DNA of 63,079 nt, the filler included, from Globobulimina sp. (taxonomy: Eukaryota): NCBI GenBank assembly GCA_003354225.1. It is 39 parts of 39 records of this genome, joined end to end, with 100 filler letters (N's around TTAATTAATTAA, not from the genome) between each part and the next. Parts side by side here need not be neighbours in the genome. Positions count along the whole stretch, not along the records: positions 22,694 to 24,213 come from PIVH01015379.1; 38 more parts are not named here. The stretch is one strand, 5' to 3'. The translations under genes and the position numbers were made by a program. The notes beneath the pieces were generated by a model. That model saw nothing but the letters and a program-made list of their open reading frames with translations, ran no database searches and was not told the DNA's origin. Below, in pieces: positions 1-63,079 of this stretch; within the stretch, counting starts at the first letter, position 1; each line of letters begins with the position of its first letter.

Positions 1-604
1 AATATGAGACGAAAGCGTCGAATATATTTTGTGAATTATATTTTTTAACGATGAAATATCAAAGAATTAAAGAGATTTTATATCAATCAAATCCGATGTC
101 GTTGCATGCTATTCAAGTTTATGAAAACTATGATATTTCTCAACTAGCTCCGAAATATAATTTATGTAACTTTGATGATGGCGAAGCTAACAATGATTGG
201 TGGCTGTCATCAGATTATGACCCAAATGATTTGGACCAATTTCATATTTAATAATCACTGTTTACATATTTGATTATTAAATGTTAATTTTTATTACATT
301 AGCAAGCAATTTTATGTTTATATTGTGAAATAACGGCAGCCTATCGATGATTCGTTTTATTATTGAATTATTTACATTTCATTGTATAGATGTTTTTTTA
401 TATTTTTTTTTGCGTTTTGTTAAATATATATATTTTTTAATTCGATCAACCAGCTTCTGGATGGGAATGATAACATTTTCTAATTGTTATAGACAGTGAA
501 ATCCGGTTTTATACATAGCAATGTTTCAAAAACAAAAAAGTAACCATCGCCTGTCGAACTGTAACTTTTTTGAGATATTTCAGCGAAATTAAATCACAAT
601 TTCC

Positions 605-1339
605 ATGGGCTCGACACTCTCTTTATGTTGTTGTGATGGCGGTTGTTGTAATTATTGTTATTGTGCAGAAAAAGATGTAGAGATTTCAAACGCTTCAAAC
701 TTATCGTCATTAATAGAAGACAGCAAAAATTGGAAAACTGGTGATCTTTTATTGGAGCATTATTCAGGAGCCCTAAACATGCCCGTTCAGGTTATCACCA
801 ATTCGCAATGGACGCATGTTGGAGTAATATATATTGACACAGAGAATGAAGATACAATGCGATTTATTGAAATTGTGAGTGCTGGTTTCTACAATTTTGA
901 AATTGGAAATCATGCGCAGTGGTTTTTAAATAAAAATAAAAATCACTATATCGGTCATAGAGCGTTGAATGAAAAATTAAATGATGAGCAATTGGAAAAA
1001 TTTAAAGAAGGAGTTAATGCATTAAAATCAAAGAAATACGATGCTTCATTGTCCGCTATTGGCGCTGGATGCGATTGCGGTGATTGTTGCGGTGGATGTT
1101 GCATTAAAATATGTAATGATAAATCTAATAAACAGGCTCGATTTGAACAATTTTTTTGTTCGGAATTGGCTGCTGAATTGTTACAAAGAGCGGGAATCAT
1201 GGAAACGAACATCGAATCTGATGAATATACACAGGCTGATTTTGATGAAAAACGAGAAACAAAATGGATAAATGAACCATTTATGTATAGTGATATTACG
1301 TATTATTGGAATGGAGAGATAAATAATAAAGAATCATAA
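605..1339 (+). CDS. Permuted papain-like amidase (YaeF/YiiX-type permuted NlpC/P60), probably N-myristoylated and palmitoylated
   Basis: KTGDLLL, SQWTHVGV (His), KKYD and FFCSELAAELLQRAG (Cys) in permuted His-before-Cys order; N-terminus MGSTLS followed by a Cys cluster. Confidence 0.8.
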   Translation: MGSTLSLCCCDGGCCNYCYCAEKDVEISNASNLSSLIEDSKNWKTGDLLLEHYSGALNMPVQVITNSQWTHVGVIYIDTENEDTMRFIEIVSAGFYNFEIGNHAQWFLNKNKNHYIGHRALNEKLNDEQLEKFKEGVNALKSKKYDASLSAIGAGCDCGDCCGGCCIKICNDKSNKQARFEQFFCSELAAELLQRAGIMETNIESDEYTQADFDEKRETKWINEPFMYSDITYYWNGEINNKES

Positions 1340-1398
1340 TTTCTTGTTAATAAATAAACATTTTCCATAGAATTTTAAACACAAATAAATTGAATATT

Positions 1399-1436
1399 AG
1401 ATTGATTATGAGATTGATTATGAGATTGATTATGAG
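1399..1436 (+). repeat. 12-bp tandem repeat (AGATTGATTATG) x3
   Basis: Three exact copies downstream of the amidase stop codon. Confidence 0.85.
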
Positions 1437-1522
1437 CATTTATACTCTCACTTAACTCACTCTCTGCGTTTCTAGCTCAGCAAAAAGATTAGCGAATTAA
1501 TATTAATAAACATGACACATTT

Positions 1523-1622
1523 NNNNNNNNNNNNNNNNNNNNNNNNNNNNNNNNNNNNNNNNNNNNTTAATTAATTAANNNNNNNNNNNNNNNNNNNNNN
1601 NNNNNNNNNNNNNNNNNNNNNN
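1523..1622. other. Artificial contig-joining spacer (N44-TTAATTAATTAA-N44); first of 38 such spacers, recurring about every 1.62 kb
   Basis: Same 100-nt block with stops in all six frames separates contigs of steadily decreasing length (1522 to 1519 bp). Confidence 0.99.
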
Positions 1623-1780
1623 TTGTATACTTCACATATTACGGATTTCGAAATCTTTTTTTTATTTATCCAAAGTTTTTACAGTTAAAAAAGTGAAAAA
1701 ATGTTAAAAAGTATTGAAATTCAATGAAAAGTGCTAAAAATGAATATTTATTTATGTGAAATTCCACTTTTATGGAGCAT

Positions 1781-2650
1781 TTAATTGCTTTTTTGCACAC
1801 GAAGCTTAAAGAATTTACTTCCACGTGGCAACATATGACAAAACAAATAATAAACAGTCAACAGTATGCCAATTATCTCTCCGACCATCAAATATGTGAT
1901 GAATCCATCACAACTGATCTTTGTCAGATTGCTTTTTTGATGATATACAAATCCCAAACCACCAGTAAAAAAAACCAATCTTAACGGATAAGTGACGAAC
2001 GTGCCTAAACCACCAATGTAATATATTTGCTTCTTTTGCAACAGCTTTCCGATGATCCGTATGTCCATAAATATTGTGCTTATTTCCACGGTTAAGTTCA
2101 GAGCAACGACATGCAACACAAATGGATTCATCACCAATGTCAGTAAATTGCCAACCATTGAAACTAAATGATGCACCGACATGGATGCCTTGTACGCTTT
2201 GCTCCCATCCGAGACAATCAGTGTAAGGTAGATTGTGTCGACAATAAAATAAGAGACGGAAAGCATGACAATAATTCGATAAATGATTAAATTGCCACTC
2301 GCAATGTTGTTGGCGGTCGTGATGTCTTCATTTAATTGGCAATAACATAGCATGTAAATAGATGTTGGTCCTGTGATTAACGCATGAACCAATGATGCAA
2401 TATATCCACCAAATGCTTTTTTGCTCATTTTAATGCTTTGTAGTTTATGCTTTGGCTGCGCATTATACATTTTCTCACCAATTATCCTCACACAAATGAA
2501 GAAAATACATCCAATTGCACATATCTGTAGGAACACTGAATCCGTGATTGATTCACAGAAAATGTGAAATAAACTTTCAAAACCTTTCTGCTGATTCATG
2601 TAAAACGCATCTTGCCTCCATTCTACGCCATTAATACCCAACAGATTCAT
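1781..2650 (-). CDS. TLC (TRAM/LAG1/CLN8) domain membrane protein
   Basis: SLVHA, SYFIVD, HHLVS, EISTIFMDIR and YPLRL motifs with several TM helices. Confidence 0.8.
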   Translation of the reverse strand: MNLLGINGVEWRQDAFYMNQQKGFESLFHIFCESITDSVFLQICAIGCIFFICVRIIGEKMYNAQPKHKLQSIKMSKKAFGGYIASLVHALITGPTSIYMLCYCQLNEDITTANNIASGNLIIYRIIVMLSVSYFIVDTIYLTLIVSDGSKAYKASMSVHHLVSMVGNLLTLVMNPFVLHVVALNLTVEISTIFMDIRIIGKLLQKKQIYYIGGLGTFVTYPLRLVFFTGGLGFVYHQKSNLTKISCDGFITYLMVGEIIGILLTVYYLFCHMLPRGSKFFKLRVQKSN

Positions 2651-4864
2651 TGTTGTACACTGTACCGGTGACTGTGACTGTGACTGGAGCTGCTTTTCAA
2701 TGGATATGGAATTGAGTTATGATCGAATTAAAGCTAGCTTTAGTCTAAGATCTGTAATTTGTGGTAATTATGGAAGTAAAATTCATAATTGCATATGTAC
2801 AGCTGAGCTGAATCTATTTATATATCCCAAATTATGTATATCATGCACGCATCTTTTAATAAGTCATTTCTAATAAGTCATGAGGCTAAATTTCGAATCA
2901 GTCTATGTATGAGTTTTAAAATCGACGTTTCGTCAAACGGCACGCACACAAAATGCCATGGGGAGAGCGTAGAGAAAGCAGTTGTGCCAAGTTTTGGAAA
3001 TGTTCAGAACTTCGTTTTTTTCATTATTTTGAAATAGGCATAGCCACTTTCACTTCAACCATCCTTTCGTCAACATTGTGTGTCTGTTTTATACATCAGA
3101 TAGACGCGCATTGAGGTAATGTAGACATCCCTAACTTTTCAGCNNNNNNNNNNNNNNNNNNNNNNNNNNNNNNNNNNNNNNNNNNNNTTAATTAATTAAN
3201 NNNNNNNNNNNNNNNNNNNNNNNNNNNNNNNNNNNNNNNNNNNTCCGAGAGGTCCAGGGGAGAACGAGTCAATCGTAAGACATCGAAAAGAGCTAATGGA
3301 GAGTCAACAAATGGCCTTGGAACGTACGGCAGTTATGACTGAACATCAAGTAATTTTAGAAATGGATGAATCGGACAAACAATTTCTGTTGCAGTTAATA
3401 CATGACACAATGGAGGTATTTATGCCCCTATCAGGTAATCTTGTTAGTAATTTGGATAATTTCAATGACATATTTTTATTAAAATGTTGGGGTGTTTTTC
3501 AAAATATTTGTGAAATGTATGCGGAAATAATACCAGATAGTACAGCTGGAAGCGTAACTATGCAGATAATCCGCCGAAGGCTATCTGATTCTACGGTATC
3601 GGGGACTTGTTGGAAAAAGTCATCCGAAAAACCAAGTCATACAGGATGTGATAGGAAATAATAGTCACAAAAATTAATGTGACATCTTAGGATACTAATA
3701 TTTTTGTTGTTTTTGGTTTACTAACATCTATGTCATTATAAGGATTCTTGTAAACCTTAATAAATATCGGGGATGTATATGGTTAATGAACTTTCAGGAA
3801 ACCATATGATGCATGGTTATAACATCACAATACTTTTATGGTGGTGTCGCTGGTCGGTAATAATGGCCAGACTTCACTTTCTTTTGGAAATTCAACGCGT
3901 ATGCATGTTATTTAATCTTTGTTGTTGTTTGTTATAGTAACCGATACATAACACAGATACAGTTAGTGGGTGAGATAGTCGACGATCTTTCCGACTAAGG
4001 GTGTTTGGTTATAAGTATGGATTACGGATGTAATATCATGCATGCGGGTTGAAGGATTAGAATTTCTAACTGTCAAATGGAAGTGTTATGGTGGCGAAGT
4101 ATTCTTCACCGTGTTCGGTCGTTGAGGATAAGATGGTAACTGAACATGTTGTGGTACGGGGTAGCACATAGGGAGTGGAAGTATGAGACCTGTGAGTCCT
4201 TAATCAAAATAACTGGCCAGTTGGACACTTGGGATTCTCAAGCGACCACACCCACCTATCGTATTATATTCTAACGATAATTGTAGCTGGTAGTATCATT
4301 GTTTTGACTTCAGTATGCCATTAATCTAGAACTTCAACATAGAAGAACTTCAATGCCCTGTGAATAACACCAGACAGAGGACATAAGTGAAATGGATTAA
4401 TATTCCAGTAACGTGATACTGAGGATAAATACTATCGATTAGAGGGGAATTTTTTCTATTTTTTGGGATTTAACCTCATTGTATATTTGAGAGTTAATGG
4501 TAGAAGGGTTTCCTGAATGTTTTATTCTTTTGTATTCCATCCCATTTTTGGCTTATTTGGTTTTTACCATCTATGGTTTACAAGTTTCCTTTCGTATGTG
4601 CTGAATCTTTGTCGGTTATGGCACAAATCCTCAAATTAGGGGAGGGGAGGGATCCGAAATTAGTATTTTGTATTCTATTTCGTATTTTATTTTTGCATTC
4701 TTCGAAACTCCTAAAGTTTTGACAAAAAAGCAAAGCCTTGTTTTGTTTTATACATAAATTCTAGNNNNNNNNNNNNNNNNNNNNNNNNNNNNNNNNNNNN
4801 NNNNNNNNTTAATTAATTAANNNNNNNNNNNNNNNNNNNNNNNNNNNNNNNNNNNNNNNNNNNN

Positions 4865-5257
4865 TAAGTACCATTGCTCCCAATTGATAACATGTGTGTT
4901 GGATGGACCAGACACAAAGGTCTGCCATTTGAGAAAGGAGGTGAAATATTCGCGTAGTTCTGGCTCAGAGTATAGGTTCAAAACAATGTATTGGTTGTGA
5001 CATTTTACACGTACAATGGGATAGTCTTTGCTTTTAAATGTTTGCGCTTCTGAATGGGATAAGGAGTCTGTAACAGGCGATATACTGTGTTTGTCTGCGA
5101 GTTTTAGGTAATAATAACCATCTGGTTTATCGATACAACTATTTTGTAATATTGATAATGATAATTCTGTGTTTGGTGTGTGCGCGCCATCAGCGTTTAA
5201 TTGCACACGTGATGATGCGGGAAATATAAACAATATCAGTAGCAAACCTAACGACAT
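4865..5257 (-). CDS. Secreted hypothetical protein, 3' partial
   Basis: Signal-peptide-like N-terminus MSLGLLLILFIFPASS; frame open to contig end. Confidence 0.55.
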
Positions 5258-5321
5258 TGGTTAAATTTAAATGTTGCACTCCAAACGTTTTTTTGTTGCT
5301 TGAGACCGGAGTACATTCACA

Positions 5322-6305
5322 ATGGCAGCACCACGTTCCTATGAGAAATACATGGAAGAAGATGAATTAAAGGCAAAATCAGAAGAAATTGACTTAATTC
5401 ATGTCGATTTCGATTGGACAGAGTTTCGAAATCATGGCATGAGATTTCCGTTTGGATTAAATTCGTCAGAACCTAAACGTAATGGACATAGCAATGGAAA
5501 ATATAATAAAAATAATAGCACCAATAACAAAAGCAACAACAGCAACATTGGTACAAATAAAATGTTTGAAACTCTGTGTCAAGATTGGACTAAACTTTGC
5601 CATGAAATGAAACTAAATAATAACAACAATAACAATGATGATGATGCCGTGATCGTGAATGCATCCACAAATTGCAATGCATTGTCATCAGAGTGTGGCT
5701 GTATAAATAGGTTATTATTTATATTAACAACATACCATAAATGGTGTCAAGATATACATAATGACAATGGCATTGGCAGCGGCCTTTCCATTGTACAGAT
5801 CATAGATAATTTGCCATTGTATTCATCCATAGCGTTATACAATGATTATTGCCATATGTTAGATTTCCATTCCTCACTTGAAGAGTTTTGGAGCTTTGTC
5901 CATCATAAATTCAATACGTGTGATCTTCAAAAATGCAAATTATTTATGCGAAACCATCGAAGTCGGGAAAATTTTATGGAAGTAAATGCGCGAAAATCGC
6001 TGTTTTTTGGCTATGAACGTTCCGATGATGTGATAAATATACAATTTTTAGATCGCCTCCATACATTTTTGTTGCATTCCAATATAAACATCTCCGAAGA
6101 AAATAGTTTGTACAAAAACGTAATTAAGAACAACGAGCAAGAAATTGAGCAAAAGTTACGAAAATTTCAAGATTTTCGAATAAAACGACAAAAGGAACTG
6201 CAAAAATGTCAAATAAACTTAGCCAATAACACCAAATTTGTGACTCAAATTGAAGAAGAAAAAAAAGAGAGTTTTGTTATGTTTAATTGTGTCGATCATT
6301 TCTAA
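5322..6305 (+). CDS. Hypothetical protein of a lineage-expanded family; probably continues through an intron to the contig end
   Basis: 327-aa ORF with CINRL..IL..Y, NDY.H..H, C....C..F.RNHR and LD.LH.FL.H pattern; Asn-rich linker. Confidence 0.6.
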   Translation: MAAPRSYEKYMEEDELKAKSEEIDLIHVDFDWTEFRNHGMRFPFGLNSSEPKRNGHSNGKYNKNNSTNNKSNNSNIGTNKMFETLCQDWTKLCHEMKLNNNNNNNDDDAVIVNASTNCNALSSECGCINRLLFILTTYHKWCQDIHNDNGIGSGLSIVQIIDNLPLYSSIALYNDYCHMLDFHSSLEEFWSFVHHKFNTCDLQKCKLFMRNHRSRENFMEVNARKSLFFGYERSDDVINIQFLDRLHTFLLHSNINISEENSLYKNVIKNNEQEIEQKLRKFQDFRIKRQKELQKCQINLANNTKFVTQIEEEKKESFVMFNCVDHF

Positions 6306-6492
6306 CAAATATATATTAACCCAACAGATAAAAACAAAGATGCAGAAAATCATAATATTAATGATTGTGCTCCTCCAGAAATGAANNNNNNNNNNNNNNN
6401 NNNNNNNNNNNNNNNNNNNNNNNNNNNNNTTAATTAATTAANNNNNNNNNNNNNNNNNNNNNNNNNNNNNNNNNNNNNNNNNNNNAAAGTTT

Positions 6493-6577
6493 TGTGAGGG
6501 GTAGGATTCGAACCTACGCGAACAAATAGTTCACCAAGACTTGAGCCCGGCGCCTTAGACCACTCGGCCACCCTCAC
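6493..6577 (-). tRNA. trnL-CAA: tRNA-Leu(CAA), intronless, no encoded CCA
   Basis: Reverse complement GTGAGGG-TGGCCGAGTGGTCTAAGGCG-CCGGG-CTCAAGT-CTTGG-long variable arm-GTAGGTTCGAATCCTAC-CCCTCAC-A; perfect 7-bp acceptor stem, A and B boxes. Confidence 0.95.
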
Positions 6578-6885
6578 CTCTGTCTGTATGATGCCGATTA
6601 CTGTATCAATATCGAATATTTATTGTTTGTATAAATTCCAATGAAAATATAGCATGCGGTATAGATGTATTAAATCACACAATGTTTTAGCATTTGATGG
6701 TACAACGTGAACATCGTTGGGGTAAGGTATGACCTGAGCATCGAATGGTGGGAGCATCTGGTTTTGGACGAAATTGATGTAGACCAAAAGATCGGACAAT
6801 GTTCGTTCTTGTTCTTGATTAATGATCTGAGAAACGATTAATACAATCACTAGGCAAACAGTAAATTCGATAATCCATTCCAATA

Positions 6886-7653
6886 TTAAAACCAAGCGGT
6901 AATACGGAATAATACAATGCCAATTAGCTCCCAATCGCTCGTTTCATACAGTCGTTGGAATTCTCGACCGAAATCTTTTCTCATAATCGCATCTTCCAAA
7001 TTGGATAGGGCGGTGGGGCTAGAAATATCAAGTGGGTATCGTCTATCGAACAAAGCGGTATTTGAACTGGGGTAGAAATATCGTAACTTTCCATTTATTC
7101 TAGATCTTAAAAGCAATCCAAGATCGATCACGAGCTTGACTTTTAACTGCCTTTTTATTTTAGTTTTCAACGTTTTCAACGTCTCTCTAACATCTGCTCG
7201 ATCTAATCTTTTTTTCTTGCCATCGATACGATGGTAAATTTCGACTTTTTTCCTATAAAATTCCACCCCCGTTCTACACTTTTTGAATTCTCTTAAATAA
7301 TTTTCGCGCTCTTCTTCTTCACCCACTATCGCATTATCATTATTGGGCAATTCCCACGGTCTGACCATCGAACTTGGACCTTCATCTTGATGCTCCAACT
7401 CGTTGCCATCTTCAGGGGTGGTATTTCCTTGGGGTGTGTCGGCACCACCGCCACCATACTCGATTAAATGGTCGTATAGCAAATGTTCTTGCAATGTGAC
7501 AGATTTTTTAAAACTTCTCCGACATCGAGTACATTTATAAGATTCGCTTTTTTTATGGTTTTGTTGACAATGTTCATGAAAATCTCCATCAATATCGGTG
7601 GCACAAATATAGCAATACAGATAATAGATATAAACAAAAATTAACACGCACAT
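6886..7653 (-). CDS. C2H2 zinc-finger protein with a domain resembling the N-terminal region of Polinton/Maverick DNA polymerase ORFs
   Basis: YKCTRCRRSFKKSVTLQEHLLYDH finger; KLVIDLGLLLRSRINGKLRYFYPSSN...SDWELIGIVLFRI resembles the K.NLSFGFILRN...GELRYY.AS.N...SKW motif; true start uncertain. Confidence 0.55.
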   Translation of the reverse strand: MCVLIFVYIYYLYCYICATDIDGDFHEHCQQNHKKSESYKCTRCRRSFKKSVTLQEHLLYDHLIEYGGGGADTPQGNTTPEDGNELEHQDEGPSSMVRPWELPNNDNAIVGEEEERENYLREFKKCRTGVEFYRKKVEIYHRIDGKKKRLDRADVRETLKTLKTKIKRQLKVKLVIDLGLLLRSRINGKLRYFYPSSNTALFDRRYPLDISSPTALSNLEDAIMRKDFGREFQRLYETSDWELIGIVLFRITAWF

Positions 7654-8460
7654 AGTTGTAGACGCCCCATATGCGATGCAATAGCTAAAGCAATGGGTGA
7701 AATCGATATTTCATCCCCCTCATCCCGTTTCCATGGCAACCGGTTGTCTATTGTAAAGTGGTAGCGATGGGCGACTCCAAATATATGCTAGCCCCCTGTG
7801 CCAGTGTTGGCTATTATTAGACGACCCAAATAAATCTACACCGTGCGTTCGCATATACACAATCCATTGTAAGTTGGCCCCATTTTCGGTGGTTCGCAAA
7901 TATGCTTGTTTCAACAACAACAACCTGCTGCTATATATAGAGAACAATATACTATAAAGCGTAGGTCTGCGGCGATCTATTATTTATTAAGCAATAAAGC
8001 GTGGATNNNNNNNNNNNNNNNNNNNNNNNNNNNNNNNNNNNNNNNNNNNNTTAATTAATTAANNNNNNNNNNNNNNNNNNNNNNNNNNNNNNNNNNNNNN
8101 NNNNNNTTGCTCGCTAAATTGTACGAAAAGGAGATATCCAAATCCGCTGCTTTGTTCTCTTCGTGCAATGAATAAATCTCTTTTAAATGAACGATATTGG
8201 CGCCACATCCGCTTGATTTCAATAACTTTGCCTCTTTATTGACCACTTCCACTCCGTTGAACACAACCTCATTAACTGTCTTATGTGACTGTTATGTATG
8301 TCGCTTATTTGTTGCACAGAACTGAATGATATCACAGAGAGGGTTTCATACCGTTGCCATACTTTAAATAATGCTTAATCACCGATTTGAAAGATGAAAA
8401 CTTTGGCAAGTGATTTTTACTTAAAATGCGGAAAACTCACTGCAGTTGCGGAAAATGTTT

Positions 8461-8532
8461 ATATAATGTGTTACCTTTCCAGCAGAAGGAGTCCAACATA
8501 CCAGTGATACCACTCAGGTGTCAGATATATAA
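8461..8532 (+). repeat. Left copy of a 63-72 bp inverted repeat pair
   Basis: ATATAATGTGTTACCTTTCCAGCAG(A/C)AGGAGTCC...ACCACTCAGGTGTCAGATATATAA matches the reverse complement of 9480-9542. Confidence 0.9.
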
Positions 8533-8802
8533 TAGTCTTTTATCAGAAGTCAGTAAAACACAGTTTTTCAAGATGGGGGGGGCGCGTCTTAGGCGCGAAA
8601 AACACATTACTTTCCCTGTCGAATGAAACGAAATGAAACGAAACGAAACTAAGCCAAACTGAAACTAAATCATTCTACAGGGAAATAATTATAAATATTA
8701 AAAATTTTGTTACGAACAGACGAATGTAATAAAAAAACAACAAAACTAAGTGAGAAACGAAAAAGTGAGCATTATTTTAAAAGCAGTGTTTATGAGTCAG
8801 TA

Positions 8803-9627
8803 TCACCACAAATTCCATCCAAAAATGATACACGAATTATGATTTTGATGGTCATTGAAACCACGTGGTGTTTTTTCTAAATTTGTTTCTTGTTCCAAGC
8901 TAGTTTTATCATTTAATAATATATTCTCTTCATTATATTCACTTGGTATTGGTATTGGTATCGATGTTTGAGATAATTTCAAATCTTGCACAGTTGGTAC
9001 TTGTGGTTGATGTATACCAATTGGACTCTCGCAAACATCATACAAATCAGATAACGTTACATCGTCAGAATCCGCATTATGATCATGTAACGTTACATAT
9101 CCGTCGTGTTCGTGTTCGTCTTCATTGTGAGGTACACAATAAACATCAACACCAAGTTTATCATCATGATATAATTTCTTATAACTGCTAAATTGTTTTG
9201 AATCTAAATCCATTGCGGTGGTTTTGAATGCCATTGGATGGCCGCCGCCAATCATTAATAAAGAAGATTGTGCAGACATTGGTGTGGCAGCATATAACCC
9301 GTCAGAACTATTGCTTTGTCGCATGGCAAATACATAATGATTATGACCAAAAGCATTAACATTGGAATCAATTGCATCCAAATTCAAGTGTTCAGGCGCA
9401 TTATGAGCGGATTTACCGATTGTTAATCTTATATTATATTAGAAATATGAACAGAAACACAATTATATTGTTTATAATTTTATATATCTGACACCTGAGT
9501 GGTGTGTGGGACTCCTGCTGCTGGAAAGGTAACACATTATATTTATCTTTACTGATTTCCAATTGATGCTGTAAGTAATCGATTTGTTCTGTTTTCTGTT
9601 CCAATGCCATTGCTGTACTCTCCATCT
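8803..9627 (-). CDS. Hypothetical protein, 5' partial; coiled-coil exon plus low-complexity terminal exon
   Basis: ORFs 9434-9625 and 8803-9387 on the same strand, separated by an AT-rich intron-like gap; splice donor unresolved. Confidence 0.45.
9480..9542 (-). repeat. Right copy of the inverted repeat pair
   Basis: Reverse complement of 8461-8532 with a 9-nt internal indel and few substitutions. Confidence 0.9.
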
Positions 9628-9727
9628 NNNNNNNNNNNNNNNNNNNNNNNNNNNNNNNNNNNNNNNNNNNNTTAATTAATTAANNNNNNNNNNNNNNNNN
9701 NNNNNNNNNNNNNNNNNNNNNNNNNNN

Positions 9728-10299
9728 AGTCTTCAACAAAAACTGGCAAATTAGATATAAAACGGTTTAGCATCAAACATAATATCCCACAAAAAATAAA
9801 ACAATCACAATCAAAATCATATAAACACAATGCGAAATTACATCGATATATGATCGGAAATACAAATGATACATTAATGTTGGAGGGAAGGATGAAATTT
9901 ATTCACAATAAATTACAAAATAGATTGCATAAAATGATAATACATAAATGTTATACATTACAACAACAATTAATTGAATCAGTTGATGATATTTTAGAAA
10001 AAGAAATTTTACACTTTGATCATAATCGTGTTAGCTCAAACAACAAAAAAACACTGTTTGATCCGAAATCATTTGAATCAAATCAGAAGAATGCTGTAAA
10101 AAATGAGAAAGAATTTACTGAAATGAGAAATACATTGGAAACTCATATAGACGTAGCAGACATAGCTGATGTTGTGGATATAAAGGGAAGTGCCGCTAAA
10201 ACACAATTGCAACAAACACGTGATATAATAGATGATACAGAGTCTGATCTCGATACACACGAATTAATAGCACGACTCACTACAAATAAACCGTTTTGA
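9728..10299 (+). CDS. Hypothetical protein, 5' partial
   Basis: Open frame of at least 149 aa ending in TGA, then an AT-rich 3' region. Confidence 0.4.
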
Positions 10300-11348
10300 T
10301 GACTGGAAACGTTTTGAAATATATTATTATTATTATTAATACTTAAATAGTTTTATACCATCTTTTTCCTCCTTTAAATTAACATATCGTAACTTATTGG
10401 TAATAACTCCGTGATGATAACTCAACGGTTATAACACAATGGTGACCCATCAATGGTAACATAATATAATTATGTCGTGTTGTTATCTTTGAGTCTGGAA
10501 TCGGACTTACTCGCCTTTTAAAATTTTGCCGCTTCGGTGTTAATCTGGTGCGATGTGCAAGGTGCAGTGCAATGATAGTAATGATGTTTCGTTTCTTTTG
10601 AACAATTTTTTGCAATTTAAAATTATTTATTTTTTTTGGTTTTGAATGGCAATCGCCACAAGAAAAAAAAAATAGAATAACAATCAAACATAAACAAAAA
10701 ATAGAATAACAAAAATAGAAAACCGAAAAAGGAAGAAAAATACAAACATAAATGATAAATAAGAACGACTTCGATTGAGAAGTAAATTACAACAACGAAT
10801 ATGATCATGTATTTGATAAATAAATATGACAAACAATAAAAGTTATAAAACTGTATAATATTATAATAAACTTAAATAAGTCATGAATTTGAATATGAGC
10901 ATTTATTGTCTCACCTTTGTTGAGATTAAGATTAAGATTGATTGACTGTGTGATTTAATATATATTTTTTAACATATAAAAATGGGATAATTGATACGTA
11001 ACTGGCCTGTAAGTAGCTCGCCTGCTGTCTGACAACATGTATATCGGGCGGTACTCCTCTCTCCTTCCATGTATTTTGTACAGTGCTATTATTATTAGTA
11101 CCACTATCACCATTATTATAGGGCGGTGGCGAATATTCCAATCGCATTAAAGTTCTTACAGGGTATCGTCTAATTAGTTTTGTTTTTAATGATTTGCTAT
11201 TACTATCTAAATTATGCCCAAAATGAACATCGCGAGACCTATCAACAGNNNNNNNNNNNNNNNNNNNNNNNNNNNNNNNNNNNNNNNNNNNNTTAATTAA
11301 TTAANNNNNNNNNNNNNNNNNNNNNNNNNNNNNNNNNNNNNNNNNNNN

Positions 11349-12869
11349 GTTAATTGTCGAATAATTGGTAATCGATGCTCATCCGTTACTTGTTCATCAT
11401 CACATATATCCACACAAAATGCAAATCGATACGTTTCTATAAATATCCATACCTCGCTATCATCGCAATCAATAATTTTATACGGACATTCATTCCGATT
11501 ATAATCCACAGCAACAATTAATGCAAATTTCTTCGTATTTATCCGCGACTGCAATATATATCCTTTATAATCCGGATTATCATTCCCGTTATCACTGTGA
11601 TAACCATTTACTATTTTTTGTTGTCTGTTTTTCTGCAATTCTTTGTTTTGTTCCTTTGATGCGCCAGGTTGAAAAGACGATAAATTATCATCGATAACGG
11701 TCGATACAGTGATATTATCCTTAATATTATCATTATATGATTTATATCCGTGTTGTACATGTGATGAAGGAGAGGGTGTTGGCGATGGATGGAAATTTGA
11801 TTTATGTTCCTTTGATGCCACAGATTCAATGTCTGCAAATGATACCGGTTGCAATTGCTGCGTTGGCGCATATCCATCATACTCAGATTCATCCTCATCG
11901 CTATAATCATACTCATCATATGGACAGGGCGCATTTTTATTATTTTTATTCATATCACTGTTATTTTTATTATCCTCCTCGTTTTTATTATAATCGCATG
12001 CAATGTGTGAATTATATTGGTTTGCTATATGTTTATAAGAAGTGGATTTTTTGGCTACTTTGTCCAATGATAGACTCAATACACACGGCCGACTATGTAC
12101 GTTTCCATTTGAATCTACACTTAAACAATCATGCACTTTTACATTTGTTTTATGTATTTTAATGTTTCTATTTGCTGTCCAATGATTTGGTAGATTCCAT
12201 CCTTTATTTGCAGTCATTTGTGTATCGTAATCGATATATTTATGATTGCGTAATTCATCGGCTTTATATCTGTTGTTTCTATCATTAATATTATTTAATA
12301 TATGTCGATTTATTTCATTTATAAGAGTCTCAAAATGTTTCTTTGCTGTGTTGTGTTGTATGGATAATGAAATCATTAAAAATGTCTTTAATCGATCTGG
12401 CTTTGTCTCAAATTGGAAATAATTCGTCATTTGTTTGATTCTGAACGCATACGATTGGTTCTTGGATAATTCCGTAAATGCCACTGTTTTCACTTTGTGC
12501 CGAATTACATTGCCATCATTGGCTGAATTACGTACAATTGCAATGTGCGGGGATAAATTTAGAATATCATACCAATTAATAAATGGTTGCACACTGTCAC
12601 AAATTTTATAGGCACCGTTGTTATCAATGAAATAATAATATTGAATCCATATCTGTTCGGACTCAAATGTTTCATATAAATGTAATGTTTTTAGTTTGTA
12701 AATATCATTATCTGCTAAAAAAATAGGGAACTGAACCACACATTTATTGTTTGTGAATGGTTGTTCTGTGCAATAAATCTTTGTGAGCAATACTTGCGGC
12801 GGTGGGGAATCGATAACTTCTGAGAGATATAAAAAAGTAATACCATACTTTGTCCAACTTTAACAGTTT
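11349..12869 (-). CDS. Hypothetical protein, partial at both ends
   Basis: About 500-codon uninterrupted ORF in AT-rich DNA. Confidence 0.6.
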
Positions 12870-12969
12870 NNNNNNNNNNNNNNNNNNNNNNNNNNNNNNN
12901 NNNNNNNNNNNNNTTAATTAATTAANNNNNNNNNNNNNNNNNNNNNNNNNNNNNNNNNNNNNNNNNNNN

Positions 12970-14001
12970 ATCGCAGAGATGGCCGAGTTGCCGGAGGAAG
13001 TGCGCGAACGTACGGACGGGTTGGACGCGTTGGGCAATACGACTGCGGCGACGGGCAAAGGCTTTTGTATCGGCAGTGCGGTGTTGGCGACGTTGGCGCT
13101 GTTGGCGGCGTATAAGGCGGACGCGGACATCGAGGGTATCGACGTGTCGCAGGCCGAGGTGCTGATCGCCTGCATTATCGGCGCGTGCTTGCCGTACGTG
13201 TTCAGTGCGTTGACCATGTTGGCCGTGGGACGGGCCGCCAGTTTGATGATCGAAGAGGTCCGACGACAGTTTAAAGAGTATGGCTTATTGTCGGCGAACC
13301 CGAGCCGTCCGCCAGATTACGCGCAGTGTGTGGCGATCAGCACGAAAGCGGCCTTGATCGAGATGATCATTCCGGGCTTTTTGGCGATTTCCGCGCCGCT
13401 GTCGATCGGTTTTGTGTTAGGCAGAGAGGCGTTGGGCGGGATGTTGATCGGTTCGTTGGTCTCCGGCTTTATGCTCGCTATTTTCATGGCGAATGCGGGC
13501 GGCGCCTGGGACAATGCCAAGAAATGGGTCGAGGCCAACGGGTTGGGAGTGGACAAAGGAAAAGGAACCAAGTACCATCATGCGACCATTGTGGGCGATA
13601 CGATCGGCGATCCGTTCAAGGATACGTCCGGGCCGTCGTTGGATATCTTGATTAAGTTAATGACGATGATGAGCATTTTGTTCGCGCCCATTTATCCGAA
13701 GGAGGCGTTCGACGAAGACTGGTGGTGGGTCGGCTTGATCATCTTCTTGCTCTTCTGGTTGGTGGGGATCAGAATGTGGGTTTGGATGAGGCGCACCGGC
13801 TTCGGCAAGATCGATTATAAGACTTTGAATACGATCGAGGACGAGGACGAGAATGATATGGGCGGCGACGACGAGGAGTTGCATTTGATGCCCAGCAAAG
13901 GCACCGGCGAGGATGATAAGGAGGCGATGATTCAGGAGTTAAGGGAGCAGTTAAATGTTGCACAGGAAACGATTGCGAAATTAAAAAATCAAGAATCTTA
14001 A
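12970..14001 (+). CDS. Membrane-bound ion-translocating pyrophosphatase (V-PPase/HppA family), K+-dependent type, C-terminal part
   Basis: IAEMA..., LDALGNTTAATGKGF, NAGGAWDNAKK and GDTIGDPFKDTSGPS motifs; GNTTAA (Ala) is the K+-dependence signature. Confidence 0.97.
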   Translation: MAEMAELPEEVRERTDGLDALGNTTAATGKGFCIGSAVLATLALLAAYKADADIEGIDVSQAEVLIACIIGACLPYVFSALTMLAVGRAASLMIEEVRRQFKEYGLLSANPSRPPDYAQCVAISTKAALIEMIIPGFLAISAPLSIGFVLGREALGGMLIGSLVSGFMLAIFMANAGGAWDNAKKWVEANGLGVDKGKGTKYHHATIVGDTIGDPFKDTSGPSLDILIKLMTMMSILFAPIYPKEAFDEDWWWVGLIIFLLFWLVGIRMWVWMRRTGFGKIDYKTLNTIEDEDENDMGGDDEELHLMPSKGTGEDDKEAMIQELREQLNVAQETIAKLKNQES

Positions 14002-14595
14002 GTAAATTAAAATGTGTATGGTTTATTTTATATAATATTATCAATTGTGAATGGAATATCTTATAATTTCAATTTTTAGCTTAAATAAAGTTGAAAATTT
14101 ATACACTATCTTTTTTTTTTCTCATTTTTTTTTCTTTTACTTCTATCTCTATCTTCTATTATTACTAACTTAAATTTGAGCGTTTTGTAACTTTTTTTGG
14201 ATTACTGTTTTTTCTGAAAGCATCAAATTTTCTCTCTCAAGTCACACACAATCATATCACTAATATCAGTCACAGATTCATAGAATTCCCATGCTTTTAG
14301 GGATTTTAAATATGCAAGAAAATTTTTTTTAATTAAATTGTTAATGAAGTATTCAAATTTGTTAATAAAAAGACAAATCGGTCGTAGTCATAAGTTGGGA
14401 TTTAGATCAATTGTTGTAATGATTAACATATCGTTGGAAAGCTAAAGGAAATCGGTTCGATTTACATGGTTGTATTTTAGTTGTTGGTGTNNNNNNNNNN
14501 NNNNNNNNNNNNNNNNNNNNNNNNNNNNNNNNNNTTAATTAATTAANNNNNNNNNNNNNNNNNNNNNNNNNNNNNNNNNNNNNNNNNNNNCATTT

Positions 14596-15297
14596 ATGAG
14601 CCAAGAAAAAGAAAAAGAAAATGGAACAATTGCACGCACCGCAAACAGATTACATTTTGATCAGAATTTCGAAAAACAAATAAAAACAACATATTCAAAC
14701 ATGATCGGTACAGAGATTAAGAGAGAAATAATAAAAGGGCAAAGGTGCAGTGGGTTTTTAAGATTAAACAATAAAACGTATTTAAATCAAGAGGTGTTGC
14801 AATATTTGGAAATTGCTGACAATGCATTTGAAATCCCAGCATTTTTTTGCGTTGGTTTAGAAGGCAATAATTTAGATTCATTACAACAGTTTTTATTTTA
14901 TGGTATTGATTTTTTATCCATTGATAATAATAAGTTTACCCGTTTAGATCAGGAAACATTTGGTATGCGATTCGCTGCGAAGTATGTTGATATTTCCAAT
15001 AATCCAATCCAAGGAGTTATTGATTTCAAGGCATGCAATGCTACTCTTACAATGGCAGAGTACTTTGATATGACAGGATGTAAATATGTAACAAGACTGG
15101 TAAACATACCCAAAACATTACAATTTCTTATCATTGTTGATTCAGGGATTACATCGCCAAATCAATTAGAATTTGAGAATGGAATGGGATTAACACAAAT
15201 CACAACCAGTCGTAATCAAACAAAAGAGTGGGAAACATTTTTCGGTGAAAATAGAACAGAACTTCAGATTATTGGAGGTAGGGTAACTATTACATGA
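14596..15297 (+). CDS. Leucine-rich repeat protein
   Basis: LxLxxN-like repeats: LRLNNK, VGLEGNNL, LSIDNNKF, VDISNNPIQG. Confidence 0.6.
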   Translation: MSQEKEKENGTIARTANRLHFDQNFEKQIKTTYSNMIGTEIKREIIKGQRCSGFLRLNNKTYLNQEVLQYLEIADNAFEIPAFFCVGLEGNNLDSLQQFLFYGIDFLSIDNNKFTRLDQETFGMRFAAKYVDISNNPIQGVIDFKACNATLTMAEYFDMTGCKYVTRLVNIPKTLQFLIIVDSGITSPNQLEFENGMGLTQITTSRNQTKEWETFFGENRTELQIIGGRVTIT

Positions 15298-16211
15298 GAA
15301 ATATGGTAGAAATGGGAATAGAAATACAAGAGAAAATAATTTTTTCTATGATATTTCTATCATAACATAAAGAAGTTTATCAATAATATAAAGAAGCAGT
15401 ACTTATATATCTTCGATTGTATGATGATGTCATAATAATATGTATAAAATTGTTTGCAAGTATACGTATGTTGTTTACTTCGAGTAGAGATCCATATTTT
15501 GCAGCTTCTTTTTCAGACAATAAAAAGTCAGGATTGGTGTATGAGGTTTATGGACGTTGCCATTTAATCTCATTCGCAAAATCATTTGACCGTTAAATAA
15601 TTTTTGTATTCATTATTGTATTTGCTTCAATTCAGTTGCATTCCCGTTCAAACAAAAAAAACACAATCAAACACAAAAAATATAATATAAAAAAAATAAA
15701 ATAAACGAATCTATTAAAAATATAAGCATCACAATTCGTGTCACTTTCAATTCAACAATAACCAAAACAAATCCATATGACCGGATTACTATCATCGCTA
15801 AATGTGAATGCATTGTTACAATTAATCACATAATCAGAGCAAGTTCCAGTATACACATTAAATGAGCAGAAATCCACATCGTTATAACAATTTGATGTAT
15901 TCTCAATGTCAAGTGACGAATGATTGGACATAGTCGACATACAGTAATGAATTATAATTTTGTAAATTATAATGTATAAAAATCTGATTATAATTATGAG
16001 TTGAAAGCAATACTATTTGCTCGGATTATGACGAGTATATATGGCATCTGCATCTGCATCTGCTTAAACAAGTGCAAGTTGATAAAACAATCCCTAATAA
16101 TTAATTATAAANNNNNNNNNNNNNNNNNNNNNNNNNNNNNNNNNNNNNNNNNNNNTTAATTAATTAANNNNNNNNNNNNNNNNNNNNNNNNNNNNNNNNN
16201 NNNNNNNNNNN

Positions 16212-17630
16212 ATTAGCCGAAGTTACCGTAGATGGCAAAAAAGTGCGTGTCCCAAAAGGCGTCACCGTATTACAAGCTTGCGAGGCCGCTGGTGTTAACA
16301 TACCACGCTTTTGCTATCACGATCGGTTATCAATCGCTGGGAATTGCAGAATGTGTTTAGTAGAGGTTGAGAAAGCCAAAAAACCGGTGGCTTCTTGTGC
16401 TAATCCTATAATGCCTGGAATGGTCATAAAAACCGACACAAGTTACGTACTGACACAGTAATACATATACTCTCCAAATATACCGCAAATTCGCAACACA
16501 GACATGGTGAAATTTGCGCGTGAAGGCGTAGTGGAGTTTTTGTTGGCCAATCACCCGTTGGATTGTCCCATTTGTGACCAAGGCGGCGAGTGCGACTTAC
16601 AAGACATAGCGCTCACTTTTGGCAGTATGGAAGGGCGCTATTTGCACGAAGACAAACGTTGCGTGGAAGACAAAGACTTGGGGCCCTTCATCAAAACTGT
16701 CATGAACCGCTGCATTCACTGTACGCGTTGTATAAGGTTTTCCGACGAAATTGCCGGTGTCGATTCTCTAGGGACCACCGGACGGGGCAATGTGACTGAA
16801 GTGGGAACTTACATTGATACTTATTTTGACAGTGAGATATCCGGCAATGTGATTGATTTGTGTCCGGTGGGTGCCTTAACCAACAAAGCTTGCGCGTTTA
16901 AGGTGCGTCCCTGGGACTTGACCATTTTCGAAAGCATTGATATTATGGAATCTACGCAAGCGAGTATCGTATTGGACACTCGCTTCAATGAATTAATCCG
17001 CATAAAACCACGGCTGAATGAGGACATTAACGAGGAATGGATCAGTGACAAGACCCGCTTTTGTGTGGATGGCGTCAAACGACAGCGATTGGATATGCCG
17101 CTGGTGAAGAATAAGGAGAGCAACGTGTTGGAACCGGCGACGTGGCCCGATGCCTTGGCCTATGTCCACGAGAACATCGCAGCAGTGGATGGCGAGCAAA
17201 TGATGGCACTTTCTGGCGACTTGCAAGATATTGAAAGCATGCTCGCATTGAAAGACTTTATGCACAAATTAGGTTGTAATAATATCGAGTGTCGGATGGA
17301 TGGGACGCGAATGGAGTGCGACATGCGGAATAATTACTTATTCAATGCCAGCATCACAGGGATTGAGCAGTGCGACACGTTGTTGTTGATTGGGTGCAAT
17401 CCGCGCATGGAAGCACCACTCATTAATACTCGGATAAGGAAGGCGTATTTGAATGGATTGGATGTGTTTGTGATTGGCAATGCGGCCAAATTGAACTATG
17501 AGTTTGAGAGTTTGGGTGAGAATTTGTCGGCGTTGCAGGAGATTGTGGCGGGGACTTCGGCGTATTGCGAGGTTTTGGCCGAGGCGCAAGAACCGTGCGT
17601 CATAGTTGGTATGAATGCGTTGCAAGGCGA
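16212..17630 (+). CDS. NDUFS1: NADH:ubiquinone oxidoreductase 75-kDa Fe-S subunit (nuclear-encoded), partial; intron 16442-16501
   Basis: [64 protein letters not shown]; the 60-nt GT..AG intron restores [14 protein letters not shown]; similarity ends near 17630 at a GC-rich join. Confidence 0.97.
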
Positions 17631-18084
17631 CAAGTTCCAGGTCGGTGAAGCTGGCAGTTCCGTCGGAAGCATCACGATTCGGTGCGGGTCGGGGGGGCTC
17701 TTTTGATGCGAGCTGGCCGGCTCCGGCTCCTGNNNNNNNNNNNNNNNNNNNNNNNNNNNNNNNNNNNNNNNNNNNNTTAATTAATTAANNNNNNNNNNNN
17801 NNNNNNNNNNNNNNNNNNNNNNNNNNNNNNNNTATACGTAGGTCTATACAGGGGTCAAAAATAGATGAGAATAGGTTAGTATTTTAAATAGTGCCACGAG
17901 ACATTCCTAGTACTGAGACATTCAAAAAACATATTTTTAGCAATTTTAAATCGATTATTTTCGTTTTCATGGATTATTGGCATTTTCATGCTAGAATTAA
18001 GCATTTTGAAGTTTGGTCATATATATATAATGTACATGGAGAGCTATTAGTTTAAAAACTGGTTTATATGAAAATTGTGTCACA

Positions 18085-19130
18085 ATTATCCATGAACAAT
18101 GAGAAAAATCCATGAAAATGAGAATAATCCATGAAAATGGCAATAATCCATGAAAAATGAGAATAACCCATCCCCCGTTTGGACCCATCCCGTCGACCAG
18201 GATGCGATCTTCCGTTTGGACACACAATTTTCGAAAATGACAATAATCCATGAAAATGACAATAATCCTGAAAATGAGAACGATTTCCTTAAGTAAATCT
18301 CTTTAGGATTTTTTTCACCAAAAAATCCATGAAAAATGAGAAAATCCATGAAAACGAGAATAATCCATGAAAAATGAGAAAAATCCACGAAAATGAGAAT
18401 AATCCATGAAAAATGAGAATAATCCATGAAAATGAGATTAATCCATGAAAATGACAATATTCCATGAAAATGACAATAATCCATGAAAATGAGAATAATC
18501 CATGAAAATGAGAATAATCCATGAAAATGAGAATAATCCATGAAAATTACAATAATCCATGAAAATGAGAATATTCCATGAAAATGACAATTATCCATGA
18601 AGATGAGAATATTCCATGAAAATTACAATTATCCATGAAAATGAGAATATTCCATGAAAATGAGAATAATCCATGAAAATGAGATTAATCCATGAAAATT
18701 ACAATAATCCATGAAAATGAGAATAATCCATGAAAATGAGAATAATCCATGAAAATTACAATAATCCATGAAAATGAGAATAATCCATGAAAATTACACA
18801 ATAATCCATGAAAATTACAATTATCCATGAAAATGAGAATATTCCATGAAAATGAGAATATTCCTGAAAATGAGATTAATCCATGAAAATGAGATTAATC
18901 CATGAAAATTACAATAATCCATGAAAATGACAATACTCCACGAAAAATGAGAATAACCCATCCCCCGTTTGGACCCATCCCGTCGACCAGGATGCGAACC
19001 CCCGTTTGGACCCACAACATAAGAAAATTTTCGAAATAAAAAAAATAATTTCGGATAATTTTCGAAAATGACAATAATCCATGAAAATGAGAAAAATCGA
19101 TGAAAATGAGAATAATCCATGAAAATGTTA
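18085..19130 (+). repeat. 19-bp minisatellite (AATAATCCATGAAAATGAG consensus) with an interspersed GC-rich unit
   Basis: Dozens of near-identical head-to-tail units; GC-rich unit CCCATCCCCCGTTTGGACCCATCCCGTCGACCAGGATGCGA at about 18167 and 18957. Confidence 0.95.
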
Positions 19131-19453
19131 ATAATACATCAACATATGAAAAATTTCGAAAAAAAAAATGACAATAAATAATTTTCGAAAATAACAACAA
19201 TCCATATGTCGTAAGGTTTGTTGTACTTTATTATTTATTTATTCGAGATAAATATTCTGACTTCGTACTTTTTGTTTGAAAATCATAATTCATGGTATTG
19301 AGAAACTCTTTCTAAACCCAACATGAACTTCGCATTCTTGTTCCTCTTGGGGANNNNNNNNNNNNNNNNNNNNNNNNNNNNNNNNNNNNNNNNNNNNTTA
19401 ATTAATTAANNNNNNNNNNNNNNNNNNNNNNNNNNNNNNNNNNNNNNNNNNNN

Positions 19454-20704
19454 TTCACTATGAAACAAGTGGCCAGAATTATGATATAAAAATGGATTAT
19501 TTGCAGAATCAATAATGGATAAAACATCATTATCATTGGGCGATATCGAGTGGTCGTTGCGCATTTTGCATGTAGATGATGCAGCGAATGGCGGTTTAAA
19601 TTGCTTGATGGAATTGGTGCAATTTACTAAGGTTTGACTCGATTTGCTCATTAAATCAATAACATTGTCAATGCCAGATAATAATCGAATTTCTCCAATT
19701 GTCTCATTTGTTAAATATTTGGTAAAATATTTAGTCATTGGAATCATATCACATTGGATTACTTTATGATCATTCACATTAAATTTATGATTTTTATTTG
19801 AATGTAATAATATCCATCGCAATGATAATAAGTAAATGGCGAATGATTTGCGTACAATGCAATTAAAACCATCCAAACACGTATTTATTTTAATAATTTC
19901 CAAACAATTTTCCAGTTTTTGCCATAAATTTAATGATGTCGCATTTTCATATATTTTGCCATTTTTTGCTATGGATGATTTTTTACTGTTGTTATCGTTA
20001 TCGTTTATTGCGGGTTTTGATGAATATAAATTATCAATAATGTCGACTCGGAGATCAACAAATATGTTATAAAAAGCAATTAAATTTCCGAAAGTATCTG
20101 TCGTTTTACATAAGTTCTCAATCGACACATTTAACCATTCATAGTTTTCTTTAATATTATTAATATTTGCATTATTTGACGCAGTTTCAAACCAAATTGT
20201 TTTAATTTTATGATTTAGTGATTTACATAAAACGACGGCTTTTGCGAGTGATTCAAAGCGAGTGCATAATATTTCTGCTTTCTGTTTATATAAGAAATAT
20301 AAATCATTTTCCCCTTTGATGTCATCACTTATGTCAATTTTCGGAAGTTTTAATGGTGACAATGAGAAGGACGATAACGGAGATTTTTTATCATTTTTTG
20401 GTAGTATCAACAAAGAGGATGGTGATCTTTTTGGTTTATTAGCCACCGCTTTTTTTGACTTTCTATAAATTTCTTTCAAATTAAAATTATTTGATTTTTG
20501 CAGGTTTTGCATATTTAACTGCTTAATATTTGAGGATTTTGGTATTATATCTTTTATATTGCCGGATATGGAGCATATATAATTACAATAATAGTCAATG
20601 CATAATCGGATAATACCAATAAATGAATCCCTTAATTTTATGACATGTACATTATAATTTGTTGATATTAATGTTCTTATTTCTAATTTTCGGATTGCTT
20701 TAAA
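19454..20704 (-). CDS. Hypothetical eukaryotic protein, internal fragment
   Basis: Over 400 codons open; the apparent N-terminus in the ORF track is the antisense of a bacterial fragment. Confidence 0.55.
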
Positions 20705-20935
20705 CAACGTATCACTGAAAACATTCAACGTATTCATAATAGGAGTGAGCAAATTGCAAGCTCCGTTGTTGAGCAAAGTACGGTTGCCAATGAAATCACC
20801 CTAACGGTCATTAATATTAAAGATGCCAGTGATGAGATCACACAAGAAGCTGGGCGCTCAGAAGAAATCAGTACAGAGTTGCAACAGTTGGCGAATAACC
20901 AGCAAAAGATTGTTGATCAGTTTAAGTATAATTAA
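20705..20935 (+). CDS. C-terminal fragment of a bacterial methyl-accepting chemotaxis protein
   Basis: Frame absent from the ORF track: QRITENIQRIHNRSEQIASSVVEQSTVANEITLTVINIKDASDEITQEAGRSEEISTELQQLANNQQKIVDQFKYN*, matching the QIASA.EEQS.VA.EI...V.QFK MCP tail. Confidence 0.8.
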   Translation, partial: QRITENIQRIHNRSEQIASSVVEQSTVANEITLTVINIKDASDEITQEAGRSEEISTELQQLANNQQKIVDQFKYN

Positions 20936-21391
20936 CCAATAGATTTGTGATTTTACGTTTCTTTAATACTGTTNNNNNNNNNNNNNNNNNNNNNNNNNNN
21001 NNNNNNNNNNNNNNNNNTTAATTAATTAANNNNNNNNNNNNNNNNNNNNNNNNNNNNNNNNNNNNNNNNNNNNCAATTGACAGAGGAGAAGAGAAATGAA
21101 AAAACATTGTAATACAATCATTTCACAAAACTTTGTCGAACACTAAAAAACAAATGAATTTAATAAATTGTAGCTCGGTCGCAAACTAAACAAAAATTTG
21201 ACAGTAAACAATCAACCGGTTTGCTTTTGGTGGTATAATTATTTTATATAATTATACAAAAAGAATATGTATAAAAAGATGAAAAAGAAAAACATTGTCG
21301 AAACATTTTATATATATTACAGCAAAACAACAAAAAACATATATCGATATATAATATATTATAACGTATACTTTATTTTATACGGTATATT

Positions 21392-22408
21392 TTACTTAAA
21401 TCTGACGGCTATAACACTGATATTATCGGTAGATCCATCATCAATCGCTTGCTCACATAAATCATCCAACGAATGTAACAGAGACGATTGATAATTATAA
21501 TGGTACTTATAATTTGTTACTAATTCTTTTTCATTCCATTTCTCAATCAAACCATCACAAAACAGCAGCAAAGTGTCATTTTCATAACAAATAATTTTTG
21601 TACATTCAGCGTCAGAAATCATTTTTTGTTTATTCAGTGCCAATAATTCGTTGTTTTTCATCACATTGCACCCAAAACAACGCGATATGGCGCAAATGCC
21701 ATCAATTCGATTATTTATAATTTCACCATTTGCGTTTTTTATTCTTCTGCCCTCTGTTTCTGAATCACAGTGATGGTCAGTGGTTAAATTGGAATATTTC
21801 CACTGGTCATTAATTAGCATTGCCCGGGAATCGCCAGCCCAAAATACACGTACTTCAGTGCCTAAATCGTATAATAATTCGGAGTTTGACCTGGACGCTG
21901 TAGTGGACACTGTGGCTGATACGGTGGTCGATGCTGTGGTGGATATCGTTTTTGATACAGTATTTGTGGCGGGCATCACAGCTAAATTTGACATTTTTTT
22001 TATTTTTGATTTCTTGACTAATGCAAAAACAAAGGTATTGCCTGCATTTACGTTGTAATCTGATGCTGTGTCGCATTGAGCAGTGCCTTTGTTACGCCAC
22101 AAAGCATCCATTTTATTGATCGAATCGATAATTTCTGCGTCATTTTCAATGTCAGTTAATTCGTCTAATAAATGGATGAGATTTTTAGAAAAATATGACG
22201 CTGCGTCTGCTCCATTAAATCCATCGAAAATGCCAAATAATGAATATAACGGATGCTTTGGTAATGACACGCAAATTGTATTTCTGTCCTGCATTTCTCT
22301 GCGTTGTCCTATTGTGGCTCGTAAAGCATATTCGTATAAATGGTTTGTTTTGTGTGCTCTTTGTGAATTGGTAGAGTTAATTGAAGCTAATGATAAACAA
22401 GCACCCAT
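21392..22408 (-). CDS. Protein phosphatase 2C (PPM family), probably N-myristoylated
   Basis: GQRREMQD, FGIFDG, AGDSRA, LTTDH, AISRCFG, LFCDGL, GSTDNISV; ATG at 22408 gives MGACLS. Confidence 0.9.
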   Translation of the reverse strand: MGACLSLASINSTNSQRAHKTNHLYEYALRATIGQRREMQDRNTICVSLPKHPLYSLFGIFDGFNGADAASYFSKNLIHLLDELTDIENDAEIIDSINKMDALWRNKGTAQCDTASDYNVNAGNTFVFALVKKSKIKKMSNLAVMPATNTVSKTISTTASTTVSATVSTTASRSNSELLYDLGTEVRVFWAGDSRAMLINDQWKYSNLTTDHHCDSETEGRRIKNANGEIINNRIDGICAISRCFGCNVMKNNELLALNKQKMISDAECTKIICYENDTLLLFCDGLIEKWNEKELVTNYKYHYNYQSSLLHSLDDLCEQAIDDGSTDNISVIAVRFK

Positions 22409-22856
22409 AATGTCGGACACGATTCGATCTAAGTTGAGATGGAAGAGGAAAAAAGAAGTTTTTTTGTAGAAGAAATGTAATAGAGTTTTCCTATTTGACC
22501 TTGATTTTGCTCATGATCAACTTTTTTTAATCATTTGTGATTTGTTAGAGAAAAAGCTTAAGTAAATGTTCGTCTAATCCTTATTTATAATACNNNNNNN
22601 NNNNNNNNNNNNNNNNNNNNNNNNNNNNNNNNNNNNNTTAATTAATTAANNNNNNNNNNNNNNNNNNNNNNNNNNNNNNNNNNNNNNNNNNNNCCCCTAT
22701 TACTTTGAACACAATAAAAACATAGCAACGCAAGCTGTATAAATATATAAAAAACAAACTAACTAACTAAGTACGGTTTGAAGCAAGTATTCTTGGAGTT
22801 TGTAGAACAAAAAGATCTTACTCATCTTAGTGACTTAGTCCGCATAGTACGATACA

Positions 22857-24213
22857 ATGTTCAAAAGTTTATCAAGAATAATTTCATCAACAAACAGATC
22901 AGAACTGTTGCTGTCATCTAGTCGCCAATTTAGTTAATGATTTCATCCTGATTTATCCCGAAATAATTTGCAATAAAAAAAACAAAAAACAAAGGTCAAC
23001 AATCTCGAACAAATGTATTAATAATGGGCGCAGCCGGCAGAGATTTCCACAACGTATATATGTCTATCTTTTAGTACGTAAACATTTGGCACAATTTACA
23101 CAAATAAAATTTGAAGTTTAACATGAAATATCGCAACAACGAGGCATTTAATGTGGTCGCATTCACAGCCACCCAAATCCCAGGAATTGAGGGTCGTTTA
23201 TATCCACCAGAATTATGTGGCAACTTATATCCAAATGGCATACCAATTTGTGACGAGTCAGAATTAGAATCCTTAATCAACGCACATGCTGTGGACGAGG
23301 TTATATTTTCGTATTCCGACATAGATAACGACTATCTCATGAACAGAGCATCCAAAGTGATGTCGTATGGTTCGTCCTTTAAATTGTTAGGACCCTCAGA
23401 AACGCAGTTAATTTCCAGTAAACCCGTTATATCCGTACTTGCCGTGCGTACCGGATGTGGTAAATCGCAAACTGCGCGTTATATCGTCGAGTATTTCACG
23501 AATAAAGGTTTACGAGTTGTGGCTATTCGGCATCCGATGCCTTATGGAAATTTAATCAAACAAAAAGTGCAAAGATATGCCACTGTTCAAGACTTAATGT
23601 ACATTCTTTCATAATTATACGCACCGCAAACACCATATATTGATCATGCCATTGCATCACTGTGCCATTGATTATCCACAGCTCGATGTCATAATCAATT
23701 TATAGTGTTGCTGTTGTATACAAACTGTGACACCACATTTTCAGTGACCATGAGTGCACCATTGAGGAGAGGGAGGAATATGAGCCGTATGTTGTGCGCA
23801 ACGCCATCATTTATGCCGGCGTCGATTATGAGGCCATACTACGCGAAGCGGAGAAAGAGGCGGACGTCATACTATGGGATGGCGGTAACAATGATATGTC
23901 ATTTGTAAAATCAGACTGCGAGATTACAATTTTAGACCCACATCGCGTTGGACATGAAAAGAGGTACCATCCGGGACAGACAAACGTGTATACGGCAGAT
24001 ATATTGTTGATCAATAAAATAGCGACAGCGGACTATATTAATGTGGTGAAAGTGACTGAGAGTGTGTCGAAGATGAATCCGGACGCAGTTATCGTTGAGG
24101 CAGCCTCTCCGATCGTGATTGATACCGTCGACGAGCTATTGGTGAAAGGCAAACGCGTCTTGGTGGTGGAAGATGGTCCCACATTGACTCATGGCGGCAT
24201 GAAATATGGCGCC
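22857..24213 (+). CDS. COG2403-family P-loop enzyme (ArcE arginine synthetase / cDPG synthetase-like) with predicted mitochondrial presequence; exons 22857-22932, 22995-23053, 23117-23598, 23745->24213; 3' partial
   Basis: Spliced product MFKSLSRIISSTNRSELLLSSSRQFS-QQSRTNVLIMGAAGRDFHNFN...FTATQIPGIEGRLYP...AVRTGCGKSQT...IRHPMPYG...HECTIEEREEYEP...AGVDY...WDGGNND...VEDGPTLTHGGM; three GT-AG introns restore the conserved motifs. Confidence 0.9.
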
Positions 24214-24506
24214 NNNNNNNNNNNNNNNNNNNNNNNNNNNNNNNNNNNNNNNNNNNNTTAATTAATTAANNNNNNNNNNNNNNNNNNNNNNNNNNNNNNN
24301 NNNNNNNNNNNNNGAAATTGTAGAGCGGCCATTGTCTTCGTTGTTGTTGTTTTTTGGATCGACTTAAAAGCTATTTGCTTGTTTTTGGCTCAAAAACATC
24401 ATTGAACTGATAGCACATACATTTGTTGTAGTATGCATTTTCATGGATGGAACATACAGAACATTCAAGTGTCGTTTGAACTTGATGTTGAATACAATTT
24501 AATAAT

Positions 24507-25244
24507 TTAATTGGTTTGAGACAACAATGCAAGTTCAAATTGTATCTGTTGTGTTCCAATACCACAGTCACATAATGTATAACAACAAAATGCACCACGT
24601 TTATTCATATAATCAATATATTCTTCTCCAAATTGCTTTATCAATGCTCGTTCCTCATTTCTTATTCTTGTAATAACAAATATAACAATGCTCGTACCGC
24701 ATATCCAAGTAAACCATTGTCCAATAAAAAAATATCCAATCCAAAATATAAATATTGATGTATACATTGGATGTCTTGCTAATTGATATGGTCCTGTTGT
24801 CACTAACTCTGCATTTTCAACTGTTGATACTAACACTGTCCACATTCTACCTAAATTATGTAATGTCCAAATTAATAATATATCACCAATAAGCATTACT
24901 ATTATACCAAATATCATAATTACATATGTATATATTCTTGCTTTGTCATGATCAACATTTATTTCATTAAATATATCCCAATGACCATTATTCCAATCAC
25001 CAGAAAATGTTAAATATTGTGGCCATATTGCTGAAGGAATATTCGATACAATCGAAGCAAAAATTGATATTCTTATGCCCCATAAATTGGTGGATGTTTC
25101 CATTGTTTCAACCACTTTTTGTTTATTTTTTCCACGTGTTCTCTTAATATAAAAATACAACAATGTGAAGCCAAATATTAAGTTTTCAATCCATTCCAGA
25201 CAATAAAGCGTGATTACTATTTTGCTGTGGTCCAAAAAAGACAT
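24507..25244 (-). CDS. Isoprenylcysteine carboxyl methyltransferase (ICMT/PEMT)-family membrane protein
   Basis: LGRMWT, LVTTGPYQLARHPMYT, RIRNEERALIKQFGEEYIDY. Confidence 0.85.
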   Translation of the reverse strand: MSFLDHSKIVITLYCLEWIENLIFGFTLLYFYIKRTRGKNKQKVVETMETSTNLWGIRISIFASIVSNIPSAIWPQYLTFSGDWNNGHWDIFNEINVDHDKARIYTYVIMIFGIIVMLIGDILLIWTLHNLGRMWTVLVSTVENAELVTTGPYQLARHPMYTSIFIFWIGYFFIGQWFTWICGTSIVIFVITRIRNEERALIKQFGEEYIDYMNKRGAFCCYTLCDCGIGTQQIQFELALLSQTN

Positions 25245-25933
25245 AAATATATTTATGAAGAATTAAGAATTAAGTTTTTGATACTACAGCTTTTGGCAAA
25301 ACCTACCAAAGATGGATGCCAAAGATCTTTGGTACTTTGGTATTGTTTGGAGTTCTTTGGTATCGTTGGTGTTTTAACTTGTGTGTATTTATACTTTTAG
25401 GTAAAAGGAAATTTAAAGAAGAAATATAGGAATAAAATATAAATATAGAATTTTGATATCTAAATATATAGATTATGAACGGTAGATATCATAATCCTAT
25501 ATATTTAGATTATTGTTGTTTTCATAAACATGGTCACAAATATTGACTCAACTTTAAGAATTTGGGATTTGGAACTTTGTTTGCATGGATAAATGTTAGT
25601 CATCCTATCAACATTCAACCCACGCTCTTGCGTCATATTAACATAAAATGGCATCATTAGACTATGGCCAACTAAGTTTTTTTTGAGACCGTTACATTTC
25701 AAGTCTACTTATGTCTAAGAGGATTGCTTGCCAGCAGCGTGGATTAATAAATAGTCCTCACTCTATTGCCTCTACTGTCTCTCAATGTGGTTTATAATCC
25801 ATTTGCAAAATAAACCTACACATAGAAAATCGGNNNNNNNNNNNNNNNNNNNNNNNNNNNNNNNNNNNNNNNNNNNNTTAATTAATTAANNNNNNNNNNN
25901 NNNNNNNNNNNNNNNNNNNNNNNNNNNNNNNNN

Positions 25934-26939
25934 CCACACATAAATATAGCAAAACTCATAAATCAATAAAAAAATTATCCCAATCGGCGTAACTAAGTAC
26001 AAAAACATAAGCGGATATTTACACAACTTACAGCGCACATTTTCTTTGCTCAGTTTCTCTTCGATAAATATCAAATGTGCGCCCCATAAAATTATATACG
26101 GCGCAATGATCAAAACCATCAATATTCCAAACCACAACTCATGAAAATTTGTGTTAGCAAACGGTTTTTTAAAAGTCCAAATTTCGTTTCCAACCCACAA
26201 TGCGCCGAATATATCGCCGTAACATAAGACTAATGACAGCAATAAATACAGGAAAGATAAAAATATTCGCAAACGAGGGTAGGAATAAAAGCGAGCGTAA
26301 CAATCACTGCAACAACGTCTGTGACTGCGTCGATATTGATTTTTAAGTTTTTTTTGATCAAATTCGTGTATCATAATATCTTGCGACAGTGTGTGGACAC
26401 GAAATTGCTGTGCTTTGTTGTTCTCACCTAACAGGAAACCTATTTATCAGCATATAGGTTTTCAGAGTGTGTGGTTTGAATGTTTTTGCGAAATTGCGAT
26501 GGAGAGTGACCTGCGGAAGTCGCTCTATGCTCGCTTTTATCGGAGATGCGAGGATTGTTGTTCATTAATGCTTTGTTGGAGTCGTGAGAGGCAAATGATA
26601 CATGTTCTTCTTCGAGTTTCTTGTCGTCGTTGGATGTGGGTGTCATGGCATCGATTTCTTTTGTTTCGGCGTTCCTGTTGTAGTTGACATTGAGAGTGGA
26701 ACTTTCCGAGTTGTTGTCAGTGTCACTGTCTTTTATGTCTTCGAGATGAATCTCAGAGAGTGCATCATCGTTATCATTTATGTCATAGTTGTTGCCCTCT
26801 GATTGTTTCATAATTGGGCCACCGTATTCGTCACCATCGTCGAGCATCGGTGCAGGTTCCAACTAGTACGTGGTTTGGATATACTTTCATGGATATCAAA
26901 GCGAATTATTGAAGATAGATTTGATACCAGTTCTGTCAT
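25934..26939 (-). CDS. Hypothetical membrane protein with acidic N-terminus, multi-exon, 3' partial
   Basis: ATG at 26939 and 65-nt intron 26863-26927 give MTELLEPAP...; downstream TM-rich ORF 25934-26374; second junction unresolved. Confidence 0.5.
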
Positions 26940-27553
26940 TTTGTTTGAGACAGGCTTGCCGATTTTTACTTTAGGTTTTTGAATTCAAAAAAAAAAATAT
27001 GTAGGGAATACCTTCGGCAGGGAATTAATTCTATATTTCATTTCATTCGTTAGATGAAACCAGCTTAAATAAATCTTTTTGTCCACACGTACAGGATTAA
27101 AAAGTCCGAACATTAAATTGCTGTTATTTTGACAGATATAAGCTTTGTTGGTCTGACATGTAAACTGCAAATTGGTATTCAGAGCACTGCAGACACAACC
27201 ATATTGAGCTATTTTGGAGTTAATCGCTCACCACAATGAAATTTAGCTCAATAGTTGTGACTGCAATATTGGTGTTACGTTTTTCAACCGGAAAGAAAAC
27301 ACAAAGAGCGGGTGATGTGGTTTGATGTTAGCATAGCAATTAATGCGTGTATGCAACTAATATGATGATCGCAATAATGTTATCTTTTATGGGATGATCA
27401 CTTTGAGAAACACATTTATTACAAATACATGATAATAATTTGTCTCCACGAAANNNNNNNNNNNNNNNNNNNNNNNNNNNNNNNNNNNNNNNNNNNNTTA
27501 ATTAATTAANNNNNNNNNNNNNNNNNNNNNNNNNNNNNNNNNNNNNNNNNNNN

Positions 27554-28753
27554 GAAGCCAATAAAATAGTTTCCTTTTGATTGGATTTTGCAAATAATTG
27601 TAAAACCCATTCCTGGTCATCCATGATTTTATGAGTGATGGGCAATATTAACGTTTCAATGACTGATAAATCATTATTTAAACATTTGATATCAAACTGT
27701 TTTGGATCCAATAATATATTAACTATGTCCTTATAAATTTTAATCATCGCTTTATATAAATTTTTCTCCTGGTTCTTATTTTCTTGATTGTCCTTTTTCT
27801 GGTTATAATTCTTATTCTTATTATGAACGATATCAATAAATCTCAGGTCATCCTCTCGATTGCAATGCTTATACTCCTCATTCTTATCATTGTTTAATCC
27901 GCAAAATAGGTCACATTTTAAGATTGTCGGCAACAAAGTGATTAGATCCATGTGCATGGTTTTATTTATTGGCACATTAAAAGTCTTGATATAAAATAAA
28001 AATATTGACATTAGTTGAATGATAGGAAAGGTGCATATTTTCACTTCATTCAAGACATTGGACTTCTTCCTTTGTTCCAAATCAATATTAATCACATCAT
28101 TGCTCATATTATTGACATGTTTCATGTGCGACATGGTACAAAATCGGCAAAACGTTGAAAATATGTCTTTTATGCTGGTAATAATCGGATCGTGCAAATC
28201 ATTCAAAATGAATAGTCTTTGCAGGGATTCGTGAGCTTTATAAATTGCGATCCAATCACGCGACAAACATTTCCTATGTGGATATGGATGCAATTAAGTT
28301 GTCAGATTGTCAGTGGTCGAAAATTGCAAACCTGTACAGGCAAAATTCATTTATTTTCTTATTGAACCAATCCGAGGCATCCCGATAGTCTTTGATAATA
28401 AATCCAGAATCAATGTCAATCTTAAACTTTAAAATATGTTCTTTCAACGATAAAATACGTTCATTCATGGTCGAAGAATAAATATTTTTTAGTAATTTTA
28501 TGGATGTTAATTGTAATAATTTGTTGTTTGCATTTTGCAATTTGAATAGATCAGATATTGTTATTTTTTTTGAATGTTTGGTGTTGTAATAATAATCACA
28601 TAAAATGTTTATATTTATTCTTGATGAAATACAGAAAAAATCTAAACATTCCAAAAAAGATAATAGTTTGGAAAAGTTGCTTGATGCTGAAAATAAATCA
28701 TATTCTGACAATACACACAAATCATTCTTCTTTGATAAAAATTTGATTGCCAT
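27554..28753 (-). CDS. Hypothetical protein (two same-strand ORFs, possibly one gene), 3' partial
   Basis: ORFs 28310-28753 and 27554-28293 lie 16 nt apart. Confidence 0.4.
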
Positions 28754-29173
28754 TTTTAATTCGTTTATGCCGAATTTTATAAAATCGCATTCAATGATAC
28801 ATTTATTTTGGGTGTTTTTATGCCAATTGGATGAATATCGGGAATTAATAGTATTTTATCAGAAGTCAATAAAATCGTGCCTGTGAACGTGTTTCTAAAA
28901 ATAAAGTTTTTGAGTGGGGGCGCGTCTTAGGGCGCGTAGCGGCTCACAGCCACGATTTCTATTGACTTCTGATACAATGTTTTATCAAAAAAAATGACCA
29001 TACAGTGAATTTTATCATTACAGTGAATATTCAAAATATTTATGGTTTCTGGACTTTTGATTAGTTTCATGGGNNNNNNNNNNNNNNNNNNNNNNNNNNN
29101 NNNNNNNNNNNNNNNNNTTAATTAATTAANNNNNNNNNNNNNNNNNNNNNNNNNNNNNNNNNNNNNNNNNNNN

Positions 29174-29977
29174 GACGGCGGCAACGATGTGTCAATGATT
29201 TTGGCGGCAAATGTGGGTGTTGGCTTATTAGGGAAAGAAGGCAGACAAGCATCGTTATCGTCGGATTTTAGTATTATTAAATTTGAATATTTATCAGTTT
29301 TGCTGTTGTGGCATGGCAGGTTGTCGTATAAAAATACATCACTGATATCGCAATTTGTGATCCATCGGGGTTTAATTATAGCATTTATCACCGCATTTTT
29401 TAGCATAATCTTTTATTTTGCAGCAGTTCCATTATTTACGGGGTCATTAATGGTGGGATATACCTGCATTTATACTTCATTGCCCGTATTTTCATTGGTC
29501 TTAGATCGTGATATATCAATTGAGAATGCATTGTTTTATCCGGAATTATATCATTCATTACAATCGGGATTATCTTTAAATAGCAAAACATTTTTGCTAT
29601 GGATTATGAGGTCATTTTTCCAGGGTTCGTGTATCATGTTATTTACATTAATTTTATTCGAAAATGAAGTTCATAATATTGTATCTATCGCTTTTACTGC
29701 GTTGATATTAACTGAGTTATATAATGTCTATTTAGAAATACATAAAATACATTTTTTGATGATAATCACGGAATTATTATCCATTATGTTATATATTATA
29801 TCGATTTTTATATTCTCCAAAACATATTTTGATAAACAATTTGTATTTTCGTATACATTTTTATTTAAATCATTTATTATTTCTGCTGTTGCCAATATTC
29901 CTGTTTTTATCATCAAATTTATTCACAAAAAATGTAATCCTTCAATGCAAGCAAAATTAAAAGATGATCGACAATGA
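29174..29977 (+). CDS. P4-type ATPase phospholipid flippase, ATP9/Neo1 subfamily, C-terminal part
   Basis: DGGNDVSMI, GKEGRQASLSSDFSI, LLLWHGRLSYK and QFVIHRGLII, followed by C-terminal TM helices. Confidence 0.95.
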   Translation, partial: DGGNDVSMILAANVGVGLLGKEGRQASLSSDFSIIKFEYLSVLLLWHGRLSYKNTSLISQFVIHRGLIIAFITAFFSIIFYFAAVPLFTGSLMVGYTCIYTSLPVFSLVLDRDISIENALFYPELYHSLQSGLSLNSKTFLLWIMRSFFQGSCIMLFTLILFENEVHNIVSIAFTALILTELYNVYLEIHKIHFLMIITELLSIMLYIISIFIFSKTYFDKQFVFSYTFLFKSFIISAVANIPVFIIKFIHKKCNPSMQAKLKDDRQ

Positions 29978-30057
29978 CGTTTTAATTGGTTTTTAATTCA
30001 CTTGATTGGTTGATTTTTATTTTTGGGTTTATTTAATTGTAAGTTTGAATTAAATAT

Positions 30058-30693
30058 ATGTTTTTTTTGATTGGTTATGATAAAAAGTATTTATTGGTTG
30101 CCATTTTTTTTGCAAGGAAAAACATAAGAGTGGTGTCATTTTCTTTAAATGTTTTGGTTTTCAAAAATAACAATCAATATGAAAATAATATTATTCCAGT
30201 TCACGGTCATATTGATATCGATCCTGATATTGATTATTTTGATGTGTCCATATATAACACACAGTCTTTGTTTCACGTTTATAATAATAAAAAAAGAATT
30301 GCACCGATCTCAAAAAAAGCATCAAATTGTTTTGGTAAATTTGAAATTGATTCAATGAGTGCTTGTATTTATGAATGGAAATTTAAAATATTAGGCGGTA
30401 AAAAAAATACTTCTGTGGTGATCGGTATTTATGGCTCACTGAAACGGGCAAAATACAGTTCATCTGATTGGTCGAAGTCATTTTATAAATGTAAAAACGG
30501 TCGCTTTGTTGGTTATGGTTATTACATTGGTCGAGGTCTAACTGCAAAATCGTGGGTGTCTGCTGCAGAATATGTGCGTCGTCCGATACATGCCGGCGAT
30601 ATGATAGCAATGAGATTGGATTTGTTGAATAAATGTGTAAGTTATAAACATAACAATTATGATTTAGGCATCGCTTTTACACCGAAACACATT
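30058..30693 (+). CDS. SPRY/B30.2-like beta-sandwich protein, partial
   Basis: YEWKFKI, VVIGI, GDMIAMRLDL, YKHNNYDLGIAF. Confidence 0.55.
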
Positions 30694-30799
30694 NNNNNNN
30701 NNNNNNNNNNNNNNNNNNNNNNNNNNNNNNNNNNNNNTTAATTAATTAANNNNNNNNNNNNNNNNNNNNNNNNNNNNNNNNNNNNNNNNNNNNAACACA

Positions 30800-30940
30800 T
30801 CGACAGAATCGGGGCAATTGACAGTGTCAAAATATAGACAGAATCGTCATAATTGACAGTGTCAAAATATAGACAGAATCGACGCAATCGACAGTGTCAA
30901 AATATCGACAGAATCGACGCAATGGACAGTGACAAAATTT
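30800..30940 (+). repeat. 35-bp tandem repeat, about 4 copies, decaying rightwards
   Basis: GACAGAATC recurs at 30802, 30837, 30872 and 30907. Confidence 0.85.
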
Positions 30941-31747
30941 TGAGAGAACCGTGGAAATTGATAGTGTCGAATAACGACTGATGACTGAATCGACAGATTT
31001 GTTGAAATATAATCGACAAATTTGAAACTGTATCAATTTTGACATAATCGACAAAAAGTCAGATTTCGAAAATCATGTTGCTGAAAGTAAACGAAGAGAG
31101 ACAAAACGATTGTGGGAACTTGGATAAACAATGGAAGTAAATAATAATCGAAACGCATATAAAGCTTTGGTATATGGTTTGGTTAGTCATACATACACAT
31201 CTCAAAAACGTTTTCCTTATGGCTTTTATCCTTCGGGCGGATCTATCCAAAATTGGTTTTTGTCCTGTTTAATTTTACTACAACCTGCTAAACGGAGCTC
31301 TATCATTGACTTTAATAATTTTAAAACAAAACAAAACATCTTACTGTACTAGGTTCAATATGCGCATATTATTACGATACAGTTATTGTGATTGATAGGA
31401 CGACACTCTGCCTCATCCACGGCACCATGTAGTAGGTACCTACGTATGCACACTGTCACTGAGTATGGATTACGATGGCTTAATTTTTGAAAAAATGTTC
31501 CAAAAGACAGCTTTTCAAATGTGTTATTGTTGTGTTATATAATGGTTTACACGATGGCACAATTTTCTTAAAACCAAAAGACAGTGGTCAGTATAATTTT
31601 GATAATAAAGGGTTGCACAGTTCTTACGATGGCTCAATTTCCCCTAAAAATATATAGACAGCAATCTAAATCAGTTAAAGCTAATAGCAATCATTAAAGT
31701 CCCAGGAAAACACCCTTTTTGAACCCTGCTTGTTTATTTGTATACAG

Positions 31748-32156
31748 GTAGGTCCGTCTGCTAGCAGAGGAAAGCACCGTGAACAGGACAATCAGTTGCG
31801 ACATCAGCGTAGAATCACAACTAGTCTGGGTATTAGTTGTATGTGCACATTTCTTCTGTTCTGCATACCCATGATGTTGGCAAATGGATTACTTTGGTTT
31901 GGTGTCAAGACTGTGCCATTGTTCTTCTATTTCTTGTCAACATTCAATCCATTGTGTAATGTTTTCATTTATCAGGTATGTAATTAATCTACTGTTATAA
32001 CTCGTTAACGAAGACAGACTAAAGATTTGTATTGAATTTTAGATCCGTCATAAAGAGTTACGAATGGCTTTGAAAGGATTGATCAGTTGCAAACAACTAC
32101 CGATTGATGTTCGTATGTGGAATGTAAATGAAAATGCACGGAGTGCTAATGCATAG
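31748..32156 (+). CDS. Class-A-like 7TM receptor, last two exons (TM6-TM7-helix 8), resembling nematode serpentine receptors; intron 31976-32042
   Basis: Spliced QRRITTSLGISCMCTFLLFCIP...LSTFNPLCNVFIYQ/IRHKELRMALKGL; GTATGT..TTTTAG intron. Confidence 0.65.
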
Positions 32157-32413
32157 TTGACTTAAAGTATTTATCAAAAACAGATTGTCAAAAATAGGAT
32201 AAATATTTGTTACTACAATATTATTAAAACAAATAACAAAGGATTTACATTGAACCTGCCTAAACAGTGTTTGTGAAGCCTTGTCTGTGTTTATTTTTGT
32301 ATCTGACAGTTATNNNNNNNNNNNNNNNNNNNNNNNNNNNNNNNNNNNNNNNNNNNNTTAATTAATTAANNNNNNNNNNNNNNNNNNNNNNNNNNNNNNN
32401 NNNNNNNNNNNNN

Positions 32414-32691
32414 GCGTTAATTGTGGCTGATTCGCAGGCCCACCTTCCGTAACAAGCCACGTAGCACGGATAGCCAGGAGCACAGTTAATAATGGCCGAG
32501 TCGCAGGCAGTGTCTTCCGTGCATCGTACATAGCACATAACTCCTTCTGTGCAAGTAATTGTTTGCCCATAGCATGAGCTATATGTGAGACAGTTACAAT
32601 TGCCGGACGCATCACATTCCACACTATCTCCTTGGTCGAATAAGACAAATATAGAACAAAGAGTTATCCAGAAGACTGTGATAGTTTCCAT
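32414..32691 (-). CDS. Secreted Cys-rich repeat protein, 3' partial
   Basis: Signal peptide followed by repeated C....SC....I.C.....C.V.C units. Confidence 0.65.
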
Positions 32692-32888
32692 TGTTGAACG
32701 ATATATCCTTTCACTTTTTGTGTTGTCAATTCAAATAAGGTTTTCAAATGATTTTATGAACCTTGTTTTTGGGATATAAAATAATTAAAAAGTCACGTCG
32801 CAGTAATATGAATTTCGTCATATCATTCTCATTGCAGTTACAGTTGAGTATACTGAGTAGATGAGCAACATGTATATCGATTCGGAAT

Positions 32889-33531
32889 TTAGGATTTAAT
32901 AAAAAAAATACATAACATTTCATAAATTAAAAAAAAAACATAGAGCATATATCGATTATAAAAAAAGTTGCCAGCATTATAATTATTGCCAAACAAACAA
33001 ATTAATAATAATGCTGCGCAAAATAATACTTTGATCCACCAATATTCATTTTCATTTTGTTGCCAAGAGCTAAGTGTTACTTTTGTCAGTAACATTATGA
33101 AGGTATAATTGATCCAAATCGACACAAAATCTGAAAAATATTTTCTGTTTTATAAATACAAAGCATTTGTACATATTATTCATCCGTAATCAGAAACAAA
33201 TAACATACAAAGAATGGGACATAAAACTAAAGGGTTTGACGGCATTAAACATCACAGATAATATCATAGCAATAATAATCATCGAATTTGTATGCAAAAT
33301 ATCGCTGTCTTTGCAGCCTAAATATATTATTGGAATAATATGAGTCAAACATAATAATACATCTACGGTATCAATTTGTGCCTCGTTCTGAGTTTGTTGC
33401 GCCGGAGTTGGTGATGGTATGTCTGGTGTTGGCGATCGTGTATCTAATGATGTTGTTTCTTGTTCCGATGGATGTTGCAATTGTAAATGTTTCTGGCTTT
33501 TCAATATTTTCTGCAATTTTGCATGATCCAT
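32889..33531 (-). CDS. Hypothetical membrane protein, multi-exon
   Basis: Same-strand TM-rich ORFs 33190-33531 and 32889-33125 with an intron-sized gap. Confidence 0.4.
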
Positions 33532-34211
33532 TCGTCTGTATTTGCGGTTTGCTAAATAAATATAAACATATATAATAATGTAACATGTATCTTATAGATA
33601 TCTGTAATATTAACTTGGTGAAGTGAATGATCTTCGTTTCTGTTTTCCCTCTTCATGCTTTTGCGCATATGGTGGTGAAAAGGGGTTGAGCATTATTTCA
33701 CAATGGAACTGCCATTACAATCGAAACGATTTAAATATCCGGCAATGTCTTGCACCTTCACTGCAGTTTTGGGTCCTCTCAGATTTGTTTGAACAATGAA
33801 AGTGCGATTCGATGCAAATAGAAAGAGCATGGATAAATCTATTATAAATAAACAAAGACACACTCATCTCATTATTTTTTAATCAACGAATATAAATTTA
33901 ACGGCAGGATCGCCGACTTTGCATTTTTGCTTTNNNNNNNNNNNNNNNNNNNNNNNNNNNNNNNNNNNNNNNNNNNNTTAATTAATTAANNNNNNNNNNN
34001 NNNNNNNNNNNNNNNNNNNNNNNNNNNNNNNNNGACATAGTATTCAAAGAGATTCAAGCCAGTCGCCAATAATAACACTATTGCAATAAACATTACCAGG
34101 GCTAGTGTTCTGATACGGATCATGCTCCGAAAGGCACTTAAGAAAACTGTAAAAATCATTTTTAAAAGTTTCTTCAAAATACTAAGAAGGACGTTCATTG
34201 GTTACAAAAAC

Positions 34212-34856
34212 TCAGGAACATACTCGCAACCATATAACAACCAAAGCCAACAGAACTAAGACAACGCCTTGAAACACTTTCAATATTGTAACGACTCCGA
34301 TATTATCATACAGATCCTGCATATCCTGAATACACCGAACATTATCCCCAACACTACAGTGACTATCATGTTTTAACCCATTTATCCCTGTATTTATATC
34401 CTTTTTCATAAAATACATTTGCCAAATACATATACTAAAATACAACAGAACCATCACCATCACTGTTCCACTCAAAATCCGTTTGCCCACACTCTGCTGC
34501 CATGAACTAACCATTGGTCCAAAATACGATAACACACAAAACAACACTAACCCACAGAACCCAATTACCGCAATATTCAAATATTTGCCATCATAAACCA
34601 TTGCTAACTGCTGCCCATCGCATATATTATCATCCATACACTTTGTAGCACTGTTCAATGCATTCAAAAACAGCATCAATAAAATATCCAATACCAATAC
34701 AAGTAAAAATAATATGCCAGCACAAATCAAAAATAATATGCCAACAATCATCTTCGATATTAGTGCATCTGCATCCTCCTCAATATATTGCTCGTTGTCC
34801 TCATCCATCAGCCTCGCACGCTCATCGTGTTCAAACTCACTGTCATTATGTGCCAT
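34212..34856 (-). CDS. Four-TM hypothetical protein (tetraspanin-like topology)
   Basis: Complete 214-aa ORF with four hydrophobic helices and Cys pairs in the loops. Confidence 0.55.
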   Translation of the reverse strand: MAHNDSEFEHDERARLMDEDNEQYIEEDADALISKMIVGILFLICAGILFLLVLVLDILLMLFLNALNSATKCMDDNICDGQQLAMVYDGKYLNIAVIGFCGLVLFCVLSYFGPMVSSWQQSVGKRILSGTVMVMVLLYFSICIWQMYFMKKDINTGINGLKHDSHCSVGDNVRCIQDMQDLYDNIGVVTILKVFQGVVLVLLALVVIWLRVCS

Positions 34857-35653
34857 TTTATACTCATTATCGTTGTTATCGTTTCTGTTATTATATGCGA
34901 TGTGTTTTCGTTTGTTTTTGCGTTGTCTCTCTTGTTGTTTATGTAAGTATGCATTGTGATCAATGTCAACAGGCTCAACATCGTTTGCCTTACAATATGT
35001 GTTATATGGCGCACCAAATAGTACTATTTTATTGTCAATATAGGGCCTATCTAATCTAAAATGCGTATTTACAGATTAAATGTGTATATACATACAATAT
35101 GTTTATAGCGTTTGTATTGGTTATTTGGGTGCATAGGATGCAAAATATGTGCTGTATGGATTGAATATGGGTTCGTTGGCATGAATGAATGATCCATGAC
35201 ACTTTTCTCCATTCCAAATGTGCTATTTCTTGTTAAATAACCATTGTATATAAATTATTATTTGTATATGTAAAATGTTGTAATAACCATTAAATCCATA
35301 GTAAACCATTAATGATGACATACAGGACTTCTTCTTTGTTGTTCTAATCGTCACTGTGGGTTATTTGCGTAATTCTTTGTGTCTCATGGTCGACATGATG
35401 ACTCATTTCAGAATATCTAACTTGAAGTTTTTTTTTTCCAAACTATAAATCACAAAGCAGACTAACAAGTTTTACTGCACGTTTATTCATCATATGATGG
35501 ATAAACATATAACCGGAAATACCGATTGGTTAATATACAGAAACACCAAAAAANNNNNNNNNNNNNNNNNNNNNNNNNNNNNNNNNNNNNNNNNNNNTTA
35601 ATTAATTAANNNNNNNNNNNNNNNNNNNNNNNNNNNNNNNNNNNNNNNNNNNN

Positions 35654-36627
35654 TACATTTCAATCAATACTTTCAAAATATCAAAAATACAGAGTTTTAA
35701 AGAAAGCAATCTGTGGATTATGTGCTGTTATTGGTTTAGTGGCTTTATTTATAGCCACAGCAGGCGTTAGGACAGGTATTGCTGTCTTGGGTTTTGTCAG
35801 CGCAGTCACTGTGTTTGTTGGTGGAGCAATGGTTTTTGGGCATTATCTGAAACCAGCGAGAATGGTGCGGAGACTTCAGCAAATTAGAAAGATGTTGGAT
35901 GAATATGTAAGGACTGCGATTAGAATGCAGTTAGAAGCAAATAAAATGGATAAATATAATAAGAAAATTGCAGTACAATTAAAATTTAATAATGAGCATT
36001 GTGTGATGATTGAGAGAGCCATGAAAAGGATAAATAACTGTTTAGATGAATATATTAAACAAGGAACTAATTGGCAAGTTTGCTATAAATTATTATTGTA
36101 GTAAATGATTCTTTGATTCTTGATTCTTTGATTCTGATTCTTTGATTCGAAAACTTTGATTCTTTGATTCACTAGACTTGATTCGGTGATTCGGTGATTC
36201 GTTGATTCATCCGTGGAACCATCTCGTCCATCGACCAAAATGCACATTTGATCGATTACGAATTTTAAGTTGTAATATCGATAGAAAACACAAAAATAGA
36301 GTCGATATTCAACTTAAATCATAATATTATAATAATAATAAAATACTGCAATAATATGCATTATTTTTGTGTGGATTAGTTTTATGTTTAAAGAAAGAAG
36401 AAATGGATCAAGATGAAATCAAAGCATTTACTAAAGATAAATTGGGATTTGTATGTACAAAAACAATCAAATTAAATGAAAGAAGGACACAAGGCATATT
36501 TAAAGGAGGTGGCAGAGGCGGCCCTATGTATTTTAATACTGATGATAATGCAGCAAAAATGTATTATAATGTATTGGATAAAATCATTGAAGAAAATTCA
36601 TTTTTAAAGAGTCTAATTGAAGATTAA
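35654..36627 (+). CDS. Hypothetical protein, 5' partial, probably two exons
   Basis: ORFs 35739-36101 and 36367-36627 flank a low-complexity intron-like segment. Confidence 0.4.
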
Positions 36628-37173
36628 CAACAATGACATTGATATTTAACTTTCTATACTATTAACTTTGTTTTTGTAGCACGCTGTGGCACTGTTTAGG
36701 TGCTTCCTTTTTATTTTGTGCTTGGTTTGATCGGTCCTGTGCCGTTCCCTTCTCATATTCATATGAGTAAATCTAAAAACATATACAAACAGTCACAAAC
36801 AGTCAGACACACTCAAAAACAGTCAGAAACAGTCACAAAAATAATACATATTATTGCAGTATTTTATTATTATTATAATATTATGATTTAAGTTGAATAT
36901 CGACTCTATTTTTGTGTTTTCTATCGATATTACAACTTAAAATTCGTAATCGATCAAATGTTCATTTTGGTCGATGGACGAGATGGTTCCACGGATGAAT
37001 CAACGAATCACCGAATCAAGTCTAGTGAATCAAAGAATCAAAGTTTTCGAATCAAAGAATCAAAGAATCAGAATCAAAGAATCAAGAATCAAAGAATCAT
37101 TTACTACAATAATAATTTATAGCAAACTTGCCAATTAGTTCCTTGTTTAATATATTCATCTAAACAGTTATTT
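36032..37173. repeat. About 340-bp inverted duplication (36032-36371 vs 36835-37173)
   Basis: Direct reverse-complement match with a few substitutions and 8-nt repeat-unit indels. Confidence 0.92.
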
Positions 37174-37964
37174 NNNNNNNNNNNNNNNNNNNNNNNNNNN
37201 NNNNNNNNNNNNNNNNNTTAATTAATTAANNNNNNNNNNNNNNNNNNNNNNNNNNNNNNNNNNNNNNNNNNNNTTTTGAATCGTAATAATGCACGAAAAT
37301 GGCAGTATAATAGTTGTTGTAGTTTGTCCTTCGACGCCTGCTGCAAATAAGACCATACCCATTGCAAATGACATTATATAAAATAACACGACTGCGAAAA
37401 AATGGTAAAAAAAATAAACTTCGTGCATTTTGGTGTCAGCATATTGCGTGGGATATGTTTGACGAAGATTATTTATCTGGTGATAAAATATTATGTTGTA
37501 TTGATGATGAAAAAATTGTTGTTATTTGGTCCTTATTTTTTAGATTGTATGGTTAAATTGGTAGTAATACAAAATTTAAATTAGTGCATTACTTGTATCT
37601 TTTTAATTATATGATAACGTCATAATAATAAGTTATAGTTAACGCATCTATCTCTCTCTCTTATGGTACAGTAATCCATATTTTGCATGATATCTTTGTG
37701 TTATTTGAAATTATGGTATACACAAAAGGCCACGAATCGAACGACTATTTATGGAAACATACATTTAGTTTTATGTTTGTTTTTTATTTTTAGTTTTTTT
37801 GTATAATACACAGTAAATAAATCAGAATCTCGAAATTTCGTAACACAGACACACAGTTCATAATATTAATATTTGTTTTTCCCGTAAACCAATCAAAAAT
37901 ACACAAAACATAAATATATTTTATTATTAATATTCATTATCTTTTTTTTGGAAAAAATATGGTA

Positions 37965-38072
37965 CCAAATGGCAGGTTTATTCTCGGCTATGAACGTATT
38001 TCCAAAAAACAGTTTTTAAGGTCTCGGGTGCCACAAGGTCACGTTCATAGCCACGAAATTACTGCCTTTTGG
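37965..38072. mobile_element. 108-bp MITE with about 32-bp imperfect TIRs and TA target-site duplication (Tc1/mariner-type)
   Basis: TA-CCAAATGGCAG..TTCTCGGCTATGAACGT ... ACGTTCATAGCCACGAA..CTGCCTTTTGG-TA. Confidence 0.7.
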
Positions 38073-38141
38073 TAAAATACTAAAAGTATAAATATCTTAT
38101 TAAACAAAAACAAATTTATAATAAATACATACAACACATCA

Positions 38142-38793
38142 TTAACAACCATTTTTTTGTTTAAATAATGGTTCATAATCTTGTTTAAAATTATTTTTCT
38201 CTCTCTTTTTTAATCTTTCTTCCACTTTATCGAAATTTTTAACAAAAAATTTAACTCCAACTCCAAATTGTGGCAACACTTTATTAATTATCGCTTTTGG
38301 AACATAACCGCCTAAATCCAATGAAGTTACAGAACAAACACGAACCTTATTATTTATATCATCATTGGCAGCACTTAATACTATACCGCTTACAATCGAG
38401 CCACGAACATGTTTTTTTTTGGTCGGAACATAAAATGGATGACCTTCATTTATTGAATATGTCAGACTACCCACAATTTTTTGATTGCTTACATAATTGT
38501 CCAATTTAAATCTTGTAGTCATACAGTTCCAATCTCTGGCTGCAACCATAAAAAAACCAGATTTGGCTGATTTGTAAGTAATTTGATGATCGTCGTCAAT
38601 GCATTTTACTACTCTCATTTCTGTTGTATTTTTGTCAGCATTTCGAGACGCAGCCAAAACATCTTCAAACCCGGGTTGTAACTGTTTATAATAAACATCA
38701 AGTTTTGTTACATCATCCATCGTTGTGACACCTCGGGATGTACTAAAATTGCCATTTTCAGCGGCTTTGTATCCGAGTTCTAAATTGGAATGT
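38142..38793 (-). CDS. START (lipid-binding) domain protein, 5' partial
   Basis: MVAARDW, KKHVRG, SVTSLDLGGYVPKAIIN. Confidence 0.85.
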
Positions 38794-38918
38794 NNNNNNN
38801 NNNNNNNNNNNNNNNNNNNNNNNNNNNNNNNNNNNNNTTAATTAATTAANNNNNNNNNNNNNNNNNNNNNNNNNNNNNNNNNNNNNNNNNNNNTTTTTAA
38901 CAATGTCTAGAATTAACA

Positions 38919-40262
38919 ATGTCAGCTGAAACTACAGAAGCAAAAAAAGAACGTATTTTATTGCACAACACGCCAACAAAAGCATGGAAGACTACGAATG
39001 CAACATTGGTAGCATCACATTGGTTGCGGACTCTCGCAAAACATATAATTAAAAAGGAAATCAGAACCGCACCAATACAGTATTTGAAAATAACGCGTCA
39101 ACAATCACCATTGTATTCATTCCATGTCATTTCAATCATTGTGGCCTACTCACGTTTAAATATTCCCATACCGTATTATCAGGATGATGGACCATTGTTA
39201 GATATTGACAGCAATGCTAACAAAGATGACTATGAAGGCACCAGAACTGTCATAATCGAGCATGGCTCGTCCTGTATCCGAGCTGGATTTGCCGGCGATG
39301 ATAGCCCAAGGTTATGCATTCCCGCATTGGTTGCAATAATACAGCACGAGACTGGCAATGAAGAGATTATCATTGGTAACCGGATCGTGACTGATATTAT
39401 CGCCAAAAACAAGGCAGCTACCATCAAATCAGTGATTCAAAGGGGTAAAATTGTTGAATGGCAATATATTAAACTAATTTGGGAATATATATTGAGAGGA
39501 ATCGATGTGGAGTCTGTCTATGTGCATATCGTGGATGCCAAAGCAATGACGGCCAGAGCTGATATGGAGAAAATCACGGAGATATTTTTCGAGGAGCTTA
39601 AAGGTGCGGCTTTGTACATTTCAAAATCTCCAGTCAGCGCATTATATGCTTCTGGCAGAACTACAGGCATTGTCATTCAATGTGGATATGGCATTACTTC
39701 GATTACAGCTATTTTTGAGGGATATGCATTACTTTATACATCGCGAGAGATCCAATATGGGAAATATGATATGGATGAACATAATATGCAAGATTATAAA
39801 ATAGTTTTTAAGGTAAGGAGTAGAGCGGGAATTAAAATCGATGGAACATTGCATGATTATTAATATTTGTTTTTGATATATTGCGAATTACTTTGATTTT
39901 AATTCTTGGGCTGCCATATTTTAACTTTTAAGCAACAAAAAATTGCGTATTATGTGGCTGAATGTATTAATAAATGTGACCAAGCGATTGGAATGGATTT
40001 ATGTCAAAATATACTGATTGCTGGAGGTAATTCAATGTATGATGATATTGAAGAATTTCTGTTGGATGAAATTAAAAAAGAAATGAAAATATTAAACATT
40101 GCGGCGTATGATGTGAATGTGATAGTGTCTCCCGAGAGAGCTCTTGCATCCTGGATTGGAGGCAGTATTTTTGGATCTATTTCGTGATTTTGACAGTGTG
40201 AGATAATGAGAGAAGAGTATTTGGAAAGTGGTCCTTCTATTGTTCACAGAAAATGCACTTAA
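38919..40262 (+). CDS. Divergent actin-like protein; intron 39813-39932; two in-frame TGA at 40185 and 40191 (possible pseudogene)
   Basis: IIEHGSSCIRAGFAGDDSPR, ALYASGRTTGIV, IFEGYAL, NILIAGGNSMY, SWIGGSI and terminal [16 protein letters not shown]. Confidence 0.85.
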
Positions 40263-40989
40263 ATCTCTTGTTATAACAACTTGCATTCACAAATATCGCA
40301 TACGAAATGTACTTTACCAATTCATCAAATTATGACATGTTGTGAAGGTGTATAGATGCATATATTGTTTATGTGTTTTAGATACGCTGGAATTTTTTTA
40401 TGTTTTAATTGAANNNNNNNNNNNNNNNNNNNNNNNNNNNNNNNNNNNNNNNNNNNNTTAATTAATTAANNNNNNNNNNNNNNNNNNNNNNNNNNNNNNN
40501 NNNNNNNNNNNNNAAAAAAATCTCTAGTTGGAGTATTATCTCAATTATCAGACATATCAAATTGTACTTAACTGATTTCCCATAATGCCTGGCTTTGGTT
40601 TGATTGCAAAGGAGGTAGAAAAATGTAAACAAAACTGTCAGTTATCTTAACTTAAATAAAAAAAAAACTCCAAACCACAAACATCAAAAACACCGGCCAC
40701 CATCAGTCTGTTCACACTGTACCAATTTAGCAATTTCAACTCATAACAACACTCACAATGCAAGCACATGTTCGTCATGTCGAGAAATTCACCAATTTTA
40801 TGTCTCCAGGTATGGCAGATCCACGCACCACACATAAAACACCCACACACACAAAACACACACAGTCGGTCTCTCCATATCTCATTACAACAACTCGCAT
40901 CCTCGCAAACGTCAAAGATTTGCGAATCTAACCAATCCGCCCAATATCACCGGCAACATATCGTCCGGATCAGGCTCCAACAGTGATAC

Positions 40990-41930
40990 GGAGCATGCAG
41001 CCAACCAAAAACACCCCGTTTCCAAAGCCAATCATAGAAACAAGGCCAATGCAGTCAAAGTCAGCCCGGCCACAGTCAGTCTACGCCATAACCATCGCAA
41101 CGACGACGACATATCTTCCACCGTACGCGAGAACCGCTGGACGCGCGAAAACCTGAGCCTTCGCCACGTACGCAACCGAGCCATGTATTTGGACAACGAC
41201 ACGGTGAACAACGAGCTGATGAACAACATATTGGACAAATTGTTGATTTACGGCTACGAGACCTCGGCGGACATCGCAAAGATGCAGCCGTGGCAGTTAC
41301 GCGTGTTAAAGAAGGAAATCCCGCAAATCGACTATATATTTATGAGCGCGTACCGTATGTGGGGGAAGCAAGAATATTACGACGATACACAAAATCTCAC
41401 TTTTCGGCAGTACTGGGACCCCGCGGTGTGGCTACAATATAATGTACGATTTTGATTACACAGCAAACTGGCTTTTGATTTCGAAAACAAATTAAACCAA
41501 CAAATTAACGCGTTTTTACTACACAATTTCCAGCCAATGAGACGCACTTTTTTTACAAGCATTTTTCTGATTGCTTTCTTCGACGTTTTGATGCGGAAAA
41601 TAGGGAAAAATTGTGCCATTTTTATGCATTTTTATCTTGTTTTTATCTGGTTTTTGCGTGCGAGGCAATATGATTTTGTGTGTTTGTGTGCGTTATGTAG
41701 GAGATCGAGCTGATCATAAAATGCTTTGATATCAGTAACCGCGGCTATCAGTGCATGATTTGTGGAGTCAAGCATGGTTTGTACGAATTGGACGTGGTGC
41801 GTTGGCACATTTGGCTGGAACATAAGGACTCGAACCAATTGAACGCGATCATGCAATCCACGAAGAAACACAATCAGAACAATTTTACGAAGCCATTACA
41901 AAATTTACAATTGCCGCCGTTGGAGAATGT
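40990..41930 (+). CDS. Hypothetical multi-exon protein with a C2H2-like finger
   Basis: GC-richer coding-like segments; YQCMICG...VRWHIWLEH in the downstream exon; boundaries approximate. Confidence 0.4.
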
Positions 41931-42201
41931 TAAGTCCATTTTTTTGTGGCAGTTTGAAACTTAATAACATCAATTTTGTGCAGTTTGAAACTATACCATT
42001 TATCTGTTTTTTTTTTTTAATTGGTTGACGCANNNNNNNNNNNNNNNNNNNNNNNNNNNNNNNNNNNNNNNNNNNNTTAATTAATTAANNNNNNNNNNNN
42101 NNNNNNNNNNNNNNNNNNNNNNNNNNNNNNNNAGGCCTCTCCCAAACCGCTTGACACTGCAAATGACTCATCCTTGCACTCATATTGATGTTTATATATA
42201 G

Positions 42202-43550
42202 CCCAAGTCGCGAGGCGGGTCGTTGCAATTTGACCTGCAACAAATCCAAGAGTTATACAATCCGATCAACTTTGAGCAAGACATAGAATTACCGGCCGAT
42301 ATTGTCAAGCACGGTGTCGGTCGGCGCGACAGCACAGAATTGGAAGAAGTGCCTAATAATAACGGTGTGCGCGACAGTGACGACGACGAAGACCAAGGCC
42401 AAGGCCACGGCCATGATGACGAGCATGACGACGACAGCGATTCGTCCAAATCGAAGGAAGAAATCAGTTATGAACCGCATAGCAACAACAATGGTGTACG
42501 CAACGAGTACCCTATAAATGGCGGCGGAGTGCACCCGAATAACAATTATAATTACGACCAATATGGACATCGCCGCATGAACACGGATCAACAGATTCAA
42601 ATTGCAGAGCAATTAAGTGTGGCGCAAAGCGATTACGACCAACAATTGGACGCTTATCGCAAAGAGATCGAAGCGCTGAAGGCTGAGATCAAGGAATCTG
42701 AGGAAGAGAATGAGATATTGAAGCTGGAGAATAATAGCTTGGAAGTGGAGAAGGACAGATATGCGATGCAAGCGAGGGAGATCCAGAATGACTGGGACCG
42801 AATGAGCGGATATATGACGCAGATACTGTCGGAAGTGTCCTTCATTGAGGAACAGAGGAAGAAAGGACAGGAAATCCCGACGCCGACGCCCAAATTGCAT
42901 AATATCTTCGAAGCCATTCAGAACACCATCGGCAGAAATAATGTCAACTCGGATGACGACAGCGAGCATAAATTGGAGAATGGCAAGGTTTGAGTTATTT
43001 TTTTGATATTTTGTTTTTGAAACTGATTTTTTTGTGGATGATAAGGTGAGTGACATATATTCGAATATAGCGGATTTGTTCACGGAGCAAGCACCGGTTT
43101 TGACGGTGCATAAAGTGGAGAATAAGCCGGAGAGGAAAAGAAAATTATCCTTTGGTGCGGTGAATGAGCTGTTTACGGATACATCGCCCATTGGAGTGCC
43201 CAGTGGGTCCGGTGTGAGTTTGCAACGCAAACCAAATAATTTTCTGTCGATTGAGGAGGATGAAAATGCGAAGAGGTTAAGTTATGGCGGCGTTGGGCTG
43301 TTGTTTGATAATGCACAGCAACAGCAAGCAAATGATGATAAACGTGCATTTACGCCGAATTCGGATGGGGATAATCCGTTAAATGTGTCATTTAAACCGA
43401 CGTATGAAGGGATTGCCAGTTTATTTGATGAGAATAATGATAATTTAGGGACCAAATCACATACTTTTAAACAACCCAGTTTTGCTAGTGATATTGTTGA
43501 GTTATTTACCAATCCGAATAATGAATATCAACAGTTACAAGAAGATGAGG
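42202..43550 (+). CDS. Hypothetical coiled-coil / low-complexity protein, multi-exon fragment
   Basis: ORFs 42223-42993 and 43034-43606, heptad-rich segment, repeated I..LF motifs; boundaries approximate. Confidence 0.55.
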
Positions 43551-43751
43551 TGTGGTCTACAAAAAAAAACTGCATGCAATGTGGTAAAAAAATGTTTTTT
43601 TTTTGAGTCGTTACTACAAAAATAAAATAAAATAATTTTCTGAACATTTGCNNNNNNNNNNNNNNNNNNNNNNNNNNNNNNNNNNNNNNNNNNNNTTAAT
43701 TAATTAANNNNNNNNNNNNNNNNNNNNNNNNNNNNNNNNNNNNNNNNNNNN

Positions 43752-45270
43752 AAAGTGCCATCATTGTAGAATCTGTTTCAAATGTCTTGATTTCCAACAC
43801 AAACATATCAACATTCGACATTGGATCAGGAATATCGTTATACAATATATTATCAGCACACATCGACACTTGTAATATATCACATTCCGCATGGGGTTTA
43901 TACACAGAATCTGTAACATTGTATCAGATATTTAACACAAACTTGCAACACAATACAGTTCGTCCTATACATTCAAGCCACAGTGACCATATTTATATAT
44001 TTGACTCTGTCATCCAACATAATGATGATGGGGTGCAGTTGCATTATGTGCATAATGCGTTTATGGATCACTGTGAAATCAAGCACAATGCAAATGGTGC
44101 TCCATTTGGAGGAGGTTTAATAATCTACATTCTGGATACAATGATAGTGAGTAACTCTTTATTCGCCGGGAACATGGCGTCGAGAGAAGGTGGAGCTGTG
44201 CTGGTGAAGATGGGACGTGTTGTATTTAACAACTGTGTATTTACGCAAAATACTGCCTATTCTGGGGGTGCCATAGGTAAATATATCCGCGTTAATTGTA
44301 TGTTACACATTTGAGTCATATGTATTTAATATATATATCAGGAATAAGTGTGCCCACTAATTTGGAGATACACTATGTATCGATCCATAATTCTTTTTTC
44401 ACCAACAATTTAGCTCACGATGGCGGATCTATTTGGAGTGACCGTGGAACGTATTTGTTATTCAACAACACCTTCACAGACAACTATGCCAAATCCAAAG
44501 GTGGCGCTATTTTCGATGCGATGTCGACCGAAGGATGCAAGATTAATAAAACCGCCATAATTGGCGATTATAATGTATTTATCCGCAACAAAGCATATAT
44601 GGGCGGCGCGGTATATACTACGAATTGCCATGTTTATATTTTAGGCGATGCGGCGGATACTGCGTCGTATCCAGTATTTGAGGGGAATACAGCAATCATG
44701 TTTGGGGGCGGAATATTGTTTGATGTGTCTGGTATTTCCATGACAAATTTGTCTCACATTAATATTGTAGTCTCACATGCTCACTTTATCAACAACACAG
44801 CACTGTTAATTGGAGGGGGAGCACTTGTGGCCTCTGGTGGTAATTTATGGATTATTAACTGCACTTTTCGTGATAATAAAGCAACTAAAAATGGAATGGG
44901 TGGTGCCATTTTGGTGCAATCTTTGGAAACTTTTACCGACACAAATATGTATATTCATGTTTATCATTGTTTACTGCGAGGAAATGTTGCCGCGAATGGT
45001 GGTGCTGTGGCTGTTCATACATTGAGTAATATGGAGAATATGTTTGTTATTGGAATTATTGGATCGAAGATTGAAAATAATTATGCTTTGCAGTGTGGCG
45101 GTGGGATCTTTATAAAAGACGGGAGAATGTTAGTTAATGAATCACAAATTGAGCACAATAATGCAGGCATTTGTGGTGGTGCTTTGTATTTAAGTAAAGA
45201 TGGATCAGTGCACTCTGTTGCAGTTAAGTTGTATTTTGAGCCATTTTACTTTGGATTATATACGTTTGTA
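43752..45270 (+). CDS. Parallel beta-helix protein with Pmp-like GGA(I/V)/FxxN repeats, internal fragment; intron 44277-44341
   Basis: At least nine F..N.A..GGA[IVL]-type repeats; 65-nt GT-AG intron joins GGAIG/ISV. Confidence 0.85.
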
Positions 45271-45370
45271 NNNNNNNNNNNNNNNNNNNNNNNNNNNNNN
45301 NNNNNNNNNNNNNNTTAATTAATTAANNNNNNNNNNNNNNNNNNNNNNNNNNNNNNNNNNNNNNNNNNNN

Positions 45371-45866
45371 AAATATGCCTTTTCATCAAATCCAACTGTA
45401 TACTGACAATATCCCCCGATGAATATGCTCGTCCTTTGGATCCAATAATAGCTATTTTATTGTTCGACATATAAGCTCCAGTTAGGCTGTGATAATAAAA
45501 ATACATGCAGTTATTTGATGAAATACCAATCTTTGCACCAATTCCCATTGTATCCACTTTGATTCTCCATCGATAAATAGCTTCACAATTTTTGTTTGAT
45601 GCAGTTATGATTTTGTTTCCTTTGTTGAATATCCAGCCAATCCCCAGCTTTATGCATCGAATACAACGTCTGCTATTTATCAAAGAATATAGTACATGTT
45701 CCCCGATCATACGGAAATATTCATCATGGCAATAAAATAATAAACAAAGTATTGTGATCTCTTTGGGTATTACAGACATCCATGAATACTCCTTCTCAGA
45801 TTCATGAACAAATCCAAATACAATTAACTGTGAAACAATATCAGTATATGTCAGTAGTGGTTGCAT
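45371..45866 (-). CDS. SPRY/B30.2-like protein with L..GF....IP..I..LC..FY leader, 3' partial
   Basis: LIVFGFVH...IPKEITILCLLFY; YRWRIKV, IGISS, GDIVSIQLDL. Confidence 0.6.
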
Positions 45867-46002
45867 TCAATAGTTGTTCCTTTTTTTTTTAAGCTTTAAG
45901 AAATCAAAATGTGTAGATATTATCCTCGCGCACACGGGAAATGCCGATAAATTTTTAAAAGTATGTATGAAGTTTATTATATTTAAAATTATAAATAAAT
46001 CG

Positions 46003-46630
46003 CTACAAAATTGCGCATCTACTTTTATTTTTCTGTATATTCTGTCTCTGTAAACCAGCACGTATTGCTTCATCAAACATGTTTTTTAATCCTTGCTGAG
46101 TCAATGCAGAACATTCCATATAACAATGTGCATTTACTTCCTTTGCTAAGTTTATCCCATCTTGTGTTGAATAAATTTTATCAATCTTTGTCTTTAACAT
46201 ATCATCATATCTCAAATCAATTTTAGTTCCAACAATAACGAATGGAGCTTTTTTACAATGATGCGTTATTTCTGGAATCCATTTCATTTTTATATTTTCA
46301 AATGCTGTTTTTGAAATAACTGAATAGCAAACTAAGAATATATCTGTTTGGGGATAGGACAGAGGTCGCAATCTATCATAATCTGATTGGCCCGCTGTAT
46401 CCCATAGACCTAATTGAATTGGTTTGCCATCAACCATTACATTGGCTGAATAATCATCAAATACCTTTTTGTTCAAATTATATACAGTTATTGTATAGAT
46501 CTGTCATATTCGATTTGGTCTAAACTGTAGGAATATAATCTCCAGGAAACGCGTTGGTTGTATACGAAATCAATAGACACGTTTTCCCCACAGACCCGTC
46601 ACCAACAATTACACATTTAATATTTTGCAT
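46003..46630 (-). CDS. RAC: Rho-family GTPase Rac; intron 46465-46525
   Basis: [60 protein letters not shown] box CAIL. Confidence 0.96.
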
Positions 46631-47713
46631 CACTGAGCTGAAAACTGTTGAGTGGTAATCTTGTATCTAATTCTATTAAATCAACTTATCCAAGTGCTAT
46701 ACTGCTCGATCTTTAATCTACATTCTCATGGCAGAATATTTCATTGGGAAGACAAATTTAGAAAAATTGAAATCAATCATGGTAATTTGTTCCAAAAAAA
46801 TAGAAAAAATAACGGTTTCTGCAATATTGAAACACTCTAAAATGGATAATGTGTCTGATACAAATACAAATCCATCACAAACACCACAANNNNNNNNNNN
46901 NNNNNNNNNNNNNNNNNNNNNNNNNNNNNNNNNTTAATTAATTAANNNNNNNNNNNNNNNNNNNNNNNNNNNNNNNNNNNNNNNNNNNNTTTCCCATAGG
47001 TATATGTTTAATATGTTTGAGTATAAATATTCTACACTCTATCGATTATAAACACAAAGGGCAATTTATGGACATCTAAAGTTGGATATCAACCAAATAG
47101 CATCAAATGTCCCGCAACAAAAAGTGTCCATTTCCTATATCCATAGCATAGGTACCATGCGCTCTCAATTCAACATGCTCGAAGAAGAAAAAAACAGTAA
47201 AGTTAGTCGATTTGCGAAATTAAACGAAAAGATTAAAAGAAAAATTATGAAGTAATTGGAAGTCAAACAGCAATCACCACTCAACAACCACTCGCCAACC
47301 AAGAAAAATGCCAGAACCAATGGGTAATGGTAAGGCTATCATTACTTTGTACTCATCAATTCGATCATATCAATATAATTAGAAGAATATCATGCAAACA
47401 ACGACATAAAATGCAGCGAGCTCGGAATAAATCTCCAGCAAAGTGGCATGCCACAAATAAGTATTTATCCACATCTGATACGAGGGTATTTTTTGGCATT
47501 GCTTTCAAATCATAATATTAAAAACATATAAATACTGATTAATTTCGACAGAAAAAAAAGAATTTTAATTTCAATTTCAATTTTCGAGAAAGCCTTTTTG
47601 TTAAATGCGTGGTATCTTCAATTCAATTGAATCATTGTACAAAACGTATAAAAAAAGAAAGAAAAAAAAGAATAATAAAAAAGCCACAAATTGTCAACCA
47701 ATCAAAATTTAAT

Positions 47714-48508
47714 CTATCCATACATTTGTGCATTTTGCAATTGTCTGTTTCGGACCGCGCCATTTTGTCTGCTGAGCCAGGCTTGTTTGGCCAACCACTT
47801 CTTTGGCTCCACAATGTAGAGCGCAGAGTTTGCGCCGAATAACGCCGTCACGCCGCCGACGGCCAACACGGCAGACACCTCATTGCCAAACAAGAAGATG
47901 ATTTCGCCCGCACACAAAGCCACCAACAGCTCCGGGATGGTGTGCGACGTCGTAAACAAAGTGGTGTAGACTCCCTTTTGGTCGGTGGCCGCCACGGTCT
48001 CCGTCACAATGGACCAGCCAATCACCATCGCGGCGGCCTGGCCGATGCCTAAACAGGTCACGATCACCAGGCCGGTGTTGATGGTGTCGCAGAACGGCGT
48101 CATTAGCAGCATCACGCCGTAAAACAGCATACAGAAAAACCACGTCCATCGATAGCCGCACTTATTGATGATGACCGGCAATAACATGGAGCCAATCACA
48201 GCGAAGATGGCTCCAAACGACAAGCCGATGCTGGCGATGCGAACGCCGTAGCGGTACAACTCGACCTCTTCCTCGTTGTCGCTGTGAGGGAGGCCGTGGG
48301 TCACTCGTTTGCCAAACCAGTCTGTCAAATAAATGTAAGACGCAAATAAGCCAAAATAGAGCCAAAACTGCACCATATACGCTCTCGCAATCGGTTGCGG
48401 CATATTGTACAGTGCTTCCTTAATGCGCTGGAACTTGGTCTTTTGAATTTGGATCACAATGTCGAGGTCGCTCTCGGTTCGCTCATGTTCCTCTTCGACT
48501 TGTTTGGC
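47714..48508 (-). CDS. SLC45/sucrose-transporter-like MFS protein, C-terminal half
   Basis: MPQPI...QFW..FG....IYLTDWFG..V..G.P...Y..GVR..SIGL pattern of the SLC45/SUT family. Confidence 0.85.
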   Translation of the reverse strand, partial: AKQVEEEHERTESDLDIVIQIQKTKFQRIKEALYNMPQPIARAYMVQFWLYFGLFASYIYLTDWFGKRVTHGLPHSDNEEEVELYRYGVRIASIGLSFGAIFAVIGSMLLPVIINKCGYRWTWFFCMLFYGVMLLMTPFCDTINTGLVIVTCLGIGQAAAMVIGWSIVTETVAATDQKGVYTTLFTTSHTIPELLVALCAGEIIFLFGNEVSAVLAVGGVTALFGANSALYIVEPKKWLAKQAWLSRQNGAVRNRQLQNAQMYG

Positions 48509-50231
48509 NNNNNNNNNNNNNNNNNNNNNNNNNNNNNNNNNNNNNNNNNNNNTTAATTAATTAANNNNNNNNNNNNNNNNNNNNNNNNNNNNNNNNNNNN
48601 NNNNNNNNGTTTCTATACGAATAAAGGGATTTTTTTTGAAAAACGCATTTTTTGGCCGAAAATCGAGGGAAAATGAAAACTATTGTATTTTAACTTAGTT
48701 TAGGGTTATTTTTGATTCCAAATTCGAATTCGGCGCTTAAAATTGAGTTAGAATACTTGTTTTTGTACAAAAATATGAATACATTTAGAAAATCGAATGT
48801 AAAATTGTTGCTATATGTGCCATTTTCAAACGGCTTGAGATCAGTCAATTCCAGAGGTCCCACGGATTTTTTTTCAGATTCTTGTAGATCGTAACTCGGC
48901 CTTTCTTTCTAATATATTCACATTACAAAGTAGACTATGGCCAGAAGAGTTATGCTGTTCTGAAATTTTTTTAAAAATTGACTAAAATTTTCATGTTCAA
49001 ATTGTCGTAACTCCTCGACCAGTAATCGTAAAAATTCCAGATTAGTTTTAAAAGAAAGATAATTTGATAAGGAATATTTTGCAAAAAAGTTTATTTCTCT
49101 AGCTCAACTGGTTGCGGAATTATAACGTTTTGATTAAATTCGGGTGAGATCTGACACAACCGAAAACGTTTTTTGGCACTGTGCCAAAACTGGACGTTTC
49201 TGAGAAAAATCCCTTTAGGTGCGATGTTAGGGGTACTAATGTGTTATAATAGACTAGGTTTAGTCAAAATAAAAGTTTCAGCTTGTTTACACAAAGTATG
49301 GATTTTGCCTGGTTTTTATCTGCAGCGGCAATTAAGGATCATCATATTGTCGGTAAAATTTATTATAGTAAAAAGTACAAATAAGGAAAAATATTGAAAT
49401 CAAGGGACTAAAGAATGTATAAGAGAGTATCGTTTGACAATAGCAGGACTAAAAAGAATGGACAATGTTTGGTTTGGTTGTTGATACCTGTCGTAAAACA
49501 TGATGGAATGTGTTATCGACGACACTTTGATATGACAATTGATGACCTCACAGTGGGAGATCAGTCTCGACCCAGACAATATGGCTCCAAACCATATTTC
49601 AGCATTTAAACTTACCGCACTGTAACAAATGTACGGTATATACATCGCCTGGAAACTGAAAGGAACTCCAACAACGAAAGACAACTAAGTGAACAAAAAT
49701 AGAGCATAAAATACTCAGTACATGCATTTCCGACATAAAATTATGTAATTATATACCTAAAAGGCGGTTCTTCCTTTAATTTATGCTAATTAATTCAAAA
49801 TATGATGCGTAATTGTGTGTATTTTCCATTTTTGTAACGGGTGTATTTTGTAATATCTATACGTCGATATCCGCCGATTGGATAAAGAAATATAGTTATT
49901 AAAGGGACATGATAGGAGCAATGAATGACTGGAAATGAGACATGTGAAATACTTACTCAAAATACAATAACAAAGTGGTTCAGAGTTTTCTCTTTATTCA
50001 ATACAAAAAGAACCAAATAACCCATATAAAGTGTTGAGCAACGTTTACCAACATTCAAATCACACGACACCACACACTGCGCAAAACCGCAAACGTACTA
50101 AAATATGTCCAGTTCGGACCGAGCACTNNNNNNNNNNNNNNNNNNNNNNNNNNNNNNNNNNNNNNNNNNNNTTAATTAATTAANNNNNNNNNNNNNNNNN
50201 NNNNNNNNNNNNNNNNNNNNNNNNNNNTACA

Positions 50232-51340
50232 ATGTCCAATCAAAAGCAAATAGATTCTATGGATGTTGATTCAAACCAGTTAATTATTTAGCAATTTATC
50301 ATTTGATTTGTTTTGTTTAATAATTATTGTCTTTGTGTTAACAAGAACCGAATCAACTGCGTCTGCGTCGCCTCAACAACCAAATAATACACAAAACGAG
50401 GATGAAAACAAAAAACAAAACGAAGACAAGAATAAAACTGAAACGAGCGCTGCCAATGCGACCCTCAATGGTAAAAAACCAATGGATCGCAAGAAAAAGG
50501 CGGCATTACAAGACAGATTAAGAAAACAAGTGGCATCAAATCGAAATATGATCCTGGTCGGTTGTGGTGATTGGCGCTGCACAAATCCGCATTGCAAATC
50601 CAACCTAAAAAACAAAGATAAGACCATCGCCCAATCCGATGCCTCCAAATTAGCGGTGAAATTGGTCAAAGCCAAGAGTCCAAAATGTGGCTCCTTTCCT
50701 AAGATTTCAGTGACGCCGCTTTCCTCTGACATTATGGAAGAAAAAAAAGAAGGAAATAAGCAAATCATTCTCGATGCCTTCACGCATTGGGATATTCTCT
50801 ATGATTCATTTAAAACCGATCACAACGTCTCCAACAAACACGTTGCCATCGACTTCAATCAATTAGATCGCACATTTTCCGCCATAATGAGCCAAGTTAA
50901 AACATTTTCCGCCAAATACTCCGTACAATGCCCACAATAAACACACACCCAAAATACCTGTAAATAGGACGATCTGTGCAAGGATATCCAAGGCATATTG
51001 GATGATGTAATGAGCGCCCATTTGCAGGATATGCGCGACGGGAAAATAACATGTTGCTTAAACTCGTTACGCGCCTTAGTCATCTTACTAGAATGTCCAA
51101 TAATATTATCGGAAGACATCGGCTGTCATCACTTATTAAACAAATTGCTATTAATCTTTGAGGAGATCAACAGCCGCGACTTCAAATCCATTAAAATCAT
51201 TCATGAATGGTTCTCTTCCTCGCATTACATCTCAGACTCTCGCATCCGTGACCTCTTACATTCGTTGCATCAATACATGACATTACAAATTACTTTGTGC
51301 GAGGATGAAATCGAGGATTTGACCGATGACTGGCGCATTG
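50232..51340 (+). CDS. AZUL-domain protein, probably the N-terminus of a UBE3A-like HECT E3 ligase; introns 50279-50345 and 50896-50967; truncated
   Basis: ILVGCGDWRCTNPHCKSN matches the AZUL GCG...C.N..C.S motif; LRALVILLECP resembles the UBE3A/HERC-type middle region. Confidence 0.75.
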
Positions 51341-51619
51341 AGTTAAAGTATGATGATGTTGAGGAGTAACTATTTTTTCGAAATGATTACCATTTTGGCG
51401 ACTGTTGTAAAACTGGTTTTTTTGACAAGCAATCTTTTCCACTCAATTACATTCAAGACCATAATCCTCCCTCAACGAATTGCGCCAGAGTAAAAAAAGG
51501 AGATCAGGCCTTTTAAAAATTCAATGACAAAGCAACTCCCAATACCAGTGGGGATTAACCCTTCGCTTAATGTCATTTAGTTAAGGTTTCGGGTTACCAA
51601 AAAAACTTGCAATCATCCA

Positions 51620-51738
51620 TGTCATTCCCGCGAAGGCGGGAATCCAGGTGCATGAATGGTTTACACTTCTTATCAATCCTTAAGAAAAGAGGAATGAATT
51701 TCTAATACACTTGGATACCCGCCTGCGCTGGCATGACA
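51620..51738. repeat. Bacterial palindromic repeat element (RPE4 / dRS3-like)
   Basis: TGTCATTCCCGCGAAGGCGGGAATCCA ... TGGATACCCGCCTGCGCTGGCATGACA inverted arms, containing ATTCCC-N8-GGGAAT. Confidence 0.8.
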
Positions 51739-51846
51739 AGATCTTANNNNNNNNNNNNNNNNNNNNNNNNNNNNNNNNNNNNNNNNNNNNTTAATTAATT
51801 AANNNNNNNNNNNNNNNNNNNNNNNNNNNNNNNNNNNNNNNNNNNN

Positions 51847-53365
51847 GCCATCACCACCAATTGCTGCCATTCTTGCTCCCGAATTCATGATTATTTCATC
51901 GCATATTATCAATATTGTACCTCCACCGCAACCATCCTTATATCCATACTGCTTATTTTGAGTGGAATCATTGCCGCCTTTCTTTCCAGAAACAACATTG
52001 CGTTCATTCATATAAACTGAACTGCCCTCTTCCATTCTTAATGTTTCTTCGCAAACAATTCTGAACAGACTGACATTCTCTCCATCAATCTCACTCATTG
52101 TTATCGTACAATTATTGGACAGCCATAATGATGAAACGTATAATGTATTTCTTGTAAACGAAGTGTTTTTGCTTATTTTCCATTTGAAAATGTTTCCAAT
52201 ATCCAGCACCAAATGAGATGATTTACATTGCCATATTCGTACTGCACTCATTTCTTTCTTATTAAACCAGTGCTGATATTTAATTTCCATATCAATATCT
52301 AATCGCAAACCGGCATTAGATTTGCTTAATTTGCGTTGGTCAATGTATTGTAATAATAAGTTGGTATCACACAAAATTTCTTTTGCTTGTTTTTTGATAA
52401 ATTGTTTGTTGATTACAGTGCCATCATCATAATGAAAACTTGCATTGACAGTACATTGTGTCGGTTGGTGTTTGCTGCATATTCTTTGCGATCTGTCTTT
52501 GCTTTGAATCCATCCATCCTCATTTTCGAGGAATAAATCTGTTCCAATGATTATTTCAAATATTTCGCGTTGACATTTATATTTTGCATTGACATATTCC
52601 GCAATTTGATAATGAGCACAGATAAAAAAAATAAATTCAAATAAACTCATATTTTGCAAACACTTTTTAACCTCAAATAATTTGATTCTTTTTCTAACAA
52701 ATTCTTCATCATCGACCACATCCTCTAAACACGATTCGATCCACGGCGATTGCAAGAAAGCCCGCAAATGTGTAAATGCATTGGGATCTTGCTCCAATGT
52801 GGCGAATAACGTATTTTTTAAATATAATGATTTCAATCTCGTGTCATTGGAAACCACCACACTTTGTTGGATCATAACAATTGGGTTCAATAATAATATT
52901 TCCTTCTCCTCTCTATGACAACTTATCCAATCCACAGCAATCGCGTTTACATTGCCACCATTCACACTATGATCGATTTGTAATATCATTCCATTCCTCC
53001 CCGCAAAGTTCGTAGCAACCTCTGATTGCCAGCTTGTCGACAATGGCCCATAGAACTGGTTCACTAAACCCTTTGTGTTGAATAAACGATCCAATCCATG
53101 ATACAATGTACTGTCACAAAAAAATGCATTAAATTGGTACAACTCGTTGGAAATTTCAATTTTAATATATATCAGACTCAAATCTGTAGCCCAATGATAA
53201 AATTGTTGTCTTCTGTCATCAATCCTATCATCACCGCTTTTTGTCTTTTTTCTGAAAGCTTTACGGAAATTATTCTGTAGCTCATTAGTATCTGTATACA
53301 TTTTGATGCATAAAATTTCATGCGATGATAAATTATATTTGGATGTGTTTCGATTCTGATCCGCT
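51847..53365 (-). CDS. ADP-ribosyltransferase-fold protein fused to a Gly-rich beta-repeat region, partial at both ends
   Basis: KMYTD...TLYHG...GPLSTSWQSEVATNF...GMILQI...WISCHREEKEILL follows the ART order [R/H]-STS-ExE; C-terminal GCGGGTILI. Confidence 0.65.
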
Positions 53366-53465
53366 NNNNNNNNNNNNNNNNNNNNNNNNNNNNNNNNNNN
53401 NNNNNNNNNTTAATTAATTAANNNNNNNNNNNNNNNNNNNNNNNNNNNNNNNNNNNNNNNNNNNN

Positions 53466-54317
53466 CCAAATATGTTGCGGAATAAATGGCATTAAAAACA
53501 TAATAATAAATGTTGTGGCAGTACAGACCACACTCATTACAATATTATATCTCATCGCTTTTAAAAATGATTTTCTTTGCCGTAGGGGTAGTGGCTCAAT
53601 AGATGAATGGTACGCAGTTTGAACTGGATATAGTAATAATGATAAAAATAATATACAATTTAGAACATCCATACTTCCACCGAGCTGAAATAGCCATGGA
53701 AAAAATACATCAAATACGCAGGAAGTAACCGCACCAGATCCATCATGCAAATCTAGCGGTTTTCCTCGCCAATATATTAATATTAATATAGTGAAAGAAA
53801 GCCAGTACATTGCAATATAAATTGGTAATAATTTATCAAATAAAAATTGAGGAAATGTTTGCAATAAACCTTGGCCTAATTTTGATCGCTCCAAAAAAAA
53901 ACCAAATAATAATGATTTAGCGGTCACATAAAACACTACACAGATTGGTGTGCCCCACATGCAAAATTCTGGCGGGAAATCTTTTGAAATATGACACAAA
54001 AAACATAGACATGTACACATTCCACATGCTGTATATATTCCATATATTAAATATGTTTGTTTCTGATTTGATGCATCAAAATATTCTTTCATTTTATCTT
54101 GGATACTGTTACTAGTCTGCGTGCGTAGAGTATTACTTTTTTGTAATGAATTGTGCGCTACTTTTGATTTAGTCAGTCTATGATTTGTTATTTGTGAATC
54201 ACGATATGTATTACACAAATATTGCATTATTACTAATATGAAACTTAAAACTAAATTGAAAATATTTATTGATGATAACAAATTCCATTCGAATTCTTGT
54301 TTTGCTGTTAAAGCCAT
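53466..54317 (-). CDS. 7TM (GPCR-like) membrane protein, 3' partial
   Basis: Six hydrophobic helices, Cys before TM3, FFLERS at the TM3 end. Confidence 0.55.
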
Positions 54318-54498
54318 TTAATCGAGTGGAAATCCTAGAACGCAGGAAGAACTTCGAAGATGTTTTGTCTATTAACTCTATTTCAACCATGCTGTCGTCA
54401 ATTTAAGGCCATAATTTTGTTGTAAAGCTGGGATATGGAGCACAATCACCAGTACTAAGCATCTGTCGATCGATATATATGGCAAAAGTTATATTATT

Positions 54499-54984
54499 TT
54501 ACAATTCATAAAAATCCTCAGAATCACTGAGTTTTGGCAATAAAATCGTTGAATATCGCTGTCCATATGAATCTGAATATCTTTGCATTTTCTTTAAAGC
54601 TCTTTTTCTTTGACAACAACAACTAAAACATTTAAATCTGTAAAATAAACAATCCCATGACTCAAGCACTTGGACTGTAACCTGTAAACAACAAACAATT
54701 GCATTGTCAATCAATTATAAACATACACTGTACCTCGCGACAAAATGGAAAGGGAAGCATCCCAATGGTGGCCAGAAAAATGCAGACTGACAACAATAAT
54801 TCCAGCGCTATTTTCCGCCGTATAATCAGATCTTAAAAGGTAGCAAACCCACAAATAAACACATAAATTGAACATCATACATAAACACGTGACCGCAACC
54901 ACTATTTTACCAAACAATTGATATAAATTCTTCCCAGTTTTACATTTGTGAAAACATGACCTGTTCAACAAAACATAGCAAAAT
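54499..54984 (-). CDS. Membrane protein C-terminal fragment with a probable 1-nt frameshift near 54714
   Basis: Overlapping ORFs 54711-54971 and 54499-54714 read as one protein if a single T is added. Confidence 0.35.
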
Positions 54985-55183
54985 NNNNNNNNNNNNNNNN
55001 NNNNNNNNNNNNNNNNNNNNNNNNNNNNTTAATTAATTAANNNNNNNNNNNNNNNNNNNNNNNNNNNNNNNNNNNNNNNNNNNNCAGTGCTCTTTTGCTT
55101 GAATTGCTTGAGAGTATGAAATGTGATTGTACTCCACACGTACTGCTCACAGAAAAGTGAGAAAATCTCCACTTGAGTGAAAC

Positions 55184-56554
55184 ATGGAAAAGCAGCAAAA
55201 GCTGAATAGTACTATTCTTGTTGAAACAGATGCCACATTAACACCTCAAAAACTCATGATCAAAAACAGCGATAGGTGGATGATATTATGTTTGTCTTTT
55301 ATCAGTTCATTTGGAATTTATTATTGTTGTTATTTGCCATCAGTTTTAGAATCAGAACTATTAACACAGTACAAATGGACTCATGCGCAATATAATTCAT
55401 TCTTTTCCATATTTTATTTTTCTTCATTACCTGTTACAATAATCGCAGGTTATCTTTGTGATACAGTCGGAATATGTGAAACAACACTACTCTTTCTTTT
55501 CATTTCAATGATTGGACAATGGCTGATCACAATTGGCTGTCATTTGCCACCAAATACATATTTTGTATTGTTATCTGGCAGATTTATTTATGGCATTGGT
55601 TCCGAACCTTATCAAGTTGCTAACTCAGCATTAATTGCTAAATATTTTATGAATGCTGAGTCATTTTTATCAATGGGATTAAAACTTGCATTTGGAAGAT
55701 TAACAACAGCATTTACTTTCTATTATGGCTTAACATTATTCAATAAAATATTCAACCAATCAATCAAAACCGCAATGTTTTCCGGTGTCATTTCAATGTT
55801 AATTGCTGTTATTGCTGCTATTGTAATTTTGCTGATTGATAATAAAAATAAAACTAAAAATAAGAGTAATCTCGATAATAAAAATAAAAATAAGAGTATT
55901 ACAGATAACAATCATAACGCTATAAATGCGAAAAATTATGTTTTCTGGATCTTATTATTTATCACAGGCATTAATTACACGGTATCTCAAGGATGGTTAG
56001 GAATGAGTTCTGAATACGTCCAAAAGAAATACAATTATTCACATGATGCAGCAAATGAATTGATAACATTAATTACATTAATTCCTGCATTTTTGACTCC
56101 GACAGTCGGATTCTTTATTGATATAAAACCAATGCGGTGTCAAGCCCTTTTATTAAGTTCTTGCATGATGTTTATGGCGCATTTATCATTTAACTATGAT
56201 TATATTCAATATGGCGTGGTATCTGTTGCAGTCTTAGCCATTGGTTTTTCCATTTATCCGGCTGTTTGTTGGGCAGCGGTACCTTTGCTTGTCGATCAGA
56301 AACATGTTGGTAAAGCAATGGGATTTATGACCGCATTTTTATGTTTATTGTTGCTCGGATGTCCAATTATTATGGGGAAATTACAAGATATTGCGGTTGC
56401 ACAGGGTATAAATCAGCAAAGTAAGGTCAAATATAAATCATCTGAAATCTCATTTTTGTGTTTGAGTGCTATTTCGTTAGTATTGACTGTCTGTTTGTGG
56501 TATGCTGATCAGAAAAGGGGTAACAAATTGCAACAAATGAAGAGCAAATTATAA
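55184..56554 (+). CDS. MFS transporter, MFSD1-like, complete and intronless
   Basis: RW.IL...SF..FG.YY, QYN.F.S.., GYLCD..G, GRFIYGIGSE, P.LV.....G.A.G; about 12 TM. Confidence 0.88.
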   Translation: MEKQQKLNSTILVETDATLTPQKLMIKNSDRWMILCLSFISSFGIYYCCYLPSVLESELLTQYKWTHAQYNSFFSIFYFSSLPVTIIAGYLCDTVGICETTLLFLFISMIGQWLITIGCHLPPNTYFVLLSGRFIYGIGSEPYQVANSALIAKYFMNAESFLSMGLKLAFGRLTTAFTFYYGLTLFNKIFNQSIKTAMFSGVISMLIAVIAAIVILLIDNKNKTKNKSNLDNKNKNKSITDNNHNAINAKNYVFWILLFITGINYTVSQGWLGMSSEYVQKKYNYSHDAANELITLITLIPAFLTPTVGFFIDIKPMRCQALLLSSCMMFMAHLSFNYDYIQYGVVSVAVLAIGFSIYPAVCWAAVPLLVDQKHVGKAMGFMTAFLCLLLLGCPIIMGKLQDIAVAQGINQQSKVKYKSSEISFLCLSAISLVLTVCLWYADQKRGNKLQQMKSKL

Positions 56555-56870
56555 AAAGTAATAGGCGCGTTGTGTCGAGACAAAGTCATGTTATATCTAA
56601 TTTNNNNNNNNNNNNNNNNNNNNNNNNNNNNNNNNNNNNNNNNNNNNTTAATTAATTAANNNNNNNNNNNNNNNNNNNNNNNNNNNNNNNNNNNNNNNNN
56701 NNNTTTTCAGCTTGAAACTGAAAATTAATTTTACACAAAAAAATTGTGCATGTTTGGAAAGTTTTAATTCAGTTTCAAACTGAAACAAATTATGCATATT
56801 TTCAGTTTGAAACTGATTTATATAATTCGACCATTTTGAAGATATGACAAATGTTTTTTTTTGTTGTTCA

Positions 56871-58222
56871 GGTAAGTTATGGTGGAAATATGACAATTTA
56901 TGGACATTGGAATACGATAATAATGATTTATATCTATCGTACACATTACGCGAATTACCACCATCCTCCGGATGGGAAATTGTTGACAATGCACAATATC
57001 CATCACCTTCGGTTATATTACATCGATTGGATCAGATAGAAACTATTAAAAATTATGTCACTGGTATACTTACCCTCACTTTTCGCACAGTTTCAAACTA
57101 AAAAAGTGCAAATAATTTTTCAGTTTGAAAGCATATTTCATTTCAAAATATTTTCAAACTCCTTTGTCAGGTTCTGAACTTTTTCAGTTTCAAACTAAAT
57201 ACAAATACAAAAAAAAGGCGCGGGAACAACTACGAATGCTGATGATAATGAGATGGATGATAGTTTTTCACCGCTAAATATGACGGAATATGATTTCGAG
57301 ATCGTGGATGATTTTGCAACTCTGACAATTGCACAACAATTTGGTTTTTCATTGGAACTGAATGAAATCACACAATTATGCTATGTGAATAATGTTATTT
57401 TGGATTCGCAAGCATCTGACATGGGATTGCAAATAGGTGATATTCTAAGCAATGCGGAAGAGACTGATATTTCATTACTGGGGAATGTCGACAAAATGTA
57501 TAAATATTTGAAGGATGAAATGGAGAAACTTATACAAGCAAATAACAGCTTTATTATTATTAATTTTGGGCGGAAAAAAAATAATTTCCCAATTGTGTTG
57601 GTGTCAAGGAGTGGCACCAATATTTTAGACGGAAAATATTCAATTCAAGGCCGAGAAAATGGTGCTTGGAAATTTGTGCAAAATCAAGATCCAAAATATC
57701 AAAGTTACACTGCATTTGTTTCCAGTTTCAAACTGAACCATTTTTTGTCAGTTTCAATCTGAAAACATTTAATTTGTTTGCAGTTTGAATCTGAGAAGAA
57801 TCATTTGCGTTTTTTCAGTTTCAAACTGAAAATATACACTTTATCTGGAAATTGGTTTGAAATTTTGTCAGTTTCGCGAATTTATTATGATTCCGACGAG
57901 GATGAAGCGGTTTGGGTGGTTCGCACAGAAACGGAAAATGCGATCCAAGCTCAAAAAGAAGAAGAACAACGCCTATTGTTACAAAAACAAAACGAGGAAG
58001 AAAATAAACGCAGAACAGAAGAAGAAGAAAGAATTAAACGACAACAATTAGAGCAAGAAAGGAAGAAAAAAATTGTCGATGAACGGTGGTTATATCCATT
58101 AATTAAAGACGCTCAGTTGTCCGCTATCAATGGCTCTGCCAATTCATCCAAATGCAAAAAACAAATATTTTTTCAATATTTCCAAACTAAAAAAATTAAT
58201 ATACAAATTATTGAAATTATTT
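56871..58222 (+). CDS. PDZ-like domain protein fragment; introns 57064-57217 and 57704-57871
   Basis: QFGFSL...YVNNV..DSQA...GLQIGD PDZ pattern; GT-AG introns keep the frame across three ORF-track segments. Confidence 0.6.
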
Positions 58223-58322
58223 NNNNNNNNNNNNNNNNNNNNNNNNNNNNNNNNNNNNNNNNNNNNTTAATTAATTAANNNNNNNNNNNNNNNNNNNNNN
58301 NNNNNNNNNNNNNNNNNNNNNN

Positions 58323-59841
58323 AACACAGTGTTTGTGTTGCAAGTTATTGTGAGAATTTTGTATGCGGTTCACCCAAAAAGAAGAAATCCAAACAAGTGC
58401 GAGCACGCATATTATCAGATCCAAACAACGCCAACAATGAAACCAACTGCATCGTCAACGATGAAACCTACAATGAATCCAATGATATTATAGATGAAAT
58501 ACGTTATTTGCAACTAAGTCAAGCAAATAATAATAATAATAATAACATACAAAACACAACGTACAAACATGTACCGATTGAAACCGCAAATTTTAGCAAC
58601 TATCCAAATATGTACAGTCGAATTCGTGATATATTAAAAGATGAATCATTATCTATTTATCAAAATATTCCGGAATTCAATACAGCTGCATTTTGTGAGT
58701 ACTATAAATGTTTACAAACAGACAGACCATATTATGTAGAAGCGAACGGAATATGTATTATACAAAACTTTGATATTAAATTGAAAAAATTATCTAATTC
58801 GTTTCAAATAACGTTTGTCGATCGAGATGAAAATAACAACATTGTCCCGTTTTGTACATGCGATATGTATAAGAATCACAGATTATGTATGGATACTTTA
58901 ATAGTTGAAATTGGAATGAATCATATCAAATATAATACCATTCCATTATTCAAATCATTCAGTGAATCAAACCAGGTAAATAAAGATGGCAGCACAATTG
59001 ATGATATATTTTGTATCAAATCCAATTTAAACGGGTTTCGAAGTGAAGCTTTTTATGTATGGGATGATAGTACACCACAAATTGTATATAGAAATAATGA
59101 TGGCTGTATCACATGTTCTATTTGCAAACAACGTAATACATGCACACATCGTAAAAAATTAATGTCTGCATTGGCTATTACGTACCCAGAATATAAGGAT
59201 AGCAGAGCTCAAGTTATCATATCATCCAATGACCGTCAGTTTAAAATAAATAAGTCTCATTCTAATGTCAAAGTACCTCCTCCCAAAATACATAGAACAG
59301 ATACAGATGAAATATTATTAGCTTACGATCAGTATCAATATGATGCGTCTCTATTAATTAATGCACATTTTATTCCAGAAAGTAACCATTGTTTGAAATG
59401 CAAACATTTATTCCATACAATTGATGCAGATACAGATGATACAGTTAAACATTTTGATACCATACATTTTGAGTCAGTTTTGTTTGCATTGGAAATGCCA
59501 TACGAGTGTACTGTTGATTATTATAAATGTCATCAATGTGATCATATCAACAAATTTGATGGATGTAATCTGCATATATTAAATTATGACGGATTAAGTT
59601 TGTATACTCATTCTTTATTGAACAACAGAACAAATAATCTGCACACCTGCAGAGCTTCTTCATGGGAAAGTTGGTGTAAAGATCAAGCTCGTGTATATAA
59701 TGAGAATGGAGCCAAATATCAATTTCCGTATGATTCAGAATTCATTGCTGTGTGGAATTCATTTACTGTTTTCATTCAAGATTGGGAGTATGAATTTATT
59801 TGTCCCTGGTGTGATCGAGGTGGTGTGAACAAAGGAGAGTG
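58323..59841 (+). mobile_element. Zisupton/KDZ-type transposase N-terminal region (SWIM-like fingers plus CxC4-like cysteine cluster), partial
   Basis: FCTCDMYKNHRLC, CSIC.....CTH, CLKC...YKCHQC...FDG...HILNY....LYTHSLLN...F..VWNSF...FICPWC resembles HMGXB3/Zisupton; catalytic domain lies beyond the contig end. Confidence 0.6.
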
Positions 59842-59941
59842 NNNNNNNNNNNNNNNNNNNNNNNNNNNNNNNNNNNNNNNNNNNNTTAATTAATTAANNN
59901 NNNNNNNNNNNNNNNNNNNNNNNNNNNNNNNNNNNNNNNNN

Positions 59942-60080
59942 AAGGATATCATCTGGCTGGACGTGATGGATCCGGAACGGGCCATTGGTATCAACCCGCT
60001 GGACGTTCCGCCAGATGCTGACGTGGGGGCGGTGGTCGCCGACGTGATGGGCGTCATCCGTAAAGTGATGGGCGCCAGTT
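59942..60080 (+). CDS. GC-rich bacterial fragment resembling a type IV coupling protein (TraD/VirD4-like)
   Basis: KDIIWLDVMDPERAIGINPLD...VADVMGVIRKVMGASW; abrupt GC shift relative to the adjoining kinase. Confidence 0.55.
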
Positions 60081-61316
60081 GGGAAACGGCCGTGCTCCAA
60101 CAATCAATTCATAGCATACTATGCCAAATGAATATATATCAGTTTTAATATTACAGATTTGTTTGCGAATACTTTCAGGCGATAACCATAAATAAGGTCC
60201 TTTGCGGGAATCACTTTTGGTTTTATTAATTTCGCATTCTCCAAAGTCACAAATTTTCACTACAAACTTCTTGTTATCTGAGCTATAATTTGAATTAGGT
60301 TTAAATAATAAATTTCGTGCACTCAAATCACGATGAATAATACCAATGCAATGTAGACATTTCATGCCGTTGCAAACATCAATTAATATGTCTAAAATAT
60401 CCGAAATACACAATTTATTTCTTATATTACTGACAGAGTTATCATACAATAGCTTATCGCCAGAACCTGTCGACATAAATTCGCAGATAAATAAATCCTT
60501 AGAAATACCAATTGGTTTTACTATATTTGCATATTTATTTTCTACAAATGACGCATTAATATATTTAACTATGGTTATTTCGTATAAATAATCCTTTGTA
60601 TGTTTATATTGTTTGACTGCAATGGTTTCGTTGTTATACTTTCCTTTGTAAACAAAGCCAAATTTACCAAAACCAAGAGGGTGATTATTACTTTTCAACT
60701 CATCAATGTCTTCTTTCACTTCTTCAACTTTCACCATATTATTATTATTATCACCGACATTGTTGGAAACATAATCTATCTCCGAATCGTTTGCTGAATC
60801 CTCAGTGTCGACGTCTAAGCGAACAAATATTCATTATAATATACAGTATAATTATCGTATTAAAATGCATATTTATCACAAACCTGTGAGGAGTTTTGTT
60901 GTTGATATCCATTGCAAAGACCTCTGGAGCTGCAACGTTGGCGTTGGTACTGTTGCTTTTATAATTTCAATAACAACGCCGTCTGTTTGGTTTGAAAACA
61001 ACTCACAAAATTGTTGTGCGTCTTGTTTATTTGCACTTGTGCCATTTATAACAATCAACCATTCTGAATCTGCCATATTTGATAAAAATTTGAATTTATT
61101 TGGTATCTCATTCAATATAAAATTTAAGTTGAGACACCAATCAGTTGTTGATGGCAATCGTATGTTGATTGAATTCTGCAGAGGAGATTCGATGAAGCAT
61201 TGCAATTCCACTAATCTTCGGACATCATCATTAATGTTATCTTCTTTCAGAGGTTGTCGGCCTATATTCGACTGATCGAAGAATAATTCAGTGCCACAAC
61301 AATTATTGTTACCCAT
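60080..61316 (-). CDS. Tyrosine kinase-like (TKL) protein kinase, probably myristoylated; intron 60815-60883; truncated after subdomain IX
   Basis: MGNNNCCG start; LGFGKFGFVYKG, IAVK, IIHRDLSARN, KICDFG, GPYLWLSPE, TDIYSFG. Confidence 0.92.

Positions 61317-63079: not shown

Follow-up and report, generated by a model that had tools for sequence, protein, structure and literature searches.

An ArcE-family gene with three spliceosomal introns and a candidate mitochondrial presequence in a foraminifer

The DNA analyzed here, referred to as the window, is a stretch of 63,079 nucleotides from Globobulimina sp. that is composed of 39 unrelated short contigs of ~1520 bases each, joined by N/TTAATTAATTAA linkers, where the GC content varies from 0.29 to 0.49 between contigs. 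Because the contigs are unrelated, the gene described below has no true neighbors in the window. The gene-bearing contig harbors four exons separated by three introns:

22694−24213: gene-bearing contig, 1520 bases, with N/TTAATTAATTAA linkers on both sides
22857−22932, plus strand: exon 1, 25 codons and one base from the ATG, encoding a Ser/Thr/Arg-rich leader that runs to ..SSSRQF/S
22933−22994, plus strand: intron 1, 62 nt, GT..AG, phase 1, GC 0.24
22995−23053, plus strand: exon 2, 59 nt, encoding ..QQSRTNVLIMGAAGRDFHN; the collinearity with prokaryotic ArcE starts here
23054−23116, plus strand: intron 2, 63 nt, GT..AG, phase 0, GC 0.25
23117−23598, plus strand: exon 3, 482 nt, encoding the N-terminal domain and the P-loop region
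23447−23467, plus strand: Walker A motif (P-loop) RTGCGKS, residues 156−162 of the spliced protein, invariant in the family alignments
23599−23744, plus strand: intron 3, 146 nt, GT..AG, phase 2, GC 0.37
23745−24213, plus strand: exon 4, 469 nt, open to the contig end, encoding CTIEEREEYEP, WDGGNND and EDGPTLTHGGM

The four exons, once joined, form a 1086-nt open frame encoding 362 amino acids, of which the 3' end is cut at 24213 by the end of the contig; ~110 C-terminal residues are absent from the window. A tblastn search of the other 38 contigs with the Bolivina and Nonionella proteins revealed no second piece of the gene, only chance matches (E > 1). An in-frame TAG is found four codons 5' of the ATG at 22857, and the GC content is 0.24−0.37 in the introns versus 0.32−0.48 in the exons. 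The original prediction held that three GT-AG introns join open reading frames that appear split, and the intron borders, the coordinates and the open 362-residue frame all agree with this model. The motifs named there, i.e., GAAGRDFHNFN, TATQIP, RTGCGKS, RHPMPYG, CTIEEREEYE, WDGGNND and EDGPTLTHGGM, are all found in the translation.

The exon joints were sought as joined assembled contigs of sequencing runs, three of which (X4, X6 and X7) originate from three studies. None of the runs is recorded as RNA; for X6 and X7 the RNA assignment is a guess, the kind of X4 is not on record, and X1 is DNA. In X7 one contig of 1016 nt spans all four exons, while contigs of X4 contain all three joints (22932>22995, 23053>23117 and 23598>23745) and those of X6 contain joints 1 and 2 exactly and joint 3 with one changed base. 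In contrast, the DNA run X1 yields an unbroken contig from 22796 to 23660, in which introns 1 and 2 and part of intron 3 are kept. Within intron 3, over positions 23612−23713, X4, X6 and X7 display no run-contig depth. The three introns of the gene are spliceosomal and have been removed in the assembled contigs of runs X4, X6 and X7, i.e., all three predicted junctions are present in three runs of guessed or unrecorded kind and the introns are retained in DNA. Over exon 1 the run contigs start at 22861 (X4) and 22891 (X7); since they reach 22861 at most, the ATG at 22857 is uncovered. At the opposite end, a contig of X4 extends beyond 24212 in frame (G-M-V-A-A-E-R-N-Y), matching the Bolivina orthologue. 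Transcriptome-derived orthologues are collinear with the window protein across junctions 2 and 3, with no insertions or deletions. In a codon comparison with variant contigs, computed on the listed differences (at least 32 for X7 and at least 35 for X6), 25 of 31 changed codons were synonymous for X7 and 28 of 34 for X6; the reading frame is under purifying selection.

The closest relatives, at 73−77% identity, are found in four foraminiferal transcriptomes, those of Bolivina argentea, Nonionella stella, Elphidium margaritaceum and Ammonia sp., where the identity of the spliced protein is 77% to the Bolivina, 73% to the Nonionella and 75% to the Elphidium sequence. Exon 3 taken separately is 75−77% identical to five eukaryote-type proteins and 62−69% identical to the prokaryotic proteins listed. 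The gene is a nuclear gene of a foraminifer, for which Bolivina argentea is the nearest species, and orthologues are present in at least four other foraminiferal species. The "sediment protist tolerant of hypoxia" that was initially envisaged fits with these nearest orthologues, which are from benthic foraminifera. A further eukaryotic member of the family is protein P0147 of Creolimax fragrantissima (Ichthyosporea). The foraminiferal sequences form one clade, with an SH-aLRT value of 100 in both trees, inside a mostly bacterial crown. This nesting of a single clade among bacterial sequences points to one old transfer from a bacterium; the forks that would define the sister group are open in both trees, and the donor lineage is not singled out.

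The assembly is highly fragmented and, in view of the range in GC content between the contigs noted above, one may ask whether the sequence is a bacterial contaminant or a dead fragment of a transferred gene. The probability of such an origin is practically negligible, because run contigs from three studies lack the introns, and because the frame is open and most substitutions are synonymous (unless the joined contigs are assembly artefacts). The orthologues in four foraminiferal transcriptomes argue in the same direction. The earlier view of a real, spliced eukaryotic gene thus stands.

The spliced protein is 66% identical to the bacterial protein P0008 and 43−48% identical to the archaeal homologues compared, which include those of Hyperthermus butylicus (P0292, 48% over 331 residues) and Pyrodictium occultum (P0328, 47% over 327 residues). 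Archaeal relatives obtained from cluster look-ups (20 representatives) and homology searches are from Thermoproteota, Hyperthermus, Pyrodictium, Ignisphaera and Desulfurococcaceae, with no Thermococcus among them. Both Hyperthermus and Pyrodictium are among the genera named as arcE holders in PMC11032458, while the Thermococcus gene, TK2200, is itself outside the comparison, so the link to ArcE runs via archaeal homologues of genera named in that paper. The window part of the protein, i.e., without the C-terminal ~110 residues, keeps all 83 of the 83 columns that are conserved to at least 97% among 83 prokaryotic rows. There is no model for the family in Pfam or NCBIfam, where only a marginal match to the cobW/HypB P-loop is obtained, on exon 4, and an NCBIfam search with full-length P0001 and P0292 gave no match. 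In NCBI and UniRef, relatives are called "cyclic 2,3-diphosphoglycerate synthase".

Could the protein be a true cyclic 2,3-diphosphoglycerate (cDPG) synthetase, as many database names say? Among PDB entries, exon 3 has no match at E ≤ 1 and no ArcE structure was found by sequence, while exon 4 matches cDPG synthetase with E 1e-4 over ~110 residues. The family profile also finds true cDPG synthetases (E 2e-8 to 9e-6), over only ~110−150 residues. An AlphaFold model was made from the Bolivina orthologue P0001, which is 77% identical to the window protein (pLDDT 86.4, pTM 0.85). The best structural match of this model is to solved cDPG synthetases (8oru/8ork, E 1.9e-18), and this match, together with the database names, is what speaks for a synthetase of that kind. 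However, the structural similarity amounts to only 15% identity and a TM score of 0.47, the sequence similarity is weak and partial, and the family is widespread in mesophilic bacteria, whereas cDPG is, to our knowledge, known only from hyperthermophilic methanogens. A cDPG synthetase is, thus, very improbable. After the cDPG synthetases, the Bolivina model matches LpxK (4ehy, E 1.8e-8), which is also the structural match given for TK2200p in section 8 of PMC11032458. As judged from sequence, the protein is a member of the ArcE (arginine synthetase) family, as originally proposed under the name COG2403/ArcE, with homology over the full length to archaeal homologues; true cDPG synthetases are only distant kin. 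In summary, the gene is almost certainly a real, spliced foraminiferal gene of the ArcE family.

The reaction stated for ArcE in the original prediction matches that given for TK2200 in PMC11032458, i.e., arginine + ADP + Pi <-> citrulline + NH3 + ATP. Whether this assignment may be transferred to the foraminiferal protein can be considered from the genomic context of its prokaryotic relatives, which was counted at the 80 closest prokaryotic loci, on the same strand and within 6 kb. Carbamate kinase is found near the gene at 22 of these 80 loci and ornithine carbamoyltransferase (OTC) at 13; these two enzymes are the commonest neighbors of the closest relatives. One or both are present at 26 loci and both at nine, mostly immediately downstream of the ArcE-family gene. 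The fraction is 10/32 when the count is confined to loci flanked by 6 kb or more on each side, and 21 of the 50 prokaryotic rows that share one half of the tree with the foraminiferal clade are linked in this way. The neighbor assignments were supported by representatives that scored above the cut-offs (372.6 versus 358 with TIGR00746 for carbamate kinase; 418.8 versus 281 with TIGR00658 for OTC). In addition, arginyl-tRNA synthetase is found upstream at seven of the 80 loci, and one natural fusion of carbamate kinase and ArcE was identified (P0127).

The remaining 54 loci have neither a carbamate kinase nor an OTC gene in the 6-kb range. This observation would be consistent with a P-loop enzyme from this family whose substrate is a different guanidino or ureido compound, or whose phosphoryl acceptor differs, such that the arginine assignment from Thermococcus would not be transferable. 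One family member has been assayed so far, the identity to the archaeal homologues compared is 43−48%, and, as noted, Pfam and NCBIfam hold no model. Such a difference in substrate is nevertheless quite improbable considering that all 83 near-invariant columns are kept, that carbamate kinase and OTC are the commonest neighbors and arginyl-tRNA synthetase a recurrent one, and that carbamate kinase is found fused to ArcE. Taken together, these sequence data suggest that the window protein is likely to have arginine synthetase activity.

The N-terminal part of the protein was described in the original prediction as a Ser/Arg-rich, nearly acid-free leader ending in RQF/S. This leader is present and contains a single acidic residue, E16; its character and its R-x-F-S/T end are kept in three other species (Bolivina, Nonionella and Ammonia). 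Intron 1 divides the leader from the part that is collinear with bacterial proteins, i.e., exon 1 encodes almost exactly the added segment, which the prokaryotic proteins do not have. VLIMGAAG is preceded by 30−34 residues in the proteins of the window, Bolivina, Nonionella and Ammonia, while MGAAG begins at most eight residues from the first Met in 105 of the 111 listed proteins in which it occurs. The window leader contains five K/R, one D/E and 12 S/T in 32 residues. The composition computed for the window, Bolivina and Nonionella leaders is 5−6 K/R, 0−1 D/E and 8−12 S/T, as compared to 14% D/E in the mature part, and that of the Ammonia leader, read by eye, is similar. The leaders of the four species end in ..RQFS, ..RQFS, ..RHFT and ..RRFS, respectively, i.e., R-(Q/H/R)-F-(S/T), while the rest of the leader is divergent. 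Mitochondrial processing motifs have R at position −2 or −3, an aromatic residue and then S, T or A (R-3 cleavage rule).

In the Bolivina model, residues 1−25 have pLDDT values below 50 and the fold begins with the strand at residues 29−34 (NVLIMG). Because this strand starts the fold, translation from the second Met would remove it, and such a start was rejected. A signal peptide was also rejected, as by eye the leader has no hydrophobic run of sufficient length, and so was a PTS2 signal, for which no pattern was seen by eye.

Alternatively, the addition could have a regulatory function, direct the protein to another compartment or form a disordered tail, in which case the same enzyme would reside outside the mitochondrion, with cytosolic arginine splitting as in Giardia and most metamonads. 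The enzymes of the metamonad arginine deiminase (ADI) pathway are cytosolic when tested, according to PMC5052871; the presequence assignment is based on sequence features, the window leader contains an acidic residue, and three of the six other clade proteins (Elphidium, P0002 and P0003) begin without a leader in the database. These three entries may be truncated, as they begin at an internal Met, which is also seen with truncated transcripts or prokaryote-style gene calls. Against this reading, the length class, the composition and the R-x-F-S/T end are kept in four species while the remainder diverges, and neither the hydrophobic run of a signal peptide nor a PTS2-like pattern is discernible by eye. 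A non-mitochondrial enzyme is, therefore, unlikely, though it retains some weight. The addition is a candidate mitochondrial presequence, and a mitochondrial location of the enzyme is suggested with moderate confidence.

On the basis of these considerations, the following mechanism is proposed. The foraminiferal enzyme would catalyze the same reversible conversion of arginine, ADP and Pi to citrulline, NH3 and ATP as TK2200. The leader would act as a mitochondrial presequence that is cut after F in the conserved R-x-F-S/T end, and, if so, the enzyme would work in the matrix. Citrulline formed in the matrix would pass to OTC and then to carbamate kinase, such that substrate-level phosphorylation would supply two ATP per arginine in the absence of oxygen, with ornithine, CO2 and two NH3 as further products. 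A foraminiferal ArcE that is mitochondrial and arginine-catabolic, together with OTC and carbamate kinase, is the explanation that we favor overall, with fair confidence. For an ArcE-family gene, arginine synthetase activity and a mitochondrial location in combination with the catabolic role, we estimate the chance to be somewhat below even. The complete ArcE-OTC-carbamate kinase pathway inside foraminiferal mitochondria, assembled from an arcE gene of bacterial origin (perhaps an entire arcE-arcC operon) and a presequence added via a new first exon, is a tentative proposal that we consider possible rather than probable.

In animals, OTC makes citrulline inside mitochondria, which may be taken to suggest that the foraminiferal enzyme is mainly synthetic, i.e., that in pore water rich in ammonium it uses citrulline, ammonia and ATP to form arginine. 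Arginine formed in this way could serve for nitrogen storage or a phosphoarginine pool, with the enzyme replacing argininosuccinate synthetase and lyase or operating alongside them. In favor of this role, the reaction can run both ways and, according to section 14 of PMC11032458, TK2200 supports growth on citrulline and ammonium; furthermore, arginine kinase is reported to be highly expressed in a foraminifer (PMC13561418). On the other hand, the equilibrium is toward citrulline and ATP, with a K of about 10 at 80 °C (PMC11032458), carbamate kinase, which marks catabolism, accompanies the genes of the prokaryotic relatives more frequently than OTC does (22 versus 13 of 80), and carbamate kinase is expressed in foraminifera (PMC13561418). 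A mainly synthetic role is, thus, distinctly unlikely.

The partner enzymes were not found in the window at E ≤ 0.01 in a tblastn search with 36 bacterial sequences (22 carbamate kinase and 14 OTC). They are, however, reported from other foraminifera. Reticulomyxa harbors an OTC, as well as a carbamate kinase that stands apart from other eukaryotes (PMC5052871, the main text of which deals with Reticulomyxa solely in the sections on these two enzymes), and a saccamminid foraminifer expresses OTC and arcC (PMC13561418). In the available parts of these sources, no arginine deiminase is named beside the foraminiferal OTC and carbamate kinase (PMC5052871, PMC13561418), nor is a foraminiferal enzyme named for the step from arginine to citrulline (PMC13561418). 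Homologues of arcE are said to be "present in a few eukaryotes" in PMC11032458, the SI Figs S10 and S11 of which may already show foraminifera. In the literature on arginine synthetase or foraminiferal arginine pathways we found no description of an ArcE-type enzyme in foraminifera, and none of the "arginine synthetase" papers since 2024 is on protists, as judged by title. The main text of PMC8153729 does not mention arginine, carbamate, carbamoyl, ornithine, citrulline or GTPase, of arginine, carbamate, carbamoyl, ornithine, citrulline and the urea cycle PMC11736642 mentions only "twin arginine", twice, and an unresolved arginine/citrulline/ornithine metabolite signal is all that PMC12605782 gives on the subject.

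Few eukaryotes with mitochondria thrive in the absence of oxygen. Benthic foraminifera belong to these few, and their source of ATP under these conditions is an open question. The gene described here is a concrete candidate for the step from arginine to citrulline, conserved across foraminifera, which, if the enzyme acts as in Thermococcus, would allow formation of two ATP per arginine, possibly inside the mitochondrion. If true, an enzyme that was described only in 2024 would be extended to eukaryotes and organelles, the two-ATP fermentation of arginine would have its first organellar and first eukaryotic case, and the carbamoyl-phosphate energy metabolism that was recently reported for anoxia-tolerant foraminifera would be given its missing arginine-to-citrulline enzyme. 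The gene also illustrates the domestication of a transferred bacterial gene, where the added leader is carried almost exactly by exon 1.

Comparison with known systems places these observations in context. The other eukaryotic family member outside the foraminifera mentioned above, P0147 of Creolimax, also has a short N-terminal addition. However, it shares only 42% identity with the Bolivina protein, carries changes in several family motifs and is found outside the foraminiferal clade on a long branch of unsure placement. The cDPG synthetase of Methanothermus fervidus (PDB 8oru, 8ork; also 9sxb) has a distantly related fold and shares the P-loop, but differs in its low identity (15%), TM score (0.47), partial sequence matches and a different substrate. 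The ADI pathway of Giardia, Trichomonas, Hexamita and others (PMC5052871) has the role proposed here, i.e., oxygen-independent formation of ATP from arginine via OTC and carbamate kinase. There, the first enzyme is hydrolytic, whereas the proposed foraminiferal pathway would begin with an unrelated enzyme of the P-loop type, by which a second ATP is conserved; furthermore, the ADI pathway is cytosolic in most metamonads tested (PMC5052871), in contrast to the mitochondrial location proposed here.

The closest non-eukaryotic sequences are those of the bacterial arcE-arcC(-arcB) operons (Ignavibacteriota, Calditrichota, Acidobacteriota, Fidelibacterota and others; loci L002−L070), the proteins of which are 54−63% identical to the Bolivina orthologue and collinear with it from residue ~30. 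These bacterial genes differ in that they have an operon layout and harbor neither leader nor introns. The ArcE-ArcB-ArcC pathway of T. kodakarensis (PMC11032458; PMC13260591) is similar in family, P-loop and conserved motifs, as seen via the archaeal homologues, in the LpxK structure 4ehy as a structural neighbor shared between the Bolivina model and TK2200p (PMC11032458), and in the adjacency of close prokaryotic relatives to arcC and arcB. In contrast to the ArcE of T. kodakarensis, the foraminiferal gene resides in a eukaryotic, non-hyperthermophilic host, is interrupted by three spliceosomal introns and encodes a presequence-like addition of 26−30 residues.

The analysis confirmed that Globobulimina sp. 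harbors a real, spliced and conserved foraminiferal member of the ArcE (arginine synthetase) family, which is of bacterial origin and carries an added N-terminal leader; for this protein we infer, with good motivation, arginine synthetase activity and a mitochondrial location. The gene is composed of four exons:

22857-22932, plus strand, exon 1, with the ATG at 22857
22995-23053, plus strand, exon 2
23117-23598, plus strand, exon 3
23745-24213, plus strand, exon 4, open to the contig end

Joined together, these exons encode 362 residues in an open 1086-nt frame. The introns are 62, 63 and 146 nt long; each starts with GT and ends with AG, and their GC content is 0.24-0.37 as compared to 0.32-0.48 in the exons. 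The four exons and three GT-AG introns of the original prediction thus stand, with an open joined frame and correct borders, and all motifs named there are found in the translation. An in-frame TAG is located four codons 5' of the ATG at 22857, and therefore a start further upstream would require another exon.

The window (1-63079) is made up of 39 separate contigs of 1519-1522 bases each, arranged in length order, with a GC content of 0.29-0.49 and linkers consisting of runs of N around TTAATTAATTAA. The gene contig (22694-24213) has a GC content of 0.40, and its end at 24213 cuts the gene. Because the window is assembled from separate contigs, open reading frames to the left and right of the gene are not true neighbors, and those spanning linkers are artifacts. 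Other features of the window are:

6493-6577, minus strand, one tRNA
21395-22510, minus strand, PP2C phosphatase with a Thr/Ser-rich insert
24510-25262, minus strand, ICMT/PEMT-family methyltransferase
55181-56551, plus strand, MFS transporter
58325-59839, plus strand, CxC4 domain of KDZ-type transposases

In addition, an unbroken 414-residue frame at 16462-17703 (plus strand) encodes a 75-kDa/NuoG-type complex I subunit (domains Molybdopterin, Fer4_Nqo3 and NADH-G_4Fe-4S_3); it resides on the highest-GC contig of the window (0.49) and could be either nuclear NDUFS1 or derived from a bacterium in the sample. The C-terminal portion of a proton-pumping pyrophosphatase (H_PPase, E 2.8e-102) is found at 12970-13998 (plus strand, contig GC 0.45), an enzyme discussed within foraminiferal anoxia metabolism (PMC13561418).

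Splicing was assessed using contigs assembled from public sequencing runs. In X1, the best DNA run, an unbroken contig extends over 22796-23660 and thus retains introns 1 and 2 completely, together with the first part of intron 3. A single 1016-nt contig of run X7 covers 22891-22932, 22995-23053, 23117-23598 and 23745-24176, skipping all three introns exactly at the predicted borders. The same three joints are found in X4, and X6 displays joints 1 and 2 as well as joint 3 with one substituted base; depth is nil over 23612-23713 in X4, X6 and X7. These three runs originate from three studies, two of them guessed to be RNA and one of unrecorded kind. The three predicted junctions are thereby borne out, and the evidence for splicing is strong, its basis being assembled contigs rather than labelled RNA reads. 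The run contigs reach 22861 at the furthest, so that the ATG at 22857 lies outside their coverage, and depth is nil in X4, X6 and X7 across 22796-22846. Further upstream, at 22708-22762, contigs of X1, X4 and X6 match the window and diverge on both sides, a pattern suggestive of a repeat element that does not belong to the transcript. At the other end, an X4 contig extends past 24212, reading G-M-V-A-A-E-R-N-Y, as does the Bolivina ortholog at the same point; the gene therefore continues beyond the contig.

Divergence between the window and the X7 and X6 contigs amounts to a few percent. Among the differences listed, with five further difference rows excluded from the counts, 26 of 32 (X7) and 29 of 35 (X6) fall at third codon positions; in the spliced frame, synonymous changes account for 25 of 31 altered codons in X7 and 28 of 34 in X6. 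The frame is under purifying selection.

Searches against Pfam and NCBIfam returned no family model, the sole match being a marginal cobW/HypB P-loop on exon 4. When exon 3 was used to search a large protein collection, the first matches were five eukaryote-type proteins (75-77% identity), followed by an unbroken run of proteins from bacteria and, in a few cases, archaea (62-69%). Exact look-ups identified the EukProt records P0001 as Bolivina argentea, P0004 as Nonionella stella, P0005 as Elphidium margaritaceum (the species of MMETSP1385; PMC6783311) and P0405, in the P0002 cluster, as Ammonia sp.; all four named eukaryotic relatives are benthic foraminifera. The spliced protein is 77% identical to that of Bolivina over the whole length including the leader, 75% to Elphidium, 73% to Nonionella, 66% to the bacterial P0008, and 48% and 47% to Hyperthermus butylicus and Pyrodictium occultum, respectively. 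The genera of the latter two are listed among archaea with arcE homologues, ArcE being TK2200 (PMC11032458), and the presumed link to this one assayed enzyme is indirect, running via the archaeal homologues. In an alignment with 83 prokaryotic members, the window protein covers 83 columns of 97% or higher conservation and has the conserved residue in every one of them.

The prokaryotic relatives carry database names such as "predicted GTPase", "GTPase" and "cyclic 2,3-diphosphoglycerate (cDPG) synthase". Exon 3 gave no match to true cDPG synthetases in the PDB. Exon 4 matched 9sxb (E 1e-4), and a profile of 15 family members matched 9sxb (E 2e-8) and 8oru/8ork (~9e-6), each over partial length. 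For an AlphaFold model of the Bolivina ortholog (mean pLDDT 86.4, pTM 0.85), the best structural match was the M. fervidus cDPG synthetase (TM 0.47), followed by LpxK of Aquifex aeolicus (4ehy and sister entries); 4EHY is also the entry that was superimposed on the TK2200p model (PMC11032458). With weak, partial sequence matches and 15% structural identity, a true cDPG synthetase is only a distant relative and was rejected. The identity to archaeal homologues, the conserved columns and the remoteness of cDPG synthetases place the protein in the ArcE family, as originally proposed, and it is likely to be an arginine synthetase.

In an 85-row tree, a single group (SH-aLRT 100) unites the window protein with the five eukaryote-type proteins; it has a long stem (0.7), is placed inside the mostly bacterial part and has no supported sister candidate in this tree. 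A second tree, rooted on four Thermoproteota and supplemented with family representatives and the Ammonia and Creolimax proteins, recovered the foraminiferal group (7 rows, SH-aLRT 100) within the bacterial crown. The simplest reading would be a single transfer from a bacterium to an ancestor of the foraminifera in this group, with introns gained afterwards. Introns skipped in contigs of three runs, a conserved frame and the foraminiferal clade agree with the earlier claim of a real eukaryotic gene, not a contaminant. One clade member, P0003 (429 residues, from an ENA contig of 5840 bases), has as its first residue the Met with which exon 3 of the window gene begins; it is uninterrupted thereafter, as would be expected if the contig were genomic DNA of another foraminifer with intron 2 in common but no intron 3. 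The EukProt protein P0147, from the ichthyosporean Creolimax fragrantissima, is a divergent family member (42% identical to the Bolivina protein) in which several motifs are altered and a short basic extension of its own is present at the N-terminus. It falls outside the foraminiferal group, on a long branch, so that its placement is weak; the position suggests a separate acquisition.

Among the matches listed, MGAAG lies within 8 residues of the first Met in 105 of 111 motif-bearing proteins (median offset 8), while 30-34 residues precede VLIMGAAG in the window, Bolivina, Nonionella and Ammonia proteins. The first three of these leaders contain 5-6 Lys/Arg, 0-1 Asp/Glu and 8-12 Ser/Thr (the mature part is 14% Asp/Glu), and that of Ammonia is similar as judged by eye. 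The leaders are mutually divergent, yet all end with R-(Q/H/R)-F-(S/T), separated from the conserved core by a few residues; we take this ending to fit the R-3 class of mitochondrial processing sites. In the Bolivina model, residues 1-25 are unstructured (pLDDT < 50) and the first strand of the fold is formed by residues 29-34; translation from the next Met would therefore delete this strand, and such a start was rejected. The first base of the Ser codon that follows RQF is the last base of exon 1, and exon 2 opens two to three codons ahead of the start point of the bacterial proteins, such that exon 1 is essentially the added leader. The transferred gene may thus have gained a targeting peptide as a new first exon. 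The leader is absent from the Elphidium entry, P0002 and P0003, probably because of truncation or prokaryote-style gene calling. Overall, these features make a mitochondrial location reasonably probable.

For the 80 prokaryotic loci nearest in sequence to the Bolivina protein (identity 54-63%), genomic context was analyzed by clustering all frames that encode 120 residues or more and lie no further than 6 kb from the gene. The commonest neighbor families were an amino-acid kinase, whose representative passes the carbamate kinase equivalog TIGR00746 (372.6 bits, cut-off 358), and ornithine carbamoyltransferase (OTC; TIGR00658, 418.8 bits, cut-off 281). Of the 80 loci, 22 contain carbamate kinase and 13 OTC; 26 contain at least one of the two, 9 contain the pair, and 54 have neither within 6 kb. 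With few exceptions these genes share the strand of the family gene, and most follow it immediately downstream, separated by 3-130 bases. Where at least 6 kb is available on both sides, 10 of 32 loci have one of the two, and 21 of the 50 prokaryotic rows in the same half of the tree as the foraminifera are so linked. In seven loci (L015, L020, L030, L052, L054, L072 and L077) these neighbors are replaced by arginyl-tRNA synthetase, on the same strand and directly upstream, but 580 bases away in L072. This is a further arginine-related linkage; the six of these loci present in the 85-row tree are all Chloroflexota. A profile search of 1.84 billion representatives yielded 4443 family members (E <= 0.001). 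In one of these, P0127 (766 residues, Logan assembly), a carbamate kinase domain (3-309; NF009007, 313.8 bits, cut-off 266) is fused to an ArcE domain (328-760), which links the two activities. Another family protein, P0226 (806 residues), is split by an intein containing a LAGLIDADG endonuclease domain.

Both the ArcE family and the existence of homologues in "a few eukaryotes" have already been published (PMC11032458). Our literature search found no account of the foraminiferal clade, its introns, its leader or its fit to foraminiferal carbamoyl-phosphate metabolism; the supplementary figures of PMC11032458 may list some of the species. A complete organellar arginine synthetase pathway in foraminifera is a tentative proposal, possible rather than probable. 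For Reticulomyxa filosa, an OTC is reported along with a carbamate kinase distinct from other eukaryotic ones; in the available text of that survey of the arginine deiminase pathway, the species is named only in the sections on these two enzymes (PMC5052871). In a saccamminid foraminifer living in anoxic sediment, both OTC and arcC are expressed, and the authors of that study term carbamoyl-phosphate energy metabolism new to foraminifera; in the available parts of their paper, arginine breakdown appears only as the general arginine deaminase pathway, with no foraminiferal enzyme named for the step (PMC13561418). The main text of the chief Nonionella and Bolivina transcriptome papers does not treat arginine breakdown. 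Carbamate kinase alongside no named arginine deiminase was likewise the starting point for the discovery of ArcE in Thermococcus (PMC11032458).
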